Source: the human T2T-CHM13v2.0 reference genome, Homo sapiens
DNA: 64,000 nt
Reading direction: 5' to 3'
Assembly: GCA_009914755.4 (NCBI GenBank)
Contig: CP068257.2
Location: forward strand, 44,672,001 to 44,736,000
Shown here: piece after piece, positions 1-64,000 of the stretch
Position numbering within the stretch: the first letter of the stretch is position 1
Layout: the number at the start of each line of letters is the position of its first letter
Notes under the pieces: model-generated
The model's input: only the letters and a program-made list of their open reading frames with translations
Database searches by the model: none
Told to the model about the DNA's origin: nothing
Position numbers and translations under genes: made by a program

Positions 1-350
<350 letters not shown>

Positions 351-479
351 TGGCAAAGGTTTTTAAAGGAAAAAAACATAATTGTTTTGAGATAATGATC
401 CTTGGTTGCAAAGATCAATAACAAGATTAATGTCCGTCCAAGGTTAGACAGGCAGTTGCTGGGCAGATTATCCTTGCAG

Positions 480-1130
480 AAGTTTCTGTGTGCGTGTAAG
501 GTTGTCATAGCCTTTGTGCAAGGTTGCAGTTTTGTGTGTGTGTAAGGTTGTCATAGCCTTTGTGCAAGGTTGCAGTTTCGTGTGTGTGTGTAAGGTTGTC
601 ATAGCCTTTGTGCAAGGTTGCAGTTTCGTGTGTGTGTGTAAGGTTGTCATAGCCTTTGTGCACGGTTGCAGTTTTGTGTGTGTGTAAGGTTGTCATAGCC
701 TTTGTGCAAGGTTGCAGTTTCGTGTGTGTGTGTAAGGTTGTCATAGGCTTTGTGCAAGGTTGCAGTTTTGTGTGTGTGTAAGGTTGTCATAGCCTTTGTG
801 CAAGGTTGCAGTTTCGTGTGTGCGTGTAAGGTTGTCATAGCCTTTGTGCAAGGTTGCAGTTTCGTGTGTGTGTGTAAGGTTGTCATAGGCTTTGTGCAAG
901 GTTGCAGTTTCGTGTGTGTAAGGTTGTCATAGCCTTTGTGCAAGGTTGCGGTTTTGTATGTGTGTAAGGTTGTCATAGCCTTTGTGCAAGGTTGCAGTTT
1001 TGTGTGTGTGTGTAAGATTGTCATAGGCTTTGTGCAAGGTTGCAGTTTCATGTGTGTGTGTAAGGTTGTCATAGCCTTTGTGCAAGGTTGCAGTTTTGTA
1101 TGTGTGTAAGGTTGTCATAGCCTTTGTTGC
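480..1130. repeat. Minisatellite, about 13 copies of a 46-50 bp unit (taaggttgtcatagcctttgtgcaaggttgcagttt(c/t)g(tg)n); the length varies with the internal (GT)n
   Basis: Read directly from the sequence: periodicity of 46-50 bp from about 497 to 1110. It produces the overlapping repeat ORFs 468..1142. Confidence 0.9.
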
Positions 1131-1249
1131 AGTTTTTGCCATCTTTAGTGACAGTTTTTGTTATCAGGCATGGAAGTATGAGAATCCTCTCTTCATAGCT
1201 TTCCCCAGCTCTATTTGTCAGGTTTTTTGGTTTGTTTGTATAACCCTAA

Positions 1250-1569
<320 letters not shown>

Positions 1570-1680
1570 TATTCTGACAATTTTCACAATGGAAACAATT
1601 TAGGGCACTTGTGTACGGTTGGCTGGGCAACCCACCCGCCACAGGCCCAGCTGCCACTCTGGCCTGAGACATGCATCTTA

Positions 1681-2283
<603 letters not shown>

Positions 2284-2399
2284 GTGATTTGGTCAGAGAT
2301 AAGTGCTTATTTGCCTTGGGATTAACCAGGATGAAACCTGTCAACCTGTGGTTGGGTTACGTTTCCTGTTCTCTAAGTCTACATTTCCTCATTTTTTAG

Positions 2400-2528
2400 C
2401 ATCTGAAAGCAGGTGAATTTCCCCAGCCTGATTTTCCAGATGACTACAATTTGGGAGACATTTTCCTAGGAGTGGAGTATATCTTCCATCAGTGTAAAGA
2501 AAATGAAGATTACAATGACGTCCTGACT
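2400..2528 (+). CDS. YBEY: YBEY internal coding exon ([43 protein letters not shown]), 43 codons, phase 0/0
   Basis: Acceptor ttcctcattttttag|CAT at 2398-2399 and donor ACT|gtaagc at 2529-2530. The translation matches my memory of the human YbeY homolog. It continues in frame into the exon at 9521. Confidence 0.85.
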
Positions 2529-3529
2529 GTAAGCGGGGATGCTGAAATCATATAACCTGGCTCATGGAACATGGGCCTTGCAAAGGGGTCAAGATCACAA
2601 CCCTGCATCCATGTGTGTCCGTGGGTACCGTAAGGGCTACTGGGGGAAGAACCTGTAAGCAGGGTGTGAGGAGCACCCAGGCTGGGTAGGGACTGCATGC
2701 CCCATGCCACAGTTGAAGGAGGGAGAGAACACGCTGTGAAAACACAGAAGCTCCCAGAGAAGCCTTCTCAGCTTTTATCTCTGGAGTAGAGCAGACTATG
2801 TTGAGCTAACACAGACCTGCTGAATCAGCTTCTTTCTGAGCTGCCAGAAGTACAGAAGTTGGAGCCTCCACCACCTTCCAGATCTGTTTCTCCTCAGTGT
2901 AATCCACCTATGGGTTCTTCCTGCCCACTGCACAGACAAAACCAATTCACTGCAATTGTGGTATTGCAGTAGAGAAAGAGTTTAACACAGAGCTAGCCAA
3001 GCAGAAAGGCTGGAGTTATTATTCAACTCAATCTCCCAGAGAACTCAGAGGCTACAGTTTCTACAGGCAATTTGGCAGGCAGGGGCTAGGGAATGCCTGC
3101 TGCTGATCGGCTGCAGACGGACCATGGGGTGTCAACGATTTTTGTCCCCTGAGTCCGCCTCTGCGTGGAGCCACGGGATCAGCTGAGTCATGAGTCTCAG
3201 GTCCAGGTGGAGTCTGTAGGTTGCCAGAACTCAAAAGTCTGAAAAACATCCCAAAAGACCATTCTTAGGTTGTACTATTGACGTTATCTTATTGGGGAGC
3301 AATTGGGGCGGTCACAAATCTCGTGACCTCTGGCTGCGTGAGTCCTGAGCAGTAGGGAATTACAGCAGGGCAAGCTGGGGAAGCAAGGCCTGCGGGCTGG
3401 TTCTCCTCAGGACACCTACATCTGAGCAGAATTCAGGCCCCTCCCATCATCCTAATCTTGTGGCCCTTCACAAGCTTCACAGAGGTGGCTTCGGTCTTGA
3501 GCAAGGAGGGGATTCGTTTTAGGGAGGGA

Positions 3530-6500
3530 TGATTACTATTCTTGATTTAAAGTTAAACTCTAGATTAAATTCCTCCCGTGGTTAGCTTGGCCTGTGCCCG
3601 GGACTGAGTGGGGACAGCCACGCAAGTTAAACTCTAGATTAAATTCCTCCCGCGGTTAGCCTGACCCGTGCCCGGGACTCAGTGGAGTCAGCCACACAAG
3701 TTAAACTCTAGATTAAATTCCTCCCGCGGTTAGCCTGACCCATGCCCGGGACTCAGTGGAGTCAGCCACGCAAGTTAGACTCTAGATTAAATTCCTCCCG
3801 CGGTTAGCCTGACCCATGCCCGGGACTGAGTGGGGACAGCCACACAAGTTAAACTCTAGATTAAATTCCTCCCGCGGTTAGCCTGACCCATGCCCGGGAC
3901 TCAGTGGAGTCAGCCACGCAAGTTAGACTCTAGATTAAATTCCTCCCGCGGTTAGCCTGACCCGTGCCCGGGACTGAGTGGGGACAGCCACGCAAGTTAA
4001 ACTCTAGATTAAATTCCTCCCGCGGTTAGCCTGACCCGTGCCCGGGACTCAGTGGGGACAGCCACACAAGTTAAACTCTAGATTAAATTCCTCCCGCGGT
4101 TAGCCTGACCCGTGCCCGGAAGTGAGTGGAGTCGGCCACACAAGTTAAACTCTAGATTAAATTCCTCCCGTGGTTAGCCTGACCCATGCCCGGGACTCAG
4201 TGGGGACAGCCACGCAAGTTAAACTCTAGATTAAATTCCTCCCGCGGTTAGCCTGACCCGTGCCCGGGACTCAGTGGGGACAGCCACACAAGTTAAACTC
4301 TAGATTAAATTCCTCCCGCGGTTAGCCTGACCCGTGCCCGGGACTCAGTGGAATCAGCCACACAAGTTAAACTCTAGATTAAATTCCTCCCGCGGTTAGC
4401 CTGACCCATGCCCGGGACTCAGTGGAGTCAGCCACGCAAGTTAGACTCTAGATTAAATTCCTCCCGCGGTTAGCCTGACCCATGCCCGGGACTCAGTGGA
4501 GTCAGCCACACAAGTTAAACTCTAGATTAAATTCCTCCCGCGGTTAGCCTGACCCGTGCCCGGAAGTGAGTGGAGTCAGCCACACAAGTTAAACTCTAGA
4601 TTAAATTCCTCCCGCGGTTAGCCTGACCCGTGCCCGGGACTCAGTGGAGTCAGCCACACAAGTTAAACTCTAGATTAAATTCCTCCCGCGGTTAGCCTGA
4701 CCCATGCCCGGGACTCAGTGGAGTCAGCCACACAAGTTAAACTCTAGATTAAATTCCTCCCGCGGTTAGCCTGACCCGTGCCCGGGACTCAGTGGAGTCA
4801 GCCACACAAGTTAGACTCTAGATTAAATTCCTCCCGCGGTTAGCCTGACCCGTGCCCGGGACTCAGTGGAGTCAGCCACACAAGTTAAACTCTAGATTAA
4901 ATTCCTCCCGCGGTTAGCCTGACCCGTGCCCGGGACTCAGTGGAGTCAGCCACACAAGTTAGACTCTAGATTAAATTCCTCCCGCGGTTAGCCTGACCCG
5001 TGCCCGGGACTCAGTGGAGTCAGCCACACAAGTTAGACTCTAGATTAAATTCCTCCCGCGGTTAGCCTGACCCGTGCCCGGGACTCAGTGGGGACAGCCA
5101 CACAAGTTAAACTCTAGATTAAATTCCTCCCGTGGTTAGCCTGACCCATGCCCGGGACTCAGTGGGGACAGCCACACAAGTTAAACTCTAGATTAAATTC
5201 CTCCCGCGGTTAGCCTGACCCATGCCCGGGACTCAGTGGAGTCAGCCACACAAGTTAGACTCTAGATTAAATTCCTCCCGCGGTTAGCCTGACCCGTGCC
5301 CGGGACTCAGTGGAGTCAGCCACACAAGTTAAACTCTAGATTAAATTCCTCCCGCGGTTAGCCTGACCCGTGCCCGGGACTCAGTGGAGTCAGCCACACA
5401 AGTTAGACTCTAGATTAAATTCCTCCCGCGGTTAGCCTGACCCGTGCCCGGGACTCAGTGGAGTCAGCCACACAAGTTAGACTCTAGATTAAATTCCTCC
5501 CGCGGTTAGCCTGACCCGTGCCCGGGACTCAGTGGGGACAGCCACACAAGTTAGACTCTAGATTAAATTCCTCCCGCGGTTAGCCTGACCCGTGCCCGGG
5601 ACTCAGTGGAGTCAGCCACACAAGTTAAACTCTAGATTAAATTCCTCCCGCGGTTAGCCTGACCCGTGCCCGGGACTCAGTGGGGACAGCCACACAAGTT
5701 AAACTCTAGATTAAATTCCTCCCGCGGTTAGCCTGACCCGTGCCCGGGACTCAGTGGGGACAGCCACACAAGTTAAACTCTAGATTAAATTCCTCCCGCG
5801 GTTAGCCTGACCCATGCCCGGGACTCAGTGGGGACAGCCACACAAGTTAGACTCTAGATTAAATTCCTCCCGCGGTTAGCCTGACCCGTGCCCGGGACTC
5901 AGTGGAGTCAGCCACACAAGTTAAACTCTAGATTAAATTCCTCCCGCGGTTAGCCTGACCCATGCCCGGGACTCAGTGGAGTCAGCCACGCAAGTTAGAC
6001 TCTAGATTAAATTCCTCCCGCGGTTAGCCTGACCCGTGCCCGGGACTCAGTGGAGTCAGCCACACAAGTTAGACTCTAGATTAAATTCCTCCCGCGGTTA
6101 GCCTGACCCATGCCCGGGACTCAGTGGAGTCAGCCACGCAAGTTAGACTCTAGATTAAATTCCTCCCGCGGTTAGCCTGACCCGTGCCCGGGACTCAGTG
6201 GAGTCAGCCACACAAGTTAAACTCTAGATTAAATTCCTCCCGCGGTTAGCCTGACCCGTGCCCGGGACTCAGTGGGGACAGCCACACAAGTTAAACTCTA
6301 GATTAAATTCCTCCCGCGGTTAGCCTGACCCATGCCCGGGACTCAGTGGAGTCAGCCACGCAAGTTAGACTCTAGATTAAATTCCTCCCGCGGTTAGCCT
6401 GACCCGTGCCCGGGACTCAGTGGAGTCAGCCACACAAGTTAAACTCTAGATTAAATTCCTCCCGCGGTTAGCCTGACCCATGCCCGGGACTCAGTGGAGT

Positions 6501-8062
6501 CAGCCACACAAGTTAAACTCTAGATTAAATTCCTCCCGCGGTTAGCCTGACCCGTGCCCGGGACTCAGTGGAGTCAGCCACACAAGTTAGACTCTAGATT
6601 AAATTCCTCCCGCGGTTAGCCTGACCCATGCCCGGGACTCAGTGGAGTCAGCCACACAAGTTAGACTCTAGATTAAATTCCTCCCGCGGTTAGCCTGACC
6701 CATGCCCGGGACTCAGTGGAGTCAGCCACGCAAGTTAGACTCTAGATTAAATTCCTCCCGCGGTTAGCCTGACCCGTGCCCGGGACTCAGTGGAGTCAGC
6801 CACACAAGTTAAACTCTAGATTAAATTCCTCCCGCGGTTAGCCTGACCCGTGCCCGGGACTCAGTGGGGACAGCCACGCAAGTTAGACTCTAGATTAAAT
6901 TCCTCCCGCGGTTAGCCTGACCCGTGCCCGGGACTCAGTGGGGACAGCCACGCAAGTTAAACTCTAGATTAAATTCCTCCCGCGGTTAGCCTGACCCGTG
7001 CCCGGGACTCAGTGGAGTCAGCCACACAAGTTAGACTCTAGATTAAATTCCTCCCGCGGTTAGCCTGACCCGTGCCCGGGACTCAGTGGAGTCAGCCACA
7101 CAAGTTAGACTCTAGATTAAATTCCTCCCGCGGTTAGCCTGACCCATGCCCGGGACTCAGTGGGGACAGCCACGCAAGTTAGACTCTAGATTAAATTCCT
7201 CCCGCGGTTAGCCTGACCCGTGCCCGGGACTCAGTGGGGACAGCCACGCAAGTTAAACTCTAGATTAAATTCCTCCCGCGGTTAGCCTGACCCATGCCCG
7301 GGACTCAGTGGGGACAGCCACACAAGTTAAACTCTAGATTAAATTCCTCCCGCGGTTAGCCTGACCCGTGCCCGGGACTCAGTGGAGTCAGCCACGCAAG
7401 TTAGACTCTAGATTAAATTCCTCCCGCGGTTAGCCTGACCCGTGCCCGGGACTCAGTGGGGACAGCCACACAAGTTAGACTCTAGATTAAATTCCTCCCG
7501 CGGTTAGCCTGACCCGTGCCCGGGACTCAGTGGAGTCAGCCACGCAAGTTAGACTCTAGATTAAATTCCTCCCGCGGTTAGCCTGACCCGTGCCCGGGAC
7601 TCAGTGGGGACAGCCACGCAAGTTAGACTCTAGATTAAATTCCTCCCGCGGTTAGCCTGACCCGTGCCCGGGACTCAGTGGAGTCAGCCACGCAAGTTAG
7701 ACTCTAGATTAAATTCCTCCCGCGGTTAGCCTGACCCGTGCCCCGGACTCAGTGGGGACAGCCACGCAAGTTAAACTCTAGATTAAATTCCTCCCGTGGT
7801 TAGCCTGACCCGTGCCCGGGACTCAGTGGGGACAGCCACGCAAGTTAGACTCTAGATTAAATTCCTCCCGCGGTTAGCCTGACCCGTGCCCGGGACTCAG
7901 TGGAGTCAGCCACGCAAGTTAGACTCTAGATTAAATTCCTCCCGCGGTTAGCCTGACCCGTGCCCGGAAGTGAGTGGAGTCGGCCACGCAAGTTAGACTC
8001 TAGATTAAATTCCTCCCGCGGTTAGCCTGACCCATGCCCGGGACTCGGTGGAATCAGCCACC
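3530..8062. repeat. Large CpG-dense minisatellite (VNTR): about 61 tandem copies of a 74-bp unit (caagtt(a/g)aactctagattaaattcctcccgcggttagcctgaccc(g/a)tgcccgggactcagtgg(agt/gga)cagccac(a/g))
   Basis: Measured period of 74 bp (tagatt at 3561 and 3635). It runs uninterrupted for about 4.5 kb inside a YBEY intron. Each unit has 4-5 CpGs and a few recurring variant positions. Confidence 0.95.
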
Positions 8063-8837
8063 CCAGACCTCTCTCACTGTTATCATTTTTGCACAGGTGG
8101 TTTCAGCAGCTTGATGCCAAAAAAAATAAAAAAGGAAAAGTATTCTGAAAAGCCATGTATGAGTGAATCATACTTAACTTGGCCTCCTTTGGCTGCACAG
8201 CCATGCCCTGAATCGCCCTTGTGGATCCAAGTGCATCCGTGTGGCTTGAGGCAGAGCTTCCCAGCCAGACCCAGTGTGAAAGGATGGGACGGCCACACAG
8301 GAACCTGGGCCCCAACTGCTCCCTCCAGACCTGGGTGGGACTTGCCCGCCATGCACACCCTGCTGGGGAAGAGGGAGTTTCTGAGAGTGACAGGAAGTGG
8401 CCCAGCCGGAGATTCAGCCCTGGGATCTCTGTGGCCAGCAACTGTGGGCGGGGGGGTATGTGGACATCTGCTTCCATTTTCCCCAAACCTAAGATTCTGT
8501 TCCCTGGTCTTCCCCTGGCATTTCTTCCTCGGGCCCAGAGCCCTCTCCTTGGGGCTCCCTATTACCCTGAGGGGAGGGCCAGCCCACCAGCCCAGGACCC
8601 CATCCTCATAGCCACAGGCCAGGCCAGCTCTGCTCAGGGCTGGCTCTCAGTTGCACTCTCCATCTACCCTGCCTTGTCCTCCATGTCTCCAGGCACCTCC
8701 CGCCAGCCCCAAGGATACCCACCTCCCAGACCTCCCTCCTCCCTCCACCCAAACCCCAGGGGAGTGCTACCCCTATGGCCCATGTGGCTCCATAAACCCC
8801 CTTGGTGCTGTGCCTGCTCAGGGTCCACAGGCCCTCC

Positions 8838-8870
8838 CTCCTCTTCCTCCTCCTCCTCCTCTTCCCCCAG
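8838..8870. repeat. (CCT)n simple repeat
   Basis: cctcctcttcctcctcctcctcctcttcc, read directly. Confidence 0.8.
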
Positions 8871-9520
8871 CTCTGGGCTCCATCCGGGTGCCCCTCCCCT
8901 GTGGGCTTTAATCCAGCCCTCTCTCCAGGGGGACATGGCGACTGTGGGTCTTCCTGACTCACCAGCAGCTGCACCTCCCTCCGCCTCCGCCTTCATACCT
9001 CTCCCCCACTCCCTGTGCTGCCTGTGCCCCAAAGCTTTACCCAGAGTGTTCAGTAAAATCAGGGGCCACCGGAGGCCCCATCCTCTGACTGGGGGTTGGA
9101 CCTGGGGTGTGGGCTGTGCGCTTGCCTCGTCCCTCTTAGGGCAGGGAGGCCACCCCTGGCCGGTGCCCCACTGCCCCACCACCCCGTGGCACCCACCCCT
9201 CCCCACTTCTTCATATTCCATCCCCCCTTGCCCATTGCTCCTGCGGCTGGGCAGTTCCATCCTGGGGGCCCCTCCCCAGCACAGTGCTGGCCCAGACAGC
9301 AATCCACGTTGACTAAAGACTCTCAAAGGGGCTTGCTTGCTTTCCATTTTAGATGGAAGGGAACTGAAGCTGAGTGCCTGTAATTCCTGCCCAGGGGTCT
9401 CACAGCAACCCTGGGGTCCTGCAGCCACATACCAAGAGCAGCCTGTGGCCCTGGGGTGGCCCTGAAGGGGCAGGTTCCTGTGGGGTCATCCTCTGAGCCG
9501 GTTTAAAATTATTCTGACAG

Positions 9521-9589
9521 GTGACGGCCACCCACGGACTCTGTCACTTGCTGGGATTCACACACGGCACGGAGGCAGAGTGGCAGCAG
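9521..9589 (+). CDS. YBEY: YBEY coding exon ([23 protein letters not shown]) carrying the H-x3-H-x5-H zinc-binding motif of the UPF0054/YbeY family
   Basis: Acceptor attctgacag|GTG and donor CAG|gtaagg. The motif is [11 protein letters not shown]. 69 nt, phase 0. Confidence 0.9.
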
Positions 9590-10072
9590 GTAAGGAGCCC
9601 ATCCATCCCACTACCGAGGGGGTGCGTGGGGGAAGGAGGCTCCCCCAGGCCCCTGCCAGCCCCCACCCTCCATCCTGACCGCCCCCGCAGGAACTGGACC
9701 TCAGACCTGCCCTTGTAAAAATGACACAGATGTTTGCTTTCAACACCGGGCTCCCCTAATACTTCCAGCTGAATGTGTTCACTAAGGAAAGCGGTCTGAG
9801 TGCAGAGGCCGAGAGCCACAGCTGACACTAGCAAGTGGCGCTTGGTCAAAAAGGTCCAATCAGCTAGAGACTAGGCCAGACCCAGGGCGGAGGCGGGAGC
9901 TCTGCGTGGAGTGAGTTCCGGGTTGGTTTCCTCCAGACCCATGCGCTCCGCCTACGGAGGCCCACGTGGGCTCCGGTCCACATGGTTAACAGGCACACAA
10001 GCCCGTGTTGGGAGCAAACTGCTTCTCTGAAAGTCATGAAAAACCTTTTTCATTAAAAAAAGAAAAAGTTTG

Positions 10073-10683
<611 letters not shown>

Positions 10684-10898
10684 TTATTCTCCCGGCCTGT
10701 GGCGGTTCGTGCACTCGCTGAGCTCAGGTTCTGGTGAAGGTGCCCGGAGCCGGGTCCCGCCCTTCGGCCTGAGCTAGAGCCGCGCGGGCGGCCGGGTTCC
10801 CCCAAACCCTGTGGGAGGGGCATCCCGAGGAGGCGACCCCAGAGAGTGGGGCGCGGACACCTTCCCTGGGGAGGGCCAGCGCGCTTCCTTCCTTCCAG

Positions 10899-10994
10899 AT
10901 GTTCCAGAAGGAGAAGGCGGTGCTGGACGAGCTGGGCCGACGCACGGGGACCCGGCTGCAGCCCCTGACCCGGGGCCTCTTCGGAGGGAGCTGA
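10899..10994 (+). CDS. YBEY: YBEY terminal coding exon (MFQKEKAVLDELGRRTGTRLQPLTRGLFGGS, then TGA stop)
   Basis: Acceptor cttccttccttccag|ATG. It is in frame with the preceding exon. The TGA stop is at 10992-10994, followed by the 3'UTR. Confidence 0.9.
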   Translation: MFQKEKAVLDELGRRTGTRLQPLTRGLFGGS

Positions 10995-11062
10995 GGGCCG
11001 CGTTCCTTCTGAAAGCGGGACGCGGGAGGGGTGGAGGCTGCGGGGAGCCGGGGTCGCACACA

Positions 11063-11146
11063 AATAAATAACGAATGAACGTACGAGGGGAACCTCCTCT
11101 TATTTCCTTCACGTTGCATCGGGTATTTTTCATTATTGTAAATAAA
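11063..11146 (+). terminator. YBEY: Candidate YBEY polyadenylation signals (AATAAATAA at about 11063-11071; AATAAA at about 11141-11146)
   Basis: Two canonical hexamers 70-150 nt downstream of the YBEY stop codon, on the plus strand. Confidence 0.5.
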
Positions 11147-11791
11147 ACGGTTCCGAGCCGTGGCATCGAGAGGGCGTCTGGAGTTCAGGGAACGCGTGGC
11201 CCCCGCCCGGGAGCACCGCGCAGCGCTCGCCTCTCGCCCTTCAAGGGGGTCCCTGCCCGGAGCCTGCGCCCCCGGAGAGGAAGGGGCTCGAGGGGCTTGG
11301 GTGCCGCAGCGCGTCCTTCCGTAGAAAAGGCTTGCGTCAGTATTTCCTGCTTTACCTCCTGAGTATTGGAATATTCGAGTAAACCCTGGAGTTTCAGCGC
11401 CAGCGCACGCCTCTTCATCAGGGCAGCGCGTCGCGAGCGCGCTGGTTCCCCGGGGCCTCCCGGCCACGGACACCGCTCTAGCCAGGGCCACGGCGAGGCC
11501 GCCGAGCAGCACCTCAGAGACCTGCGTGAGTTCTAAAGCCTGGGGCTACTACAATTCTGCTCATCTGTTTGTCCTGTGAAATGATTCAGGGACATGAAAA
11601 TGCCTTCCCACTGGACTTGCGTCCTGTCTTAGCCTGGACTTGTCCCCTTGGGAACACGGGCCAGGCCCCTCTGTTCCTGAAGTCGCTGCACCACCGCGCC
11701 CTTCGGTGAAGAGCGTTCTGTTTACTGTGAGACATAGCTTCATGTCGAAAAAGTACTCGTGAAAACAGAAAATGGAGTCAGCTTTAATCCA

Positions 11792-11794
<3 letters not shown>

Positions 11795-11827
<33 letters not shown>

Positions 11828-12108
11828 AGACGGAGTCTCGCTCTGTCGCCCAGGCTGGAGAGCAGTGGCGCAATCTGGGCTCACTGCAGGCTCCGCCCGC
11901 CGGGGTTCACGCCATTCTCCTGCTTCATCCTCCCGAGTAGCTGGGACTACAGGCGCCTGCCACCTCGCCCGGCTAATTTTTTGTATTTTTAGTAGAGACG
12001 GGGTTTCACTGTGTTAGCCAGGATGGTCTCCATCTCCTGACCTCGTGATCCGCCCACCTCGGCCTCCCAAAGTGCTGGGATTACAGGCGTGAGCCACCAC
12101 GCCCGGCC
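11795..12108 (-). mobile_element. Alu (SINE) with a long poly-T (about 40 nt)
   Basis: Alu consensus in minus orientation. Confidence 0.85.
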
Positions 12109-12112
12109 TGTT

Positions 12113-12646
<534 letters not shown>

Positions 12647-13528
12647 CCAACCCTTTGTTTCTTTAGGGAATGTGAGCAAATGCCCTTCTGACCTGAATCT
12701 GAGGAAGAGCCGCCCGTGGCCCAGGCAGCAGCAGCATCACCTGTTGCAGGGTAGTTTCCTGCTCTAGGAACCTGGTAGTTAGGAGTGGGGGCTCACAGGT
12801 CACCACTGCCCAGCCTGTCCCCAGCCATACTGCCCTGATTCTGGACCCTCTTGCAAGCCAGAGTGTCGTCAGAGCAGGTCCGTCCTCATCCTTCTGCTCC
12901 CAGAGTCACCCGGCCCTTCACGTTCTGTGTGGTTCCAGATTCAGCTCCTCACATGCCAGGAAGAATGTGGTATCTTGACTGGAGTTGCATTGAATCTGCA
13001 GATCTGCCAACCCTGTGGAGGCTCTGACCCATGCATATGTGCTGCCTTGGTCCCTGGGTCATCTTCAACCTCTCTCAGTGAGTGTCACCCAACTTATCAG
13101 GTGTACAGGTGTGCACAATGTGCCCTGAGCCCCCCCCACCACAGGCAAGGAGGTGTGGCCATGAGAAGCCCCCACTCCTAACTACCAGGTACCAGGCACC
13201 CAGACCCCAAAACCCCTGCCAAGTAGCCCAAGCCCATTTTCAGGGCCTGCTCTGAGCTCTTCAGCCTACCCAGGTGGACCAAGGGGGACCAAGGGGGACT
13301 GTGTATGGGGGTGAGCTCATCCCCTGCCCCACCCTCAGGTGTGACCCCACCCCTCCTGCAGGCCAGTCAAGGCTAAGCCAGTGCAGCTGTGCCCTCACCA
13401 GACACTCTGGATGCCAGAGCCTTTCATCCCTGTGAACCCAGCAAGACCAGGCCATCCAAAGACCACCACTTCCTGTGACATTTCTTCCCTCTGTTGTATG
13501 AAAAATTCTGTTGAGAAATATTTAATAG

Positions 13529-13809
<281 letters not shown>

Positions 13810-14529
13810 CAAAAAAAAACACTTTTAATAGAAAGAAAGAAATGCCATGCTGGAAAGTCACCTTGAAAAGAGGAAATGGAGTCTGAGCTTTGGTTTGAGC
13901 TTTTAACGAGAGCACAGAGTCTCTGGAATCACCTTCAAGAGGCACGAAAAGATGGTTCTGAGAGAAGTGAGTGTTACTGCCAGTAGCTGCGCTGGGCCCT
14001 TCGGTGTTCACACCTGCCCGTCCATGTCAGCACCAGGTGGCTGTCCCTGGGGAGCTCTGCAGCTCAGTGGCAACTCTCTGGTCATCCTGTCTCCTACCTG
14101 CAAACTTTCAAAGATGGAAGCACTGGGACAGGGTTCCTCCTTGTGCGGAACTTCAGGAATGAAAGAATCTGTCCTAATAGGGGGTGAATGAAAGTTTATG
14201 TATACTACTTAAAAATATGTAAACAACATTAAAAGAGCAAAGAAACATAATTGCACCCAAAAAAAAAAGTAACAAAAAGTAAAGAAAAGAAATAGTCAAG
14301 GTAGCCTGTCCACATGGTAAGAAACCCCACAGCACAGAAGGAAACTGAACTGAGGGGAGTGAGCCGCCCTTCCACTGCCCAGCACTCACCTTTGCTTTAC
14401 AGGAACAAGAGCTGTGCAAACCAGCATGTAGAGATTTCTGCATTTATAGCATTAGCACTCTCCCTTTTTTTTTTTTTATTAACTCAAAAGGGATCACGTC
14501 ATACACAGCTTGCTTCTTTCACTTTTTTA

Positions 14530-14822
14530 TTTTATTTTTTGAGACAGGGGCCTGCTCTGTGGTCCAGGCTATAGTGCAGTGGTTCCATCAGAGCTCACTG
14601 CAGCTTCTAACTCCTGGGCTCAAGCAATCCTCCCACCTCAGCCCCCAGAGCTGCTGAGATAACAGGCGCATATCACCACACCTGGCTAGTTTTTTAAATT
14701 TATTTTTTGTAGAGACGGGGTCTTGCTATGTGACCCAGGCTGGTCTCGAATTCCTGAGCTCAAGTGATCCTCCTGCCTCAGCCTCTTAAAGTGCTGGGAT
14801 TACAGGCATGAGCCATGCACCC
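14530..14822 (-). mobile_element. Alu (SINE), older subfamily
   Basis: ttttttgagacaggggcctgctctgtggtccaggctatagtgcagtgg... Confidence 0.8.
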
Positions 14823-15002
14823 CTACTTCTTTAGTGGGAGTCTGTGCCACAGCTGTGGCACACAGGTGTCCCTAGTTATTAAATTAGACTTTGTGGTATT
14901 TTCCCCATCAGGATGTTCACACTTCCATGTGGCTAAAGCTATTGATCTTTTCTGTTCTGGCTCCTGAGCTGAGATTTTCTTAAACTCTTTCTGGATGAAA
15001 TC

Positions 15003-15008
15003 TTTATT
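15003..15008 (-). terminator. C21orf58: Candidate C21orf58 polyadenylation signal (AATAAA on the minus strand)
   Basis: Plus-strand tttatt at 15003-15008, about 375 nt downstream on the minus strand of the TGA stop at 15381-15383. An alternative ATTAAA on the minus strand lies at about 13519-13524. Confidence 0.4.
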
Positions 15009-15380
15009 TCATCAGGCTGGTGGCGTCCACGGCCTCAACTTTACCTCCGTGATGGAAGAGGGGGATCTGAGGCTCCCAGGTGGGCCGGCGCCGCCCTACA
15101 GGAAAGGAGGGGTCCCTGGGAGGGGCTGCTGCCCTGGTGGGGTTCACAGGCCCCTCACTGCAGGGGACCCGGAGCAAGGGATGCCCCCTGGAATGGCCCC
15201 GTGACCGGAAAGCGAGCCTGCCCAGCTTCCCCAGGAGGAGCCTGCAGTCCACACTCGCGTAGCCACTCCGGGTGGTGGCAGGGTCTCTCCCTGCTCCCTT
15301 CCATAGTCCCGCCACAGCCCACAGCCCTGAGGAAGCCTGGGGGTGGAGGGTGCCCCGGCCAGGGTCTCTGTGACTCACAC

Positions 15381-15605
<225 letters not shown>

Positions 15606-15785
15606 CTAACTGGGGCTGGATCCCATGTGATAGGCAGGATGGCAGGGTCTAAGCATCCTCCCAGAGGAGGCTCCTCCCCCGCCCCAAATTGTGCAACCCA
15701 TTCCTCATCTGGGCTGGGACTCGATGGGGATGGGAGCTTCACAGCCAGACTGTAGACCTGAGCCAGGAATGCCCTTTCAGAGCTA

Positions 15786-16004
<219 letters not shown>

Positions 16005-16057
16005 CTATTTGTTAAAGTGATAGAGCATTATAGGACCAGAGAACACGTGTGTCTGTA

Positions 16058-16335
16058 CACTGTGCAGGTCCCCGGGGCAGGCTCTGAGTCCGTCTGCACA
16101 CGGTGCGGGTCCCCGGGGCGCGCCCTGAGCCCGTCTGCACACGGTGCGGGTCCCCGGGGCGCGCCCTGAGCCCGTCTGCACACGGTGCGGGTCCCCGGGG
16201 CGCGCCCTGAGCCCGTCTGCACACGGTGCGGGTCCCCGGGGCGCGCCCTGAGCCCGTCTGCACACGGTGCGGGTCCCCGGGGCGCGCCCTGAGCCCGTCT
16301 GTACACGGTGCGGGTCCCCGGGGCGCGCCCTGAGT
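16058..16335. repeat. GC-rich minisatellite, about 6.7 copies of a 41-bp unit (cggtgcgggtccccggggcgcgccctgagcccgtctgcaca), ending directly in a 5'-truncated Alu
   Basis: Measured period of 41 bp (cggtgcggg at 16101 and 16142). The last unit runs into tctctactaaaaatacaaaaattagcc of an Alu at about 16335. Confidence 0.9.
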
Positions 16336-16700
16336 CTCTACTAAAAATACAAAAATTAGCCAGGCGTGGTGGTTCAAGCCTGTAATCCCAGCTCCTTGGG
16401 AGGCTGAGGCAGGAGAATCGCTTGAACTCAAGAGGCAGAGCTTGCGGTGAGCCAAGATCGCGCCACTGTACTCCAGCCTGGGCAACCAGGGCGAAACTCC
16501 GTCTCAAGAAAAAAAAAAAATTAAAACATCTAAGCCAGTTGTAGTGGTGCACGCCTGTAGTCCCAGCTACTCAGGAGGCTGAGGCAGGAGGATCACTTGA
16601 GCCCAGGAGTTCGAGGCTGTAGTGAGCCATGATCATGCCCCTGCACTCTAGCCTGGGTAACAGAGCAAGATACTATCTCCCCAGAAAATAAATAATAAAA
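16334..16700 (+). mobile_element. Alu fragments (16334-16520, 5'-truncated and abutting the 41-bp minisatellite; 16536-16700 partial)
   Basis: tctctactaaaaatacaaaaattagccaggcgtggtgg...gtctcaagaaaaaaaaaa; ccagttgtagtggtgcacgcctgtagtcccagctactcaggaggctgagg... Confidence 0.8.
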
Positions 16701-16910
16701 TATCTGTTCATCTACAGACACCATGAAGAGAGTGAAAAGGCAACCACAAGAAGGATGGAACACTCAAAATGCACATATCAAAAAAGGGCTCATTACAGAA
16801 ATTATAAAGAATCCCTAGAAACCAATAAGGGAGGCAGGCAACCTGAAAGAAAAATGGGCAAATTACTTAAATGGACACTTTACAAAAAAGGATATTCAAG
16901 TAGCCAATAA

Positions 16911-17014
16911 GGCCAGGCACGGTGGCTCATGCCTGTGATGCTCGCACTTTGGGAGACCGAGACAGGAGAAGTCCTTGAGACCAGGAGCTGACACCAGTCA
17001 TAGCAAGACCTCAT

Positions 17015-17022
<8 letters not shown>
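16911..17022 (+). mobile_element. Alu monomer (FLAM-like fragment)
   Basis: ggccaggcacggtggctcatgcctgtgatgctcgcactttgggagaccgagacaggag... Confidence 0.6.
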
Positions 17023-17049
<27 letters not shown>

Positions 17050-17052
17050 ATA

Positions 17053-17104
<52 letters not shown>
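17023..17104. repeat. Compound microsatellite (CA)12 (TA)8 (T)36 between Alu elements
   Basis: Read directly. Confidence 0.9.
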
Positions 17105-17105
<1 letters not shown>

Positions 17106-17664
17106 GAGACAGAGTCTTGCTCTGTCGCCGAGGCTGGAGTGCAGTGGTGCGATCTCGACTCACTGCAAGCTCCGCCTCCTGGGTTCACGCCATTCTCCTG
17201 CCTCAGCCTCCTGAGTAGCTGGGACTACAGGTGCCCGCCACTGCGCCCGGCTAATTTTTTGTATTTTTTGTAGAGATGGGGTTTCACCGTGTTAGCCAGG
17301 ATGGTCTCGATCTCCTGACCTCATGATCCACCTGCCTTGGCTTCCCAAAGTGCTGGTTTTTTTTTTTTTTTTTTTTTTTTGAGACGGAGTCTCACTGTGT
17401 CGCCCAGGCTGGAGTGCAGTGGTGCAATCTTGGCTCACTGCAAGCTCTGCCTCCCAGGTTCATGCCATTCTCCCACCTTAGCCTCCTGAGTAGCTGGGAC
17501 TACAAGCACCCGCCACCACGCCCGGCTAATTTTGTTTTTGTATTTTTAGTAGAGATGGGGTTTCACTGTGTTAGCCAGGATGGTCTGGAACTCCTGACCT
17601 CATGATCTGCCCGCCTCGGCCTCCCAAAGTGATGGGATTACAGGCGTGAGCCACTGCGCCTGCC
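17085..17664 (-). mobile_element. Two Alu elements (17085-17356 and 17357-17664)
   Basis: Alu consensus in minus orientation, each with a 5' poly-T. Confidence 0.85.
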
Positions 17665-17692
17665 CTACACAAAATTTTTCAAATTAGTTGAC

Positions 17693-17832
17693 TGTGCCTG
17701 TAGTCCCAGCTACTTGGGAGGCTGAGGTGGGAGGAGTGCTTGAGCCCAGAAGTTGAGGCTGCAGCGAGGTATGATTGCACCACTGCACTCCAGCCTGGGC
17801 AATGGAGTGAGACCCTGTCTCTTAGAAAAAAA
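17693..17832 (+). mobile_element. Alu right-arm fragment
   Basis: gcctgtagtcccagctacttgggaggctgaggtgggagga...gagaccctgtctcttagaaaaaaaaaa. Confidence 0.75.
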
Positions 17833-17839
17833 AAAACCT

Positions 17840-18966
<1,127 letters not shown>

Positions 18967-18994
18967 TAAATTAACTTTTAAAAAAAGAATCTTG

Positions 18995-19420
<426 letters not shown>

Positions 19421-19561
19421 GACTCATGAGATGGGAATATAATCCTGGATTATCTGGGCAAGCCCAGTGCAATCACAGGGTCCTTAGAAAGTGGTGAGAT
19501 AAAATGACTGTCAATCTAGATTTGAATATGCAGCAAAACTTGCATTTAAAAATAAAGGTAG

Positions 19562-19883
<322 letters not shown>

Positions 19884-19934
19884 TCAGTATCTACTTTCCT
19901 GCAAATGTTTTTTATTTCCATTTATTTATGTATT

Positions 19935-20646
<712 letters not shown>

Positions 20647-20682
20647 TTAACCACTGATTTTAAATGCTGCATTTTCTCTCAT

Positions 20683-20822
20683 ATGGCATACAAGCATAGG
20701 CACACACTCACCCATTCACACACACCCCTACCTCGGTATGCTTTTTAGAACCTATGGCATACAAGCATAGGCACACACACACCCACACACACACCCCTAC
20801 CTCAGTGTGCTTTTTAGCACCT
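20683..20822. repeat. Tandem duplication of a unit of about 62 bp containing (CA)n cores (tatggcatacaagcataggcacacac...ccctacctc.gt.tgctttttag)
   Basis: Two near-identical adjacent copies, read directly. Confidence 0.7.
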
Positions 20823-21296
20823 AACAGACTATCACTAAACTTCATCTGGAAAAATCGACAGGTAATAAGGAAAGACAGGACTACCCTTCTTTATGATGGC
20901 ACAAGCTATGCTCTCTGCCACTCCAGGGGCTCCTCATATGGATCACAATAGGAAAGGTATCCCCTGGATGTGGGTTACATGGCCGTCCTGGGCCAGATCT
21001 GGCTTGGATTGCAATATATGATAGAGCTACAGTAATTAACCAAGTCAGCACAGGGGTTGGGATAGGCAGGTCACTGGGACAGATTTGAGGACAGCTGTCA
21101 GGTGATTCAGCCATTCTACACACGTCTGCCCCTAGACTACCAATTCCATTAGTCATTAGGGCAATGCAAATCAAAGCCACAATCAACCACCACTGCATCC
21201 TGTTAAAATGGATAAAATGAGAAAGACTGACCATACCACATGTTGCCAAGGTTGTAAATAACTAGAACTCACAAACATTACTAGTGAGAATATTAA

Positions 21297-21495
<199 letters not shown>

Positions 21496-21515
21496 TTAAC
21501 TTTTAAGAAACTGCT

Positions 21516-22817
<1,302 letters not shown>

Positions 22818-23049
22818 TCAGTTTCAGATATTCTAAGCAACAGAAAATGGACTAAGACATCCACCAACAGGTGAATGCATAACAAACTGATATATTCACA
22901 CAATGCAATACTACTCAGCAATTAGAAGGAACCATTTATTGATACACCCAACGACAGTGATGAATCTTAAAACAGTCATGCTGAGAGAAGCCATACAAAA
23001 AAAGAGTACATACTGTGTAGACCATTTCTACAAAAATCTAGAAAATGCA

Positions 23050-23350
23050 GGCCAGGCATGGTGGCCCACGCCTATAATCCCAGCACTTTGGGAGGCTGAG
23101 GTGGGTGGATCATGAGGTCAGGAGTTCAAGACCAGCCTGGCCAAGATGGTGAAACCCCGTCTCTATTAAAAATACAAAAAATTAGCAGGGCGTGGTGGCG
23201 GGTACCTGTAATCCCCAGCTACTCCAGAGGCTGAGGCAGAGAATTGCTTAAACCTGGAGGGGCAGAGGTTGCAGTGAGCCGAGATCACGCCACTGCACTC
23301 CAGCCTAGGCGACAGGCAAGACTCTGTCTCAAAAATAAAATAAAATAAAA
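23050..23350 (+). mobile_element. Alu (SINE) with an (AAAAT)n tail
   Basis: ggccaggcatggtggcccacgcctataatcccagcactttgggaggctgaggtgggtgg... Confidence 0.85.
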
Positions 23351-23519
23351 TAAAATAATCTAGAAAATTCAAACTACTACATAGTGACGGAAAGCTGCTC
23401 AGCAGTTGCATGGGGGTGTAGGAGGAGGGATTAAAAAGAAACACGAGGAAACTTTGGAGGTGATGGATATGCTCAGTCTTGATTGTAGTGATATAAGTAT
23501 ATGTTATATGTATATGTTA

Positions 23520-23845
<326 letters not shown>

Positions 23846-23861
23846 AAAACTTGTCAAATTG

Positions 23862-24175
23862 GGCCGGGCACAGTGGCAAACGCCTATAATCCCAGCACTT
23901 TGAGAGGCTGAGGTGGGCGGATCACCTGAGGTTGGGAGTTCAAGACCAGCCTGGCCAAAATGGCGAAAACCCACCTCTACTGAAAATACAAAAATTAGCA
24001 AAGCATGGTGGTGCAGGCCTACAGTTCCAGCCACTTGGGAGGCTGAGGCAGGAGAAGTCGCTTGAACCCAGGAGGCAGAGGTTGCAATGAGCTGAGATCA
24101 TGCCATTGTATTCCAGCCTGGGCAACAAAGTAAGACACTCTCTCTCTCTCTCTCTAAATAAATAAATAAATAAAT
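23862..24175 (+). mobile_element. Alu (SINE) with a (CT)n and (AAAT)n tail
   Basis: gggccgggcacagtggcaaacgcctataatcccagcactttgagaggctgagg... Confidence 0.85.
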
Positions 24176-24207
24176 TTTAAAAATCAAGTATTTAAAAGCT
24201 ATTATTA

Positions 24208-24504
24208 TTATTATTATTTTTGAGACAGAGTCTCACTCTGTCGCCCAGGATGGAGTAAAGTTGTGCATTCTTGGCTCACACTGCAACCTCCGCCTCCCAG
24301 GTTCAAGCAATTTCTCCTGCCTCAGCCTCCCAAGTAGCTGGGATTACAGGCATCCATCACCATGGTGAGCTGGTTTTTGTATTTTTAGTAGAGATGGGGT
24401 TTCACCCTGTGGGCCAGGCTGGTCTCGAACTCTTGACCTCAGGTAATCCACCCGCCTCAGCCTCCCAGTGTTGGGATTACAAGCGTGAGCCACCGAGCCG
24501 GGCC
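24208..24504 (-). mobile_element. Alu (SINE)
   Basis: tttttgagacagagtctcactctgtcgcccaggatggagtaaagttgtgc... gagccaccgagccgggcc. Confidence 0.85.
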
Positions 24505-24743
24505 CTAAAAATTATTTTAAAAGAAGCATCTTAATAATGGTTTTTGAATGGATGATGATTGGATGAGTTGGAATTGGAGCCCAATTATTTTACCTCCTAG
24601 TTATCTTTCTTATACCTCTTGTTTCCTTCCCTGTGAGATATCATTTATATAAGGATTTCTTAAAGTTAAAATTATTTTCATGTTGAACAGCCAAAAGCTG
24701 GCCCTAAGTGACTGTCCTGCTTCCAGGAACATTTTCCCTTTCA

Positions 24744-24902
<159 letters not shown>

Positions 24903-24959
24903 CTAGGAACAGCCAGGTGATTAGCTATCTGCATATGTCCTTGAAGAAAGTGTCTCCAG

Positions 24960-25460
24960 TATCTACCACCCATCCATCCACCCACCCATCCAACCAACCA
25001 ACCAACCAACCATCCACCCATCCATCCAACCAACCAACCAACCAACCAACCATCCACCCATCCATCCAACCAACCATCCACCCACTCATCCATCCACCCA
25101 TCCATCCACCCACCCATCCATCCAACCAGCCAACCAACCATTCATCCACCCACCCATCCACCCATCCAACCAACCACCCACCCATCTATCCACCTACCCA
25201 TCCATCCAACCAGCCAACCATCCAACCAGCCAACCAACCATTCATCCACCCACCCATCCATCCAACCAACCAACCATCCACCCACCCATCCATCCACCCA
25301 CCCACCCACCCATCCATCCACCCATCCACCCATCCACCCACCCATCCATCCACCCATCCACCCATCCACCTACCCAACCAACCAACCAACCAACCACCCA
25401 CCCATCCATCCACCCACCCATCCATCCAACCAGCCAACCATCTACCTACACATCCATTCA
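24960..25460. repeat. Complex tetranucleotide-type repeat (CCAT/CCAA/CCAC/CCAG)n of about 500 bp; G-rich (GGATGG/GGTTGG)n on the minus (C21orf58-transcribed) strand
   Basis: ccatccatccacccacccatccaaccaaccaacc..., read directly. It generates the low-complexity ORFs 24848..25489. A degenerate echo lies at about 25890-25912 inside an Alu. Confidence 0.9.
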
Positions 25461-25657
25461 TCCATCCAAGGAGAACTTTAAATGATTAACCCCAGACACT
25501 GAATAAATGGTTGAATGGAAAGGTACTTCAGTCTAGATATCACTTAGGATGTAGTATTTTTAATGTTTCCCACATTTCCTGTCTTTAGCGGGGTGGGCTG
25601 AGGCCTGGTTCCACCAATTCTGCTTTAATAGGAGCAACCAACACTTGGTATGGTGTT

Positions 25658-26003
<346 letters not shown>

Positions 26004-27469
26004 CTGGTCAGTCTTTTTAATTGTAGCCACTTTAATAGAGATGCAGTGGTGGCTCACAGTGGCTTTAATTTGCATTTCCCTAATGACGGATGGTGTTGAG
26101 CATCTGGGGCAGACCCGTGGGTAGGATGGCCGCATCCCAACAGGCGTTCTCAATTCTGTCCCAGTGACCTCTCTATCCCAGCCCCCATAACAACTTGGTT
26201 AATTACTGTCCTCCATCATATACTGTAGTACATATATAGAACACGTCATGAAAATGAACTTTGGTTTCTCCTCTGAGTGAAAATAAATTATAGCCAAATA
26301 TTCGAGCATGAAAGGCCTTCTGTTTTATCCTCTTCTAGCTGTGTGAGGCTGCCTGGCCTTGTCCCTTCTTCCTCAGTTCACAGAAAGGACGGCAGAGACC
26401 AAGAGTTGGCAAACTTTTGCCAAGAGCTACATCGTAAACAGCTTCCAAAGCAGGACACACCGTCAGCTCTTGAGTTGGCCATTGCAGCATGAAAGCAGCT
26501 ACGGACAATGTGGAAACAAATGGGCCTGGCCCAATAAAACTTTATTTATGAACACTAAAATTAGCATTTCATATAATTTTCATATGTTGCAAAATATTAT
26601 TATTGTATTGGCTTTTCCCCAAACATGTAAAAATGTAAAACCATTCTTGGCTTGCAGGTTGTGTGAGAATAGGAGGCAGGCCAGCTCCGGTCTGAAGCTG
26701 TGGTTTGCCCACCCCTGGCACAGACCCATGAGGCTTTCTTAGAGCTGCCGTGCCCGTCCTGGCTGATGGGACCTCCTACCTCAGGGGCTCTGAGTCCAGC
26801 TGCCAGGAAGCTCATCTTAGTGACCCACAGCCCCTGCTCACCCACCTGGTGTCACTGGGGCTGAGAGTGAAACCTGCAGGCATAACTGGCCCTGATGGAT
26901 ACACAGTAAGCATAGATGTGTTTGGGATGAGGAAGATGGGGGGTCCACAGCAATGACCCCCCGTACTCCCTTCTGTCCTGGGAGGAGGTTCCTGGTGCTG
27001 GAAGACAGGAAGGCACAGGCTGGGAATATCCAGAACCTGGTGAAGGCCACCCATCTGCAGAGGAGGGTCTGGGGCAGGTCCTTCGGAGGCTCCCCTTCCC
27101 TCTGTACCCTCCACCATGTGCTGCTGCCAGGGTCCCCTCCCAAAGGGCAAAAGCCTTCCAGGTCATAGACTCTGCTGCCCTGTCTAGAAATTCCCACCTC
27201 AGCCTCTTCTCTTCCACCTTCCCTGCACCCCAGTCACACGAATCCCACCAAAGCCTTGACCTCCGGGCCCCCAGCTTCCATCCCACCTCTGGGTGCCTGG
27301 TTTCCCTCTGATCCATTTTTTGCTTCAGAAAGTCAGAGTTGTTTTCTGCTGCCTGCCACCCAGAAGGCTGAACAGCTGTAGGAAGCTCTCAGAAGTGGAG
27401 CACTATTTACCTTTAACATTCTGCCCTTGACATTGGGGCCTTAAGCATCTCCTGGGCATGATAAAGTTT

Positions 27470-27727
27470 TTTTTTTTTGTTTTTTTTTTTGAGATGGAGT
27501 CTTGTAATCTCCTCTTTCTGGGCTCAAGCGATTCTCCTGCCTCAGCCTCCTGAGTAGCTGGGACTACAGGCATGCACCACCACGCCCAGCTAATTTTTGT
27601 ATTTTTAGTAGAGACAGGATTTCACCAAGTTGCCCAGGCTGGTCTCAAACTCCTGACCTCAGGTGATCCGCCCGCCTCGGCCTCCCAAAGTGCTGGGAGT
27701 AGAGATGTGAGCCACCGCACCCGGCCA
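27470..27727 (-). mobile_element. Alu (SINE) with an internal deletion
   Basis: ttttttttttgagatggagtcttgtaatctcctctttctgggctcaagcgattctcctgcc... Confidence 0.8.
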
Positions 27728-27932
27728 GTGATAAAGTTCTGAGGAGTTGACACACTTCCCCAAATTCAGGGCCGCCCGCTGAGCTCTCCTGATACTTCTG
27801 CCCCTAATGCAACATTTAAGGCCAGGGCTGGGGTTTGGGAGACAGAGCTGGGCCCCAGCCTTCCTCTGTGATGAGGGGTAAGCAGTCCGGGGAGGCCCAG
27901 GCAGTGCCCAGGCAGGCAGCTGGCCCCCTTCA

Positions 27933-28376
<444 letters not shown>

Positions 28377-28780
28377 TTATGTGCATGAGGGTGGCCTCCT
28401 GAAATTGACCCAAGCGTGTCAGCTAGTTTCCAGTTGTTTTCTTTTTCCAGCCCCAGGGTCTGTTCTCTCTTTCAAGCCAGTTCCAGGCCTACTTTTTTCT
28501 AGGTCTCCCCCTAGAAAAGCGGCCCCACCTCCCCTGCATCTCTGCCACTCGGATGCATCTTTGGTGAGTGCCGTGGGAGCAAACCTCCAGGCATCCCAGA
28601 ATTTCAGGTCCTCCTGGAATTGGGCCCTTACTCAACATTTCCAGTCCTGATGGAAACCTGCACCCAGGCAGGTCTCTAAGCTAACAGTGTCCTTGCTGGG
28701 GCCTGGCCCTGAGAGTCTGGAAAGGTCTTCCCTAATACTCCCCGACCTGGTGCCTTAAGGCTGAGCAGCTATCTCTGCTA

Positions 28781-28918
<138 letters not shown>

Positions 28919-29351
28919 TTACCAAGGAACGCGTAGAGGCTGTCGCTGCAAGCACTCGGACTGGATGGTACTGCACCCATGTCGGAAGGCCCTGCCTCAC
29001 CCACACTCCCAGGATGGGGGAGGCCTGGGAGGATCCTGGTCTTAGGTTATCCCAGATAAAGAGGGACCAGTGTTGGGTAAGGAGGGCAAGGGGCAGCATC
29101 AGGGGAGGGGTAATCCAGGGAACTCAGTGCTGGAGGATGGTCATCTCATTCCTGGAAGGGAGGCTGAAAAGACGCGACCAGGTTCCTCCTGAGTGCATTT
29201 CATACAGAGTGCCCTGGGCTCCAGGAGGTCAAGGGCTCTACAGGGCTGGCTGCAGCCTGACCTTGGCCACCTGGAGCCACCCTCTGGCCCCAAGTGGTCT
29301 AGAGTCTGGTCTGATCCCCAAGTATCTGCACATCCCTCAAGTCTGCCCCCT

Positions 29352-29897
<546 letters not shown>

Positions 29898-30509
29898 TTA
29901 GGCACAGGGGTCCTGCCCCTCACCCAGCATCACACTGGAGAGGGGCCGTTGGGAACCCTAGCCAGCCCTTGGGGGGGTCCCCAAACCCTCTGCCCCAGGC
30001 ACTGGTAGCCATTCTATTCCCTCGCACTGGCTCTGCAGTCAGGGGACCTGGTTTGGGATTTTCTCTCTGTATTTGAGACTGGGCTCTGCCCTTGGCAGCT
30101 GAGCCCCCACAGCTCACAGCTTGCCCCACGTTCCAAAGAACAAGAAATGCTCCTCTGGCCTCCTCAGCTTCTCCCTGGACGTCCCCGGGTAACAGTGAGG
30201 ACAGCAGCTCCTCCCCAACCAATGGACAAGCTCAGGGTCTGGAACCAGAGCAACTGGGTCTGATCTGGGTGCGACCACTGCCAGGGTGAGCAACCTCTCT
30301 GCCTCCATTTTCTCATCTGCAAAATGGGAACAATGAAGGTGCCCCTTTTTGGGGTTTGCAGACTAAAGGTGATAAGGAATGGGGGTGTCTTCAACTCTGA
30401 ATGTAAAGGAAAAGCGTTGAGGACAATCTCGCCGGTACCAGGAGTGGGGGTGATTCCCAGAGTTGCTGTCCCCACCTCCCCCTGGAGGTGGCTCCCCCTG
30501 GAGTGGCTA

Positions 30510-30758
<249 letters not shown>

Positions 30759-31330
30759 TCAAGCCCCTCCGAGGATCTCCCTGAGCTGCCTCTGTAAGCC
30801 TGACCTCTAGCAAATTCATGTGTTCCATCCACAAGTCTAGGGGCGGATGCTCTGAGTGGTCCCTTCAGGCAGATTTCTGAAGAGCAACCCTGGGAGACAC
30901 CTCACTGGTGAGGCCTCCAGGCTTCCCAGCCAGTGCATGCCTAGATCACCCCCCACCTGAACCCTGAGCTGAGCAGCTACCTGCTGGGTGTGTCCAGGGG
31001 TGAGTCCCTCTCATGGCGGCCTGTGGGCCAGGATGCAGGGCTGGCGAAAGGTGGGCAGCAGGTCCCTCAGGCAGCAGGAGAGGGAACAATGCAGGCAGGG
31101 GGTGCAGAGGTGCCCCCAGGCACCGAGGCTCCCCAGACCCTGTGCTCAGTGGCCTGCGAGGACAGGCAGGTCGGTCATGGGCCACCCAGACCCTCAGAGA
31201 ATGTGAAGACTAAGTCTGAGGATGGGTCCGCTGGGCTGCCAGCCCCAGGCCTAGCCCTTGGGGCCCTGCATTCTGCACCTGCAGGGCTGTCTCGAAGAGT
31301 CCCTCCAACGCCACAGCCTGCGAGTTGTTA

Positions 31331-31735
<405 letters not shown>

Positions 31736-32837
31736 TCATCCCCAGGTGTGGCCAGCTGGGCTTCATGGGAAGGCAAAAAAGTGGGCAGCAGCTGAGGCAG
31801 AGGGGCAGAACCCTCAGACCTGGGGGAAGGGCAGTCGTGACCCCCTATGCACCACCAGCCTCAGGACCCAGTCCAGAAGAACCTGTGTGTCAGGGGAGGG
31901 CGCCCCACCTGTGTACTGCCTCCAGGGTGTTAATACCTCCCTCCTAGGGACCCTCAGAGCAAGCAGGGAAGACAGGGTGGGGAGACACTGGGAGGACAGG
32001 GTGAGGAGACTGCCTACCAAGGAGTTCAGGAAATTGCAGGCAGCAGAAGGGGTAGGACAGAGGAGGGGTTGTGACCTGCAGAGGGGCTGGGCTTTAGCAG
32101 GACCAGAGGGGGTGCCCAGGGGATATGTCCCACCTTGGGGCTGGGGGCACTGGGCAGGGAGTCAAGTTTGCAGGAAGCTTCGCAGAGGGTGACGCAAAAC
32201 AGGAGCGTGGTCTGCACTTGGTTGGGCATTAAACTCCACGTTGATGAGTTAGTCAATCCCACTAGCAGGCAGACTGACATGTGGGGGATGTCAGCAGCAG
32301 GGGCCCAGACCTGTGGACCCGAGGGGCAGAGGTCAGCACCCTCCTCGGTGCAGCTAACCCAGGAACTTGCCTCAGTGGCCAAAATTGCTCTCTTGCCCTC
32401 AGTTCTGTAAATGGCCCATGTCCATCAGTATCTATGGTTGTGTGCCTGTCCTGTCTTCCAACCCACATCCATGTAGGGACCCTGAAGCTGGACCAGTGAG
32501 TGATTGGGTGAAGGCTGGCTAGCCCGTAGGAGGTCAGGCTCACAGAGGCAGCTCATGGAGATCCTTGGAGGGGCGCACCTCACTCCTGCTGGCCCTGGAG
32601 GGGCTGGATTACTCCTGACGTAGAGTTCAACTCACCTTACCCTGGAGGCCATCCAACCAGAAATGAAGTCAGCATGAAACCAGGCCTTACCCTCCCTCCA
32701 GATCTGTGGAGGGTGTGGGCTAGGGTCACATGACCTGCCTGGTGCCACACATTCCCAGATGGCAGTCAGGGGTCCTCGCTGGTGCTGCTGGACATGAGCA
32801 GACTCTGGCCCCATGTTTAAGATCCCAGTGCCATTGG

Positions 32838-33751
<914 letters not shown>

Positions 33752-33777
33752 CTGATGCCTTTTAAATTATAAGATAG

Positions 33778-33884
33778 GGCCAGGCAGGCGGAAGTTGCAG
33801 TGAGCCAAGGTGGCACCACTACTGCACTCCATCCTGGGCAACAAGAGTGTAACTCCACCTCAAAAAAAAAAAAAAAAAAAAAAA
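33778..33884 (+). mobile_element. Alu right-arm fragment with a long poly-A
   Basis: ggcggaagttgcagtgagccaaggtggcaccactactgcactccatcctgggcaacaagagtgtaactccacctcaaaaaaaa... Confidence 0.7.
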
Positions 33885-34429
33885 GGGTATCAGGCCAACA
33901 GGGACCAGATGTTTCCTCATCAGTAGATACTGCACCCACCCAGATAAAGACATAAACAAGACACTCTTACTATCAGTCCTTACCAGAGTACTCTATGGCC
34001 ATGAAAAGAGCAGAACACCACCAGGTCAAAGTGGCCGTTTTACAGACAGTCTTGCTGTCACTTGTGAGAAGCCCTCCACATCTGCTGCTGCAGGCTCTGC
34101 CCACATCAGAGATGCTTCCTTGCCAGATTCTCCTTTTCGTTGAACTGGTTAACTTTTTTTCCTCTCCTCTTTCTCTTGATGTGGAATGTTTATAACATTT
34201 ATGCAGTGGTCAAGTATACTATTATGTATGGTTTGTAATACTGACTGACTTAAGGAGAGACTTGAGCCTGTGTGCCCACAGCTGTGACTGCCAAGTGAAT
34301 GGGAAGCACTAAGAATTGCCTCCTCGGGATCTCTAGTAGTATACATAACATGCTCCAGAGGGCATGGATTTGTCAGACTTTTTTTTTAAATAGGGTTTTT
34401 AAGAACAGTTTTAGATTTAGAGTAATTGA

Positions 34430-34690
<261 letters not shown>

Positions 34691-35350
34691 TGAAAGCCAG
34701 TGCACCTGGCCCATTTGTTATGATTAATGAACCAATATTGAGACACAAGTAACTGAAGTCCACACTTTGACAGTTTCCTTAGGTTTGCCTCATGTCCCTA
34801 ATGTGGTATCCATCAGAACACCCCATTACATTGAGTTATGTGTCTTTAGGCTCCTTCTCAGACTTTCCTCGTTTTTGATGACCTTGACAGTTTCGAAGAG
34901 TACTGGGCAGATATTTTGAAGAATGTCCCTCAATTAAAATGTGTCTATTATCTCCTGGTTAGACTGGGACTGCAGGTTACAGAAAGGAAGCATCTAGGGG
35001 TGAAGTGCCACTGTCACCCCATCACATCAGGGACACACACTGTCACCTCGACTATAACTGTGAGGCTGACCTGCGTCACTTGGCTGAGGTGGAGTCTGCC
35101 AGTTTTCTCCACAATAAAGTGGCTCTTTCCCTCCTTTTCTTTATTGCACTCTTTGGGAGGAAGTGGCTATGTGTGGTCTACACTTAAGGAGAGGGGAGTT
35201 ACGTTTCCCTCCTTGAGGGTGAGTATCTACAAAATTTATCTGGGCAGCTTTTTTTTTTTTTTTTTTGAGTTAGGGTCTCAGTCTGTCACCCAGGTTGGAG
35301 TGCAGTGGTTGCCTGGCCTTGACAGCTTTTTAATAGTTTAAAATGAATTG

Positions 35351-35650
35351 AGGCTGGGCGAGGTTGCTCATGCCTGTAACTCCAGCACTTTGAGAGGCCA
35401 AGGCAGGTGGATCACTTGAGCCCAGGAGTTCAAGACCAGCCTGGGCAACACAGTGAGACCCTGTGTCTACTAAAAATACAAAAATTAGCTGGGCATGGTG
35501 GTGTGCCTGTAATTCCAGCTGCTCAGGAGGCTGACATGGAGAATCACCTGAGCCCGGGGAAGTTGAGGCTGCAATGAGCGGTGGTCTCACCACTGCACTC
35601 TAGCCTGTGTGACAGACTGAGACCCTGCCTATAAAAAAGAAAAGAAAAAA
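35351..35650 (+). mobile_element. Alu (SINE)
   Basis: gaggctgggcgaggttgctcatgcctgtaactccagcactttgagaggccaagg... Confidence 0.85.
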
Positions 35651-35930
35651 GAACTGAAATAAGACCCAAGTCCAACATTAGCAGAACCTCTCTAGGATGT
35701 CCACAGAAACGACTCTGGGGTTCTGAGGAACACAGTCTAGGCAAACCTGGGCACATCCCCTCAGTCCCACAGTTGTAAATGTATTGTAACACGTAACAGT
35801 TGTGAGATTCAGGCGCGGTCTGGGTCTCTGTTCCTGGAAAGTGTGATCCTGTGGGTGCAGCCCCTGCTCGCTTGGCTGTGTTGCCTGCCTGGCCCCTGCT
35901 CTAATGAGCCCACTGCCCAGAGTTTGCTCA

Positions 35931-36212
<282 letters not shown>

Positions 36213-36399
36213 TCAGCGAGGAGCCACTCCAGCACGCTCGGGAAGGGCATCGTTACTGCTGCAAACAAGCACACGGCCCTCCACGACGAACCTTTTGCAA
36301 GTGAAGGCGCACGAACAGGCCCGGAGGGACTACAAAGAAACCCAGAAACCAGACTTGGACACATGAAATAAAGGGGTTAGCTGAAGGAATACTCCACAG

Positions 36400-38800
36400 T
36401 TAAGGACGGCCTGCGCGAGGTCACCGGCCCTGTCTTGGTTTTTTGCCACTTCGCTCCAGTTAGTTTCCCAAGTTCCACCTACGCGCGCGCCAGCTGAGAA
36501 AACGCCCACCCCGGCGGTCCCGCCACAGGTCACAGGCGGTGCGGACCCCGGGACTGTGTCCGGGCTTCGGTGTCCAGAGAGCTCCAAGACACCCAAACCT
36601 TCCGTGGTTTCCACCTCTGCAAGCTTATGTTCCGCTGAGCTCAAGCTGAGGGACGACGACCTCATGCGACGTCAGTTTCCCCCTGGGACCACGAACCCAC
36701 GGCCCCATTTCTCTTCTGTCTACTAAAAACCTTTTCTTTTCTTTTTTTTTTGAGACCTAAGACATCAGTGAGACACACGAGCAGACACGGGCTCGGTCGG
36801 GAAAGGCGGGAGCTCCAAGCGGCGGGGCCTGCAGGTCCAGGCGGTTCGCGGGCTTTCTGACCGCATTCGGCCGAGTTCTTCTCTGAAGACCCAGGACCCC
36901 CGGCCGAGGGGGCGCATTCGGCGGGCTGGTGGCGTAGGATTTTGTTTCGGGTTCCCAGGGTCCCGGCAAGGGTGAGGGAGCCCTTGCGGATCCCCTGAGA
37001 TCCACCTCAGCAGCCTCCTCCGTGGTAGGCCTCAACTTCCCGCGGCGGCCCACAGCCAACGACTAATGCCTGAGCGGGAGAAAACGGCCTGGCCCTGTCC
37101 GGGTGGTTGCTGAGCACCGTTCGGCGCCGCCCGCGCCTGCAGGGAGCCCGGCCCGCTGTCCTGGTGGACACAAAGCCCAGGGGCCGCCCGCGCGGGACCA
37201 GCAGCGCGAACTTTTTGCCGCTCGGCCAGCCTGGCAGGGGATTTTAAAATCGGCCAATCACAGCGGGCGCCAGGCCTCCGCTTTCCGCTTACTGGTCCTG
37301 CCGTAGGAGGCGGGTACGTGAGCGCACCAATCTGTGGCCGGCGAGCGTAAAGGGCGGGGCTCCGCCCAGGCTGCACCGCCCAGAGCGCGCGTGCGCGAGA
37401 CCGGAAACGCAGCCCCCTGATTGGCGGCGCGTGTCGGGGGCGGGGCCGCGGCTGCGTGACAGTTGTCGCGGGGGAGGGCGAGCCCAAGCGCGGGGGAGGG
37501 AGTGTAAATAGAGCGAAGGCTGCTCTGTGTCAGCCCCGTCACCGCCGGGCGGCCCGCGCGGAGTCTGAGGGAGATGGAAGTTGAGCAAGAGCAGCGGCGC
37601 AGAAAGGTGGAGGCCGGGAGGACGAAGGTAAACATTAGGGGCTTCTTCTCTAGCTGCTCTGGCGTGAAGTCCTAAGGGCGGCTCCGGTGCCCGCCACCGC
37701 CCCCTGCCAGGAGAGGACGCGGTCCGGCGGAAGCCGCCGCGGAGGTCTCGCTTTTTCCCGCCGGCTCCGCTGGAAGCCGCCTCCTGGCCGCCGCCATCTT
37801 GAATCCGCCGCTCTCCGCCAGGTCCCGCCCCCGCCGCGGCCACAGCCAATCAGCGGCCGGGACGCGCGGCGCCTCTCGGGCGGGCCGGGGCGGGGCTGCG
37901 CCGCGCCTGCGTCGGGGGGTGGGTGGGGCGCGGGCTGGGCGCGGTGCACGCCGGGGCGGGGTGTGGCTGCAGGGCGGGGCTACAGGGGCGTGGCGTGGCT
38001 GCACGGAGGGGGTGGGGCGCGGCAGGCGCTGGACCCCAGGCTGGATCTTCCAGTGGCTCCCGCGTCCTCCGGGACCGGGTGGCCTGGGGCGGGCGGCCGG
38101 TATTCGGGTGGCTGCTTGGTCTAGGGCCAGTTTCCTGCGCGGCCGGGGCCGGGGGCGTGGCGCGGGTGGCCTGCAGCGCCTCCCCAGGGTGCGCCTTCGC
38201 CTCGTCCGTCGGAGATGCTTTCCCCGCGCGTTTCTCGCGGCGTTGCAGTCCTTACTGTGTGAAAGGCCCCCGCGGCGCTCCCGGCCGCCGTCTTCTTCCC
38301 GCGCCCTTGGGCTCGCGTCCTGCCCGTCCGGGCCTGGCGTAGCGCTGCCGGGAACGCACGCGGCGCTGGCGCCGGGCGCCTTCAAGGGACGCGCTCCCGT
38401 CTTTCTCCCGCCCCGGGTTTCTCCGTGAAAAAGCGCTCGGTTTGATGGCCACTGTCCTAGGTTTCGTGGGAATAAAGCGCGCAGAGCCCATGACTCGGGG
38501 GCAGGAGAAAGGGAGTCCCGAAAGCGCGAGGCGGAACCGCGGGAGCAGGCCGGCCTCTGCGAGGTGCGCGCGGCTCCCCCCCAGGATGTTCTGGCTGGGG
38601 TGCTGGGGAAGAGCGGGGCTCCCGGGCACGGCGGACAGGGGACGCGGGGCTAGGCCGGGGAAGGGCTGAGGCGGGCAGGAGGGGAAGGGGAGCCCGGAGC
38701 CTGCAGGGAGCTGCGAACAGGAGCAGAGCTCCCAGGAGGGTGGAGGGGGGAGGGAGGGACAAGACGCCGCCTGTAGGGCGACGCAGGCCGCAGACCAGGT
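36400..38800. promoter_or_regulatory. CpG island spanning the head-to-head C21orf58 (minus) and PCNT (plus) 5' ends; probable bidirectional TATA-less promoter extending into PCNT intron 1
   Basis: Very high GC and CpG density. CCAAT boxes at about 37253-37257 and 37846-37850, and an inverted CCAAT (ATTGG) at about 37421-37425. GC boxes (GGGCGGGG) at about 37350, 37437, 37878, 37955 and 37972. The PCNT ATG is at 37574. The long ORFs here are GC-rich artefacts. Confidence 0.8.
37574..37627 (+). CDS. PCNT: PCNT (pericentrin) exon 1 coding part (MEVEQEQRRRKVEAGRTK)
   Basis: ATG at 37574 and donor AAG|gtaaac at 37628. The N-terminus matches my memory of pericentrin. In frame with exon 2. Confidence 0.9.
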
Positions 38801-39729
38801 CTGTGCTATATCCCAACATGGATAGGTGTGGTGGAGGAGGACATGAAAATAAACGACATGAGGTTGACTTTGAAGGAAATATTTCCTTGAGAGACCATTT
38901 TCTTGTGTAAATGGCCTTGTGTAATTTTTCTGGGTCCATGAGCTTGTGTACTTGTGTTATCATTTACACAAATGTGTGTTCCATGCGTTTGTTTTTGTGG
39001 CCACAGTTGTCTTTTGAGGGAACAGATGTCTCCCCGTGAAAGGCTGATGTGGGATCGATCGCATACCTCTTGAGTAAGACGTTAGCGGGAGATGAGGCTC
39101 GCACATAGTCTCAAACTCTCGGATTTGAGGACTGAGCAGAGCTAGGCTGTGCCTTCTGATGGGCGATGCTCTGTGGATGTCCCTGGTGCTTTGGTGAGCT
39201 GTGTCATGAAAAATAGAACATCTGATTCCATAAAGGAAGATGTGAGATTGACCTGGCTTAATTAATTTTTTGCTATTTCTGTATCTTGTCTCAGAATCTA
39301 TGGCTAGGAAGTTTTGGCTGGGCTATATATTTCTTCAGTTGGGGGAAAATTGGGGCAAGAAGGGAGAGATTTAGCTTTTATATCATTTTAAAACTTAAAT
39401 ATGCCTTGATTAAGCTATCAATCTTTTATACAAATTTTTTTTAAAGTTTTATTTTTCTGTAAACTGCCAAGGGCTAGGAAAGCTATTCTGCCAATCAGCC
39501 GTATGGTTTTCTTTACCAGGCATAATTAGCAGTCCTCATTGTTAGACCCCTTGGATATAGATATTGATGAAGGCAGTGTTTGTGGAGAGCCATCTGTTGG
39601 CCAGGTGTGGCAGAGTAGACTGGGTCAGCCCTCGGGCCTCATGGTCCCCACCAGTCTGTTGACTTTGTGGTTCTGTTATTTTTTTCTCACTTACCTTTGC
39701 CTTTACTACTTATCTACATTTTTGCGCAG

Positions 39730-39942
39730 CTTGCTCACTTCCGACAGAGAAAAACAAAAGGTGACAGTTCGCATTCGGAGAAAAAGACGGCGAAGAGGAA
39801 GGGCTCGGCTGTCGATGCGTCTGTCCAGGAGGAGAGTCCGGTAACCAAGGAGGACAGCGCACTCTGTGGAGGAGGGGACATTTGCAAAAGCACATCATGT
39901 GACGACACCCCTGATGGGGCAGGAGGGGCCTTTGCAGCTCAG
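39730..39942 (+). CDS. PCNT: PCNT exon 2 (LAHFRQRKTKGDSSHSEKKTAKRKGSAVDASVQEESPVTKEDSALCGGGDICKSTSCDDTPDGAGGAFAAQ)
   Basis: Acceptor tttttgcgcag|CTT and donor CAG|gtagat. 213 nt, phase 0. Confidence 0.9.
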
Positions 39943-40068
39943 GTAGATTTGCTCAATGTTGTATTTGAACATTTCGCTTATCTTCTAGTGATTTCTAGTG
40001 TGATTTACTAAAGATGGTCTTTGGTCTGTTTTTGCCTTTCAAAAGTGAGGAAAGAGGGTGTTATTTTA

Positions 40069-40917
<849 letters not shown>

Positions 40918-41636
40918 CCTGTTTTATCTTTATTATGTAATTTTGAGAAGTTTTGGATTAACTACTTGAAGACAAGTGTCAGTTGTTTGCTTTGTAATGG
41001 AAGACTGGGAGTTCTTCGTGTGTGGTCGTGTCAGCCCCTTTGATGGGTGTTTCTTGGGACATTTAAAACATAATATTCCTTCACATAGTTGTAAATGCAC
41101 CTGCTTGTCACATTTGTCTTTTACCTTTTTACTAAACGTGAGATGAAGAGGGAAGGGGTGAAGGTGTTGCAGACATGGTGTGTTGCTGGAGGAGACTGGG
41201 TCTGCTGCTTGAGGCCTTGTGAGCTGCAGGGGCACCCCCATGGGCAGGTGTGGCAGGTGAGTGCACACTGAGTCCTGAAGGGGCTGGCCTTCCGGGCTCC
41301 TTGGGGGCCTACAAACCTGCCTGGAGGCGGGCTGTCCTTGGGCCTTTTGTATGAATTATGAACGAGGGCCTTAGGTGTTGAGTGTCCCTGCTGCTGCAGC
41401 AGAATGGGTGCAGGCTTTGATGTTTGCTAGGATTTGCTGGAAAACTGGTGGCCAAAGGCAGAATCTGGCTCAAGGTCATAATGTATGTATCCTGCTTTAC
41501 TTAAAAAATTGAGTTGTTGGCAACAGTTAAAATTTGTGTTATTCTACCTACAAATCCTGAATTTTGCTTTTTATCTCTTGAGTGTTTTTGGTTGTTGGGT
41601 TGGTGTGTTTTTTTTTTTTTTCCCCTGTTTTCTTTT

Positions 41637-41785
41637 TAAGATACAGTCTCTCTGTTGCCCAGGCTGGAGCGCAGTGACGCGAACTCTGCTCAGTGCAACC
41701 TCTGCCTCCCAGGCTGAAGCGATCTTCCTGCCTCAGGCTCCCAAAGTGCCAGGATTACAGGATTTCTGCCACCTTGCTGGGCAGA
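41637..41785 (-). mobile_element. Partial Alu
   Basis: ttttaagatacagtctctctgttgcccaggctggagcgcagtgacgcg... Confidence 0.75.
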
Positions 41786-41798
41786 AAGTTACTTTTGA

Positions 41799-42428
<630 letters not shown>

Positions 42429-43483
42429 TGCATAGACGTTTTAAAAGTAGTAAGCTGATAAATATATGTGGGAATCTCAGGATCCTATCAGAAAACCATT
42501 CCAAACTTAGCACATTTTGTGGTAAATTGTATTTGGAGACTGATGGGTCGTTAACATTAGAAGGCATGGTATAGACTCCTGATTAAACACTCATACTTTG
42601 CTGTTTCATCAGGTAGAGACTCTCTTAGTTTCTAACTCTGCTATTTGATGCATGCCTTCATTCAGGAAGATGATCTGATGAAAAGCATTTTGATTTTTGT
42701 TTTCAAAACCAGAAGGGCATATACCAGAAAATTAACAGTGGTGGTCAGAAAGGAATAGAGTTGTTGGTTTTTTCGTTGTTATGGTTTTTGGTATTTCCTA
42801 CAATAAACACATTAGGTTACTTATATAACATTTTTTTTCATTTTAGAATTAACTATACCACTAATAAAACATGTATTTTGGACATCTTAAAGCAATCTAT
42901 AAATAACAGGCCCATTACTGGTCCCCTTGACTTAGAGATGCACACGCACACTCACTGCACTTGCTGCATTTTGTGTCACCTCCTCGTGACCACAGTGGAC
43001 AGGACACTTCACCCTCAAGCGTGGGGTGGTGTGGCAGATGTGAGGAGAGGTCTGCTTTCACAAAACTTGGTGAAACAATGGCAAGATGGCCAAGGTAAAG
43101 CATTCTGTTACTTATAACTGTTGCTGTGAGTAGTAACTTAACTGTTTAAAGCAGTATTTTAAAAACCAAAAGCTGGTAAAATGTAAGGATACTTTCTCTA
43201 GGAAAAGTATGTGCTCCTGCAGCCAGGATTCTTCATGGAATGAAGGCATGGCAGGGCCTGACTGATTTTCATCTCACATCGTCATCCTGAACTCCTCTGC
43301 ACAGTTACAGCTTGACATCAGCAGAGACATACCTCCTCTTCCTGTCCATTGGCTCTAAAATGGTGGGCAAAGGTCAGGTACCAGTCAGCTTTTTCCACAG
43401 AATTCCTGACATTTTAATAAGCTAAACATGCAGTCATCAGGTATTAACCCCTATTGGATCTTGGACATCAGCTTTTTCCCCCT

Positions 43484-43772
<289 letters not shown>

Positions 43773-44349
43773 TAAAATTTATTTTCTTTATACATGTATA
43801 GGTAAACTAAGTAGTATGTGTAGAATAGAGCCATTGTCTTTCTGCTGTACACTAAGTTAGGAATCAAATTTCTTAAGCCATTTTGTCAATTATGTATATA
43901 AAAACCATTGGTGCTTTAGAAGCAGATATTTCATTAACTTTTTTCTGATTATATCATTGTACATCATCAGTTCAGTCTAAAAAGGAGTTTTTTTCATATG
44001 TATTATAAAATATTTCATGATATTTGAGTTTAGTATGCCTTTAATCCAGTTGTAGATGTTAAAATAGGAGTAATTTTGTGTTCAAAATAATGATCTTCTG
44101 AAAAGTGAAATTCTAGGAAAGAGTCCACTGTTTAAAGCTAGCAGCTGGTGGCCGTGTGGCCGAATAATGTCCCAGGCCAGGGCACTCCCCTCTCAGATGG
44201 TTGGTCATGCTGCGTCGGAGATCAGGAATCCTCAAGGAACCTTTATGTTATAGTTGTACCAGTGCTTTAAACATAATGAAAGGTGCATTTGTTTTATTTT
44301 ACCCATCTATAAATTGTGAGAGGTTTGGCTATGGAGAGTCTAGTGAGCT

Positions 44350-44420
44350 TATTGAACAGCATAAGAAGATAAGTGTGTGTGTTTGTGTGTGTGTGAGAGT
44401 GTGTGTATGTGTGTGTGAGG
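44350..44420. repeat. Imperfect (GT)n microsatellite
   Basis: gtgtgtgtgtttgtgtgtgtgtgagagtgtgtgtatgtgtgtgtgag. Confidence 0.8.
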
Positions 44421-44520
44421 GGGAGGGAGAAGTTATTGTGCTTTCCAACATATAATAAATTGCTTACTTTGATCACTAACTGTTAGGTAAATACTGATGA
44501 TTTCTAGCATAAGTCTTTTT

Positions 44521-44675
44521 TCTTTTTTTTGGAGACAGGTCCTCCCTCTGGCGCCCAGGCTGGAGTGCAGTGGCCCAATCAGCTTACTTCAGCCTTGACC
44601 TCCCTGACTCAGGTGATCCTCCCACCTCGGCCTCCCAAAGTGCTGGGATTACAGGCATAAGCCGCTGTGCCCAGC
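44521..44675 (-). mobile_element. Partial Alu
   Basis: tttttttggagacaggtcctccctctggcgcccaggctggagtgcagtggcc... Confidence 0.75.
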
Positions 44676-44889
44676 TGATATAAGACATATTTTTAACCAA
44701 CTTTAAGATCTTAGTTTTTTTTCAGGATGGTTATAAGCGAAGGTAGAATTGCAGAAAGACTTTGTGGTAAATATTCAGGATTCGGCTCTGTTGCCTTACA
44801 ATTTGTTAAGTGCATGATGGAAAAATAGTTGAAACAATGCAACAGCTGTCTCAGTTCTGAAAGTTAACTCAGAAATGGCAGAAAGCAAG

Positions 44890-45133
44890 GTCAGGCGTGG
44901 TGGCTCCGAGCACTTTGGGAGGCCAACGTGGGAGGATGGTTGAAACTCTGTCTCTATGAAAAATATAAAAATTAGCTGGGCATGACAGTGCACACGTGTA
45001 GTCCCAGTTACTCAGGAGGCTGAGTTGGGAGGATCACCTGCGCCCAGGAGTTTGAGGCTACAGTGAGCTATGGTGGCACCACTGCATGCCAGCCTGGGCG
45101 GCAGAGCAAGGCCTTGTCTCAAAAAAAAAAAAA
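44890..45133 (+). mobile_element. Alu with internal deletions
   Basis: ggtcaggcgtggtggctccgagcactttgggaggccaacgtgggaggatgg... Confidence 0.8.
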
Positions 45134-45177
45134 TCATAAAAATAAAGCAATGGTAGAAAGCAGAATTTGACCTTTCA

Positions 45178-45600
<423 letters not shown>

Positions 45601-46185
45601 CTAGTGCTATAGAAGGCTTAAGAAGTGTGGTTCTAGCACTTTTCCAACTCATATTTGTATCAAATACCAGGAAAAATAGTTATCACCATTTATCATCTAG
45701 ATTTCTGGGCCGTTTTACTGTTTTGTCATTTTAAGTTGTTTTACACGTAATTTACAGAAGTAAGAATAAAGCAATAATTTAAAACAACTTTATAAGAAAT
45801 TTGATCCAACCTCTTTGTATCAAGTAAGTTTTGACACACAAACATTAGAAGTGTCCTCTTAAGGAAGTGGATGGTCCAGGTTCCTTTGAAGTGTGATCAT
45901 TCATGTGAGCGGGCAGCTGATTGAGACTACTGTGTCCCCTTTTCGTCCCTCACTTCCTCTTGATTCTGAGAAGATTGATCTAGGGTATTGTCAAATGAAG
46001 ACTTGTCTGAGATTTTATTTTCACGTCAGTTTTGCCATCATCATTGGCCATGGGTGCTCTCTCTCTGCATTCATCTTGTGACTCATCTAATGATCCCGAA
46101 AAGTCGACACTGTCATGTTTCTTTGCTATTTTGGGAAGAAATTGAAATGTTCTTAGTGAATCATCTTGTTAAAGCAAGCTAATCT

Positions 46186-47655
<1,470 letters not shown>

Positions 47656-47751
47656 TCAGCACAGGCCTGCAGATAGAGGAGCTGGGAAGGGCCTGAGGCT
47701 GCAGCCCTAGACCTTGCTTTAAATGCTTCTTTCTGGTCCTCCCCTTCTTAG

Positions 47752-48162
47752 CCGGAGGACTGTGATGGAGAGAAGAGAGAGGACTTGGAACAGCTGCAGC
47801 AGAAGCAAGTCAATGACCATCCTCCAGAGCAGTGTGGGATGTTCACAGTCAGTGACCACCCACCAGAACAGCATGGGATGTTCACAGTCGGTGACCACCC
47901 ACCAGAACAGCGTGGGATGTTCACAGTCAGTGACCACCCACCAGAACAGCATGGGATGTTCACAGTCAGTGACCACCCACCAGAACAGCATGGGATGTTC
48001 ACAGTCAGTGACCACCCACCAGAACAGCGTGGGATGTTCACAATCAGTGACCACCAACCGGAACAGCGTGGGATGTTCACAGTCAGTGACCACACACCAG
48101 AACAGCGTGGGATCTTCACAATCAGTGACCACCCAGCAGAACAGCGTGGGATGTTCACAAAG
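47752..48162 (+). CDS. PCNT: PCNT exon 3 (PEDCDGEKREDLEQLQQKQVN followed by nine 13-aa DHPPEQxGMFTVS repeats ending ...GMFTK)
   Basis: Acceptor ccccttcttag|CCG and donor AAG|gtattc. 411 nt, phase 0. It contains the 39-bp coding tandem repeat. Confidence 0.9.
47815..48162 (+). repeat. PCNT: Coding minisatellite in PCNT exon 3: 39-bp unit, 8 full copies plus one 36-bp copy, encoding the 13-aa repeat DHPPEQ(C/H/R)GMFT(V/I)(S/G)
   Basis: Direct reading gives a period of exactly 39 bp. The copies differ at a few positions and the repeat ends at the splice donor. Confidence 0.9.
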
Positions 48163-48810
48163 GTATTCTTTAAGTTCTCTGTTAAGGTGTATTCTTTGTC
48201 AAAAGATTTCTTTATGTTGTAGAAATCCAAACCAGTGAGAGGACCTTCCATCTCTGCAGGGCCTCTCTTTAGAAGTGGAAACTGGAAGCATAGAGAGCTG
48301 GAGGCAGAGGCTCACCCTGTAGGCCCCACGTGCTGCCGCCTGCACGTTCTTAGTGTTGCCTGTGAATGGGAAGCCTCTCTTCATACCCTTCTCCCTGAGC
48401 TCAAATCTGCCTCCCTTGTGATCTTCCTTTTTTGTTTTTCCCATGGGACATTGAAGAGAAGCCACCCTTCATAAGTTTGAGGAATGTCATGAATTCCCTT
48501 TATTCTAGTTGCCCTTGTCGATTGACTCACCTGTCTGTTCAGCCTGTTTCTTAGGCCTGGTACCTCGTTTCTCACATCATCAGTTTGTGACTGGAAGTCC
48601 TGTGCCAGTTGAGAGCCTGGCAGGGCAGGGAGGCTGTGGTCAGTCTGCATGTCCCTGGTTTCTGCCACGTTCCTGGTGGGATGAATTCCATACGTGTTGA
48701 GTTGATTACCTTTATTTTATTGACATGTTTTTTGTTAGCATGTGGAGGAAAACATTAAGTTTGGAATTGACTACTTTTGAAGTGTTATGTTAAAAGCATA
48801 TATTTTAGGC

Positions 48811-48999
48811 TGGGCACGGTGGCTCACGCCTGTAATCCCAGCACTTTGGGAGGCCGAGGTGGGCGGATCACGAGGTCAGGAATTTTAGACCAGCCTGGCC
48901 AATATGGTGAAACCCCTCTCTACTAAAAATACAAAATTAGCTGGGTGCCACTGCACTTCAGCCTGGGAGACAGACCGAGATTCCATCTCACAAAAAAAA
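48811..48999 (+). mobile_element. Alu with an internal deletion
   Basis: ggctgggcacggtggctcacgcctgtaatcccagcactttgggaggccgaggtgggcgg... then ccactgcacttcagcctgggagacag. Confidence 0.8.
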
Positions 49000-49097
49000 A
49001 AGCCTCTATTTTAGCCATTTGATTCTAGCTAGACTCAGTTCACACTGCTTTAGGCAAGTTTGGTTGTTTTTTGGTTTTTGGGGTTTTTTTTTTTTTT

Positions 49098-49674
<577 letters not shown>

Positions 49675-50401
49675 TAGTTTTTAATCTGCATTATTGCAGG
49701 AAAGATCTAACTCCTAGGTGAGGCCTGGAAGCACAGTCTCTGGTGGGTTCTATAAAACCCACTCTTCATTTATTTATTGACTTCTTGGGACCGGGTCTCA
49801 TTCTGTCCCCTGGGCTGGAGTATGGTGGTGCCATCACAGCTTAGTGTAGCCTCAACATTTTGATTCTTAAGTTGTTGCAGCTCTGTCCGTGGGGAGCCCC
49901 TTCAGGTGGCTCCTGTGTCATGTGTTTGAAGCACATCCTGGCTTGTGACACTGCAAGTTGGTGCCGCAGGCTCATCGTGTAGGCCCTGTCTCCGTTCTGA
50001 GTCCGCTGTTTCTCCAAGGAGTCTTGGTGCCTTTTACTAGATTATGGTGTTGAGACCAAGACCTGGGCTCTAGGTGTGCTCACTCCTGCTGGGATGTTGC
50101 TGCTGCTTCTGGGCTCTCTCCGTGGACAGAGTGAGGAAGGGTGTGCCTGGGAGCTAGTCTGTGTGTACACTCATAGCTGTATTTATGTTCATTTGTATTT
50201 ATAGACATATATGTTAAATAGGAATACATACTGATACCTCAGAGCCTAATCCAGCACCACAGAGTTCATTCTGCCCTCCCCCCCAGGTTTATTTGCAGTT
50301 TCCTTCTCGGATAGTGAGAAGCCTGGCTCTCACTTCTGCCATTTATTTACTTTAAAAAAAAAAATTAGAAGGTTGTTTTTTTTGTTTGTTTGTTTGTTTG
50401 T

Positions 50402-50698
<297 letters not shown>

Positions 50699-50986
50699 TA
50701 AGTGTATAATAGTTTCAGAATTAGCAACCCACATCATATAAGAAACAAATTTACCAAGTGGATTTAAGTGTTTGTTTACAGCTCCTTTGTCTCCATTTTC
50801 AGTTTCCAGTCACAACTGTTTTCCAAGGTTACTCAGGTCACTCCTCTCTTCCCCAGCCCTTCACTAAGGTTGTGTCTTCACTGGTGAGTATGTAGTCAGG
50901 TTCATTGGTCACTGGCTACTTCCTATCCTGGGATCCCACAACATCCTGGTCAATTTTTTAAAGTTGCATACTGTTTTGTTTTGTTT

Positions 50987-51565
<579 letters not shown>

Positions 51566-52002
51566 CCTAAAATTTGCATGCTTCTAAGTTCATTCTTTGT
51601 GATGCACAATTGTGTAGAGTCATATTCACCACCCAGTTACCCTCGAGAACAACCCCAGCCCCCAAGAGGGCCCGTGTCCTCTTTCTAACCAGCCGCTCTC
51701 TCCTTCCCCAGCCTCTGGCAACCAGTGGTCTGTTTTTTGTTCTATGGTTTTGCCTTTTCCAGAATGTTCTACAGATGGAATTCTATAATATGTAGGCTTT
51801 TGGGTCCAGGTTTTTAAATCACTTAGCAAAATGAGTTGAAGATTCATCCAAGCTTTAGATTGATCAGTAGCTCATTCCTTTTTGATGCTGGTTAGTACTT
51901 CATTGTGTGCATGGTACACAGTTTGTTTATCCACTCACCTGGTGAGGGACATCTTTCTTCTAGCTTTTTTGTGAATATGAATAATGAATGTGTCTTTTTT
52001 TT

Positions 52003-52602
<600 letters not shown>

Positions 52603-52789
52603 CCTGTTTTTATTTCCCTTCTTGAAAGCCTGGCTGGCGTAGACATATAGTTGGCAGTTGGTGTCTTGCTTGCCGGTGGTTTCGCTCTGCCCCTCTCTAG
52701 CTTGTGTTCACTGCCGTGGCCACCCTGAAGGCTTTTGTCTTTGGTGTTCTGCAGTTTTGATTTTATGTGTTCTTTAGAGGGACAGAACT

Positions 52790-53765
52790 AAAAGGATAGA
52801 TAGACATATAAAGGGGAATTTATTAAGGAGCATCGAGTCACATAATCACAAGGTGAGGTCCCACAGTAAGCCATCTGCAGGCTGAGGAGCAAGGAAGCCA
52901 GTCTGAGTCCGAAAGCTGAAGAACTTGGAGTCTGATGTTTGAGGGCAGGAAGCATCCAGCATGGGAGAAAGATGGAGGCCAGAGGGCTAACCAGTCTAGT
53001 CTAGTCCTTCCACGCTCTTCTGCCTGGTTTTATTTTGGCCACACTGGCAGCTGATTAGATGGTGGCAACCCAGATTGAGGGTGGATCTGCCTTTCCCAGT
53101 CCATTGACTCAAATTTTAATCTCCTTTGGCAACACCCTCACAGACACATTCAGGGACAATACTTTGTATCCTTCAATCCAATCAAGTTGACAATGTTAAC
53201 TATCACACCAGGTATGGCTTTTTATGATGTCTTTGATTCTGCTTGGGATCTAGGGTTTTCTTCAATGTGTGGATGATGCTTTTCTCATCTGTTGCCTCAA
53301 ATCCTAACCAGTATCTCCATCATACCTTCTACCTGTTCTTTCTCTCCATTAAGTTTTAGAGTTCTCTTGCATACCGTATTTGTCCATTCTCATGCTGCTA
53401 ATAAAGGCATACCCAAGACTGGGTAATTAAGGAAGAGAGGTTTAATGGACTCACAGTTCCACGTGGCTGGGGAGGCCTCACAGTCATGGTGGAAGGCAAG
53501 GAGGACCAAGTCACATCTTAGGTGGATGGTGGAAGGCAAAGAGAGAGAACTTGTGCAGAGGAACTCCTCTTTATAAAACCATCGGATCTAGTGAGACTTA
53601 TTCACTCTCAGGAGACAAGCACGGGAAAGACCCGCCCCCATGATTCAGTTACCTCCCACTGGGCCCCTCCCATGACACGTGGGAATTGTGGGAGCTACAA
53701 GTCAAGATGAGATTTGGGTGGGGACACAGCCCAATCATATCACATACGTATAGCTCAGCCCACTT
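52790..53765 (-). mobile_element. MaLR (THE1/MST-type) LTR retroelement relic: internal sequence about 52790-53385 and LTR about 53385-53765
   Basis: The reverse complement matches THE1-like LTR strings (tgatatgattgggctgtgtccccacccaaatctcatcttgacttgtagctcccacaattcccacgtg...gagtgaataagtctcac) and MaLR-internal strings (ggaagccagtctgagtccgaaagctgaagaacttggagtctgatgtttgagggcaggaagcatccagcatgggagaaagatg). Confidence 0.6.
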
Positions 53766-54053
53766 TTGTGCTTGCCTTCTTTTTGCTCTTGGCCGTAGGC
53801 TGGATCGTTTTATCTGTGTTATCTCCCATTTTTCTAAACCTCTGTTCATCTGTATATAATCTGCTGTTAAATATGTCCAGAGTTGTTAATTTTGTTCTTG
53901 CTGTTTTTAGTTCTATTTGGATTCTTTAAAATTGGTTGTTATTCTGCATAATTTTTTGTTTCCTAGAGATATTTTCAAACTTATTTTAACTGTACATCTT
54001 TTTTTGTGAGTGAATTGGTCTCCACTTTGGCCTGGTATTTGGAGGTGCAGTGA

Positions 54054-54585
<532 letters not shown>

Positions 54586-54933
54586 TGAATGGAATGTGTT
54601 GCTCGGGTTGATTTGGATCACTATTATTTTGGGTCTGCCGTGGGTGCCACTTCTCAGGATCTTTTTTTGGTTCCTTGAATGTTTTCTGTTTTCCATATGT
54701 CCGTTATTCCGCTTGGAGTAGCACATTGTCTGGTCTTTTTTAGTGAGGTGTTTGTGTTACTTTTGTGAGAAGTCTGTGTTATGGCTCGTGGGAGTCCCTT
54801 CAAGTTCAGTGCCACATTTTCATCTGATCAGTCTTCCAAAAATATCCCTTTCCCTAGACACGTTTTAATATAATTTTTATTTTTTATTTTATTTTTTCTC
54901 ACGTCTAGTAAGGCAGGGAATATTTTTAAATTT

Positions 54934-57765
<2,832 letters not shown>

Positions 57766-58529
57766 CGAGCTCCTGACATTGAAGGGAGATGTTGCTGCAC
57801 TCATGTGGCCGCCCACCCTGGGGACGAGTCCCCGCACAGGCAGCCCTTGTGGAGCCCACCATGCCGCCCTTCCCTGTCCAGTTCCTCCGGGGGCCTTTCT
57901 AGCTTTTGCAACTGTATCAAGCCTGTATCTCTCCATCCCTAGCCAGTTCCCCAGTTGGGGCAGAAAAATTTAGTTTGGGTCATTTTTTAATCGGAAGTAC
58001 TCTGTGAGCAAGTGGGTCACCTGGAGCCCAGAAAGGTGCCTGGCTGATGCAGGGGAAGCCAGAGAATGGTCGCTTCCACAGGCAGGGGATACGTCCCAGG
58101 CGCCAGTCGAGGGGCAGGAGCCTGCAGGGAGGGCCACAGTGACGGTGGGCTCGGGATCCGTGCCGACGGGCCCCCTGCAGCTTTTCTTTTCCCTTTGGGT
58201 TATTGCTGCTGAAAAGGTTTCCAGAGGTGGGAATGTTGAGACAGGGAAAGGCTTTCTGTGGCTCGACCTGTGTTGCCAAAATGGCTGCTGAGAAAAAAGT
58301 TGAAGCAACTGATTCTGATGTTGGTAGCATTTGGGTGCATTTGTTTCTTGTGACTGTGGTGGCACTGAGGATTCGTAATATTCTTCCCAACTTTTGCTGA
58401 TTTAGTGGCCATACAAGGATCTTTAAAGTTTGTGTCTCTAGATTGGTTTACCTTTCATCGGTACCCACTTTTTCCAGGCATTTTATGCACATTTTCTCTC
58501 TGTAGGCGTCATTTCCGCCTTTTTCCTGA

Positions 58530-58908
<379 letters not shown>

Positions 58909-59519
58909 TGTTTCTGGGACTTTGACTTTACATTGTGATTTAAGCGAGTTTAATATTTTTCCTTCTTCTTTTTTTAATGAGATACAATTAACAAGCATAC
59001 GATTCACCATTTTAAAGTACAGACCTCAGTGGCACTTAGTACACTCACAGCATGTGTGAGCACCATCTCCAGTGGCTCCAGACATCATCATCACCCCAGA
59101 AGGAAGCCCGGTGCTCGCGGCAGCCACCCCGCTCTCCTCCCTCAGCTCCTCGCAGCCTCCAGGCTGCTCCATGTCTACGGATTTGCAGATCCTGAACACT
59201 TGATGTAAACGGAACCTCACCATACGTGGCCTTCTGTGTCTGCTCTGTCACTCAGCCTCACGTCTTCAGGGCTCCTCTGTGTTGCAGCCTGAGTTGGGGC
59301 TTCGTTCCTTCTTGTGGCTGAATGGCAGCCCACGTTTGTTCAACCATTCATCCCTCAGGAGGCATTTGGGTTGCTCCCACCTTCTGGCCGTTGCGAGTGG
59401 TGCTGCTGTGAACAGCTGCGAACGGGGTTTTGTGAGGACGTGCGTCGTCAGTTCTTGAGCACATCACTGTGGCTTCTCATGTGAATTCTGGACCTACATT
59501 CTTTGCCTTTTTTCCCCAG

Positions 59520-59600
59520 GAGTGTGAACAAGAATGTGAACTTGCCATTACTGACCTGGAGAGCGGCCGTGAAGATGAGGCTGGCCTGCATCAGAGTCAG
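59520..59600 (+). CDS. PCNT: PCNT exon 4 (ECEQECELAITDLESGREDEAGLHQSQ)
   Basis: Acceptor ttttccccag|GAG and donor CAG|gtgacc. 81 nt. Confidence 0.9.
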
Positions 59601-60134
59601 GTGACCCGGCGGGGCCCGCACAGGCTCACAGCATGGGCTCTGTTATCCCCACAGGGCACAGTGGGCATCCGGGTGGGGGTGGGGTGGGCGCTGCCATCTC
59701 CTTTCTCTGCGTTGTCTGTTTCCACGTTCTGTGTGTGGGGCCATCAGCAGGGCCGGTGGAGGAGACACACGTGGATGCTGGGGGTCAGGGGGCTTGGTCA
59801 GGTGCAGGCCACATGAATGACACACTGACCTCAGGCCGGTTGCTCTCCCTGTCAGCTGCGAAGCCCCCTCCAGGTACACACAGTGCCGTCATACAGCGAG
59901 GGAATTCGGGGTGCTGGTGCTCAGGGCAGTGATGCGCTGTGGGGTCACTGGCAGAGGAGCTGGGTGGCATCTCAGTGGCATCCGGGCCTCTGTGTCCTGC
60001 CCCTGCTTCCACGGGATGTCTGCTGTTTCATTTTCTGTGTCTTCCTTACTCATTCTCATTCATGCTTCTGTGTCTCCCTGATGCGCCCTGGTTCTGACCA
60101 TGGGCCCTTATCAGAGGCCTTTTCTCCACCGCAG

Positions 60135-60390
60135 GCCGTGCATGGCCTTGAGCTGGAGGCGCTGCGCCTGAGTCTGAGCAACATGCACACGGCGCAGCTG
60201 GAGCTGACACAGGCCAACCTCCAGAAGGAGAAGGAGACGGCATTGACGGAGCTGCGGGAGATGCTCAACAGCCGGCGTGCCCAGGAGCTGGCCCTGCTAC
60301 AGAGCAGGCAGCAGCACGAGCTGGAGCTCCTCAGGGAGCAGCACGCACGGGAGAAGGAGGAGGTGGTGCTCAGGTGTGGACAGGAAGCAG
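60135..60390 (+). CDS. PCNT: PCNT exon 5 (AVHGLELEALRLSLSNMHTAQLELTQANLQKEKETALTELREMLNSRRAQELALLQSRQQHELELLREQHAREKEEVVLRCGQEA, plus 1 nt); start of the coiled-coil region
   Basis: Acceptor tttctccaccgcag|GCC and donor GCA G|gtactg. 256 nt. Confidence 0.9.
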
Positions 60391-60848
60391 GTACTGCATG
60401 GCTAGGCGGGCACGGGCAGCGTGTGGGCTCGGTGTGGGCATTCTAGTGCCTGTTCCCTCTTGGGGTTGGGAGCTGGGGCGCCCTAGCACCGTCTCCCCAT
60501 CTCTGTTCTCAGCACCTTGCCTGGTGTCTGGCACCATGAGAGGGGTGAACAAAGGGGGCCCTTGGGTTTTTGTGGCCAGGAGATTATTAGAGCAGGTTTC
60601 CAGGTGGTCTGTGATAGGTGCGACCCAGGGCTGACCTTCACCTCCTCTCTTAGATCGTCCTGTGTGTCTGGAAGTCACGGTGTCCTCAGTTTGTTATTAA
60701 AGCCAAGCATCATCACAGACACATCCTGCTAGCCCGTGAATGCTGGCACGTGTCCAGTGGGTGCCAGAGCCTGGTCGTTTCCTGGGCAGTTGGGTCACTG
60801 AAAAGGTTGAGATGGAGTGGCCTGAGCTGCTTTTTGTTTTTCTTGCAG

Positions 60849-60904
60849 CTGAGCTGAAGGAGAAGTTACAATCAGAAATGGAGAAAAACGCCCAGATAGT
60901 AAAG
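60849..60904 (+). CDS. PCNT: PCNT exon 6 ((A)ELKEKLQSEMEKNAQIVK)
   Basis: Acceptor ttttcttgcag|CT GAG and donor AAG|gtaccc. 56 nt; it restores phase 0. Confidence 0.9.
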
Positions 60905-61645
60905 GTACCCGGGATCGATTCTAAAATGCACGCCTCTGTGTATGTTGTTTTTCCTTTCTCGCCAGGTCCCATGAGAACGCTCCTCACCTTGATTCAGACA
61001 GAAGCCAGTCGAGGCTTTATTAGAATATGCTGGTTGAAAGTGTATTGCGTTCTTTGTTTATTTATATCATTTGTATTTGTCAGAAAACTTGTTTTGTTGT
61101 TTCACATTGACTTGCATAACACAAAGGCACTGCTCGGCCCCTCCATGCTGTCTTCTGAGTGGCCCCCATGGCCTGCCCCTGAGCTGTGTTCTGGGACACA
61201 GCCTCTGCCCTCGTGGATGTGGCAGTTCCCTGCAGTGCATGGGGTGTGGGTGCTGGGGTGCCGGGGAGAATACCACACAGGGAGGAGGTTTTGGGTGGGG
61301 TGGGTTGCACCTGCTGTGGGTGGCCTCACTGGGGACCACAGGTAGCAGTGCCCCGTCATTGCCAGGCCCTCCGCTAGAGGGCTGAGCTGTCAGCCATGCT
61401 GAGTGTGGAGGCCCTTCCTGAGTCAGGCATCTGGGCAGCTCTCAGGCCCTTGGCAGACGATGGGTGTTAGTCCAGGCTTGGGGTTGTGTTCCGGTCACCT
61501 GCTCCTCTGACGCAGGCAGTGAGACCCATTTCTCAGAACACTTGGGACAGAGCCCAGCCCTTGGGTGGAGGTTGGCAAAGTTGCCATTGGCCCCTGGGAC
61601 TTATAGGGAGATGTATTACTAACGCTTTGAGGGTGACTGTGTGGA

Positions 61646-61895
61646 TTAGGCCTTGCGTGCAGAGGCTCGTCTGTTTCGGGGTGGGTGGTCCTTGTGCAGA
61701 GGCTGGTCTGTTTCAGGGTAGGTGGTCCTCTCGCTTTGTGCAGATGCAGGTCTGTTTTGGGGTGGATGGTCCCTGTGCAGAGGCTGGTCTGTTTCAGGGT
61801 GGGTTGTCCCTGTGCAGAGGCTGGTCTGTTTCAGGGTGGGTGGTCCTCGTGTGCAGATGGCAGTCTGTTTTGTGGTGGGTGGTCCTTGCTCACTT
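61646..61895. repeat. Tandem repeat of about 6 copies of a 38-42 bp unit (gtgcagaggctggtctgtttcagggtgggtggtcc(t/c)(t/c)gt) in PCNT intron 6
   Basis: Read directly; the units are imperfect, with the variant gtgcagatgcaggtctgttttggggtgg. Confidence 0.8.
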
Positions 61896-61989
61896 TTCCT
61901 CAACTGCTTGCCTCCTGGATGCTTCTGCTTTTCTGTCCTGCCAGCATTCAGGGGAGAGACTGGGTGTAAGGCCTGTCAGGACAGTTTAG

Positions 61990-62307
<318 letters not shown>

Positions 62308-62403
62308 TTGCCTGGCCTGCTCAGAGGTTTTGACTGTGTGATTTAAATTTCTTTAGCACAGATAATCAACTATTGAGTTTAATTTTTTTTTCTTTTAAAT
62401 TAG

Positions 62404-62578
62404 ACCCTGAAGGAAGATTGGGAATCTGAAAAAGATTTATGTTTAGAAAATCTACGCAAAGAACTGTCTGCAAAGCATCAATCAGAAATGGAGGATTTAC
62501 AAAACCAGTTTCAGAAAGAATTGGCAGAACAGAGAGCTGAGTTGGAGAAGATTTTTCAAGACAAAAACCAGGCTGAAC
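62404..62578 (+). CDS. PCNT: PCNT exon 7 (TLKEDWESEKDLCLENLRKELSAKHQSEMEDLQNQFQKELAEQRAELEKIFQDKNQAE, plus 1 nt)
   Basis: Acceptor tcttttaaattag|ACC and donor GAA C|gtaagt. 175 nt. Confidence 0.9.
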
Positions 62579-63075
62579 GTAAGTAATGAAAATGAGCAAG
62601 TTTGGAGTGGGACTGAATTTTCCTAGGTAGTACTGGAAGGAATGTCGTTCATGTCACCATGCGTCATTGCGCACGTTTCCTACCTTCTAAATGCTGGATG
62701 GCCCCATGCACGTGTGACACGCTGGTGGCCGTCATGGGTCACAGGTCTCTCAGGGTCCTTAAACCTTCCTGATCTTTGTTTCAGAGATTTTTCTTGGCAT
62801 GTTCAGTTGCTAAATTATTACAAAGCAGCAGCTTTGTGGTTGTTCACTTTTCATACTCCAGGGTTGTGTGTTCCAGCTTGACCCTCATGGTGGGTGGCAT
62901 GGGTAGGCGATGTCCCCTGGTGCTATCAGGCATGTGAGGCTCAAACGAGGGGCCCGGGGGCGCCCAGGATGGGGCTCTGGGTGGCAGCGCTCTGGGTGCA
63001 CCATTATTGTCACTGAGGTCGCTGTTGAGGAGAGTGATGTCTTGTAAACCAAGTGCCATTGCTTTACCTTTCTAG

Positions 63076-63212
63076 GGGCCCTTAGGAACCTGGAGAGTCA
63101 TCATCAAGCAGCCATTGAGAAGTTACGTGAAGACCTGCAGTCCGAGCACGGCCGGTGTTTAGAAGACTTGGAGTTCAAGTTCAAAGAGAGCGAGAAAGAA
63201 AAACAGCTGGAG
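63076..63212 (+). CDS. PCNT: PCNT exon 8 ((R)ALRNLESHHQAAIEKLREDLQSEHGRCLEDLEFKFKESEKEKQLE)
   Basis: Acceptor ctttacctttctag|GG GCC and donor CTG GAG|gtgggc. 137 nt, ends in phase 0. Confidence 0.9.
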
Positions 63213-63335
63213 GTGGGCAGCAGCTTCGTTATTTAATTACTTGGTATATTAGGGAAGTTTTAACAGATTTTGGAATTGGGCTATTTCGTATTGTGTTATT
63301 TGCTAAAACTTAAGTTCTAAATTTAAAGAGACTGG

Positions 63336-63610
<275 letters not shown>

Positions 63611-64000
63611 GAGTGTTAGTGGTGAATAAAAGTGTAAGGATATAGTCTCTGAGACTGATTTAATAATTACGTTCAATCTTGTACTTAGGAATGCATGTTC
63701 TTTGCAGGCGTCCCTGAGACAGTTACACAAATCGCAGACACTAGGTAGGAGTGTAAGGCCACATCCTCTAACCGTGATCCAGTACACACGAGATTCCTAG
63801 GAAAAGTTAACAAGCATTTCTTTCTGCTGTGTGTATTCAAGATGCTTCTCTAATGAAGCACTACAATCAAAATGTTGATGTGGCCAGGTCCTCATTGGAG
63901 GCCTGACAAACCTGAGACTCAAACTGAGTATCCCAAGAATCAGTTGAAGAAATTAAAGCATAAATCAGAGATAGGGTTAATCGTGGTGTGTGAAAGATTT

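What the first reader, a model, noticed from the sequence alone, without database searches (positions are those of the whole stretch)
24903..25460. A 500-nt G-rich (GGATGG/GGTTGG/GGGTGG)n tract in the C21orf58 pre-mRNA, ending 58 nt upstream of a splice acceptor
The (CCAT/CCAA/CCAC)n array on the plus strand is transcribed from the minus strand as a long run of GGNUGG motifs. These are classic G-quadruplex and hnRNP H/F (G-run) binding material.

The array is separated by only 58 nt from the 3' splice site of the exon at 24791-24902 (VPQPP...SIKE). That position is where intronic G-runs act as splicing enhancers or silencers. Tetranucleotide arrays of this kind are also frequently length-polymorphic.
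Basis: partly seen in the sequence, partly recalled or inferred. Interest (0 to 1): 0.5.

Follow-up and report, generated by a model that had tools for sequence, protein, structure and literature searches.

The report
Ancient variable G-rich intronic tetranucleotide repeat
A 504-base tetranucleotide repeat sits about 60 bases upstream of a conserved C21orf58 exon; it has stayed at that spot since before primates and carnivores split but varies 40-fold in length, so it is most likely an ordinary, fast-evolving repeat that could at most fine-tune splicing.

Summary
Window 24966-25469 holds 126 CCAN units (NTGG on the transcribed minus strand) in one unbroken register. It ends 63 nt upstream of the acceptor of a 112-nt exon (24791-24902). 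Homologues are named 'C21orf58 homolog' and carry DUF4587, which confirms the gene.

New here: the array lies at the orthologous site, with homologous flanks, in orangutan (1411 nt), mouse lemur (1116), lynx (195) and wolverine (36). Mouse has a decayed remnant of about 113 nt; a fish has none. The end nearest the exon always stops 59-74 nt from the acceptor, just upstream of a branch-point-like CTAAT.

The exon peptide is present in 128 of 129 homologue proteins, including species with little or no array. The array is therefore not needed for exon recognition.

'Classic G-quadruplex material' is overstated. Only 2 canonical motifs occur, 85 of 119 G-runs are GG only, and mean G4Hunter is 1.29. 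There are 34 GGG triplets, 15 of them within 300 nt of the acceptor, so hnRNP H/F binding is plausible. I could not test binding, exon skipping or human length polymorphism.

Verdict: an ancient, still-active compound microsatellite. A splicing role is possible but unshown. Interest is low to moderate.

The parts
24966..25469 (-). Compound tetranucleotide array. On the pre-mRNA strand it is 126 NTGG units (ATGG 43, GTGG 35, TTGG 34, others 14). It is 56% G with 4 C, and GC skew is about +0.96 on the sense strand.
   Evidence: TRF; in-phase unit count; motif count against shuffles; composition profile.
25274..25366 (-). GGG-richest core of the array. It contains the only two canonical quadruplex motifs: 25297-25311 (GGGTGGGTGGGTGGG) and 25321-25343. 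A second G4Hunter region of at least 1.5 lies at 25390-25426.
   Evidence: G4Hunter and regular-expression scan. ViennaRNA with G4 terms predicts three 3-layer quadruplexes, in and beside this part.
24903..24965 (-). 63-nt spacer between the array and the exon. It holds a branch-point-like CTAAT (predicted A at 24921, position -19), a short interrupted polypyrimidine tract, and the acceptor AG (24904-24903).
   Evidence: Sequence. The alignment of six mammals shows gCTAATCAyCTGGCT conserved in primates and carnivores. The branch point is inferred from the consensus and was not mapped.
24791..24902 (-). C21orf58 exon 'D', 112 nt. It encodes [37 protein letters not shown] plus the first base of a split codon, and forms part of the DUF4587 region.
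   Evidence: Translation; tblastn of homologues; conserved as far as fish.
24785..24790 (-). Consensus donor GTAAGT of exon D.
   Evidence: Sequence.
28065..28229 (-). Upstream exon 'C' (EQHLLDEL...RIILPT). The intron that carries the array is 24903-28064 (3162 nt).
   Evidence: Sequence and splice sites; tblastn; intron length.
15867..15958 (-). Downstream exon 'E' (completes codon D, then [14 protein letters not shown]...). The intron D-E is 15959-24790.

Best explanation
The tract is an ancient, still-active compound tetranucleotide microsatellite, (NTGG)n on the sense strand of C21orf58 intron C-D.

**How it evolves.** It arose before primates and carnivores diverged. It has since grown, shrunk and homogenised by replication slippage and by duplication or loss of larger in-phase blocks. 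That explains a perfect 4-nt register alongside a 40-fold length range between species.

**Why the near edge is fixed.** The exon-proximal edge is pinned about 60 nt from the acceptor. This is probably because expansion into the branch-point and polypyrimidine region would be selected against (inferred).

**Function.** The array is not required for recognition of the adjacent exon. As RNA it is a C-free, weakly structured G/U-rich tract. It would passively attract G-run binding proteins such as hnRNP H/F and could form a few quadruplexes in its GGG-rich core. Any effect on splicing is a modest, length-dependent side effect and not a conserved function.

**Shown:** anatomy, orthology, length lability, dispensability for exon inclusion across species. 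**Inferred:** slippage and unequal exchange as the mechanism, selection at the proximal edge, protein binding.
For: - There are 126 units in one register with no indel. The orangutan array (1411 nt) and the mouse-lemur array (1116 nt) also each keep a single register.
- Both flanks align between human, orangutan, mouse lemur, lynx and wolverine, so the site is orthologous.
- Array lengths are 504, 1411, 1116, 195 and 36 nt, with a decayed remnant of about 113 nt in Mus caroli and none in a fish whose intron is 258 nt.
- Between human and orangutan the first 19 and last 7 units are identical. The interior differs by block duplications.
- The proximal edge lies 59-74 nt from the exon in all six mammals.
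- The exon D peptide is present in 128 of 129 homologue proteins, including species without a real array.
- The window holds at least five other large tandem arrays, so tandem repeats are common in this region.
- 28.65% of human microsatellites are shared with at least one non-primate species and 5.98% with at least three. Most are judged to be kept by chance (PMC2839350).
- No paper links C21orf58 with a tandem repeat. The gene is absent from the supplements of an HNRNPH splicing study.
Against: - Persistence in at least three non-primate mammals puts the array in the rarer class of conserved microsatellites (about 6%).
- The sense strand is always the G-rich one, and C is almost excluded (4 of 504; 20 of 1411 in orangutan).
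- The polypyrimidine tract is weakest in human and orangutan (longest pyrimidine run 4, against 6-7 in the other mammals and 15 in the fish), and these two have the most G-rich arrays (56% G). That is what G-run 'buffering' of a weak site would predict. It rests on only six mammals.
- No human expression, CLIP or allele data could be consulted, so a modulatory function is not excluded.
Confidence: 0.6

Rival explanations
1. The array is a length-tunable intronic splicing enhancer (or silencer). Its many GGG triplets within about 300 nt of the acceptor recruit hnRNP H/F cooperatively, possibly through RNA quadruplexes in the GGG-rich core. That would help define a 3' splice site with a weak, G-interrupted polypyrimidine tract. 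Because exon D is 112 nt, failure to include it shifts the frame. Array length would then set the ratio of productive to unproductive mRNA.
For: - 34 GGG runs, 15 of them in the last 300 nt of the intron.
- HNRNPH binds GGG triplets. It is enriched in the introns flanking exons it enhances, and predicted quadruplexes strengthen its binding (PMC13001508).
- The hominoid polypyrimidine tract is interrupted by G, with a longest pyrimidine run of 4.
- The array edge keeps a constant distance from the acceptor in six mammals.
- Repeats near 3' splice sites are known to modulate splicing: CFTR (TG)n with TDP-43 and eNOS (CA)n with hnRNP L, as cited in PMC10078293.
Against: - The exon is retained and its peptide conserved in fish (no array), mouse (5 GGG in the last 300 nt) and wolverine (7).
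- No exon-D-skipped isoform appears among 129 homologue proteins, apart from one doubtful Colobus model.
- C21orf58 is not in the supplements of the HNRNPH study.
- A 40-fold length range argues against a tuned dosage.
- Binding itself was not tested.
Confidence: 0.25
2. The array acts at the DNA or co-transcriptional level. A non-template strand that is 56% G with GC skew of about 0.96 and G clusters favours R-loops and/or quadruplex DNA (with i-motif on the other strand). These would slow RNA polymerase II just before the acceptor, altering co-transcriptional splicing, or would make the site fragile and hypermutable.
For: - GC skew is -0.91 to -0.96 on the plus strand across the array, at 55-58% GC.
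- GGGTGGGTGGGTGGG lies at 25297-25311. From my own knowledge this is a very stable parallel quadruplex sequence.
- Length turnover between species is rapid, which fits an unstable structure-prone tract.
Against: - Only 2 canonical quadruplex motifs in 504 nt, and G4Hunter 1.29 is near the lower threshold.
- No DRIP, G4-ChIP or polymerase-occupancy data could be consulted.
- Instability is equally explained by ordinary microsatellite slippage.
Confidence: 0.1
3. The G-rich array pairs with a C/U-rich element in the downstream intron (window 24540-24580; on the pre-mRNA CUCCAAUUCCAACUCAUCCAAUCAUCAUCCAUUCA). This would loop out exon D and promote its skipping or back-splicing.
For: Predicted duplex energy is -42.5 kcal/mol. 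That is the best value within 600 nt downstream of the exon and ranks 26 of 880 windows in the intron.
Against: - The score is only about 2 SD better than the intron mean (-25.8, SD 8.3). Many Alu-derived and C-rich segments score better.
- The element is only partly conserved in mouse lemur and absent in lynx, wolverine and mouse.
- It resembles a LINE-2-type tail as I recall that consensus, which is a lead and not a test.
Confidence: 0.03

Closest known systems
Compound tetranucleotide microsatellites and short-unit VNTRs of the (TGGA)n/(GGAT)n type. One example, from my own knowledge, is the polymorphic TGGA repeat 5' of the human MBP gene.
   Same: Head-to-tail 4-nt units in one register, mixed unit variants, higher-order blocks, non-coding location, and large length differences between related genomes.
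   Different: This array sits at a fixed distance from a splice acceptor and can be traced to the primate-carnivore ancestor. Human allele variation at this locus was not measured.
Repeat-length-dependent splicing modulators (spl-TRs): CFTR intron 8 (TG)n with TDP-43, eNOS intron 13 (CA)n with hnRNP L, and the ABCA7 intronic VNTR (PMC10078293).
   Same: A tandem repeat in the intron close to a 3' splice site, made of a motif that a known class of hnRNP recognises. Skipping of the neighbouring exon would inactivate the product.
   Different: The CFTR repeat abuts the polypyrimidine tract; this array ends 63 nt upstream, beyond the predicted branch point. No binding protein, polymorphism or splicing effect has been shown here.
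Intronic G-run (GGG) splicing enhancers bound by hnRNP H/F, including the cooperative mechanism that depends on RNA quadruplexes (PMC13001508).
   Same: Multiple GGG triplets on the pre-mRNA within 300 nt of the splice site, including two canonical quadruplex motifs.
   Different: Typical elements are a few G-runs, whereas this is 119 G-runs, most of them GG only. G-run content is not conserved in mouse, wolverine or fish, which keep the exon.
G-rich, strongly GC-skewed repeats that form R-loops, such as immunoglobulin switch regions (comparison from my own knowledge).
   Same: Tandem short G-rich units on the non-template strand, with GC skew near 1.
   Different: This array is 0.5 kb, against several kb for switch regions. 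There is no evidence of R-loops, and the biological context differs.

Membership tests
Microsatellite / short-unit tandem repeat | Head-to-tail copies of a 1-6 nt unit, far beyond chance | tested here: met
   TRF gives period 4 and 125.8 copies. The CCAN x5 motif matches 89 times against 0 in shuffles.
Microsatellite / short-unit tandem repeat | Length changes occur in whole units, so the register is kept | tested here: met
   A single phase runs across 504 nt in Homo, 1411 nt in Pongo and 1116 nt in Microcebus. Human and orangutan differ by in-phase blocks.
Microsatellite / short-unit tandem repeat | Length polymorphism among individuals of one species | not testable with these tools
   Scans for human-derived contigs found nothing. 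The array ORF is not on record. Only between-species variation was shown (36-1411 nt).
hnRNP H/F-dependent intronic G-run splicing element | GGG triplets in the intron within about 300 nt of the regulated splice site | tested here: met
   15 GGG runs in the last 300 nt and 34 in the whole array.
hnRNP H/F-dependent intronic G-run splicing element | Direct binding by hnRNP H/F (CLIP or pull-down) | not testable with these tools
   No CLIP data are accessible.
hnRNP H/F-dependent intronic G-run splicing element | The neighbouring exon is alternatively spliced and responds to hnRNP H/F levels | tested here: inconclusive
   128 of 129 homologue proteins contain the exon. C21orf58 is absent from the supplements of the HNRNPH titration study, although expression in those cells is unknown. 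No RNA-seq was available.
hnRNP H/F-dependent intronic G-run splicing element | G-runs conserved wherever the exon is conserved | tested here: not met
   GGG runs in the last 300 nt: Homo 15, Pongo 17, Lynx 17, Microcebus 11, Gulo 7, Mus 5, fish 1. The exon is present in all of them.
G-quadruplex-forming sequence | Four tracts of at least 3 G separated by loops of 1-7 nt | tested here: met
   Met at two places only: 25297-25311 and 25321-25343.
G-quadruplex-forming sequence | High quadruplex propensity along the whole tract (G4Hunter at least 1.5) | tested here: not met
   Mean is 1.29. 24% of 25-nt windows reach 1.5 and none reach 2.0. 85 of 119 runs are GG only, which are mostly unstable as intramolecular RNA quadruplexes (PMC11602125).
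G-quadruplex-forming sequence | Folding demonstrated (K+/Li+ reverse-transcriptase stops, CD, G4 ChIP) | not testable with these tools
   Only an energy model was run: MFE -168.6 kcal/mol with G4 terms against -80.9 without.
Splicing-associated tandem repeat (spl-TR) | Repeat length associated with junction usage in a population | not testable with these tools
   The supplements of PMC10078293 are not held. No paper pairs C21orf58 with 'tandem repeat'.
R-loop-forming sequence | G clusters and strong positive GC skew on the non-template strand over at least 100 nt | tested here: met
   Sense-strand skew is about +0.91 to +0.96 over about 500 nt at 55-58% GC.
R-loop-forming sequence | RNA:DNA hybrid detected (DRIP) | not testable with these tools
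   No such data are accessible.

The most novel reading that the evidence does not exclude
The array is a lineage-specific, length-tunable 'rheostat'. Cooperative hnRNP H/F binding, helped by RNA quadruplexes, to a variable number of G-runs upstream of a weak acceptor would set how often the 112-nt exon D is included. Skipping it shifts the frame, so array length would set the productive output of the cilia-associated and oncogene-candidate gene C21orf58. A three-fold expansion in orangutan relative to human, and probable length alleles within humans, would then be functional regulatory variation.
Probability: 0.1. Interest if true: 0.5.

Novelty: new member of a known kind. Interest (0 to 1): 0.22.

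Why it matters
If the array is neutral, as I think most likely, it is one more hypervariable simple repeat in subtelomeric 21q22.3. Its main practical consequences would be as a marker and as a source of assembly and alignment trouble.

If length does modulate exon D inclusion, it would be a natural example of a repeat-length splicing QTL acting through multivalent G-run recognition. The gene has been proposed as a driver of liver cancer (PMC11022693) and is listed among cilia genes. The large human-orangutan difference would then be a ready-made evolutionary experiment.

The comparative result gives a clean case for studying how splice-signal constraint bounds microsatellite growth. The site has been fixed for roughly 90-100 million years (my estimate from established mammalian phylogeny), length varies 40-fold, and the edge nearest the exon is pinned just upstream of the branch point.

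Tried and rejected
1. **Human allele lengths.** I scanned metagenome contigs with each unique flank, and prokaryotic genome contigs, looking for human contaminant contigs. All returned 0 hits. An exact look-up of the 190-aa ORF that runs through the array was not on record. Human polymorphism therefore stays untested.
2. **Known RNA families.** A full-window Rfam scan found only two Alu/SRP matches elsewhere.
3. **Reported intron retention in C21orf58** (PMC11446786). The retained intron is chr21:46301714-46301995, which is window 15537-15818. It is a different, 282-nt intron and not relevant to the array.
4. **GLI-type CACCC sites in the array.** GACCACCCA with one mismatch or fewer occurs only 3 times in the array. 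The window total of 33 compares with 22 ± 5 expected and is driven by other repeats. Rejected.
5. **Origin from a LINE-2 3' tail.** I aligned an L2 3' end recalled from memory. The score next to the array was within the shuffle range (24, against a shuffle maximum of 26). Only the separate element at about 24530-24560 matched (28, about 5.8 SD). The consensus is recalled, so this is a lead and not a test. Not supported for the array.
6. **Exon looping by pairing with the downstream intron.** The signal is weak. I kept it as a low-probability rival.
7. **Orphan CCAN match at 25895-25913.** It lies in an antisense Alu segment and is most simply a chance resemblance.
8. **Additional orthologues.** Look-ups for Tupaia, Pimephales, Callithrix, Elephas and Notamacropus returned 'not on record'. 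Afrotherian, marsupial and New World monkey states are therefore unknown.

Full report
**1. The observation**

The tract is real and far beyond chance. Tandem Repeats Finder reports window 24966-25469 with period 4, 125.8 copies, and a weaker 40-nt higher-order period.

Read in phase it is 126 tetramers with no insertion or deletion. The units are CCAT 43, CCAC 35, CCAA 34, plus 14 single-base variants. Base counts are C 281, A 161, T 58, G 4. The motif CCANCCANCCANCCANCCA occurs 89 times in the window against 0 in 100 dinucleotide-preserving shuffles, and 88 of those lie in the array. No comparable array occurs elsewhere in the window on either strand.

On the minus strand the units are ATGG, GTGG and TTGG.

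Three coordinate corrections apply:
- The array proper is 24966-25469, so it runs 9 nt past the stated end.
- Position 24903 is the last intron base, not the start of the array.
- The spacer to the exon is 63 nt by the TRF boundary. It is about 58 nt only if degenerate edge units are counted.

**2. Gene and exon**

Exon 24791-24902 on the minus strand is bounded by AG and GTAAGT. It translates to [37 protein letters not shown].

A query built from this exon and its neighbours retrieved 373 proteins at E ≤ 0.001. The best are named 'C21orf58 homolog', and nearly all carry PF15248/DUF4587. The gene assignment is therefore confirmed.

Mapping by tblastn and reading the splice sites gives these minus-strand exons:
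- about 31423-31361
- about 28900-28826
- 28229-28065 (exon C)
- 24902-24791 (exon D)
- 15958-15867 (exon E)
- an exon starting at 15536

The intron carrying the array is 24903-28064, 3162 nt long. Exon D is 112 nt and ends in a split codon (G|AC). Skipping it would therefore shift the reading frame and would not remove the peptide cleanly.

The exon D peptide is conserved as far as teleost fish. By inspection it is present in 128 of the 129 homologue proteins fetched, including many predicted isoforms. The exception is a Colobus model with an Alu-like replacement. A transcript-derived protein that is 97% identical to the human query also contains it (P0011).

**3. Anatomy next to the splice site**

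A CTAAT that matches the branch-point consensus yUnAy places the predicted branch A at -19 (window 24921). This is an inference from the consensus. No AG lies between it and the acceptor.

The polypyrimidine tract is short and interrupted by G (cacctggctgttcctag). The longest pyrimidine run is 4 in human and orangutan, 6-7 in lemur, lynx, wolverine and mouse, and 15 in the fish. The donor is a perfect AAG|GTAAGT. The array therefore ends 44 nt upstream of the predicted branch point.

**4. Structure-forming potential**

On the pre-mRNA strand the array is 56% G with only 4 C. Quadruplex measures:
- Mean G4Hunter is 1.29. 65% of 25-nt windows reach 1.2, 24% reach 1.5 and none reach 2.0.
- There are 34 runs of three or more G and 85 runs of GG only.
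- Only two canonical G3N1-7 motifs occur: 25297-25311 (GGGTGGGTGGGTGGG) and 25321-25343.

ViennaRNA gives -80.9 kcal/mol without quadruplex terms and -168.6 with them. It predicts three 3-layer quadruplexes and about ten 2-layer ones. Other 504-nt pieces of the same intron reach -146 to -219 by ordinary pairing.

[quoted passage not shown] 'Classic G-quadruplex material' is therefore true only for the GGG-rich core, about 25274-25366 and 25390-25426.

GC skew across the array is -0.91 to -0.96 on the plus strand at 55-58% GC. The non-template strand is therefore strongly G-skewed, which is a sequence signature of R-loop-prone DNA.

**5. Comparative evidence (the main new result)**

I fetched orthologous loci for six species:

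| Species | Locus | Array length (nt) | Array end to exon (nt) | G in array (%) | GGG runs in last 300 nt of intron |
|---|---|---|---|---|---|
| Homo | window | 504 | 63 | 56 | 15 |
| Pongo pygmaeus | L004 | 1411 | 67 | 56 | 17 |
| Microcebus murinus | L005 | 1116 | 64 | 48 | 11 |
| Lynx canadensis | L001 | 195 | 59 | 53 | 17 |
| Gulo gulo | L002 | 36 | 60 | 53 | 7 |
| Mus caroli | L006 | ~113 (decayed) | 74 | 41 | 5 |
| Scortum barcoo (fish) | L003 | none (intron 258 nt) | n/a | n/a | 1 |

All five mammals other than human have a sense-strand NTGG-type array immediately upstream of the orthologous exon. TRF no longer detects the mouse remnant. The fish has no array.

Further points:
- Both flanks align. 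The exon-proximal spacer, with gCTAATCAyCTGGCT, is conserved in primates and carnivores.
- The distal flank...gggttaatcatttaaagttctcc|TTGGATGGATG, is recognisable in human, orangutan, lemur, wolverine and lynx. In lynx a SINE has been inserted at the junction.
- In every locus this is the only array of its kind.
- The three primate arrays each keep a single 4-nt phase over their whole length.
- Encoded unit by unit, the human and orangutan arrays share their first 19 and last 7 units exactly. The interiors differ by gain or loss of multi-unit blocks such as the recurring ...ATTCTAAGGAAG... block.

The repeat therefore predates the primate-carnivore split. It has old, stable edges and a rapidly turning-over interior. 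Its exon-proximal boundary has not moved.

**6. Interpretation**

The simplest reading is a long-lived, still-active compound microsatellite that evolves by slippage and unequal exchange of in-phase blocks. It is prevented from spreading into the branch-point and polypyrimidine region by selection on those signals.

Conservation across mammals is not in itself proof of function. 28.65% of human microsatellites are shared with at least one non-primate species and 5.98% with at least three, and the authors concluded that most are maintained by chance (PMC2839350). The window is also unusually rich in other tandem arrays, as expected for subtelomeric 21q22.3. That raises the prior for coincidence.

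Exon D is retained, with a strongly conserved peptide, in species with a vestigial array or none. The array is therefore not required for exon definition.

**7. What remains possible**

HNRNPH recognises GGG triplets. It is enriched in the introns flanking exons it enhances, within the 300-nt zone analysed, and it binds more strongly where quadruplexes are predicted (PMC13001508).

Repeats beside 3' splice sites can modulate splicing according to their length. Examples are CFTR (TG)n with TDP-43 and eNOS (CA)n with hnRNP L, as cited in PMC10078293.

The human and orangutan acceptors have the weakest pyrimidine tracts of the mammals examined, together with the most G-rich arrays. That fits G-run 'buffering' but rests on six species. 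A modest, length-dependent influence on the balance between productive and frame-shifted splicing cannot be excluded, and I give it about 25%. A DNA-level effect through R-loops, quadruplex DNA or polymerase slowing gets about 10%.

Pairing with a C/U-rich element 220-250 nt downstream of the exon (24540-24580) is weakly supported. The duplex energy is -42.5 kcal/mol, about 2 SD better than the intron mean, and the element is poorly conserved.

**8. Literature and novelty**

No paper in the searchable library links C21orf58 with a tandem repeat. A six-term search that paired the gene with hnRNP, quadruplex, R-loop and minisatellite terms listed no C21orf58 paper among its ten top results. The gene is also absent from the supplements of the HNRNPH study.

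The intron retention reported for this gene concerns a different, 282-nt intron at window 15537-15818. That match gives an inferred coordinate offset, which places the array near GRCh38 chr21:46,311,143-46,311,646.

In kind, this is a known class of object: an intronic simple repeat with G-runs near a splice site. The specific comparative history appears undescribed. Human length polymorphism, protein binding and exon skipping could not be tested with the tools available, and the experiments that would decide are listed under next steps.

**9. Verdict**

Interest is low to moderate (0.22).

Noticed in passing
window 3550-8061: A very large minisatellite: a 74-nt unit repeated 61 times (4.5 kb) at 96% identity, with no indels between copies. 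It lies below the mapped C21orf58 exons in coordinate terms. I did not examine its nature or gene context.
   Followed up: no
window 47808-48159 and 61657-61888: Two minisatellites: a 39-nt unit x 9 on the plus strand, and a 37-nt unit x 6. Most of their units carry the nonamer GACCACCCA (the GLI-site consensus), exact in 6 and 3 copies respectively. The motif is on the plus strand in the first and the minus strand in the second. They are probably introns of the neighbouring plus-strand gene.
   Followed up: partly
window 481-1127 and 16051-16334: Further tandem arrays: a 48-nt unit x 13.8 at 92% identity, and a GC-rich 41-nt unit x 6.9 at 96% identity. The second lies in C21orf58 intron D-E, about 90 nt upstream of exon E.
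   Followed up: no
window 24540-24580: A short plus-strand TGAATGGATGATGATTGGATGAGTTGGAATTGG element, 210-250 nt downstream of exon D, is complementary to the array RNA (duplex -42.5 kcal/mol, rank 26 of 880). It resembles a LINE-2-type 3' tail as I recall that consensus. It is only partly conserved in mouse lemur.
   Followed up: partly
window 27930-28355 (minus strand): An ORF starting [22 protein letters not shown]... reads from intronic sequence straight into exon C. The same N-terminus occurs in a Colobus protein model (P0129). It may correspond to the 216-aa 'main isoform' mentioned in PMC11022693, which would imply an internal promoter or a retained intron upstream of the array-bearing intron.
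   Followed up: partly
window 15537-15818: An alternative donor at 15818 gives a 282-nt intron. This matches the differentially retained C21orf58 intron reported in blood cells (chr21:46301714-46301995; PMC11446786 supplements). The main-frame intron E-F is 330 nt (15537-15866).
   Followed up: yes
L001 16846-16975 (Lynx canadensis): A carnivore SINE-like insertion (ggggtgcctgggtggctcagttggtt...) sits exactly at the distal junction of the lynx array. It separates the array from its conserved flank.
   Followed up: no
window 37000-38800: A CpG-rich region dense in quadruplex motifs on the plus strand, with long spurious GC-rich ORFs on both strands. It looks like a bidirectional promoter island between C21orf58 (minus strand) and the next gene on the plus strand.
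   Followed up: no
window 25895-25913: An isolated 19-nt copy of the array motif (CCACCCATCCAACCAACCA) lies 426 nt from the array, inside an antisense Alu. It is most simply a decayed Alu segment that resembles the repeat by chance.
   Followed up: partly

What the first reader, a model, noticed from the sequence alone, without database searches (positions are those of the whole stretch)
47815..48162. PCNT exon 3 is largely a coding 39-bp minisatellite (nine DHPPEQxGMFTVS repeats)
Of the 411-nt exon, 348 nt are nine tandem 13-codon units that are near-identical at the DNA level (period exactly 39 bp, so in frame). The array terminates precisely at the splice donor.

DNA-level identity this high means copy-number change by unequal crossover or slippage is expected. 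This window shows only one haplotype. Any 39-bp multiple keeps the frame, so alleles with different repeat numbers should be tolerated and could be misread as indels.

PCNT is the primordial-dwarfism (MOPD II) gene, so benign repeat-number variation versus pathogenic frameshifts in this exon matters for variant interpretation. Intragenic Pro/Gln/His-rich repeats at the N-terminus may also be a low-complexity interaction module.
Basis: partly seen in the sequence, partly recalled or inferred. Interest (0 to 1): 0.55.

Follow-up and report, generated by a model that had tools for sequence, protein, structure and literature searches.

The report
Known PCNT exon 3 coding minisatellite
The third exon of the human pericentrin gene is mostly a 39-base unit repeated nine times in frame; this is a real but already catalogued length-variable coding repeat, and this window has one more copy than the standard human reference.

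Summary
A 39-bp tandem array (9.0 copies, 92% match, no indels) fills 351 of the 411 nt of an exon at 47752-48162. Spliced with seven neighbouring exons, it translates to human pericentrin.

The same array, with an identical consensus unit, is listed by Mukamel et al. 2021. It is one of 118 high-confidence protein-coding VNTRs with heritable length variation in UK Biobank exomes. It has 8 repeats in hg38 and hg19.

The window has 9. Deleting any one 39-bp frame starting at 47913-47990 reproduces two human UniProt pericentrin entries exactly (448/448 residues). So 8- and 9-copy alleles are both seen.

Camel, mink and an unnamed mammal have a single unit. The array therefore arose by tandem amplification of the ancestral 3' end of the exon.

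Two small corrections apply. In its natural register the array ends 3 nt (codon AAG) before the donor. Nothing here supports a functional "interaction module": there is no Pfam family, the structure model has low confidence, unit-to-unit substitutions do not depart from neutral expectation (small sample), and no UK Biobank association is listed.

Verdict: ordinary and already known. Its practical relevance is for indel calling in a disease gene.

The parts
47752..48162 (+). PCNT exon 3 (third exon from the ATG exon): 411 nt, phase 0 at both ends, AG acceptor and GT donor
   Evidence: Its translation matches human pericentrin entries P0001 and P0085 except for one extra 13-aa unit.
47809..48159 (+). 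The coding minisatellite: nine complete in-frame 39-bp units, consensus GTCAGTGACCACCCACCAGAACAGCGTGGGATGTTCACA = VSDHPPEQRGMFT
   Evidence: TRF, (47808-48159, 9.0 copies, 92% match). Unit table. The consensus is identical to the unit listed for PCNT by Mukamel et al. 2021.
47913..48028 (+). Zone that holds the extra unit relative to the 8-copy reference. There is a 77-nt tract of perfect period-39 identity. Any 39-bp deletion starting at 47913-47990 (78 equivalent placements) gives the same 8-copy allele.
48160..48164 (+). Last codon AAG (Lys), which is not part of the repeat, followed by the GT of the splice donor (AAG|GTATTC)
37574..37627 (+). PCNT exon 1 coding part (ATG..), inside a CpG island
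39730..39942 (+). PCNT exon 2
59520..59600 (+). PCNT exon 4
60135..60390 (+). PCNT exon 5 (start of the conserved LELEALRLSL... coiled-coil block)
60849..60904 (+). PCNT exon 6
62404..62578 (+). PCNT exon 7
63076..63212 (+). PCNT exon 8

Best explanation
This is the known polymorphic coding minisatellite (VNTR) in exon 3 of human PCNT (pericentrin).

**Origin.** An ancestral single 13-codon segment at the 3' end of the exon, still single in camel and mink, was amplified in tandem in the lineage leading to humans. The last codon (AAG) and the donor were left untouched.

**Why length changes are tolerated.** The unit is 39 bp (13 codons) and contains no stop codon. Gain or loss of whole units therefore keeps the reading frame and only lengthens or shortens a poorly conserved N-terminal segment of pericentrin by 13 residues.

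**Mechanism of copy-number change (inferred, not shown).** Copy number probably changes by out-of-register pairing of units, either replication slippage or unequal sister-chromatid or homologue exchange. The homogeneous centre of the array is the likely site. The window's allele has one more unit there (9) than GRCh38/hg19 (8), and the extra unit is a perfect copy of its neighbour.

**Likely consequence (inferred).** The variation is most likely selectively near-neutral and clinically benign.
For: **Shown**
- Array anatomy and significance.
- Gene identity: 448/448 residues match human pericentrin after removing one unit.
- hg38/hg19 hold 8 repeats with the identical consensus unit. The locus is one of 118 high-confidence coding VNTRs with heritable depth variation in UK Biobank: IBD2 R 0.271, filter threshold 0.25.
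- The 9-versus-8 difference maps to a 77-nt tract of perfect period-39 identity.
- Camel P0004, Mustela P0007 and Logan P0005 have one unit, aligned to the two ends of the human array.
- Edge units carry more private changes (5, 3, 2, 2) than central ones (0-1). The R/H/C codon varies by CpG transitions.

**Supporting near-neutrality**
- There are 9 nonsynonymous and 4 synonymous variant states. pN/pS is 0.58, not different from the neutral expectation (p = 0.32).
- No Pfam family reaches its cutoff, and there is no PDB relative.
- The AF2 model has pLDDT 49.7.
- PCNT is absent from the table of significant VNTR-phenotype associations.
Against: - The UK Biobank signal is barely above the filter (0.271 against 0.25), with an implausible imputation R2 estimate (1.727). 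That study's length estimates for this locus are therefore noisy.
- Only two allele states (8 and 9) were seen here, and no allele frequencies are available.
- I could not compare the window's DNA with a human reference. Its human origin rests on protein identity.
- The slippage or unequal-exchange step is inferred from anatomy.
- The neutrality test has very little power (13 variant states).
Confidence: 0.88

Rival explanations
1. The repeat is real but fixed in length. On this reading, the 8-versus-9 difference is an assembly or annotation artefact: collapse of two identical units in the older reference, or a spurious duplication in the assembly this window comes from.
For: The two units concerned are 100% identical, with a 77-nt perfect period-39 tract. 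This is the situation in which assemblers collapse or expand repeats. The population evidence is weak: IBD2 R is 0.271, just above the 0.25 cutoff.
Against: The array is only about 350 bp, well within Sanger or long-read length. hg19, hg38 and two UniProt entries agree on 8. The locus passed a heritability filter in exome siblings. The extra unit is exactly in register.
Confidence: 0.06
2. The window comes from a non-human ape. In that case 9 versus 8 is a between-species difference and says nothing about human polymorphism.
For: No tool here holds a human or ape genome for a DNA comparison. One intronic or alternative-exon base also differs from the GRCh38-based model (His versus Arg at the alternative acceptor).
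Against: All 448 codons outside the extra unit translate identically to human pericentrin. One nucleotide difference in about 800 nt is in the range of human heterozygosity. Human polymorphism at this locus is independently reported.
Confidence: 0.07
3. The repeat is a selected functional module, a repeated short linear motif or beta-rich interaction domain, and its copy number tunes pericentrin function. This does not exclude it also being a VNTR.
For: The frame is kept open, and the GMFT core is nearly invariant across units. AF2 places one beta-strand per unit. The array lies in the N-terminal region, where Lin et al. 2014 (PMC4034690) predict the SPM and CM1 gamma-tubulin-complex-binding motifs.
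Against: Three non-primate mammals have one unit, and the marmot and colugo gene models have no exon 3 equivalent. pLDDT is 49.7. No Pfam family was found, and CM1 (PF07989) was not detected even at E <= 10. pN/pS does not differ from neutral. No UK Biobank association is listed. The array is open in 4 of 6 frames, so an open frame is weak evidence.
Confidence: 0.08

Closest known systems
PCNT coding VNTR in Mukamel et al. 2021 (bioRxiv 10.1101/2021.01.19.427332, Suppl. Table 1): VNTR_HG38_chr21_46334453_46334765
   Same: It is the same locus: gene PCNT, intra-exon, period 39, and an identical consensus unit AGTCAGTGACCACCCACCAGAACAGCGTGGGATGTTCAC.
   Different: hg38 has 8.0 copies (313 bp). 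The window has 9.0 (352 bp). This is a different allele of the same VNTR.
Other small in-frame coding minisatellites from the same catalogue, e.g. PER3 (54 bp, 4.7 copies in hg38) and MACF1 (39 bp, 14.2 copies)
   Same: They share the tandem in-frame units of tens of bp inside one exon, and length changes in whole units.
   Different: The gene and peptide differ. No trait association is listed for the PCNT array, whereas MACF1 appears in the association table.
Large-effect coding VNTRs (ACAN, MUC1, LPA KIV-2)
   Same: They belong to the same class of variant, protein length polymorphism by unit number.
   Different: Those arrays are much longer, highly multiallelic and have strong phenotype effects. 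The PCNT array is short, with only 8 and 9 copies seen here and no known effect.
Single-copy orthologous exon end in Camelus dromedarius and Mustela lutreola pericentrin
   Same: It is the homologous segment...QQKLDG-DH-LEQPGVIT-K aligns to the left and right ends of the human array.
   Different: There is one unit instead of 8 or 9. This is the inferred ancestral state.

Membership tests
Coding minisatellite / protein-coding VNTR | Head-to-tail tandem copies of a unit of about 10-100 bp | tested here: met
   TRF: period 39, 9.0 copies, 92% match, no indels. Lag-39 identity 0.927 against 0.259 in shuffles.
Coding minisatellite / protein-coding VNTR | Lies inside coding sequence, the unit is a multiple of 3, and the frame stays open through the array | tested here: met
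   39 = 13 codons. The exon is 47752-48162, phase 0-0, and its translation equals human pericentrin.
Coding minisatellite / protein-coding VNTR | Copy number varies among individuals of the species | tested here: met
   The window has 9 copies; hg38/hg19 and two human UniProt entries have 8. Heritable length variation was reported in UK Biobank exomes. Caveats: only two states were seen, the population signal is weak, and the window's human origin is inferred.
Human PCNT (pericentrin) gene, exon 3 | The spliced product is pericentrin, and the exon is third in order | tested here: met
   Best database hits are named Pericentrin, Homo sapiens. Identity is 448/448 after removing one unit. Exon order is given.
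Conserved protein repeat domain (functional module) | The repeat is conserved in orthologues, recognised as a family, and has a confident fold | tested here: not met
   Camel and mink have one unit. No Pfam hit reaches its cutoff. No PDB relative was found. pLDDT is 49.7. Representative-library hits are unrelated period-13 repeats.
Linker between SPM and CM1 motifs of SPM-CM1-PACT gamma-tubulin complex receptors (Lin et al. 2014) | The array lies between a recognisable SPM and a recognisable CM1 motif | tested here: inconclusive
   The paper predicts both motifs in the PCNT N-terminus, but the text read gives no coordinates. Pfam CM1 (PF07989) was not detected in residues 1-461 at E <= 10. The conserved blocks flanking the array (res 19-43 and LELEALRLSL...) are visible, but their identity as SPM or CM1 is my inference.
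Pathogenic repeat expansion locus | Extreme alleles are associated with disease | not testable with these tools
   No gnomAD, ClinVar or patient data are available. Literature searches found nothing.

The most novel reading that the evidence does not exclude
Unit number, or use of the in-frame ACA|GTCAGT cryptic donors present in five units next to a weak authentic donor, changes the spacing between the conserved N-terminal basic motif and the first conserved coiled-coil block of pericentrin. These are the predicted SPM and CM1 gamma-tubulin-complex-binding elements. Unit number would then act as a primate-specific quantitative modifier of centrosomal microtubule nucleation, with subtle effects on growth or brain-size traits.
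Probability: 0.04. Interest if true: 0.5.

Novelty: already known. Interest (0 to 1): 0.18.

Why it matters
The value is practical, not conceptual. PCNT loss-of-function causes MOPD II (established knowledge), and exon 3 contains a repeat where whole-unit 39-bp indels are normal alleles.

- The extra unit can be placed at 78 equivalent positions. Variant callers and HGVS normalisation can therefore report the same benign allele in many ways, or mis-align reads into apparent frameshifts.
- The reference (8 copies) is only one of at least two human alleles.
- Evolutionarily, it is a tidy example of a lineage-specific exon-end amplification, from 1 unit to 8 or 9.

It opens no long-standing question.

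Tried and rejected
- **Protein search with the exon alone.** It gave no hits. This was a false negative, because P0001 and P0085 contain the repeat and are in that database. The repeat-rich query is handled poorly.
- **Representative-library HMMER search.** All 69 hits are unrelated period-13 repeat proteins. No further orthologue was found, so copy number in other primates could not be obtained.
- **Metagenome scan for the unit.** It returned 0 contigs, so no independent human or primate haplotypes from host contamination.
- **PDB search.** Nothing was found.
- **Pfam.** Only sub-threshold noise was found.
- **AF2 single-sequence model.** Confidence was too low to justify a fold search.
- **DNA secondary structure as a driver of slippage.** z = -1.13, not distinctive.
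- **PRDM9-type hotspot motif.** There is none in the array. The nearest is in an Alu at 47322-47334.
- **Literature searches.** I searched for PCNT with VNTR, tandem repeat, in-frame, 39 bp, HGVS names and kendrin repeats. Nothing specific turned up. Two DOIs are not held.
- **Higher-order 78-bp periodicity.** Lag-78 identity of 0.934 against 0.927 at lag 39 is not convincing.

Full report
**Observation**

The sequence at 47600-48400 shows an obvious 39-bp periodicity.
- TRF reports one array at 47808-48159: period 39, 9.0 copies, 92% matches, no indels, score 592.
- Lag-39 identity is 0.927. In 2000 shuffles it is 0.259 +/- 0.024, with a maximum of 0.339. Lags 38 and 40 give 0.21. The array is far beyond chance.

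The surrounding exon runs 47752-48162. It is 411 nt, has an AG acceptor and a GT donor, and is phase 0 at both ends. It translates without stops to PEDCDGEKREDLEQLQQKQVN followed by the repeats.

In the register that captures the most repeat (47809 onward, also in frame) there are nine complete units, V[S/N/G]DHPPEQ[R/H/C]GMFT, 351 nt. These are followed by one non-repeat codon AAG and then the donor. The statement that the array ends exactly at the donor is therefore off by one codon.

**Identity**

A tblastn probe with the pericentrin sequence as I recalled it located eight collinear exons. I then fixed their boundaries from splice sites and phases: 37574-37627, 39730-39942, 47752-48162, 59520-59600, 60135-60390, 60849-60904, 62404-62578 and 63076-63212.

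The label does not rest on memory.
- The spliced 461-aa product finds proteins named pericentrin. The best hit is UniRef A0A8V8TQ91_HUMAN, and its cluster mate is A0A8Q3SI04_HUMAN.
- After removing one 39-bp unit, the window's product is identical to the first 448 residues of A0A8Q3SI04, which is all of exons 1-8. It is also identical to residues 1-240 of A0A8V8TQ91.
- Alu-type repeats in the window fit a primate.
- Complete protein identity, plus a single base difference in an alternative-acceptor segment, fits a human haplotype other than GRCh38. I could not compare DNA directly.

**Copy number**

Both human UniProt entries have eight units and the window has nine. The extra unit is a perfect copy of its neighbour; units 4 and 5 are 39/39 identical.

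A 77-nt tract has perfect period-39 identity. Because of it, a 39-bp deletion starting anywhere from 47913 to 47990 (78 placements) gives the same 8-copy sequence.

Independently, Supplementary Table 1 of Mukamel et al. 2021 (bioRxiv 10.1101/2021.01.19.427332) lists VNTR_HG38_chr21_46334453_46334765.
- The entry reads: hg19 21:47754367-47754679, gene PCNT, intra-exon, period 39, 8 repeats in hg38.
- The listed unit is AGTCAGTGACCACCCACCAGAACAGCGTGGGATGTTCAC, letter for letter the TRF consensus.
- It is one of 118 coding VNTRs retained because exome read depth showed heritable length variation in UK Biobank siblings and the locus survived filters against larger CNVs.
- Its sibling correlation (0.271) is just above the 0.25 filter, and its imputation R2 estimate (1.727) is not meaningful. 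The population signal is therefore weak.
- PCNT does not appear in that paper's table of significant VNTR-phenotype associations, and the supplementary files were stored uncut.

**Origin**

Pericentrin N-termini from Camelus dromedarius (P0004), Mustela lutreola (P0007) and an unnamed Logan assembly (P0005) have a single unit...QQKLDG DH-LEQPGVIT K.... In the alignment this unit splits across the two ends of the human array.

The marmot and colugo gene models lack the exon altogether. The whole segment between the conserved N-terminal basic block and the LELEALRLSL coiled-coil block is evolutionarily labile.

The array is therefore a tandem amplification of the ancestral exon end that preserved the last codon and the donor.

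Two features of unit variation are typical of such arrays.
- Edge units carry more private substitutions (unit 1: 5; units 7-9: 3, 2, 2) than central ones (0-1). This is the usual pattern of arrays homogenised internally by out-of-register exchange.
- The variable R/H/C codon is CGT/CAT/TGT, that is, CpG transitions.

I could not obtain other primate sequences, so the date of the amplification is open.

**Mechanism**

The following points are shown:
- in-frame 39-bp units;
- two human allele lengths that differ by exactly one unit, in the most homogeneous part of the array;
- single-copy outgroups.

The following points are inferred:
- Length change occurs by replication slippage or unequal exchange between misaligned units.
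- The variation is near-neutral.

For neutrality, 9 nonsynonymous against 4 synonymous variant states among units give pN/pS 0.58. This is not distinguishable from neutral (p = 0.32), and power is low.

The array as single-stranded DNA folds no better than shuffles (z = -1.13). It contains no PRDM9-type motif. Neither feature explains instability.

**Function of the peptide**

Nothing supports a structured or conserved module.
- No Pfam family reaches its threshold.
- No PDB relative was found.
- A single-sequence AF2 model has pLDDT 49.7. It shows one beta-strand per unit, which should not be trusted.
- An exhaustive HMMER search finds only unrelated proteins with 13-residue periodicity.
- The array is open in four of six frames, so openness by itself is not evidence of selection.

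Lin et al. 2014 (PMC4034690) predict SPM and CM1 gamma-tubulin-complex-binding motifs in the PCNT N-terminus. The array may sit between them. However, the text read gives no coordinates, and Pfam's CM1 model does not hit this sequence. This remains a lead only.

**Comparison and verdict**

This is the catalogued PCNT coding VNTR, seen here as a 9-copy allele against the 8-copy reference.

The cross-species and cross-haplotype test it proposed comes out in its favour.

It is not novel. Its interest is practical, namely ambiguous placement of benign 39-bp in-frame indels in a disease gene.

**Searches that gave nothing**
- The exon-only protein search was a false negative.
- The metagenome scan returned no contigs.
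- Several literature searches found nothing specific.
- Two DOIs were not held.

Noticed in passing
window 3550-8061: A very large, homogeneous minisatellite of 74 bp x 61 copies, 96% match. It lies between exons at 2400-2537 and 9521-9592 / 10896-10991 (+). Those exons match a YbeY-family endoribonuclease (Pfam PF02130, 62.8 bits). It is therefore an intronic VNTR of the upstream gene.
   Followed up: partly
window 481-1127; 16051-16334; 24966-25469; 61657-61888: Further tandem arrays: 48 bp x 13.8 (92%); a GC-rich 41 bp x 6.9 (96%); (CCAT)n of about 500 bp; and 37 bp x 6 (79%) in PCNT intron 6. The window is unusually rich in minisatellites.
   Followed up: no
window 48163 and 47848, 47926, 47965, 48004, 48082: The authentic exon 3 donor AAG|GTATTC scores low on a rough donor matrix recalled from memory (-0.1 bits; other exons in the window score from -0.3 to 4.2). 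Five units contain ACA|GTCAGT in phase 0 (-1.05 bits). Cryptic use of these sites would give in-frame, repeat-shortened mRNAs. The scoring is approximate and was not validated.
   Followed up: partly
window 60115-60134 (upstream of exon 5): An alternative AG acceptor at 60113-60114 gives the frame-shifted tail RPFL(R)RRPCMALSWRRCA of UniProt A0A8V8TQ91. The window encodes His (CAC) where that entry has Arg (CGC). This is one CpG-type base difference from the GRCh38-based model.
   Followed up: partly
window 37000-38500: A CpG island over PCNT exon 1 and the promoter: GC 0.71-0.74, CpG observed/expected 0.94-1.0.
   Followed up: no
window 47752-48162 (tool behaviour): The word-indexed protein search with the repeat exon alone returned nothing, although two human pericentrin entries containing the repeat are in that database. 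Repeat-dominated queries can give false negatives there.
   Followed up: yes
exons 3 and 4 equivalents in P0002, P0003, P0004, P0005, P0007: The exon 3/exon 4 region differs greatly between mammals. Camel and the Logan species lack the exon 4 peptide. Mink has a longer insert after it. The marmot model lacks both, and the colugo model lacks exon 3. Some of this may be gene-model error.
   Followed up: no
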